A stretch of 24,000 bases of DNA from positions 59,029 through 83,028 of the forward strand of contig JAUQPH010000006.1 of assembly GCA_030550455.1 (NCBI GenBank), given 5' to 3'. Origin of the DNA: Thermoproteota archaeon (lineage in GTDB: Archaea; Thermoproteota; Thermoprotei_A; Sulfolobales; NBVN01). Position numbers and translations under genes: made by a program. The notes beneath the pieces were generated by a model. It saw only the letters and a list, made by a program, of their open reading frames with translations, was not told where the DNA came from and made no database searches. Shown here piece by piece: positions 1 through 24,000 of the stretch. Position 1 is the stretch's first letter. The number at the start of each line of letters is the position of its first letter.

Positions 1-154
1 ACCAACCACTCTAGGTAACTAAATTTATAAAATTACATTCATCGAGCAAGTAGGATCTGAGTAGAATTCAGTCCTCTGAGGACAAACCTTATTGGTCAGC
101 GCATTTCTTCGGTAAGCTCAGGTTCTTTGTGAACCTATACTGAGTTGAAAGTAT

Positions 155-1294
155 TCAAGAGCTGAGAACAAGGTATAATCCCATGGATATCAATACGACA
201 CCTCCGAGGAACTCGACAACGGAAACTTTGCTCATAAACCTATCTACTAACCCGAGGAACCTGCTTGAAAGTATGGAGATGAGAACGTAGGGTAGTACAT
301 AGGCCATCAAGTAAGTAAGGGTTACGATGTTAACCAGAGAACCAGCGTCGGCTGCGAAAGCTGATTGAAGTAGAACGAAGTAGCCCGCACTGCAAGGAGT
401 CGCACTAATTGATGCCACTACTCCTAGTAAAACCGGGAAGAAGCTACCCAGCACTGTGAACACCTTATTGCCCATGGGGTAGCTAATATCGCGACAGGCT
501 CTACCACCTATAAGGCATCCAAGAACTCCCCTAGAGTGTAGCACCATGTACAACCCGAAAGCTAGGAAAAACACCCACGTAAATGGTCGCAAAAGCCACA
601 GTAAGCTGTAGAGACCGATTATTACGAGAAAGTACCCAATCCCAAGTCCGACCACAAACGAGAGGAGCTTTAGCAGAGACTTTCTAGCACCGTAAGCTGC
701 GTACGAGAAGAGAAGAGTTGAATATAGGTAGATAACGCATGGGCTGAGGGCGGACGCCGCCCCTAGTAATAGTGCCCCCACTACCAGCTTCAATGGGTCT
801 TGACCCGTCGGCTTGATGACTCTTACTTCACACGTCCCCAAGCCTACTCCAAGCAAAGCAGACATCCAGTAGGAGTCGTTCCGGTATAAACCAATCGAAA
901 TAGCTACTACTGAGGTACCTTTCCGGACTAAAACTATGGGAACCTCTCTTAAATACTCTTCCTCGACATACTTACTAAGGTAGCTCAGCAGCTTCGTAAA
1001 TAGATCACTGTTCTCTAGCACGTCTACGTACGCAAGCCCGCTGGGAAGAAGGCTTCCTAGGTATTTCTCCATTTCAATACATTCGGGACACCCCCTCAGC
1101 CCGAAGAAGTATACAACCTGATCACCAAAGCGCGCTATTAGGTCGCCAGCTAATTCTGTAGGTTGTTCAGCACACCCAATTAGCATTCCCCTATAGGAGA
1201 TCGGAATTCCTAAGGAATGGGCTCCAGAAGCAAGAACCGAACAAGCTAGTGCGAACAATATGGTTGAAGAAGCGAGTAGTGGACTTAGCCTCAT
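155..1294 (-). CDS. Thioredoxin-like ectodomain fused to a CcdA/DsbD-type transmembrane thiol-disulfide electron-transfer domain
   Basis: 379-aa ORF. N-terminal signal/anchor MRLSPLLASSTILFALACSVLASG. Thioredoxin-fold motif FFGLRGCPEC. About 6 hydrophobic helices carry the two CcdA/DsbD hallmark Cys motifs ALSPCVIY and SATPCSAGY. Its ATG (1292-1294) overlaps the upstream stop (TAATG). Confidence 0.75.
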   Translation of the reverse strand: MRLSPLLASSTILFALACSVLASGAHSLGIPISYRGMLIGCAEQPTELAGDLIARFGDQVVYFFGLRGCPECIEMEKYLGSLLPSGLAYVDVLENSDLFTKLLSYLSKYVEEEYLREVPIVLVRKGTSVVAISIGLYRNDSYWMSALLGVGLGTCEVRVIKPTGQDPLKLVVGALLLGAASALSPCVIYLYSTLLFSYAAYGARKSLLKLLSFVVGLGIGYFLVIIGLYSLLWLLRPFTWVFFLAFGLYMVLHSRGVLGCLIGGRACRDISYPMGNKVFTVLGSFFPVLLGVVASISATPCSAGYFVLLQSAFAADAGSLVNIVTLTYLMAYVLPYVLISILSSRFLGLVDRFMSKVSVVEFLGGVVLISMGLYLVLSS

Positions 1295-1911
1295 TACTTC
1301 CTCCTCCTAAAGATGGAGTAGGCTATTACTAGAACTCCGGTGGCGATGAGGGTTATGGGAATTATAAGCTGGGGCTTGACTATCTGCTGAGAACTAGGGG
1401 GAGCCGTAGTCGTCACCGTGTATTTAGTAATTAGTGCTACTAACTCTTGCTGTTCTTGAAAAGACATCTTTATCTCGTACACGTTTGGAGGGACTATGAA
1501 CACGACCTTCTCCTGAGGGCTTCTCGCAGTGATATTCTGCCAAAACTGGACATCTGTAACAGCACCCACTACTACTGCGATGAGGTATTTTCCATCCTTA
1601 GTAACGTAAGTTTGAGGTATGTACCCTAAGTACTCCGACGACACTCCTTTAGATGCGAAAAAGCTTCTAATACTATCTAGGTTGTTCTTGCAGACCTCGT
1701 ATAGGTCAATCTTACAGAAAGAATAGCTACCTGGGTAAGCTTGAGTGAGGAATTGGTCGAGAGACCTGCAATGAGGACACCAAGTTGCACCATAAAGGTA
1801 TAGGTGTACATCGCTACCAATAGCCACAGCAGATAGTAGTGCGGCAACCACGAGTAGAGCTGAAATCAAGCACGCAATTACAATACGACTACCTTCCACT
1901 GTCTGCACCAT
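1294..1911 (-). CDS. Membrane-tethered extracytoplasmic thioredoxin-like oxidoreductase (WCPHC active site)
   Basis: 205-aa ORF. N-terminal hydrophobic signal/anchor (IVIACLISALLVVAALLSAVAIG). LYGATWCPHC thioredoxin motif. Ser/Thr/Pro linker (TTTAPPSSQQ). C-terminal TM helix plus basic tail (LIIPITLIATGVLVIAYSIFRRRK). Confidence 0.7.
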   Translation of the reverse strand: MVQTVEGSRIVIACLISALLVVAALLSAVAIGSDVHLYLYGATWCPHCRSLDQFLTQAYPGSYSFCKIDLYEVCKNNLDSIRSFFASKGVSSEYLGYIPQTYVTKDGKYLIAVVVGAVTDVQFWQNITARSPQEKVVFIVPPNVYEIKMSFQEQQELVALITKYTVTTTAPPSSQQIVKPQLIIPITLIATGVLVIAYSIFRRRK

Positions 1912-2000
1912 TTTTCTAGCTTAAAGAAATCTAAAAAGCCTAATCTTTGACTCGGCGTTGGATCTCTTAATGCTCTAACTCGTTAGTGGCGCTTTCTACT

Positions 2001-2531
2001 CTACCGCTGTGTAAAGTACCTAAAGGCCTTAATGTTGATGTCAACCCACTCTTTAGACACTACTTCTTTAATCACGTCTTCTATAGCGCCTGGGGGAACT
2101 ATCGACGTTACTTTAACGATGTGGCCGAGAGCGACGAGGTTTGCTACCCTGCTTGTACCTATCTCTTTTTCAGCTATATCCGTGTAGGGCTCTAAGTAGA
2201 TTCTCCAGTTCCTTTGCGGAACACTGCTAACGTTTGACTTATCCAGAAAAACTACGGCACCATCTCGCACTAGGTCTCTGTAAGCGTCTAGCTGAAGCTG
2301 GTGCATGAATAGAGCTATGTCGGCTCTCATTACCTTAATAAAGTCGGCATCTTCTTCTCTATCTGCTACTACAAGGTCTACCCTGGAGTCACCACCTCGT
2401 GTTTCAGCAGCATATATCTCACTTCCGAGGATATGGAGGTTCGTGTGTTTGGCTATTGCTCTACCCAGAATATGTCCTAGAAGAAGTATGCCTTGACCAC
2501 CCCGTCCAGCGATCAGTATTTCTAACCTCAC
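2001..2531 (-). CDS. 2-oxoacid:ferredoxin oxidoreductase, gamma subunit
   Basis: 176-aa ORF. The N-terminus MRLEILIAGRGGQGILLLGHILG is the typical gamma-subunit Gly-rich motif. 4-nt overlap with the beta gene. Last gene of a delta-alpha-beta-gamma operon. Confidence 0.85.
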   Translation of the reverse strand: MRLEILIAGRGGQGILLLGHILGRAIAKHTNLHILGSEIYAAETRGGDSRVDLVVADREEDADFIKVMRADIALFMHQLQLDAYRDLVRDGAVVFLDKSNVSSVPQRNWRIYLEPYTDIAEKEIGTSRVANLVALGHIVKVTSIVPPGAIEDVIKEVVSKEWVDINIKAFRYFTQR

Positions 2532-3373
2532 TCTTCACCACCTCCAAAAGCTTTAGAAATGTACTTACGATATATCTCTATATACCCGGGTTCGTCTTTC
2601 TCAACGAACTCCCCAATGACAAAGCCTTTCTCCCAGTCGTAATCGCTTTCGTCTACAGACGGCTTAGTTTTTACTACGACTCTTTTCTTGAGCTCTGTAT
2701 ACAGGTCTACGGGGTTTCTTAAGCCTATGTGCCTCCCGAAGATCTCCGGGCATGTCGATAAGACCTCGATAAACGCAAGTCCCTGCTTTACGAGAGCCTT
2801 ATAGAATACTTGCTCAAGTAAGTGTGGGTGGGTAATCGACCCTCTGGCTACGTAGTTTGCCCCTAAAGCTGCTGCCAGTTTCACCATGTTGATCTCCTTT
2901 TCAGGGTTTCCGTAGGGTGTAGTCGTAGTGTAGAGCCCTCTAGGAGTTGTAGGTGCCAACTGCCCGCCAGTCATTCCGTATATCATGTTGTTTACCATTA
3001 CGACAAGTATATCGGCATTACGCCTTATGGCGTGTAGTATGTGGTTTCCACCAATAGCGGCTATATCTCCATCACCTCCAACTACGATCATCTTCATTTC
3101 CGGCTTGACTACCTTAACTGCGAGAGCGAACGGAATTGCTCTTCCGTGTATTACGTGAGCAGAATCAAAGAGAGGATAGAGAGTCATTCTAGCTGTACAA
3201 CCTATCCCTCCAACAAAGGCTATATGCTCTCTCTTGAGTAGGCCCTCCTTTATCCTTCTGTCTATAGCTCTAAGTAAAGTCCCTAATACCACCCCTAGCC
3301 CGCAACCCGGGCACCACATCGTCGGTATTCTATCTGTTCTCAGGTATGGGTCAAGCGGGTGTCCTACAGCCAT
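2528..3373 (-). CDS. 2-oxoacid:ferredoxin oxidoreductase, beta subunit (thiamine-diphosphate binding)
   Basis: 281-aa ORF. WCPGCG near the N-terminus and a GGDGD TPP-binding motif. Overlaps the alpha gene by 10 nt. Confidence 0.9.
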   Translation of the reverse strand: MAVGHPLDPYLRTDRIPTMWCPGCGLGVVLGTLLRAIDRRIKEGLLKREHIAFVGGIGCTARMTLYPLFDSAHVIHGRAIPFALAVKVVKPEMKMIVVGGDGDIAAIGGNHILHAIRRNADILVVMVNNMIYGMTGGQLAPTTPRGLYTTTTPYGNPEKEINMVKLAAALGANYVARGSITHPHLLEQVFYKALVKQGLAFIEVLSTCPEIFGRHIGLRNPVDLYTELKKRVVVKTKPSVDESDYDWEKGFVIGEFVEKDEPGYIEIYRKYISKAFGGGEE

Positions 3374-4488
3374 TCTTTAATCACCTCGACTACTTCTTGC
3401 GGTAGGGGTACATCGAGGTCTATCAAAGGTACGCTGACGACTTCCTTATCTCTAATCACACCCCTGAGCTCTCTGTAGTACAACCCTAAGTTGTTTTCAA
3501 CCACAAACACCTTCTTAACACCTCTCAACAGGTTTACTATGCCATCCTCATACACTGGGAAAAGAGTCTTAAGCTTTACGGAGCAGGCACGATATCCCTT
3601 CTCTCTGAGTAACTTAGCTGCGACATTCGCTGTTAAAGCTGTTGACCCATAAGAGACGAGGGCGTAATCGCAATCGTCAAGGTACGTCGAAGAGTAGTCG
3701 AAGAGCTTCCCAGAGTTCTCTACTATCTTTTTGTAGAGTCTCCACATAAGCCTCCTTTGTACGTCCGTTCTTGGTGCGTAGTAACCTCTTTCATCGTGTG
3801 TTAGTGACTCAACTAAGACGTTGTATCCTTCACCGAAGCATGCCATAGGCGGTACTAACCCGTTAACAGGGTCGTAAGGTTTATAGGCATCGGGAGGCAC
3901 AGAGGGCTTAGTGCGGTCGATTAAATCTACTTCACTTCTCTCCCTTATAGCTACCTTACCATAGGTATGAGCTATTACTGCGTCAGAAAGAAGAACTACA
4001 GGAGTCCTCAACATCTCCGATATGTTGAAAGCTCGTATCGTCAAGTCGTAAGCTTCTTGTGGTGTCGATGGAGCGAGAACAGGTATCACGAGACCCCCGT
4101 GAAAACCGTACGTACTTTGGAGTACATCATACTGTCCCGACCTCGTTGGGACACCTGTCGATGGACCGGTCCTCATGACGTAGGCAACAACCAGCGGAGT
4201 TTCCGTTATAACCGCTAGACTTAGAGCCTCGAGCATGAGTGAAAACCCGGGTCCACTGGTTGCCGTCATCGATTTCGCACATGCCCAAGACGCCCCGATT
4301 ACGGCGTTTATAGATGCTATTTCGTCTTCAAACTGTATTACGTGACCCCCGTGCTTAGGTAGCTCTTTAGCTAGGTACTCGAATATATCAGATGTCGGTG
4401 TAATCGGGTAACCAGCATAGAACTTTAACCCAGCAGTTATAGAGGCTTCGGCAATAGCTATGTTTCCAGTAAGGTATTCGTACCTCAT
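3364..4488 (-). CDS. 2-oxoacid:ferredoxin oxidoreductase, alpha subunit
   Basis: 374-aa ORF. The N-terminal GNIAIAEASITAGLKFYAGYPITPTSDI is typical of OFOR alpha subunits. Its ATG overlaps the stop of the delta gene (ATGA at 4485-4488). Confidence 0.9.
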   Translation of the reverse strand: MRYEYLTGNIAIAEASITAGLKFYAGYPITPTSDIFEYLAKELPKHGGHVIQFEDEIASINAVIGASWACAKSMTATSGPGFSLMLEALSLAVITETPLVVAYVMRTGPSTGVPTRSGQYDVLQSTYGFHGGLVIPVLAPSTPQEAYDLTIRAFNISEMLRTPVVLLSDAVIAHTYGKVAIRERSEVDLIDRTKPSVPPDAYKPYDPVNGLVPPMACFGEGYNVLVESLTHDERGYYAPRTDVQRRLMWRLYKKIVENSGKLFDYSSTYLDDCDYALVSYGSTALTANVAAKLLREKGYRACSVKLKTLFPVYEDGIVNLLRGVKKVFVVENNLGLYYRELRGVIRDKEVVSVPLIDLDVPLPQEVVEVIKEWL

Positions 4489-4715
4489 CGCCGAACAGCC
4501 TCGATATATATTGCGAAATCAGGACAACTAAATTCACAAAGCCTACAGCCGATGCACTTTTCCGGGCGAGCTGGAACTACGTACCTATAGCCTCGCTTGT
4601 TCCTACTGTCACCTCTCTCCAAGACCTTCGTGGGGCATACTGATATACATATGCCACACTCTTTACATCTTTCGGTTATAACGTTGATAACATACTTACC
4701 TCCTTCTCTCTTTAT
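4485..4715 (-). CDS. 2-oxoacid:ferredoxin oxidoreductase, delta subunit (2x[4Fe-4S] ferredoxin); start codon unresolved
   Basis: Not in the ORF track. My translation of the minus strand gives ...KYVINVITERCKECGICISVCPTKVLERGDSRNKRGYRYVVPARPEKCIGCRLCEFSCPDFAIYIEAVRR*, with two CxxCxxCxxxCP motifs. The stop TGA is at 4487-4485. No in-frame ATG, GTG or TTG lies upstream of the first cluster, so the 5' coordinate is only the limit of plausible coding sequence. Confidence 0.7.
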   Translation of the reverse strand: MKREGGKYVINVITERCKECGICISVCPTKVLERGDSRNKRGYRYVVPARPEKCIGCRLCEFSCPDFAIYIEAVRR

Positions 4716-4719
4716 AAAG
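4710..4719 (-). promoter_or_regulatory. TATA-like box (palindromic CTTTATAAAG) upstream of the OFOR operon; a second candidate CTTTAAATAG lies at 4772-4781 (minus sense)
   Basis: A/T-rich octamers upstream of the first operon gene. GGAGGT (4698-4703, minus sense) lies between the TATA box and the ATG at 4693. Confidence 0.35.
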
Positions 4720-4862
4720 AGACTCGACGCAGTGCTCAGCCAACTCCACCTATATGATTACTTGAGCATAACTATTTAAAGCATGAGTTATTAACTGTAA
4801 TTACATGAGGGTTAGTGCTAAAAGCACAGCGACATAAAGAACTCGAACTCAACTTGGTCCAC

Positions 4863-5243
4863 AGGGTTTAGCTCTGATGCGAGCTCATACTAGGTCATCT
4901 CATTACCTCAACACTTCTCTCCCTCATTTCGTTCGTAGATTCATTGAGTCGGAGGTGTTCAAGGGGTACTCACACCTCGATTCATCCCGGGGAGGGCCTG
5001 CGTCTCATTGACGGGACTCTAACCACCTCATACGGTAGCCTCCACGCATTAATCAAACAATATAAGCCAATACAGAATGCGAAACAGTTTCCCGAGGCTT
5101 TACTGACTCGCTATTAAGTTAAACTAGGCTCTCCTCTAAATATGCTAGTAAGAGAGTTTATGATGTTTTAGGTCCTTTCTTCAGTAAGTAAGCGGATGTT
5201 TATGAGGACTATAGCGCTCCTGCTACTTAAATAGAGTGCTTTA
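4863..5243. repeat. Noncoding element, copy A (paralogue of 6689-7033, same orientation)
   Basis: Seven colinear shared blocks with copy B (coordinates in the finding at 4863-5243), spanning AGGGTTTAGCTCTnATG at the left end to AGTGCTTTA at the right end. No ORF of 50 or more codons on either strand. Confidence 0.6.
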
Positions 5244-5248
5244 TCTGT

Positions 5249-5539
5249 TTACCAGCTTCTAACGCTAACCTTCACGATGTTTCCATCGACTTGAGCGACA
5301 GCATGTCCTGCGGAGTACTCTACCTCTAGCTTCAGGATCTTCCCTCCGACAACATCTTCAAGAGCGGAGAGTGACGCTACGGCAATAGCTACTGCTTTTG
5401 CTATAGACCTATTAGCTTCGAGCCTGTCGCCTAGCACATCTATGAGTTCACCGGTTAACCTATCGACTACGAGAACTCTGTCTGGTAACTCGAGTGCCAA
5501 CCTAGCTGGGTTCTGGGTTTTCACGTCGACAGAATCCAT
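5249..5539 (-). CDS. Small hypothetical protein, Roadblock/LC7 (MglB-like) fold suspected
   Basis: 96-aa ORF. The predicted alpha-beta-beta-alpha-beta-beta pattern (LVVDRLTGELIDVLG ... SIAKAVAIAVASLSALEDVV ... KILKLEVEYSAGHAVAQVDGNIVKVSV) resembles Roadblock/LC7 singletons. TATA-like GTTTTTAAAG lies ~35 nt upstream. The family call comes from pattern only. Confidence 0.45.
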   Translation of the reverse strand: MDSVDVKTQNPARLALELPDRVLVVDRLTGELIDVLGDRLEANRSIAKAVAIAVASLSALEDVVGGKILKLEVEYSAGHAVAQVDGNIVKVSVRSW

Positions 5540-5635
5540 TAAGACACCATGGAAATGCTGAGACTTTGCTTACTTTAAAAACACTTACTCATATAGTGTA
5601 ACCAGCTGACCAGGGTTCGCCGACCAAGCGAGGTA

Positions 5636-5644
5636 TTATTTAAG
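5636..5644 (+). promoter_or_regulatory. TATA box TTATTTAAG for the HypC-fusion gene
   Basis: A/T-rich box centred ~36 nt upstream of the GTG start at 5676. Confidence 0.4.
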
Positions 5645-5675
5645 TCAAGGATGCTGTTAGCTATCGGGTAGTGAC

Positions 5676-6494
5676 GTGTGTTGGGGTGTATTAGCTAAGC
5701 TAGTCCGAGTCGATGGTGTTGAGGGTGAAGTGGAAGTTGGGGGAGCTACTATAAGAGCTCTCATTGCGGTAGAGGAGGCTAAACCTGGAGATGTAGTGCT
5801 ACTTCATGCTGGTGTAGTCATAGAGAAACTAGATAGAGAAAGTATTCTGGCCAACCTTACTGTATACTACGACTTAGTTAAGTACCACTATACCTTCAAT
5901 GGACTAAGCGAGGAGGAGGCAGATAGGAAGGCTCGAGAAGACCTTGTTAAGCTAGCTCAAGACCTAGGTATTTCACCTGAGGAGTTACTAGAAGTTCTGC
6001 GAGAGAATATGCGAGAGCAAGAAGACAAGGCATCTAAGCAGGAAAGTGTGCCGGAGTCGTCGTTTTTTATAGACTACGTAGTCCAGCTAGCTGAGACAGA
6101 CTACCTCCAGGTTATGCACTACACAAACTATATCAGAGTTTGCGAGAGGGCTTTCATGGCCATGCTGTCTAGTGCGGGTATTAGTTACAGTAGGCTAATA
6201 CACGAGTACGGTTTGTTTATTCCTACAGTTGAAGTTAATGCGAAAATAAAGTCTCCGTCGAGGCTCGACAATACCTTGAGGGTTTACGTGTGGATAGAGG
6301 AAGTAGGGAGAAAGCACCTTAAGTATAGGTGTGTAGTTCACAATTTGACTACTGATAGAATCGCTGCCGATATAGAGCACGTCGCAGTCTGCACGGATAC
6401 TGCGATTACATCGAGCCACGAGCTACCAGAGGACATCAAAAAAGCCCTGGAAACTCTTTCTCGCAGTGATAGATCGCTGAAACAGCATAGGTAG
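5676..6494 (+). CDS. Fusion protein: N-terminal HypC/HybG/HupF-like domain, helical acidic linker, C-terminal 4HBT/YbgC-type hotdog acyl-CoA thioesterase
   Basis: 272-aa ORF with a GTG start, giving the N-terminal Met-Cys typical of HypC (MCWGVLAKLVRVDG...GDVVLLHAGVVIEKLD). The C-terminal half, VVQLAETDYLQVMHYTNYIRVCERAFMAMLSSAGISY...FIPTVEVNAKIKSPSRLDNTL, matches the 4-hydroxybenzoyl-CoA thioesterase pattern (Asp plus His-x2-Tyr region). Confidence 0.7.
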   Translation: MCWGVLAKLVRVDGVEGEVEVGGATIRALIAVEEAKPGDVVLLHAGVVIEKLDRESILANLTVYYDLVKYHYTFNGLSEEEADRKAREDLVKLAQDLGISPEELLEVLRENMREQEDKASKQESVPESSFFIDYVVQLAETDYLQVMHYTNYIRVCERAFMAMLSSAGISYSRLIHEYGLFIPTVEVNAKIKSPSRLDNTLRVYVWIEEVGRKHLKYRCVVHNLTTDRIAADIEHVAVCTDTAITSSHELPEDIKKALETLSRSDRSLKQHR

Positions 6495-6513
6495 GTTTTG
6501 CGTCCAACCTATG
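6486..6513 (+). terminator. Hairpin overlapping the stop codon (CATAGGTAGG-ttttgcgt-CCAACCTATG)
   Basis: 9 of 10 positions pair. The 8-nt loop contains TTTT. The stop TAG at 6492-6494 lies inside the 5' arm. Confidence 0.35.
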
Positions 6514-6688
6514 TAAAGACGGATACGACGTCCTCTCAAGATGAGAACCTTCTTTATAGAAAGTACGGCCATTCTCAGAGCTAGCCGTCGCTCAATGCTG
6601 TACTCTACAGCACGTTTAGCATTTCTAACTCCCGCTTTACTTTGAAAGTACTACTAGAAAAGGGAAGCATTTTACGTGTAGCTGTGTA

Positions 6689-7033
6689 AGGGTTTAGCTC
6701 TTATGTTGGTTTGTATTGATTTCATCGCCCCACATAATTCCCCCACACTCTGCTCAAGCTCTCATCGGGTACCCTTAGACTCCCCCATCACGTATCACTA
6801 CGTACGGAGTGCGAGAGTTTCATCCCATATCAACAGATGTGAACAAATATGAAACCTAAAAGTTGCGCTAGGTGAGCTCAATATCAGCTATAAGAAAGCG
6901 GTGATAAACGTCTGCGTAACTAATGTATGGAACTAAGAGAGTTTAGTTAAGAGCTTTTTATGTCCGCAGATCGCTATCGAGAGTAAGATGCCGTAGACTA
7001 AGTGCTTGGTTACTGTAAGGTTTAAGTGCTTTA
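6689..7033. repeat. Noncoding element, copy B (paralogue of 4863-5243, same orientation)
   Basis: The same seven colinear blocks as copy A (coordinates in the finding at 4863-5243). Partly overlapped by a 66-codon minus-strand ORF that is not conserved in copy A. Confidence 0.6.
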
Positions 7034-7194
7034 AGAACGTAGTTACTAGTTGGTGATGACTCCGCCGAACATGATCGATGAAGTAAGGACTCGAGCACTG
7101 ACTACTTTCAGAGAAGAGCGCGTCTATCATCAATCAACTCTGGTCTGTCATCATCTTCTTGTTTAAACTTGATTCAGTAAAACTTATAAGCATA

Positions 7195-7202
7195 CTTTTA
7201 TA
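7195..7202 (+). promoter_or_regulatory. TATA box CTTTTATA for hppA
   Basis: Centred ~26 nt upstream of the ATG at 7225, which fits a leaderless or near-leaderless archaeal mRNA. Confidence 0.45.
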
Positions 7203-7224
7203 CCAGCTAAAAAAGGGTTAAAGT

Positions 7225-9273
7225 ATGCTGGCACTAGTGCTGAGTGCTGTAGCAGGTGGACTAGTACTAGCTTATACAGTATACTTAGCTACATCCGTCA
7301 TGAAGTATCCCGCAGGTACTGGACGAGCCGTCGAGATCCACGAGTTCATTAAGGAGGGTGCCAGTGCTTACTTAAGGAGACAGTATGGAGTTATAGCACT
7401 AATATCCGCAGTGCTTGCTGTATCTATCTTCGCTGTAAACTTGTTTACCGGGAAGTCGGTACCCTGGAGATCCCCCCTCGTTTTCCTTCTCGGTACCGCA
7501 TCCTCTATGATTGCCGGCTACTTCGGTATGTCTGTAGCTACTAGAGCGAACGTGAGAACGGTTAACGCAGCCGTTAAGAAGGGTCTGAAAGACGCCTTCG
7601 CTCTAGCCTTCAAGGGAGGACTCGTCATGGGGTTGACTGTAGCAGGTTTAGGGACTCTCGCCATCGCGGCACTCTCCTTAATATTCGGACTAACTGAGGA
7701 TACTGTTAGAGACCTAGTGTACTACGCTTTCGGTGCTTCAGCCGTGGCACTGTTCGCTCGAGTAGGTGGTGGGATATATACGAAAGCTGCTGACATAGGT
7801 GCTGATCTTGTGGGTAAGGTTGAAGTAGGTATACCGGAGGACGACCCAAGGAACCCCGGTGTCATAGCGGATAACGTTGGAGATAACGTTGGAGATGTGG
7901 CGGGAATGGGTGCTGACTTATTTGAATCTTACGTTGAGGCCATAGTCTCAACCATGGTCATAGCTCTAGCGCTAGGTGTTGTCGGCTGGTACAACTTCGC
8001 TATACTACCTATATCTGTTTCAGTAGCCGGACTGCTGGCCTCTGCTGCTTCTGTTGCCATAGTCCTCCTCGGGAGAGTTAAAGATCCAGCGCAAACCTTA
8101 ACGCTCTCCAGCCTTGCTTCAGCAGTTATCGTCGCAGCATTCAGCTACTTCGTGTCTACGCACCTACTAGGTGGAGACCTCGGTATTAGGGCGTGGGTTG
8201 CTGTTGTTGCCGGTCTAGTTTCGGGCGTCGTGGTCGGATTCACGAGTGATTACTTCACGAGGAAAGGGCTTCCACCCACTATTAAAGTAGCGGAAATGTC
8301 TCAAATGGGTCCAGCTCTAACGATACTGTCAGGAATGTCTTACGGGTTCATAAGTGTCGTAATTCCTGCTGTCTGCATAGCGTTAGCAGCTCTCTTAGCG
8401 TACTACCTCATGGCCTCCGTCGGAGGCTTTTGGTACGGAATCTACGGTGTGTCACTAGCGGCAGTCGGCATGCTGTCACTAACTGGGTTTGTGGTCGGTG
8501 CGGATGCCTACGGTCCTATCACTGATAACGCTGCAGGATTAGCTGAGCAGGCTGGTTTAGGCGAAGATGTTAGGTCTGTAGCGGACCTCTTAGACTCTGC
8601 CGGTAACACGATGAAGTCCATCTCGAAGGGTTACGCCATAGGTTCCGCAGCTCTAACGGCTCTAGCACTACTAGCAGCCTACGTGAGCATACTACCTAGG
8701 GTCGAAATGGACCAGCTAAGCTTACTTAACCCAACCGTGATGTCCGGTATCTTCATAGGTATGGCTATCCCGGCTCTATTCACGTCAATAGTCATTAGAG
8801 CAGTTAGTGACTCTGCTTTCGAGCTAATATCCGAGATCAGGAGACAGCTAAAAGAGAAACCCGGGATACTGGAGTTTAAGGAGAAGCCTGACTACGGTAG
8901 GGCCGTAGACGTCGTGACTAAGTACGCTATCAAAAGACTGGTAGTGCCGGGTCTGCTTGCTATAATAGTACCTCTCGTAGTAGGACTAACTCTAGGTCCA
9001 TACGCGCTTGCTGGAACACTGGCTGGAGCTATAGTATCGGGACTACTACTTGGCTTATTCCAAGGCAACGTAGGCAATACGTGGGATAACGCCAAGAAGT
9101 ACATAGAGGAAGGACACTTCGGAGGTAAGGGAAGTGAGGCACATAAAGCGGCAGTTATCGGCGATACGGTTGGCGACCCCTTAAAGGACGCGGCTGGACC
9201 ATCACTAAACATCTTGATAAAGCTTATGAGCATAGTTGCTCTAGCTTTTGCTCCAATATTTGCGGCCCTATAG
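7225..9273 (+). CDS. hppA: Membrane-bound ion-translocating inorganic pyrophosphatase (H+/Na+-PPase)
   Basis: 682-aa polytopic ORF with signature motifs [48 protein letters not shown] and [10 protein letters not shown]. Confidence 0.95.
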
Positions 9274-9286
9274 CTCGTTTTTCTCC
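9274..9286 (+). terminator. T-tract terminator after hppA (CTCGTTTTTCTCC)
   Basis: A run of five T (9278-9282) lies immediately after the stop codon. Archaeal RNAP terminates at oligo-T. Confidence 0.4.
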
Positions 9287-9730
9287 ACTAAGTATCCGCA
9301 AACACTATCTCGCGCTCTCATAGCTCGCAATCTCCTCAGTCCACAGTACTATTGGCGAGTACGTTAGTTGCCGAATTGAAGTCGAAGCTCTTTTCTACTC
9401 TAAGCGTAGGACGAAGATCGTATGTCTGCTTTAAGTGTTTCTGGGAAGTGCTTATAAGCTTTAGACTACATCTTGAATTGATGTTGAGCTCAGCCTATAG
9501 GGTCGCTTCCAGCATTGACGCGGAAGTATTCACTAAGTACCTACTAAGTGAAAACCTTAATTTACGATCTCCATGGTCTGCGGGATACTCGAAAACCTTC
9601 GAATACGGTAAACTAACCAGAAGTAGTGACTACCTTGGAACAAGAGTTAAACTAGCTAGAGAGCTTCGACGCTCCGCATCTCTAATGCTGTCAGCTCGAT
9701 CCATAGAGATAAAAGAACCTGGAGTAGTAG

Positions 9731-11191
9731 ATGGTAAAAATGAAGTACTACCTTATTAAGGAATCTCCTGAAATACCCCTAAAGTCCTGGAGGACTCGAC
9801 CGAAGTTCGAAAAGGCTCTACTTAGAGCTATCGAGCAGGCTTTAAAGAACTCTGAAGCTAAGTACACGCTAAAGTATTCCCAAGGAGTCTTCTTTCTAGA
9901 GGTAGACCGCGACGTAAGCAGACCTTTAACTAGGGTGTTCGGAGTACACGATGTATGCGAGGTAGTTCCGTATAGGTTCAACTCCATAGAGGACATAGCC
10001 AGCAGGGCGGAAGACTTTTTTAAGGATACTGTAGCTAACAAGAAGTTTGCGGTTAGAGTTAAGAGGTATGGAAACCACTCTTTCACGTCCATGGATGTAG
10101 CGAGAGCAGTTGGGTCTAAGCTTCTTAAGTACTCCTCCGGTGTTGACTTGAAGTCCCCGGACGTCGAGGTCAAGATCGAGATACGAGAAGAGTTTGCTTA
10201 CTACGTACTAAGCTGCTGGAAGGGTATGGGGGGACTACCCGTGGGTACAGAGGGTAGAGCATTAGTTATGTTCTCTGGAGGCTTCGACTCCTCGCTAGCC
10301 TACGTGTTAAGCTCTAAGAGAGGAATTCAAGCCGACTTCCTGCACTACTACATGGGCTCAGCCGAGGCCACAGCTTCGGCAATCGAGGTCGCGAAAAAGC
10401 TAGCAGAACTGTCTTTACCTTACGAGCCGTCACTGACCGTAGTAAACTTCGTTCCCATACTATCCGAGATCCGGGAGAAAGTTTCTAGCAGGCTCAGGCA
10501 GGTAGTACTTAGAGTCGTTATGCACGAGGTCGGTCAAGCTCTAGCTGAGAGATACGGATACGATGCCTTAATCACCGGTGAGTCTATAGGGCAAACATCT
10601 TCGCAGACCCTCAAGAACATTAAAGTTGTAGACTACTTTGTGAGACCTAGAGTAGCTCTACTTAGACCTCTATCAGGAGCGGATAAGGAGGAGATAGTTA
10701 ATAGAGTGAGAGAGCTAGGTTTATACGACTACGTCGTTAAAGTAGAGGAAGTATGTCGGCTGTCTGAAGGGCCAGTTGAAACGAAAGCCAGAATAGAGGA
10801 CGTAGAAGCAGCTTTAGCTCTATTGAGTAAGGATACTATAGAGGGAGTAGTCCAGAACGCTAAGACCTACAGAGTAGTTGACGCAGTACCGAGCACTATT
10901 TTAAGAGAGATCGGTGCCGACATCGAGGTCGATGAGGTACCTGAAGGATGGATTCTCGTAGACATAAGAAGTAAAGAAAGGTTCGACTACGAGCACATCC
11001 CGGGAGCGATCCACGTATCCGAACTGAGAGAGGTACCAGATTCTCCAGTAGTTCTATACTGTGATTACGGGTCAGCTAGCCTGTTGTCAGCGATCGAGAT
11101 GAGGAAGGCCGGTGTTAAAGCGTACAGCCTCCGAGGAGGCTTCATAGGTTATAGAAAGAGAAGTAGAAAGATAGAGTGCGAGAAAGCTTAA
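9731..11191 (+). CDS. thiI: tRNA 4-thiouridine synthase ThiI with C-terminal rhodanese domain
   Basis: 486-aa ORF. The N-terminal region is THUMP-like. PP-loop SGGFDS. C-terminal rhodanese-like region with an active-site-type Cys (VVLYCDYGSAS). TATA-like GATAAAAG at 9708-9715 suggests the second ATG (9740) may be the real start. Confidence 0.85.
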   Translation: MVKMKYYLIKESPEIPLKSWRTRPKFEKALLRAIEQALKNSEAKYTLKYSQGVFFLEVDRDVSRPLTRVFGVHDVCEVVPYRFNSIEDIASRAEDFFKDTVANKKFAVRVKRYGNHSFTSMDVARAVGSKLLKYSSGVDLKSPDVEVKIEIREEFAYYVLSCWKGMGGLPVGTEGRALVMFSGGFDSSLAYVLSSKRGIQADFLHYYMGSAEATASAIEVAKKLAELSLPYEPSLTVVNFVPILSEIREKVSSRLRQVVLRVVMHEVGQALAERYGYDALITGESIGQTSSQTLKNIKVVDYFVRPRVALLRPLSGADKEEIVNRVRELGLYDYVVKVEEVCRLSEGPVETKARIEDVEAALALLSKDTIEGVVQNAKTYRVVDAVPSTILREIGADIEVDEVPEGWILVDIRSKERFDYEHIPGAIHVSELREVPDSPVVLYCDYGSASLLSAIEMRKAGVKAYSLRGGFIGYRKRSRKIECEKA

Positions 11192-12453
11192 ACCTCTATC
11201 TCGATGGTGCTCCCGGTTTTAGGTACGTATACGTCGTAGTACTGCTTGAGTTCTTCATATAGGGTGAAAGCTTGTTCACCGGTGTGTACTATAACCACAG
11301 CCTTTAAGTCCTTAAACGACTCGACTATCTCTAAGAGTCCACTGAAGCCAGCGTGACTCGAGAAGTCGAACCACTCTACTCTCGCTCTTATCGGACCTAG
11401 CTCCTCTAGAAACCCGTACTCCAGGATCTTCCGCCCGGGAGTTGAAGGTGCTTGATAAGATACTAAGAAGACAGCGTTTCTAGGGTTATCGTACATCTTC
11501 TTCAGGTAGTACACCGAAGGACCTCCTTTAAGCATTCCAGCTGATGCGACTATTACGTTTCCCTCACTCTTTACGATCTTCCTTCTTTGACTAGCTGACT
11601 TAACTTCCTCGAACTCTTTCGTTGCTCTGAGGAGTAGCTCGTAGTTGTTAATGTACTCCGGGTAGCTCACCAGTATACTGTTCAGCAATCTAACCATACC
11701 ATCGTAATATACTCTACCCTCGCTAAACTTCTCATACAGTAGCGAGAGGATCTCCTGCGCTCTACCAAGGCTGAAGCAGGGCACTAGAACGCTTCCCCCG
11801 CTTCCAACTACTTCTTTTACTGCCTCTATGAACTCCTTCTCGACTACATCTCTACTGGGGTGGTCTACGTCTGCATACGTTCCCTCGATTATCAGTATAT
11901 CGGCTCTAGCACCTCCTCGGTCGTACCCCTTGACAAGCCTCGTGTCTATAGTGTTAACATCACCTGTGTAAGCTATCCTAGTAGAATCCAGCTCTGCTAC
12001 GTACGTCTGACTCCCCGGTATGTGCCCTGAGTTCAGACTCTTGAGTGTTAGACCACCGAGCTCTACCTCTTCACCGAGCTCTAAGTAGCGCAAGTTCTCT
12101 ACTGCTCTATACCAGTCGCTTTCATCGAAAGGGAGGTAGTAGCCGGATATCTTAATGAAGTCCTTGATCAGTACCTCAGAAACAGCTTTCGTAAGTCTGT
12201 TCATGACTAAGACTGGGTGGGAGCTAGTAGTATAGAGGTATGGAACCGCGCCAACGTGGTCTAAGTGAGCATGAGTCACTACGATAACGTCTATATCAGA
12301 CGGCCTGATGTGTTCTGGGAGCTGAGGTGTGTCGTCTTCCGCAAAGTTCACTCCGTAATCCATCAGCAGAGTTCTCCCTTCAACAGAAGCTGAAATAGCT
12401 GTTCGCCCAACTTCCAGCCCTCCACCGAGTATTCTGATTTCAACTCTCCCCAT
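11188..12453 (-). CDS. Metallo-beta-lactamase / beta-CASP ribonuclease, aCPSF2-like
   Basis: 421-aa ORF. HAHLDHVG zinc motif, later GDV and H residues typical of the beta-CASP family, no KH domains. The size matches the short archaeal aCPSF2 group. Confidence 0.8.
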   Translation of the reverse strand: MGRVEIRILGGGLEVGRTAISASVEGRTLLMDYGVNFAEDDTPQLPEHIRPSDIDVIVVTHAHLDHVGAVPYLYTTSSHPVLVMNRLTKAVSEVLIKDFIKISGYYLPFDESDWYRAVENLRYLELGEEVELGGLTLKSLNSGHIPGSQTYVAELDSTRIAYTGDVNTIDTRLVKGYDRGGARADILIIEGTYADVDHPSRDVVEKEFIEAVKEVVGSGGSVLVPCFSLGRAQEILSLLYEKFSEGRVYYDGMVRLLNSILVSYPEYINNYELLLRATKEFEEVKSASQRRKIVKSEGNVIVASAGMLKGGPSVYYLKKMYDNPRNAVFLVSYQAPSTPGRKILEYGFLEELGPIRARVEWFDFSSHAGFSGLLEIVESFKDLKAVVIVHTGEQAFTLYEELKQYYDVYVPKTGSTIEIEV

Positions 12454-12459
12454 CCTCTA

Positions 12460-12495
12460 CTCCTGTTTTTATATCCTTCTAGTATATTAAGCTCG
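12460..12495. promoter_or_regulatory. Divergent promoter region with two TATA boxes (TTTTTATAT 12466-12474; TATATTAA 12483-12490)
   Basis: The 52-nt spacer between the divergent starts 12453 (-) and 12506 (+) holds two A/T-rich boxes. Each sits ~30-36 nt from the farther start codon. Confidence 0.45.
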
Positions 12496-12505
12496 GGACA
12501 GGAAT

Positions 12506-12865
12506 ATGTTCCCCATGAACGTTCGAGAACTAAAGCGAATGCTTAAAAAGTACGGAATCGATGTCCGCGAGCTACCTGAGATACGGAAAGTCATAATGTC
12601 GGCCAGCGGATACGATATAGTTGTCAAGGACCCGCAGGTGGCCGTACTAAACGTTGGGCAGCAGACCATTATTCAAATAGTTTGCTCCGGACTTGAGAGA
12701 GTGGAAAAAGAGCCGGAAACTAAAGCCTTCCCGCAGGTCTCGGAAGACGACATACAGTTCATAATGGAGCAGACCGGTGCCACACGAGATGAAGTCCTCA
12801 AGACTCTATTAGAAGAGGGAGGAGATATAGCTAGAGCTATAATGAGACTGCAGGAGAAAAAGTAG
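12506..12865 (+). CDS. nac: Nascent polypeptide-associated complex protein (archaeal NAC alpha, NAC + UBA domains)
   Basis: 119-aa ORF. NAC domain (VRELPEIRKVIMSASGYDIVVKDPQVAVLNVGQQTIIQI) and a C-terminal UBA-like region (SEDDIQFIMEQTGATRDEVLKTLLEEGGDIARAIMRL). Confidence 0.9.
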   Translation: MFPMNVRELKRMLKKYGIDVRELPEIRKVIMSASGYDIVVKDPQVAVLNVGQQTIIQIVCSGLERVEKEPETKAFPQVSEDDIQFIMEQTGATRDEVLKTLLEEGGDIARAIMRLQEKK

Positions 12866-13032
12866 TCTTGAGCGGATGACAACGCTATTGCTTTTAGAGC
12901 TATAAATTAGGTTTAAGCATAGACCTACTCAAACCGTTTGTCAACGAGTTGCGCAACAGAGCCTCTCGACCTCCTTGGTTTAAGTCATGCTTTATAATGC
13001 TTTTAGGTCGATCGCTTTAGTCGGTATCCTAA

Positions 13033-14112
13033 ATGATAGGAATATGCGTACTCACTCTCAACTCTGAAGCTACGGTAGGTCACGCAATAAAGTCGATCTT
13101 GAAGCAAAGACCTCCGAAGGACGAGGTCTTCTTCGTAGTCGTGGATGGAGGAAGTAGAGATAGAACTATCAAGATCGTTAACGAAGTGCTCAGAGGCTTA
13201 AGCTACGAGCTGATATCAGCTCCCGGGAGTAACATACCGCAGGCAAGGAACGTATGCTTAAATGAGGCTGTAAAGCGCGGTTTTGAGAGGCTCATATTTA
13301 TCGACTCAGACATCATATTACTAGCTAGAAACCTTTTGGAGCTCGCTGAGAGAGTTAGTGACGAACATAGAGACTCCATCATCCACTTTTCATCGAGGTT
13401 TCTCTACTTTAGTAACCTTAGCGAGCTAGAGGAGTTTTTGAGGAAAGCGGAATATATGGAGATGTTTCCAGAGCAGATCAGACTTAAGAGGTCTCTAGCT
13501 ATCGGTATGGGCTTCACGATCATCCCTAAAAGCATATTCGAGAAAATAAGGTTTGATGAAGATATAGACTTCTCCGAGGACAAGTACTACGCTCTCAAGG
13601 CGTTTTCGGAAGGCTTTGAGGTTCTGACAGCTACCGATACTATAGGATACGTTGTAGACGCAAACATCGTGAGGAACGCTAAGAGCGACATATACTGGAG
13701 AATGCCGTTTAAGAGATATTTGAGAGCTGCGAGAAAGAAGGCTGTAGTTAAGTATATAGATGCTCTCGACATGCGGAGGCTTGATGTATCGAAGCTAGAG
13801 TTCCTAAAGAGGTCACTTAAGTTTCTACTGAACACTCTCCTACTGATCGTCATGATATTGACTCCAGTTGCCTACGTATCTCATTCGAGTACGTTCTACG
13901 CTTTCCTCACTATTGACTTATTGAACATGATCTTCTACCCTCTACTTAAGAGAGTAAGAGGCTACCCATTCTTGATGGGGGTTCTCAACAGGTTCAAGTT
14001 CATGGCGTTCTCTTTCTTGATGATAGTTTGGAGCTATCATGCTTACAAAGAGCTAAAGAAAAGCTCGATTGCTTTCCGACGAAAAAGCTCTACCTTAAGG
14101 ACGGCTTCATAA
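13033..14112 (+). CDS. Family 2 glycosyltransferase with C-terminal transmembrane region
   Basis: 359-aa ORF. The N-terminal GT-A pattern is ICVLTLNSEATVGHAIKSIL...VVVDGGSRDRT...FIDSD (DxD-like). The C-terminal ~100 aa are hydrophobic helices. Confidence 0.8.
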   Translation: MIGICVLTLNSEATVGHAIKSILKQRPPKDEVFFVVVDGGSRDRTIKIVNEVLRGLSYELISAPGSNIPQARNVCLNEAVKRGFERLIFIDSDIILLARNLLELAERVSDEHRDSIIHFSSRFLYFSNLSELEEFLRKAEYMEMFPEQIRLKRSLAIGMGFTIIPKSIFEKIRFDEDIDFSEDKYYALKAFSEGFEVLTATDTIGYVVDANIVRNAKSDIYWRMPFKRYLRAARKKAVVKYIDALDMRRLDVSKLEFLKRSLKFLLNTLLLIVMILTPVAYVSHSSTFYAFLTIDLLNMIFYPLLKRVRGYPFLMGVLNRFKFMAFSFLMIVWSYHAYKELKKSSIAFRRKSSTLRTAS

Positions 14113-14266
14113 TGACGAAGCTTGACGCCAACACACCGCTACGATAGTACCGGTGTTCAAAAGACTAACTTCCCTAGATGAGGTTTGAGTAGGTCCAGGG
14201 AGTTATTTGTGGGCTAACTACATGCGGATGTCCCGCTTTTCTCTAAATTCGTGAATAGCTGGCTGC

Positions 14267-15625
14267 TTAACGCATCACTACCTTCTCCGAGTACCTTAGT
14301 GCTCGCTCTATTAGCTCTAAGTAATTCCCTAGGTAATTCGCCGGATTCACCAGCTCCCTAATTTCGTCTGCTGTTAGGTATTTCGATAAAACTTCGTGAT
14401 TTCTTAATGCTTGCTCGAGGGTTTCACCAGGCTTCATGGCTCTAGTTACCTCCATGAGCATTCTATGTGCTTCATGCCTCGGGACGCCCTTCTGGACTAA
14501 CCTAATCGTTACTGCCTCAGTCATAATGGCTCCCCTAGTTAAAGCCAGGTTGTTGAGCATGGCCTCTCTATCTATGTTGAGGACTTTGATCAGCTTGTTC
14601 GCATCTTCAAGCATCTGGTCTACGACTAGGAACGCATGGGGGACTAGTATCCTCTCGGCACTACTGTTCGTTAAGTCTCTCTCGTGCATAAGTGGGATAT
14701 TCTCTAATGCGGCAACACACAGCGACCTAGCGATCCTCGCTAAACCAGAGATCCTCTCAGCTGTAACAGGGTTTCTCTTATGTGGCATCGCACTACTCCC
14801 AACTCTAGCTTCAGACTCGTACATCTCCCCGATCTCTGTTCTCGAGAGCTCTCTTATCTCTAGCGCAAACCTATCCAACTGCGATGCAAGTATAGCTAGT
14901 ACTGTGAACAACTCGGCGAATCCATCCCTTGGAGCTACCTGAGTAGTTATAGGGTGGGGCTCTAAACCTAGATACCGAGAGGCAGCTTCTTCAACGATCA
15001 ATCCCCTCCCGAGCCAGCCAGCCATAGTGCCAACAGCTCCCGAGATCTTGGACCTAACCACCCTTCTCTCGACCTCATTGAGGCGCTCATAACTTCTGGA
15101 GAGCTCGTATACGTAGTTAGCGAACTTGAACCCGACTGTAATGGGTAGTGCGTGTTGTCCGTGGGTTCTACCCACCATTAGATCCTCTCTATGCTCTCGA
15201 GCTAACCTAGAGAGCTTTTCTATAAGCTCCCTCAACTTAGCCCTCAATAAGCCAAGAGCATCTCTAATTATTAGAGCCCAAGCCGTATCCACGATATCGT
15301 AACTAGTAGCACCTAAGTGTACGTACTTACCGCACTCACCACAGCTTTCACCTAGCAAATAAGCTAGAGACGCTATATCGTGACCGAGGGAAGTCTCTCT
15401 CCTGTAGACCTCGCTAGGGTCTAGCCTGCTTGAGCATCTACGTACAGCTTCTGCGCAACCGCGGGGAGCTAGTCCAGCCTCTTCTAAACCGACCATTATC
15501 GCTATCTCCACATCAACATATCTTCTGACTATATTCTCAACCCTAAAAAGTCTCCTCATCTCCTCAGAGCCGTACCTCCAGTCTAGAGGACATACGTAAT
15601 CTAACTCACTCAACTCCGACCCCAA
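14267..15625 (-). CDS. purB: Adenylosuccinate lyase
   Basis: 452-aa ORF with the fumarate-lyase signature GSSAMPHKRNP and N-terminal PLDWRYGSEEMRRLF. Start is TTG at 15625, with TATA-like TTGATATAC ~25 nt upstream. Confidence 0.95.
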   Translation of the reverse strand: MGSELSELDYVCPLDWRYGSEEMRRLFRVENIVRRYVDVEIAIMVGLEEAGLAPRGCAEAVRRCSSRLDPSEVYRRETSLGHDIASLAYLLGESCGECGKYVHLGATSYDIVDTAWALIIRDALGLLRAKLRELIEKLSRLAREHREDLMVGRTHGQHALPITVGFKFANYVYELSRSYERLNEVERRVVRSKISGAVGTMAGWLGRGLIVEEAASRYLGLEPHPITTQVAPRDGFAELFTVLAILASQLDRFALEIRELSRTEIGEMYESEARVGSSAMPHKRNPVTAERISGLARIARSLCVAALENIPLMHERDLTNSSAERILVPHAFLVVDQMLEDANKLIKVLNIDREAMLNNLALTRGAIMTEAVTIRLVQKGVPRHEAHRMLMEVTRAMKPGETLEQALRNHEVLSKYLTADEIRELVNPANYLGNYLELIERALRYSEKVVMR

Positions 15626-15740
15626 AATGAAGCACTAAACCAGTATATCAAGTTACTCGATACTAAACTCCAGCCAATAAATCACCAGCTTTCGAATAGC
15701 TCATCTCCACTGATTTCAACGATGGTGGGAGTGGGGAGTT

Positions 15741-16202
15741 TTACTCAGATTCAGAGAGTCGTTGAGGACAGTGCTTAAGTGCTATCCTCTCTTCACAGCT
15801 TTCTGAGTAAGGTCTGATCCACTCGTAGTTCCTCTCGAAAACTAAATCCGGATTAAGCTTCCTTAAGACATATCTACACACAGGCTCTGAAACTTCTCGA
15901 CACACGTATCTAGTGTCGAGACCTCTTTTCAGCGCTAGAGAAAGTATTGGGCAAGGATTACGGCACCTAGTTACTACCTCGCACTCACTGACTCTAACTA
16001 CCTCGACGTACTCTCTCCTAAGCCTCAGGAAGTCTATGTAGAAGGTGTTAACCACATCATCTATCGAGATGACCTTCCGAGCCCCCAGCAGCCAGACTAG
16101 TGCATAAGCGAAGAATAAACATTTGGCTATAGATATGATTACTTTATCTAGTAGCTTAGGCTTCCTACTATAGCTTTCCCGCACTTTACCGCGAACCACC
16201 AT
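15741..16202 (-). CDS. Cys-rich hypothetical protein; resembles the L-2-amino-thiazoline-4-carboxylic acid hydrolase-like family
   Basis: 153-aa ORF with an N-terminal hydrophobic helix. The Cys pattern is SECEVVTRCRNPCP...YVCREVSEPVCRYV...NPDLVFER...SESCEE. The family assignment comes from remembered pattern only. Confidence 0.45.
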   Translation of the reverse strand: MVVRGKVRESYSRKPKLLDKVIISIAKCLFFAYALVWLLGARKVISIDDVVNTFYIDFLRLRREYVEVVRVSECEVVTRCRNPCPILSLALKRGLDTRYVCREVSEPVCRYVLRKLNPDLVFERNYEWIRPYSESCEERIALKHCPQRLSESE

Positions 16203-16254
16203 GGTGGCAACCTAGGGAGCTGACCTACCTTCTCAGCTGGCAAAAGTGTCCGAG

Positions 16255-16737
16255 CTAGCGCTCGTTTTTAATTCTAAGTAGCTCTACGAGATGATTCGGC
16301 CAAGGAGCTAGAGTATACTTCTTCAACCACTCCTCGTCGAAGCCTTCTTCTTTAAGCTTGCTTATGATGCTGTCAATAACTTCATGCGGAATCTTCCCAG
16401 CCGAAGCCGCAGGGCAGTCTAAGTCGAGGTAAACTACTCTCTCTCCCGTAGTGAAGTCGTAGTAGACCATTACAGGCCACAGCCTGCAGTCAAGAGGTCT
16501 CTTAGGGTATATAGAGCAGAACCCCGACTTATCTAAGTAAGGACATGGGTAACCGTCTCTAGAGCCAACTGCCTTAATTGGTCCGCAAGCTGTCTTAACC
16601 TCGAAACTGCTATCTTTAAAGTCTTCCTCTTCCTCAGGTAGGAGGACTGCGTAAAACCTTTTACAGCAGTTTTCATTGCACTTAGAGCAAATATCCCCGA
16701 AGTTTACGAACGCGAACTTGTCAGATTTTTTACCCAT
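16255..16737 (-). CDS. YkgJ/UPF0153-family putative Fe-S/zinc-binding protein (CxxCxxCC motif)
   Basis: 160-aa ORF. CSKCNENCC motif, followed by YPCPYL...GFCSIYPKRPLDCRLWP, characteristic of the YkgJ family. Confidence 0.7.
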   Translation of the reverse strand: MGKKSDKFAFVNFGDICSKCNENCCKRFYAVLLPEEEEDFKDSSFEVKTACGPIKAVGSRDGYPCPYLDKSGFCSIYPKRPLDCRLWPVMVYYDFTTGERVVYLDLDCPAASAGKIPHEVIDSIISKLKEEGFDEEWLKKYTLAPWPNHLVELLRIKNER

Positions 16738-16817
16738 ATAGGGTCTAGCCCTTATCCAAGTAGACTACTTATGGCAAAGGTATTTAAGTAGTGAATGCCG
16801 TCGGCGCCCGCAAGCTA

Positions 16818-18035
16818 CTACCTAATTAAAACTTCCGGCGCCGACTTTCTAGCTAAGACTGACGCGATTACTCTACCGAGAGTAGAAGCTATGAAAACAG
16901 TGTTCATTGCCAATAGGCTCACTGAGGCTATGGAGGCACCGATCCTGGAGGCCGCAGAGGCGAGCGTATTGCCGGCGACGTTCAGTATCGCTATGAAGTA
17001 GACCCTCACTGCCCTCTTCGGTAAGTAGAGGGTGTAGATGTTGTTAGCGAGGTTGTAAGCAGCCCATACGAACCCTGAGTAAACCTCTAGAGCTATCTGC
17101 CCCGGAAGGCTGGGTAAGAAGATGAAAGCTGCTGGAATAGGTGACGTTAGTGCTATACCGACGTAGAGAGTCTTTTTAAGTCCTAACCTCCTTGAAACCC
17201 TACTCCAGATTCTGAACCCTACTGATTGGCTTAGGTTCGCAGCTATGGCCTTCATCGTGACCCACGTCTCGTTGCCTCCGAGCACATTGAGCAGGTAGTA
17301 GTTCCATAGTGCTCCGGGCAGGTTGACGATGAAGGTAAACAACGTAGCAACCTTAATGTAGGAAGTACAACCACTACTTCTAGTCACGTCAATAAAATCC
17401 TTTACTAGATCCTTGATAGACGTTCTCGAAGCCGGTGGATCAACGTCTTTCAGCATCAGCAAAAACCCGGACGATATAGCGGAAAATACTAGAGATGTGG
17501 AGTATGTAGCAACATATCCCTCTTCCTCAGGTAGCAAGTTGAAGAAAACTGTTGCTACAACTAGACCTAAGCTGTTAGCTACTAGGTTTATAGAGCTAAG
17601 AGAGCTGAAGAACTTGATAGCTCTCTCCCTACCCACTAAGTCAGCACCAACGTCACCGGAAGCCACTGCGGCAATAGAGCCGGAGAGCTGAGCCGTGGCT
17701 ATAGCTGTTAAGAACGCCCAGGCTCTATGCTCAGAAGGCAGGTTGTGAGAGAAACCCGTTAAAGCCCAAAGGCACCTATTCAGGAGGCCCATGGCTTTCC
17801 AAAACAGTATCCGCCTATTTCTAAACACTGAGACAACGACCGACCCAAGCAAGTAGCCAACTCCGAGAGTGCCGAGATGAACGAGTACCATAGTGCCAAG
17901 CAACTCTAGGTCGAACTTTAGTACCTTAATTGCGTATGCTTGAGCAATAGTAGTCGACATACTCATCGAGAAGTTGTATGTAGCCGCCTCCGCCCTCCAG
18001 AGAGCCAGTAGTCTAGACCTCTCGTATTCAGACAA
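16818..18035 (-). CDS. Polytopic membrane transporter, probably major facilitator superfamily
   Basis: 405-aa ORF with ~12 hydrophobic segments in a 6+6 arrangement around a central hydrophilic loop (DVDPPASRTSIKDLVKDFIDVTRSSG). No diagnostic motif was recognised with certainty. Confidence 0.55.
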   Translation of the reverse strand: MSEYERSRLLALWRAEAATYNFSMSMSTTIAQAYAIKVLKFDLELLGTMVLVHLGTLGVGYLLGSVVVSVFRNRRILFWKAMGLLNRCLWALTGFSHNLPSEHRAWAFLTAIATAQLSGSIAAVASGDVGADLVGRERAIKFFSSLSSINLVANSLGLVVATVFFNLLPEEEGYVATYSTSLVFSAISSGFLLMLKDVDPPASRTSIKDLVKDFIDVTRSSGCTSYIKVATLFTFIVNLPGALWNYYLLNVLGGNETWVTMKAIAANLSQSVGFRIWSRVSRRLGLKKTLYVGIALTSPIPAAFIFLPSLPGQIALEVYSGFVWAAYNLANNIYTLYLPKRAVRVYFIAILNVAGNTLASAASRIGASIASVSLLAMNTVFIASTLGRVIASVLARKSAPEVLIR

Positions 18036-18054
18036 CTACTCGGACACCGTAACA

Positions 18055-18834
18055 CTAAAACTCTATATCTATATTCGGGTCTTTTGACTTAAGCTCTAGA
18101 ACTACTCTCTCAAATACTGACTCGGTTTTACCGATGTTCATGATGTCCAAAATAGCGTCAAAAACGTAGTAAAAGTCTGTAACAGACCTTAGAGTCAGTG
18201 AGGGCTCCGACACTAAGTCTTCTCTGACAGCACTAAGAGATGAAACAACTATCTCGCGTGCCTTAGACATGTCGTAAGACTTAGGGACTTTAACAGTCAG
18301 TTTGAGGGATAATCCGTAAGTGCTCATTCTGTTAACAACCGTTGTATGAGAGATCTTGGAGTAAGGAACGTAGACCCTCTCCCTCCTCAGCGTCTCCAAG
18401 ACCACACCTAGAGAACTCATCTTCATTACTCTTCCCTGGATTCCGTCTACTTCTATCCAGTCACCCTCTCTGAACGCCTTGATGTTTCTTACGTAAAGCT
18501 CGGATCCCACGTTTCTCAAGACGTCCGAGAACATGACTATGATCCCGATTCCAACAGTTAGGAGCAGAGCAACAAAAACTTGAGGTTCTGCCGCTACGAA
18601 GCTTATGGCCATGAGTACTGCTATAGCATATATGATAGCCTTAAAGAACATCACGAATCTCTCTATGAACTCATGTTCCTCTGTTTTGACTATAAGTGAA
18701 ACAGCTTTATCGACGTACTTATTCACTATGTATGCAATCACGATCACTATAGCAGCCTGTAGTACTCTAACTAGGTATACTCCAACCCATCCGGCAAGAA
18801 CCTCGAGCCAGGACGGCATCTGTAATCCCCTCAT
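18055..18834 (-). CDS. Small-conductance mechanosensitive channel (MscS family)
   Basis: 259-aa ORF with three N-terminal TM helices. The MscS beta-domain pattern follows: FREGDWIEVDGIQGRVMKMSSLGVVLETLRRERVYVPYSKISHTTVVN. Confidence 0.85.
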   Translation of the reverse strand: MRGLQMPSWLEVLAGWVGVYLVRVLQAAIVIVIAYIVNKYVDKAVSLIVKTEEHEFIERFVMFFKAIIYAIAVLMAISFVAAEPQVFVALLLTVGIGIIVMFSDVLRNVGSELYVRNIKAFREGDWIEVDGIQGRVMKMSSLGVVLETLRRERVYVPYSKISHTTVVNRMSTYGLSLKLTVKVPKSYDMSKAREIVVSSLSAVREDLVSEPSLTLRSVTDFYYVFDAILDIMNIGKTESVFERVVLELKSKDPNIDIEF

Positions 18835-19544
18835 CCAGGAGGCCTTCTTGACTCTAGTGCTGTATAAACCCTTTCGGCTAGCATAAAAAGCTTGTTTAAT
18901 CTTTCGACTGCTGATTGAAGGTCTCGGTCGGTTGGTGATGCCACGACGATCAGGTCTCCCTCGGCTATGAGGTAGTCGCTAGACGTAATGTAGCTACCGT
19001 CTTTATCGTAAAGAGCTACGAGCCCTCTAACACTACTTACCTCACTAGTGATATCTCGAAGCGATATGCCAAGCCTCGCTCTCCTAAAGACTCTGTACGC
19101 CTTAACACTTAGGTTTGCGAAAGAGCGTATAGGTATCTCCACCCAAGTGTCTAAACCTATTATAGAGCCTAGAGCACTCTCGATGAACTGTCCTACGTGG
19201 ATCAAGAAGCTAAAGCCGCAGTCCGCATAAACTCTAGAAGCTTCTGCGGTTGCTGTAAAAGCTATTACTAGCGGGACTCCACTACGCTTTAGATTCCTAC
19301 CTAGCTCACAGGAGTTACTCGTGGACTCAAGCTGCACTATAGCTACATCGACTAGCTTGAGGTCTATTTTACTGCTCAGCGATTCAACTCCCTCTAAAAC
19401 CTGGTCAACATTTAGCGAAGAGGCCTGTTCTACAACTTCCTTACTAGTCGCTAGTATAGTTATGTGTGCCTTACTGTCGTATTTAAGTACAGCATTCACT
19501 AGAAGTAAAGCGAGCTTATCACCTACTATTACTAGGTACCTCAT
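18831..19544 (-). CDS. TrkA/RCK-family regulatory protein (degenerate TrkA-N plus TrkA-C domain)
   Basis: 237-aa ORF. Rossmann-like N-terminus MRYLVIVGDKLALLLV with no clean GxGxxG. The C-terminal TrkA-C pattern is GISLRDITSEVSSVRGLVALYDKDGSYITSSDYLIAEGDLIVVASP. Its TGA overlaps the ATG of the MscS gene (ATGA at 18831-18834). Confidence 0.7.
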   Translation of the reverse strand: MRYLVIVGDKLALLLVNAVLKYDSKAHITILATSKEVVEQASSLNVDQVLEGVESLSSKIDLKLVDVAIVQLESTSNSCELGRNLKRSGVPLVIAFTATAEASRVYADCGFSFLIHVGQFIESALGSIIGLDTWVEIPIRSFANLSVKAYRVFRRARLGISLRDITSEVSSVRGLVALYDKDGSYITSSDYLIAEGDLIVVASPTDRDLQSAVERLNKLFMLAERVYTALESRRPPG

Positions 19545-19625
19545 ACCTATCTAGTACAATATCTGAAGGTAGCTTATATCTATAGTAAGTTTAAATCTCG
19601 TACTATAATACGGTAGGGTGTCTAA

Positions 19626-20411
19626 ATGGGGAAACTAGGTATCGAGGGTTATAGGGTACTTATTACAGCCTCAACTCGTGGCATCGGCAGGGGAATAGCG
19701 GAAGTACTGCTCGAAGAGGGTGCTAGAGTCTTTATATGTGGAAGATCTAGAGAGTCTGTTGATAGAGCGATATCTGAGTTAAAACCTCTTGGAGAAGTTT
19801 ACGGCTCTCCAGCAGACATTACAGTAAGAGAGCAGGCTGAAGGCATTGTAGATAAAGCATGCGAGGTACTAGGTGGTCTAGATGGACTAGTCTACGTTAC
19901 TGGTCCACCTAGACCCGGGACGTTCATGGAGCTTGATTTAAGCGACTGGGACTACGGAGTCAAGCTACTCGTTTTAAGCGCTATATGGGTAACTAGAAAG
20001 GCTATACCCTACGTAGAGAAGTCCGGAAGGGGTTCACTAATTTATCTGACTAGTACCGCAGTTAAGGAACCCATACACAACCTAGCTCTTTCTAACGTAC
20101 TTAGAGTATCTATACACAACCTAGTGAAAACTCTCTCGAGGGAGCTAGGTCCTAGAGGCATTCGTGTAAACGCTATTGCCCCCGGCTACATCTACACCGA
20201 GAGAACACTGCAGGTAGCGAGAGACCAGTCCGCAAGAACAGGTAAGAGCGTTAATGAGATAATTAGTGAGTGGGCTAACGACGTACCACTTAAGAGGCTG
20301 GGTACAACTAGGGAAGTAGGTTATGCTGTGGCCTTCCTGTTAAGCCCTCTAGCTTCATACATATCCGGAGTTGTCCTACCTGTAGACGGCGGTCGACTAA
20401 GGTCTCTTTAG
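19626..20411 (+). CDS. Short-chain dehydrogenase/reductase (FabG-like SDR)
   Basis: 261-aa ORF. Cofactor motif ITASTRGIGRGIA, then the pattern ending IRVNAIAPGYIYT and the C-terminal YISGVVLPVDGG. TATA AGTTTAAATC lies ~30 nt upstream. Confidence 0.9.
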   Translation: MGKLGIEGYRVLITASTRGIGRGIAEVLLEEGARVFICGRSRESVDRAISELKPLGEVYGSPADITVREQAEGIVDKACEVLGGLDGLVYVTGPPRPGTFMELDLSDWDYGVKLLVLSAIWVTRKAIPYVEKSGRGSLIYLTSTAVKEPIHNLALSNVLRVSIHNLVKTLSRELGPRGIRVNAIAPGYIYTERTLQVARDQSARTGKSVNEIISEWANDVPLKRLGTTREVGYAVAFLLSPLASYISGVVLPVDGGRLRSL

Positions 20412-20417
20412 CAATAG

Positions 20418-21122
20418 GTGCTGTGTTTGACAACCAATAAGCTAGAGAGACTTTTTCGAACGAACAGCTCGGTAAAGCTCTCAGCATACGTGCTACTTGC
20501 CGACGGTCTTTTCTCTCTATCTTCAGAATACGAGTGCGAGACGTACGGAGACGTTGGAGATAATGAAGTGAGGGTTTACTACAGTAGATGCTCCTTAGGT
20601 CAGAACCTCTTCGAGCTTGAAGAGCTAAGGGAGAGCGGTGTAGCAGTCCATCTCGTTAATGGAGTAAACGGTAAGAGCCCCGAAAAACTACTGGAGGAAG
20701 CAAGTAGATACGCACTCGAAGTAGTAAGCGAACTAAAGTACTACTCATACTTAACTTCGCAGACAAGAGTGGAGTACAGTCTCTTTGTGATGAAGTCTGG
20801 TGATGTATATATAGCTGAGGGAGAAGTAGATAGGGTTTCACTACCTTACGTAAGCGACGTAATTCTCGAAGCACATACTCACCCAATTTCTTGTACTCCC
20901 TCCGAGAGAGATGCCGTTACTGCCATGGTGAGATTTATGGAGGGGTTATATGCGTCAGCCATAGTTGGTCCTAGCTGCGTACTTTTGATATACAGAGTCA
21001 GACCTCTTACTGAAGAGGACTTAGTAGCTATCAGAAGACTCCCAGAGCTACTAGAGAGCCAAAGACCCTGGACAGGAACGATGAGTCTTGGGAGAATGAA
21101 GGTTTTGTTAGTGCCGTATTGA
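20418..21122 (+). CDS. Hypothetical protein with a C-terminal JAB/MPN (JAMM)-like metalloprotease motif
   Basis: 234-aa ORF with a GTG start 6 nt after the SDR stop. The C-terminal half reads VEYSLFVMKSG...VILEAHTHPISCTPSERD, i.e. E...HxHx6SxxD, one residue shorter than the canonical JAMM spacing. The N-terminal ~110 aa were not recognised. Confidence 0.45.
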   Translation: MLCLTTNKLERLFRTNSSVKLSAYVLLADGLFSLSSEYECETYGDVGDNEVRVYYSRCSLGQNLFELEELRESGVAVHLVNGVNGKSPEKLLEEASRYALEVVSELKYYSYLTSQTRVEYSLFVMKSGDVYIAEGEVDRVSLPYVSDVILEAHTHPISCTPSERDAVTAMVRFMEGLYASAIVGPSCVLLIYRVRPLTEEDLVAIRRLPELLESQRPWTGTMSLGRMKVLLVPY

Positions 21123-21129
21123 ACTACAC

Positions 21130-21156
21130 TCGTCTACTATGTAACTAGGTAGACGA
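21130..21156. terminator. Perfect 8-bp hairpin TCGTCTAC-(11 nt)-GTAGACGA between the JAB-like gene and the convergent sRNA
   Basis: The inverted repeat at 21130-21137 / 21149-21156 starts 8 nt after the stop at 21122. It could act on transcripts from either direction. Confidence 0.35.
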
Positions 21157-21181
21157 ACTCGTGCCGGAGTTCCTTGAAGAA

Positions 21182-21243
21182 AAGCGTCAGATAAACCCTG
21201 CCGTCATCACGCTTCAGCGATCGAGGACTTCATCAACTAGCTT
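21182..21243 (-). ncRNA. C/D box sRNA (2'-O-methylation guide RNA)
   Basis: The minus strand reads AAGC-tag-tTGATGA(C)-agtcctcgatcg(12 nt)-CTGA(D')-agc-GTGATGA(C')-cggcagggtttat(13 nt)-CTGA(D)-c-GCTTttcttc. Box order and spacing are canonical for archaea. The 4-bp terminal complement is AAGC/GCTT, and a T-tract follows box D directly. Confidence 0.75.
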
Positions 21244-21244
21244 A

Positions 21245-21285
21245 GTAGTATACTACAGCAAGTAGTGACTACAGGAATTTTAAAC
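21245..21285 (-). promoter_or_regulatory. Putative sRNA promoter: TATA GTTTAAAATT (21276-21285, minus sense) followed by two palindromic operator-like sites
   Basis: GTAGTGACTAC (21262-21272) and GTAGTATACTAC (21245-21256) lie between the TATA box and the C box. They cover the expected transcription start, ~25 nt downstream of the TATA box. Confidence 0.4.
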
Positions 21286-21364
21286 AGATCTCGGCTTGTT
21301 TCGCCTCGATTTTCCGGTCTGATATACGTGAGGGTTTGAGAACGTGGGTAGTGGAGTACGTAAA

Positions 21365-22573
21365 CTATCCTGTTGCTCTCGAGACTATGTACTCTATAGT
21401 CCTCTTTATTATCTCCATTATCTGGTGCGGCAGTTTGGGTTCTTCAATGCTTAAGAAGCCCTTAATTATGGCCGCACGAGCTTCCTCCTCAGAAAATCCT
21501 TTGCTCATGAGGTAGCTTATTTGGTCCTCGCTTATCTTACCTATAGCTGCTTCATGAGTTAGAACTGCCTCCGGAGTCGACGAGCTTATCTCAGGTAGTG
21601 ACTCGATTACTGCGTTTGGGCCATCGACGAGTCCCAAACACTCTATATGCCCTCTCGATGGACCAACAACACTCTCAATTCGGGACCTTGCGTATATCGC
21701 CGAGTTCTCCCTACCGAGGTTTCTCGATAGTATCTCACCGGAGGACTCCCTACCTTTTAGGATTATAGCAGAACCGACATCGTATATGCTACTACCAGTG
21801 CCTACAACTACCGAGTTTAGTGTAGTCTTAGCTCTATCTCGCAAGTACACTTTTGGATAGGTTTGGAGAGACTCGACTGGTGAGTAGATCACGTAGTAAC
21901 TAACGTACTCACCTCCCTCATGAACATCTACAGCTGTCCTGGGTCTCACCACCATATCCGGGGCCCAGGCATGTATCATAGTGTATGTAAGCTTAGCTCC
22001 TCTTCCCACGTAAAACTCGGAGATCCCCACGTGGAGAGACTTCGTCGGCTGGTCCGGTACTCCGCAACCGGTGATCAAGTTCAATTCGGCACCTTCGTCG
22101 ACAACAACGATATTGTGAAGTAGTTGAGCATAGTTCTTCTTGGTTATAAAAAGGCACGTATATATAGGTTCTCTAACCTTAGTGCCTGGAGGTACGTAGA
22201 TGAAGAACCCGTACTCCCTTCCGTATAGATAAGATGCTGCTGTGTACTTATCTACAGTCGGCTCTATCAGTCTCCATGAGTAAGAAGTTGCCCAGTCGAG
22301 CTTCCTTAGGGCTTCGTAAGTAGGTAAAACTACAGCACCGTACTTAACCAGCTTCTCACTCATCGCTTTAGCAACTATCGACTCATTCACCTGGAGATAG
22401 TCAACCCTCCTGAATACCTGGCTACCAAAACCGAGTCTCTCCGTTATCCTCTCAACACCTCGCTCATCGACCGTCTCAGGAGTCTGGCTGCCTATGTCGA
22501 ACCTACTTAAATCAACGTCGGGACCGTGAGGCGAGGGTTTAGTGAGTGCCTTCAACACCTCATCTCGGTTCAA
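21365..22573 (-). CDS. sufB: SufB/SufD-family Fe-S cluster assembly scaffold
   Basis: 402-aa ORF, translationally coupled to sufC by a 4-nt overlap. It has a beta-helix-type repeat-rich core and the C-terminal pattern THEAAIGKISEDQISYLMSKGFSEEEARAAIIKGF typical of SufB/D. Confidence 0.8.
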   Translation of the reverse strand: MNRDEVLKALTKPSPHGPDVDLSRFDIGSQTPETVDERGVERITERLGFGSQVFRRVDYLQVNESIVAKAMSEKLVKYGAVVLPTYEALRKLDWATSYSWRLIEPTVDKYTAASYLYGREYGFFIYVPPGTKVREPIYTCLFITKKNYAQLLHNIVVVDEGAELNLITGCGVPDQPTKSLHVGISEFYVGRGAKLTYTMIHAWAPDMVVRPRTAVDVHEGGEYVSYYVIYSPVESLQTYPKVYLRDRAKTTLNSVVVGTGSSIYDVGSAIILKGRESSGEILSRNLGRENSAIYARSRIESVVGPSRGHIECLGLVDGPNAVIESLPEISSSTPEAVLTHEAAIGKISEDQISYLMSKGFSEEEARAAIIKGFLSIEEPKLPHQIMEIIKRTIEYIVSRATG

Positions 22574-23307
22574 TGCGTACCACCCACTAGTCGCGATAGA
22601 GCCCCAGAAAGCCCGTGCTTCTCGATCGTCGGGACCACCTCATCGTAGAGACCTGAGTGTATTATAGTCCCACCATAAAGTACGTGGACGAACTTAATAT
22701 GGTCTCGAAGTAGCTTTATCATATGTAACGAGTGAGTCACTAAAACCACAGAACCCCCTGAGTTGAGAGCTACCTTAATTGCGTTACTCATCTTTTCTAC
22801 GCTATCTATATCGACACCGCTATCGGGTTCGTCAAGCAACGCTACCTTAGGTCTAACGAGTAGCGTTAAAAACATCTCAAGCCTCTTTCTCTCACCACCA
22901 CTCATCTTATCAAATAAGTACCTATCCAACAAATACCTAACGTCTAGAGTTTCTAAGAGGGTATCTACATAGATCTTCATGACTCCATATCTTCTCACTA
23001 ACTCGTCGGCAAACTTCCCGGCTACAATGCCCTTCAGAACTGGGGGGAGCTGGTGTGCTATGGCTATACCTCTCCTAGCTTTTAGGTGCGGAGGTTCCCG
23101 AGTTACATCCACGTCCATGAAGATCACTTGTCCATTAACGACCTCGTAGGGCTTGATCCCCATTATAGCGTTGAGTAGCGACGTCTTACCCGAGCCGTTG
23201 GGGCCTATAAGCACATGGAGTTCTCTAGAGTCTACCTTCATGTTGATATTCGAGAGTACTGTGCGGGCCCCTATAGCAACACCGACATTTCTTAACTCCA
23301 GCAGCAT
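22570..23307 (-). CDS. sufC: Fe-S cluster assembly ATPase SufC
   Basis: Walker A GPNGSGKTS, ABC signature MSGGERKRLE, Walker B LLDEPDSGVDIDS, H-loop VTHS. The track starts at TTG 23319. I prefer ATG 23307 (MLLELRNVGV...) because TATA-like TCTTTAAG is centred ~30 nt upstream of it. Confidence 0.9.
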   Translation of the reverse strand: MLLELRNVGVAIGARTVLSNINMKVDSRELHVLIGPNGSGKTSLLNAIMGIKPYEVVNGQVIFMDVDVTREPPHLKARRGIAIAHQLPPVLKGIVAGKFADELVRRYGVMKIYVDTLLETLDVRYLLDRYLFDKMSGGERKRLEMFLTLLVRPKVALLDEPDSGVDIDSVEKMSNAIKVALNSGGSVVLVTHSLHMIKLLRDHIKFVHVLYGGTIIHSGLYDEVVPTIEKHGLSGALSRLVGGTH

Positions 23308-23445
23308 TCTACGTAACAATATTCGGACTGGCTCTTAAAGATTTCACTAAAGCGCTACTCTCAGTGAGCTTACAGAGATCATACACAATTTATTCAGGTT
23401 AGCTTATACTTTAAGTCGGTGCGTGTCTTGAGGTACTGTAGTGGT

Positions 23446-24000
23446 TTGAACGAACTGTTGAGAGTAGACAAATCACTTCTTTCTCTAGGAGTTTTTGTCT
23501 CATATACCGTCATTTGGGTAGAGGAGCCGAGGCACATAGTCTTCGAGGAGGAAGTAAGTGAGTTAGTTAAGTATCTGAGTTCTCGCTACACTCTTGACTC
23601 AATAAAGAACGATCCCGTGTTTAGAGCATACAGAGACTTCTTCTGGAGGGTCGGCATAGACCCAACTAAAGTTAGACCCTCTAGTGAAGCTCTAGTAAGA
23701 AGATGTCTAAGAGGGTCTTTCCCCAAGATAAACACTGTAGTAGACGCCGGTAACATAGCTTCAGCATACACTGGAGTCCCCATAGGCCTCTACGACATGA
23801 GCAAGTCGTCACCTCCTTACACTCTAACGCTGAGTAAAGGCGGGGAAGTTTTCAACCCAATAGGAGGAGAGGTAGAGACTCTGCCTAAGGGCATTCCGAT
23901 CCTCACCGACAGTAGGGGGTTAGTGATGCATCTCTATCCACACAGAGATAGCGTTGAGACGTCTATACGAGATAGTACTACGGAGGTCTTTGTTTTAGGA
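23446..24000 (+). CDS. B3/B4 tRNA-binding-domain protein (stand-alone PheRS-beta B3/4-like, COG3382-type); 3' end outside the window
   Basis: Not in the ORF track because no stop is reached. My translation is (M)NELLRVDKSLLSLGVFVSYTVIWVEE...NDPVFRAYRDFFWRVGIDPTKVRPSSEALVRRCLRGSFPKINTVVDAGNIASAYTGVPIGLYDMSK... The frame is open to 24000. The TTG start is uncertain (alternatives GTG 23419, TTG 23458). TATA GCTTATACTTTAAG lies ~35 nt upstream. Confidence 0.75.
   Translation, partial: MNELLRVDKSLLSLGVFVSYTVIWVEEPRHIVFEEEVSELVKYLSSRYTLDSIKNDPVFRAYRDFFWRVGIDPTKVRPSSEALVRRCLRGSFPKINTVVDAGNIASAYTGVPIGLYDMSKSSPPYTLTLSKGGEVFNPIGGEVETLPKGIPILTDSRGLVMHLYPHRDSVETSIRDSTTEVFVLG

Follow-up and report, generated by a model that had tools for sequence, protein, structure and literature searches.

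The 24,000-nt stretch of DNA analysed here (the window) is from an uncultivated archaeon of Sulfolobales/Desulfurococcales type, and the same sequence, at 98-100% identity, is found in six NCBI MAGs (L001-L006) and two JGI metagenome contigs (L141 and L146). Two large intergenic gaps concern us: gap A (~540 nt) follows the pyruvate:ferredoxin oxidoreductase (POR) genes, and gap B (730 nt) separates the gene for a HypC-thioesterase fusion from the H+-pyrophosphatase (PPase) gene (Table 1). In the initial annotation, each gap was held to contain one copy of a noncoding element of ~350-380 nt, with seven short blocks common to both copies. Both gaps indeed lack a long ORF, the longest stop-free stretches in A and B being 79 and 56 codons. 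The sequence CTATTTAAAG, at the POR-proximal edge of gap A, shows little or no variation across four species.

Several features of the gap margins were observed along the way. The POR delta (ferredoxin-like) frame at 4485-4770 on the minus strand is intact and conserved, and has no ATG, GTG, or TTG start; all strains of the window species carry a TAA at codon 4 counted from the start annotated in the relative L007, and the gene is uncalled in six of six MAG annotations. Either a non-canonical start codon is used or the upstream annotation in the relatives is wrong. Gap A is flanked by a 20-nt inverted repeat (80% complementary) with arms at 4806-4825 (TGAGGGTTAGTGCTAAAAGC) and 5255-5274 (GCTTCTAACGCTAACCTTCA), of which one lies within the 3' end of the 96-aa ORF and the left one also holds the palindrome GTGCTAAAAGCAC; by chance, ~0.05 such pairs would be expected in the region. 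In gap B, a 10-nt indel polymorphism (ACGGCCATTC, positions 6570-6579, missing from strains L001 and L004) sits in the otherwise better conserved first 100 nt past the HypC-thioesterase stop codon.

Gap B also contains two C/D box sRNA genes, both with boxes, guides, and an upstream promoter, and with Rfam sR-family matches of 12-26 bits, which is below the gathering threshold. In the plus-strand gene, the C box GUGAUGA (7053-7059), a C' box near CGAUGAA, and the D box CUGA (7098-7101) are almost invariant in four species, as are the guides, and L057 has a counterpart. Its promoter sequence GGTTTAAGTGCTTT lies ~29 nt upstream of the C box and is nearly invariant in the window, L007, L008, and L009. 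The minus-strand gene has the boxes GAUGAUGA, UUGA, UGAUGA, and CUGA; it is conserved in L007 and L008, and its counterpart in L057 (3759-3811) matches Rfam sR47 at 25.7 bits. Both sRNAs are nearly invariant in four to five species while their flanks diverge. The two unannotated genes converge with their 3' ends about 1-4 nt apart; in L007 and L008 their boxes and guides hardly vary, in L009 this holds in part, and the pair is found in L057 at 3759-3865, and one MAG annotation has a spurious 65-aa ORF across it. Further downstream, the palindromic CTTATAAG (7183-7190) is conserved in four species. Since the PPase start on the plus strand and the 5' end of the minus-strand sRNA each lie ~25-30 nt downstream of it on their respective strands, it may be a shared, putative bidirectional TATA box.

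Table 1. Features of gaps A and B and of the genes around them (window coordinates)
Feature	Coordinates	Strand	Remarks
POR gamma, beta, alpha, and delta genes	delta end near 4700	minus	before gap A
TATA-like motif, conserved	4775..4783	minus	TTTAAATAG on the minus strand; POR-proximal edge of gap A
Copy A	4863..4995	+ (strand of family alignment)	family HMM match 4861-4993; blastn from L093
Rest of gap A, with blocks 4-7 of copy A	4996..5248	.	spacer DNA, outside the demonstrated repeat
96-aa gene	5249-5539	minus	after gap A
HypC-thioesterase fusion	5676-6494	plus	before gap B
Copy B	6689..6797	+	family HMM match 6687-6797; blastn from L093
Rest of gap B up to the sRNA promoter, with blocks 4-6 of copy B	6798..7017	.	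spacer, outside the demonstrated repeat
Promoter of plus-strand C/D box sRNA	7018..7033	+	BRE/TATA-like GGTTTAAGTGCTTT; holds block 7 of copy B
C/D box sRNA	7050..7104	+	weak Rfam sR5 match, 15.3 bits; boxes present
Second C/D box sRNA, convergent with the first	7106..7158	-	Rfam sR5, sR2, sR18, and sR30 at 12-17.5 bits
PPase (H+-pyrophosphatase) gene	7225-9273	plus	after gap B

In the direct comparison of the two gaps, all seven blocks were found where they had been reported, and they are collinear. The sole blastn matches between A and B were a 17-mer (16/17 identical; E 0.003-0.02 in the A x B search space and 0.7-1.0 against the whole window) and a 20-mer (17/20; E 0.03-0.06 and 1.9-2.7, respectively), and nhmmer with the --max option and A as the query did not recover B. 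The soft gapped alignment of the copies scored 419, above the 309 +/- 24 of dinucleotide shuffles (z 4.7; range of soft alignments, z 4.7-5.3), but among all pairs of 380-nt segments of the window the A-B score of 376 ranked only second of 15,006, behind a chance pair at 381. Taken alone, the sequence similarity of A and B is thus marginal.

The relationship was settled by a third sequence. An exact-pattern scan of metagenomes with block 1, the other matches of which were mostly chance, located L093, a contig from an Ignisphaera-like organism (its aldehyde:ferredoxin oxidoreductase, AOR, shares 87-89% identity with Ignisphaera proteins). The 17-mer of L093 continues into extended likeness to B (TTGATTTCATYGCC, TTCCCC, and TCATCGGG). 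With the L093 element as the blastn query, B was matched at E 2.5e-8 (72% over 86 nt) and A at E 1.8e-7 (66% over 114 nt). Because L093 matches both, homology between A and B is established transitively for blocks 1-3, and chance similarity of these blocks is refuted. To this extent the proposal that the gaps contain paralogous noncoding DNA in the same orientation proved correct.

An HMM of three sequences then recovered a further copy, one that lacks the seed, in L057, where it sits just ahead of POR delta; this relative has a HypC-thioesterase of 65% identity. The G/C-rich core of ~65 nt in the L057 copy is 82% identical to that of L093 over 63 nt. Extending the analysis outwards from the window within the MAG yielded two more: copy C (nhmmer E 0.015) precedes an MFS transporter gene in a gap of 364 nt, and copy D (E 0.009 and 0.04), whose core can be recognised, occupies a gap of 348 nt; the assignment of C and D rests on these modest E-values together with visual collinearity. 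The search for additional homologous copies in this genome and in relatives, which had been suggested as a check, thus yielded C, D, L057, and L093 with its close relative L182, and the repeat family is represented by about six independent loci in all. In the window genome, at least four copies (A, B, C, and D) occur within ~44 kb, all in large intergenic gaps. A scan with block 1 of a genome collection that does not include the window species gave 45 matches, nearly all in unrelated organisms, and these are essentially chance. One exact 17-mer match, in an Acidilobaceae MAG (L019, 3595-3611), is intergenic: a TATA-like TATTTAGT immediately precedes it and a nicotinate phosphoribosyltransferase-like ORF lies downstream. 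The similarity beyond the 17-mer (GATTCTCGCTCAT) is weak, an unconvincing extension, and the match is either a very diverged family member in a relative of high G+C or chance. No sequence related to the repeat was present in a phage collection, a plasmid collection, or viral contigs.

The family members also delimit the repeat, which is considerably shorter than the ~350-380 nt first proposed. L093 resembles A and B over the first ~90-115 nt, and homology could be shown for the first ~110-130 nt only, i.e. for blocks 1-3 (4863-~4995 and 6689-~6797). As judged from these alignments, the repeat unit is ~110-130 nt long, with an approximate 3' end near CACATC. Its 5' boundary is sharp and falls at AGGGTTTAGCTCT, upstream of which A, B, and L093 have nothing in common. 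From there the layout is AGGGTTTAGCTCT, TTGATTTCAT(Y)GCC, and a core that is best kept as CATCCCGCTCGGGG..TCATCGGGCTTRGGGGCGTTYRGGA.CACCCC..CACATC. This GC-rich core is retained in L057, where it has four G-runs, and in L093, and is degenerate or deleted in A, B, and C. In copy A, block 1 (AGGGTTTAGCTCTGATG) is followed by TCATCTCATTACCTCA and by a degenerate core in which C/G positions are largely T/A relative to L093 and L057, whereas in copy B block 1 is followed by TTGATTTCATCGCCCCA and by a core with an 18-nt deletion.

Blocks 4-7 are a different matter. They are missing from every other family member (C, D, L093, and L057), and for this part the A-B score (287) is on a par with those of unrelated genomic segments (289 and 277). 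The remainder of gap A resembles neither L093 nor L057 (z 0.07 and 0.6), and that of gap B is partly alignable to the orthologous gap of L007 at a roughly neutral identity. The paralogy is thus real while the ~350-380 nt extent, given that blocks 4-7 are absent elsewhere and score at background level, is not, and chance is the best account for these four blocks only. The remaining ~250 nt of each supposed element would be ordinary, fast-evolving spacer, which in gap B leads into the promoter of the conserved C/D box sRNA. The initial annotation had also read a TATA box and initiator on the minus strand; in copy B, however, GGTTTAAGTGCTTT is conserved in four species upstream of the plus-strand sRNA. 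Block 7 of B lies within this promoter and is explained by another gene, so that the minus-strand reading is not needed.

We found no indication that the repeat is a structured RNA, as had been suggested from its short blocks, in the Rfam searches, the folding and covariation analyses, or the polymorphism data. MFE z-scores of A and B on both strands were -0.2, +1.1, +0.9, and +0.2, and those of the better-preserved cores ranged from +0.05 to -1.7. The covariation check gave RNAalifold energies of -4.06 and -7.54 kcal/mol for five copies, with a positive covariation term (no bonus), and no pairs were predicted across seven copies. The G+C contents of A (44%) and B (43%) are below the window average of 46.6%, unlike stable RNAs of thermophiles. 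Rfam, run in gathering and E-value modes on the window, L093, and L057, returned nothing for the element, the lone match in the gap A spacer being a weak SNORD65 hit (19 bits, E 0.78), and a tRNA/tmRNA scan found none. By inspection, no set of C box (RUGAUGA), D box (CUGA), C'/D' boxes, and guides was present on either strand of A, B, L093, or L057. Readings of the core as an H/ACA RNA, a tRNA fragment, a CRISPR leader, or a replication origin were likewise set aside, as inspection revealed no defining motifs.

Coding capacity was equally absent from the sequences compared. A six-frame comparison of A with B gave no similarity at the protein level, and Pfam matched no ORF on the plus strand of A or B; among the minus-strand frames (those of A, B, and L093, plus one of L057), a radical-SAM fragment was the sole match. 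Between L093 and L057, no small-ORF or synonymous-change pattern was seen, the plus-strand frames being judged by eye. That fragment is part of a 90-codon ORF of L093 (467-739, minus strand), which encodes no more of a radical-SAM protein than its N-terminal CxxxCxxC portion (Pfam E 0.005) and is truncated and pseudogene-like, located between the AOR gene and the repeat copy. As a candidate parent gene it was rejected: nothing in the window matches it, and a full-length homologue was not retrieved. A reading of the repeat as a TnpB/IS605 right end was also dropped, because the frames tested with Pfam contained no protein remnant. With no Rfam match for the element and no Pfam match for the frames tested in A and B, the description of the sequence as previously unrecognised stands.

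We considered polymorphism among four haplotypes of the window species. Segregating sites made up 8 of 385 positions in A (2.1%) and 10 of 345 in B (2.9%), compared with 18 of 776 four-fold degenerate sites (2.3%); in the rest of gap A, 5 of 252 sites were polymorphic. Polymorphism in A and B was therefore indistinguishable from neutral, and purifying selection relative to neutral sites was not detected in either. Block 1 itself varies among strains in B (e.g. AGGGTTCAGTTCT) and in C, and differs by three changes in 13 nt between L093 and L182. Between these two contigs, the element differs at 21 of 136 positions (15.4%) and flanking noncoding DNA at 23 of 531 (4.3%; p 2e-5). The rise in divergence starts exactly at block 1, which marks the element as a discrete unit and fits an exchange among multiple genomic copies better than it fits purifying selection. 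Selection, instead of recent spread, could account for the 82% core identity of L057 and L093.

The copies occupy unrelated sites and are oriented differently with respect to their neighbours. Copy A adjoins POR and points away from it, while the L057 copy is upstream of POR and points towards it; B is upstream of the C/D box sRNAs and the PPase gene, C precedes the MFS gene by ~120 nt, D is ~600 nt from the next gene, and the L093 copy is downstream of the AOR gene and the radical-SAM fragment. Close relatives may have no copy at the corresponding place. L008, L009, and L055 share the gene order of the window and lack the element, gap A measuring 161-202 nt in L008/L009 and 225 nt in L055, and gap B ~350 nt in L008/L009 (the L055 contig stops before gap B). 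In L007 (89% protein identity), both gaps are expanded and have diverged past detection by the family HMM. L056 (82% protein identity to L057) is without the element at the POR site, and L183 and L184, which are close to L093 (AOR 94% identical), have a PaREP1 gene in its place. Upstream of POR delta, L056 has a 618-nt gap (2915-3532) with no similarity to gap A, in which the 60-nt POR promoter alone is conserved (at 92%, compared with L057); the site looks like a hotspot of noncoding-DNA turnover.

Altogether, we favour the view, with a probability of roughly 60%, that A and B are neutral relics of a short, dispersed, probably once mobile intergenic repeat. They would be two of at least four copies in this genome, and the repeat would be common to Ignisphaera-like and other Desulfurococcales-type archaea. 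We infer that the copies spread by a duplicative, probably transposition-like process as a non-autonomous element, and that A and B are now functionless, old copies decaying neutrally. This is consistent with the occurrence of the copies at unrelated intergenic sites, in both orientations relative to neighbouring genes and variably present among close relatives, with their making up much of the unusually large gaps, and with their neutral rate of evolution and the loss of the G/C runs of the core in the window species. With respect to miniature elements of the MITE type, the repeat is small (~110-130 nt), dispersed, and without ORF or Pfam signal. Scans of A, B, L093, and L057 for terminal inverted repeats yielded none in which the 3' end of the unit would pair with block 1; what they did yield were matches of 6-10 nt, for instance TAAGGGT/ACCCTTA in B. 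Inspection of the flanks of A, B, C, L093, and L057 gave no shared direct repeat that would represent a target-site duplication, the 3' end of the unit being approximate. Since neither terminal inverted repeats nor target-site duplications were found, we have not filed the repeat as a MITE.

The main rival explanation is that the repeats are a family of fast-evolving small RNA genes with their own promoter, of which A and B are functional or recently inactivated members. Block 1 would then be a BRE/TATA element on the plus strand, with a start near TTGATTTCA. Block 1 (GTAAGGGTTTAGCTCTT) does resemble the conserved C/D sRNA promoter GTAAGGTTTAAGTGCTTT and aligns with the TATA-like CTTTAAAA of L057, ~25 nt upstream of the core, for which reason some copies may be transcribed. 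The conservation of the core between L057 and L093 would also suit an RNA gene, as would one compensatory change in a UUCGGG/CCCGGA hairpin and the GAGGUGU/ACACCUC hairpin retained in A, both noted by eye, and fast evolution is common among sRNAs. Nevertheless, we regard this possibility as unlikely: a consensus structure, a fold z-score signal, and C/D or H/ACA boxes (by inspection and Rfam) are all wanting, A, B, and C have a degenerate or deleted core, the G+C is below the genome average although the host is a thermophile, and polymorphism is neutral, with block 1 itself polymorphic in three lineages. Hardly credible any more is the model of the initial annotation, namely a ~370-nt structured RNA or cis-element array, with a minus-strand transcript running from a TATA box TAAAGCACT and initiator TAGTC to an end near AGAGCTAAACCCT. 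The blocks on which it was built exist in collinear order, and their alignment beats shuffled sequences, but blocks 4-7 occur in no other family member and do not exceed genomic controls, block 7 of B belongs to a plus-strand sRNA promoter conserved in four species, and neither strand gives a fold or covariation signal while both copies evolve neutrally.

If the copies were instead cis-regulatory modules, i.e. portable promoters, or sites bound by a common regulator, close to genes of transport and ferredoxin-linked metabolism, one would expect what is seen at some loci: a promoter-like block 1, the A and L057 copies adjoining the POR promoter, C shortly upstream of the MFS gene, and B upstream of the sRNAs and the PPase gene. 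This explanation is nonetheless improbable, because orientation and distance are inconsistent (A points away from POR, the L093 copy is downstream of AOR, and D is ~600 nt off), the orthologous promoters of the relatives work without the element, and the motifs are polymorphic and evolve neutrally. Marginally less probable still is a derivation from a decayed protein gene or from an insertion sequence end including the 3' end of a transposase gene. The sharp homology boundary is reminiscent of an element end, a radical-SAM N-terminal fragment is found directly beside the L093 element, and the minus-strand open frames of B and L093 both stop at a TAA within block 1. That fragment, however, is unmatched in the window and is the only Pfam match in the tested frames, a 4-nt indel between B and L093 shifts the frame, A and B are not similar at the protein level, and among the substitutions that separate L093 from L057, third codon positions are not clearly favoured (6/13, counted by hand). 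Finally, the marginal direct statistics for A and B, and the preponderance of unrelated organisms among the 45 pattern matches, would be expected if two A/T-rich, promoter-laden spacers were similar by coincidence; as an account of the repeat this is very unlikely, given that L093 matches A and B significantly and that the family HMM recovers more copies.

A more speculative reading, which we consider rather improbable, is that the repeat is a still-active element of a kind undescribed in archaea, which populates most of the large gaps in Ignisphaera-like genomes and of which A and B are older insertions. One possibility for such an element would be a self-copying small RNA gene with a promoter; another would be a mobile element without terminal inverted repeats, with a G-run core that might form a G-quadruplex.

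The neutral dispersed repeat that we favour has partial parallels among known systems. C/D box sRNA gene duplication has reportedly been described for Pyrobaculum, and the repeat resembles such duplicated or mobile archaeal sRNA genes in its promoter-like start, similar to the adjacent C/D box sRNA promoter, and in its dispersed copies near gene ends and promoters, but it differs from them in having no C, D, C', or D' boxes, no H/ACA features, and no Rfam match. With bacterial REP/ERIC sequences it shares short length, intergenic location, G/C-rich palindromic segments, variable copy number, and scattered distribution. REP/ERIC families usually show some constraint and conserved hairpins, whereas no hairpin is conserved across the copies of the repeat, and its host is archaeal. 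A resemblance also exists to palindrome-associated elements derived from IS200/IS605 and to the right ends that encode TnpB omega-RNA: read on the minus strand, a G/C-rich segment leads to a sharp boundary without terminal inverted repeats. In contrast to those ends, there is no TnpB/TnpA remnant in the frames tested and no conserved terminal hairpin. Desulfurococcus MITEs are said to have been the subject of Ravin et al. 2009. Archaeal MITEs include the SM1-SM4 families of Sulfolobus solfataricus and have also been reported in Desulfurococcus kamchatkensis (PMC10969869). Like these, the repeat is ~110-130 nt long and noncoding, with several intergenic copies per genome, discrete boundaries, presence or absence among close relatives, and decay after insertion. 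Unlike them, it has no terminal inverted repeats beyond a 6-7 nt match of the GGGTTT/AAACCC type, no target-site duplication was seen on inspection of the flanks, and no related insertion sequence or transposase was identified.

These results show how short collinear blocks in A/T-rich spacers can exaggerate the size of an element, and as a by-product they add two unannotated, well conserved C/D box sRNA genes in gap B. In this compact archaeal genome, repeat copies together with fast-turnover spacer explain several gaps of 350-750 nt. The repeat is potentially a new family and a marker of genome dynamics in uncultivated Desulfurococcales-type archaea, and it may point to the enzyme that mobilises it.

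Follow-up and report, generated by a model that had tools for sequence, protein, structure and literature searches.

What occupies the long non-coding gap upstream of hppA? The gap spans 730 nt, positions 6495-7224, in the 24,000-nt stretch of archaeal DNA analyzed here (the window), and a sequence-only reading had placed in it a novel RNA element at 6689-7033 (copy B), the second of two copies of a unit of about 345 nt whose first (copy A) starts at 4863. The answer reached here is a different one. Positions 6690-6872 hold, with high confidence, the dead remains of one copy of the miniature transposable element that dominates this genome, a copy shortened by an internal deletion, and the remainder of the gap is host sequence with small-RNA candidates of its own. 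The proposal of a novel RNA element is replaced by a decayed derivative of a TnpB insertion sequence, absent from the corresponding site of the closest relative.

A dispersed repeat family and its TnpB-encoding parent

The strings on which the sequence-only reading was built are all present: AGGGTTTAGCTCTTATG at 6689, AGTGCTTTA at 7025-7033, GTAGTTACTAG at 7039-7049, and CTTA where copy A has CTGA. Pairwise alignment of the gaps holding copies A and B returns GGGTTTAGCTCT, TAAGAGAGTTTA, and AGTGCTTTA as common blocks. A search of the genome (1.65 Mb in 17 contigs, 87.8% complete) with positions 6660-7060 found about ten further sites at 71-76% identity, with only the first ~85 nt matched. A profile constructed from seven of those sites found more than 100 significant segments genome-wide, which define a repeat unit of ~285 nt with at least 54 near-full-length copies (52-54 depending on the count), plus fragments, in the 1.65 Mb. 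Several to many copies lie at contig ends, where repeats that break assemblies are expected to be found. Read in the plus orientation of the window, family copies start with GGGGTTCAGCTCTGATG and finish with ...GAAACAGTTTCACGAGGC(T/A); the sequence before the start and the sequence beyond the finish are unrelated among copies. Inverted repeats are lacking: the termini read GGGGTTCAGC... and ...CACGAGGC. Two close relatives, the sister genome G006 and a second genome designated G007, have 43 and 20 matches to the family, respectively.

Four or five members of the family are longer, at ~1.5 kb. These share both ends with the short repeat, and are interrupted after position 134 by ~1.0 kb, plus ~170 nt. 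Each long version has one TnpB open reading frame of 412-451 residues on the opposite strand, that is, in the minus orientation of the window, with a C-terminal end reading ...CPRCG...C(G/T)(R/K)CG(L/F)TGDRDV.... The encoded protein scores 63.8 bits to Pfam model PF07282 (Cas12f1-like_TNB; cut-off 26.3), 63.2 bits to TIGR01766 (cut-off 32), and 94.7 bits to the NCBIfam model guided_TnpB, just below its cut-off of 100. Its relatives, at 51-85% identity, come from hot-spring metagenome-assembled genomes labelled Ignisphaera, Desulfurococcus/Desulfurococcaceae and "Sulfolobales archaeon", and from one Bathyarchaeota bin. The stop codon is the TGA in ...CAT CAG AGC TGA ACCCC, inside ...CATCAGAGCTGAACCCC, and falls 5-6 nt from the right-end terminus. 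Because the long versions carry a TnpB gene, the short repeat is recognized as a gene-less, MITE- or PATE-like derivative of a tnpB-only element of the IS200/IS605 type. The parent is a ~1.5-kb tnpB-only (IS1341-like) IS200/IS605-type element, and the ~285-nt derivatives are products of internal deletion that keep the left end (LE) and the right end (RE), including the last ~45 codons of tnpB. At least nine TnpB-domain matches in the genome score above the Pfam cut-off, and intact tnpB genes are among what the genome encodes. No match to the Y1 transposase TnpA (PF01797) was found in the assembly, at its completeness of 87.8%.

On the tnpB strand, the predicted fold of the family consensus is a long-range helix that encloses four hairpins. 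RNAalifold returned no structure for the 54 copies under default settings, and the fold described here comes from relaxed settings. For the predicted hairpins, 83% of cells are paired across the 54 copies, compared with 39-50% when the pairing partners are slid. Double changes exceed controls in hairpin 1 (22 vs 11) and in hairpin 2 (14 vs 1-3). Covariation in favor of an RNA scaffold is modest. TnpB is an established omega-RNA-guided nuclease (PMC8612924), and gene-less IS605 derivatives that encode omega-RNAs have published precedent (PMC10055086). In intact members of the family, the omega-RNA that guides TnpB would be the transcript of the stretch from a TATA-like box to the right end, its guide portion would come from the DNA immediately past the right end, and the family would have been mobilized in trans by a single-strand Y1 transposase, by "peel and paste" with seamless excision.

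Copy B is a decayed member of the family

Copies A and B were scored with a family profile made from 53 genomic copies, with copy A excluded. Copy A (5101-4864, minus strand) matches nodes 3-282 of 283 with an nhmmer E-value of 6e-29, and is a fuller although diverged member of the same MITE family as copy B. The paralogy noted earlier between the element at 4863 and copy B is therefore upheld by the family-profile matches as that of a true repeat, but neither the count of two copies nor the extent of ~345 nt survives; the family has at least 54 copies, and copy B ends at about 6872.

The informative strand of copy B is the minus strand, and the nhmmer match to it falls into two parts. The right-end match, 6769-6690 (-), covers nodes 199-282 with an E-value of 4.7e-15, and the left-end match, 6872-6789 (-), covers nodes 7-96 with an E-value of 5.9e-9. 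The right-end segment (6690-6769, minus) shows 79% identity to the family consensus. Its sequence is antisense to the final ~27 codons of tnpB and matches the 3' part of the presumed omega-RNA. The left-end segment (6789-6872, minus) is 65-65.5% identical to the consensus. In the 19-nt junction between the two matches (6770-6788, minus), an internal deletion has removed family positions 97-198, so that 19 nt stand in for 102 central positions. With identities of 79% at the right end and 65.5% at the left end, in a family that ranges from 97% to 58%, copy B belongs to the older half.

Compared with the profile, copy B is without hairpins HP1-HP3 and the TTATAAA box of the family, the long-range helix has lost its 5' strand, and the terminal tnpB-derived sequence is mutated. 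Given the loss of nodes 97-198 and of that box, a complete omega-RNA-like transcript cannot be made from copy B. The complete scaffold of hairpins and long-range helix, with a promoter, that a functional TnpB omega-RNA gene requires is absent from it, and an ORF search found no reading frame of 60 or more amino acids inside 6690-6872.

Copy B does not have the layout of a C/D-box sRNA, a unit of 50-70 nt with a C box (RUGAUGA) close to its 5' end and a D box (CUGA) close to its 3' end. The CTGA of copy A and CTTA of copy B are where they were said to be. They are antisense to the final tnpB codons, CAT CAG AGC TGA, and are not a D box. Rfam models at gathering thresholds match nothing in the window. 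All matches stayed below threshold when 4600-7300 and two canonical family loci were scanned permissively with Rfam; the sole one in copy B was ceN70 at 6689-6730 (-), which scored 16.4 bits where the gathering score is 65. ARAGORN found no tRNA in the window. Mobile elements of this kind are known, and copy B is an ordinary, decayed one: a piece of junk DNA rather than a novel functional RNA, and probably without function today.

The insertion lies between a hypC-thioesterase fusion gene and a pair of candidate small-RNA genes upstream of hppA. In the fusion gene itself, ORF 5676-6494 (+), residues 1-61 form an N-terminal HupF/HypC domain and residues 136-258 a 4HBT thioesterase-like domain, an unusual pairing.

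Empty sites in related genomes

Thirty relatives were searched with window positions 6400-7400, and the two close ones were informative, with identities to the window over 7010-7397 of 92% for G006 and 88% for G007. The alignment to G006 is unbroken up to window position 6688 and resumes at 6872. What is missing, 6689-6871, is exactly the element defined by the profile. Following the element site, G006 retains 160 nt that are clearly orthologous (z 12.5). Since G006 keeps 6872-7033 while having no element, the right third of the unit first proposed (6873-7033) is host flank rather than element. Copy B is lacking from G007 also, there inside a larger gap. At the other locus, copy A is present in G007 and absent from G006, where the gap is colinear with the A flank of the window (z 4.1). 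A third family copy, at locus L003, has an empty site in G006, without target duplication; the empty site at locus L002 was too diverged for the junction to be placed. As for the target-adjacent motif (TAM), two empty-site comparisons suggest a junction after ...CCT/...GCT, and left-end flanks show a weak A/T preference before GCCTCG.

Presence in one genome and absence in another, with seamless junctions, is the pattern of IS200/IS605 "peel-and-paste", an established mechanism (summarized in PMC10055086) that would, on this comparative evidence, apply here as well. Copy B is ~25% diverged from all other copies and the G006 flanks are only ~8% diverged from the window, a pattern that requires loss in G006, not recent gain in the window's lineage. 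Copy B may be missing from G006 through seamless excision, or the insertion may have been polymorphic. A second indel occurs elsewhere in the gap: between 6593 and 6594, G006 (C24) and G007 (C4) have ~135 nt extra that are missing here.

Candidate C/D-box sRNAs and the hppA promoter

Next to the relic, positions 7043-7225 are ~90% identical in G006 and G007, with parts recognizable in four further genomes. This block contains two conserved candidate C/D-box sRNAs. The first, at 7050-7102 on the plus strand, has box C GTGATGA at 7053-7059 and box D CTGA at 7098-7101. Seven genomes share its guides, TCCGCCGA and AGGACTCGAGC, without any change, its internal boxes are degenerate, and in a permissive scan it gives a weak match to Rfam sR5 (15.3 bits). 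In some relatives it occurs away from hppA. The second candidate, 7158-7106 on the minus strand, reads ATGATGA ... TGATGA ... CTGA and weakly matches Rfam sR5 and sR2 (17.5 and 15.6 bits, permissive scan). G006 and G007 keep its boxes and D guide, G004 and G009 part of them. The weak Rfam hits coincide exactly with the positions and strands of the two candidates. The two candidates are convergent, with 3' ends ~4 nt apart.

A search for rRNA targets of the four guides gave nothing above random expectation. In a predicted pairing of 11 contiguous base pairs, the D guide of sRNA 1 places its N+5 position on C56 of tRNA-Asn(GUU). A role for sRNA 1 as a general Cm56 guide that replaces aTrm56 was considered and rejected; two of 35 tRNAs fit, and aTrm56 is found in all 31 of the genomes searched. 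The best tRNA match for sRNA 2, ten pairs with the D-arm of tRNA-Ala, is not above chance.

A palindromic TATA box, CTTATAAG, at 7183-7190 is invariant in 7 of 7 aligned genomes. The hppA ATG follows ~35 nt downstream, and the 5' end of sRNA 2 is ~27 nt away. The box fits an hppA promoter and, being palindromic, possibly serves as the promoter of sRNA 2 too, in a bidirectional arrangement. AGTGCTTTA falls within a TATA-like stretch 20-30 nt upstream of sRNA 1. What had been taken for a conserved AGTGCTTTA end of the repeated element accordingly lies in the TATA-like region upstream of a conserved candidate C/D-box sRNA.

Several smaller features had been described around copy B. The 66-codon ORF at 6933-7133 (-) was judged earlier not to be a gene, and we agree: the frame stops after ~33 codons in both G006 and G007, substitutions divide 18/16/15 by codon position, no Pfam match was found for it, and it overlaps both sRNA candidates. 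The hairpins at 6486-6513 and 6596-6612 do exist, but such hairpins occur at chance frequency, with 24 perfect 7-bp hairpins in the window against 19.5 +/- 5.8 in shuffled sequence. The one at 6596-6612 is not kept in G006.

The palindrome GTAGTTACTAG had been likened to operator-like sites near a C/D sRNA farther along the window. That sRNA, at 21187-21238 (-), is canonical, with the arrangement TGATGA-12 nt-CTGA-AGCG-TGATGA-13 nt-CTGA, and is missed at Rfam gathering thresholds; two GTAGTnACTAC-like palindromes separate its 5' end from its TATA-like box. A similar motif upstream of it is thus confirmed, but the link to C/D sRNAs is not. As a C/D-sRNA operator, GTAGTTACTAG was rejected: it reads GCAGTTATTAG in G006, is unrecognizable in more distant genomes, and has no association with C boxes genome-wide. 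TAGTN(1-2)ACTA occurs at only twice its expected frequency in the genome, and a C box comes after it in two cases where 0.9 would be expected.

Similarity between the flanks of copies A and B, and other readings of copy B

One feature of the locus is left over by the identification of copy B as a MITE relic. On the left-end side, the flanks at 5102-5244 (A) and 6873-7033 (B) are colinear and similar, with a local alignment z of ~6 and a score reached by 0 of 500 shuffles and 1 of 2000 random genome segments (p ~5e-4). Simple transposition does not account for this similarity. Copies A and B could instead be two copies of a larger composite of ~345-380 nt, consisting of the MITE and ~150 nt on the left-end side, either moved in one piece by aberrant left-end cleavage that took host flank with it, or with flanks partly homogenized through gene conversion between these nearby direct copies. 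The colinearity past the canonical left end speaks for such a unit; in both copies the shared region has the right-end terminus as its exact start, and the A flank is similar also to the B flank of G006 (z 3.5). Against it, G006 has an extension-like flank at both loci with no MITE at either, and the A-locus flanks of G006 and G007 are unlike the B flank (z -0.3 and -0.2). A profile search of the genome with nhmmer found no copy of the extension beyond ~6872 other than those at A and B. The similarity, moreover, consists mostly of one 12-mer, of one 9-mer, AGTGCTTTA, that occurs 63 times genome-wide (~5 times the uniform expectation), and of short blocks. We regard a composite unit as unlikely. 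The window's A flank resembles its own orthologues (z ~4) as well as the B flank, and the A/B similarity is confined to this genome. Candidate causes of that similarity are gene conversion in patches, transduction of the flank with canonical excision afterwards, and coincidence helped by promoter-like motifs. That it records alternative left-end cleavage that moved host DNA, or gene conversion seeded by the MITEs between nearby copies, is a distinctly unlikely explanation.

The other readings assign a present function to copy B. A functional structured non-coding RNA, whether transcribed on its own, as an hppA leader or as antisense RNA, might be imagined from the length of the intergenic gap, the existence of a paralogue, and the lack of any Rfam match, which a new family would also show. 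The paralogue, however, is one of a transposon family to which copy B belongs, the family's hairpin core and TATA-like box are missing from copy B, and copy B is absent at the orthologous site in G006 and G007 while the adjacent sRNA/hppA upstream block, 7043-7225, is conserved at ~90%. With hppA equipped with an invariant TATA box of its own at 7183-7190, an RNA function for copy B seems highly improbable. We give almost negligible weight to the idea that copy B still donates a guide RNA to TnpB in trans, its right end and flank yielding an omega-RNA that targets the empty-site sequence. PATEs have been proposed to act in this way (PMC10055086), the genome has intact tnpB genes, and the right-end 80 nt are the best-preserved part of copy B (79% identity), but deletion has taken the three central hairpins along with the 5' strand of the long-range helix, the TATA-like box is gone, and the tnpB-derived terminal sequence carries mutations. 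Co-option of copy B as spacer or regulatory DNA for the promoters of sRNA 1 or hppA, suggested by its position ~150 nt upstream of the promoter-like region of sRNA 1, would have to explain why the same sRNA and hppA promoter block stands in G006 and G007 with no copy B; its probability is next to nil. The identification as a dead MITE copy is the one we retain.

Relation to known systems

PATEs (palindrome-associated transposable elements) and PATE-like elements derive from tnpB-bearing IS200/IS605 elements; they carry no gene but retain both ends and the omega-RNA region (PMC3119063; PMC10055086). As in Haloquadratum walsbyi (PATEs) and Geobacillus stearothermophilus (PATE-like elements), the family described here is gene-less, dispersed and multi-copy (PMC3119063; PMC10055086). 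PATEs and the present family both consist of the LE and RE of a tnpB-bearing element, including the omega-RNA-coding RE, with proteins supplied from trans. Unlike PATEs, this family comes from a hot-spring Desulfurococcales-like archaeon, and its whole RE is still tnpB coding sequence, with the stop codon 5-6 nt from the terminus; copy B, furthermore, is a further-deleted and decayed relic, in an 87.8%-complete assembly where TnpA was not found. The parent resembles the IS1341 group in its single TnpB ORF with a Cas12f1-like TNB/Zn-ribbon domain, in the lack of inverted terminal repeats, and in the lack of target duplication at the one empty site compared for it. The differences are that copy B has no gene, that the TAM and omega-RNA are here presumed ones, and that the guided_TnpB score of 94.7 stays under the cut-off of 100.

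The MITEs SM1-SM4 of Sulfolobus are derived from insertion sequences with terminal inverted repeats, and make target duplications. They share with the present family the character of short, non-autonomous crenarchaeal repeats formed by internal deletion of a resident insertion sequence, whereas the present family has neither terminal inverted repeats nor target duplication.

The candidates at 7050-7102 and 7106-7158 resemble archaeal C/D-box sRNAs such as Rfam sR5 and sR2 in their length of ~53 nt, in having terminal C and D boxes with degenerate internal C' and D' boxes, and in their conserved guide segments. In contrast to the Rfam C/D sRNAs, they score under thresholds and have no secure target. 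Copy B itself is unlike C/D-box sRNAs, its CTCTTATG block being the antisense of tnpB codons.

Significance

The result removes a false lead, in that an apparently new non-coding element proves to be left over from mobile DNA of a familiar kind. It also ties copies A and B to a TnpB element, fixes exact element boundaries from an empty site, and turns a 730-nt gap into an annotated region made up of a MITE relic, two conserved candidate C/D sRNAs and an hppA TATA box. Should the doubtful transposon-related origin of the A/B flank similarity be true, single-strand transposons could shuffle regulatory DNA in archaea, here a region that holds a C/D sRNA promoter. A family of ~54 gene-less copies, in a genome where several tnpB genes are intact and TnpA was not detected, offers a reasonable natural system in which to study the persistence of gene-less omega-RNA carriers.
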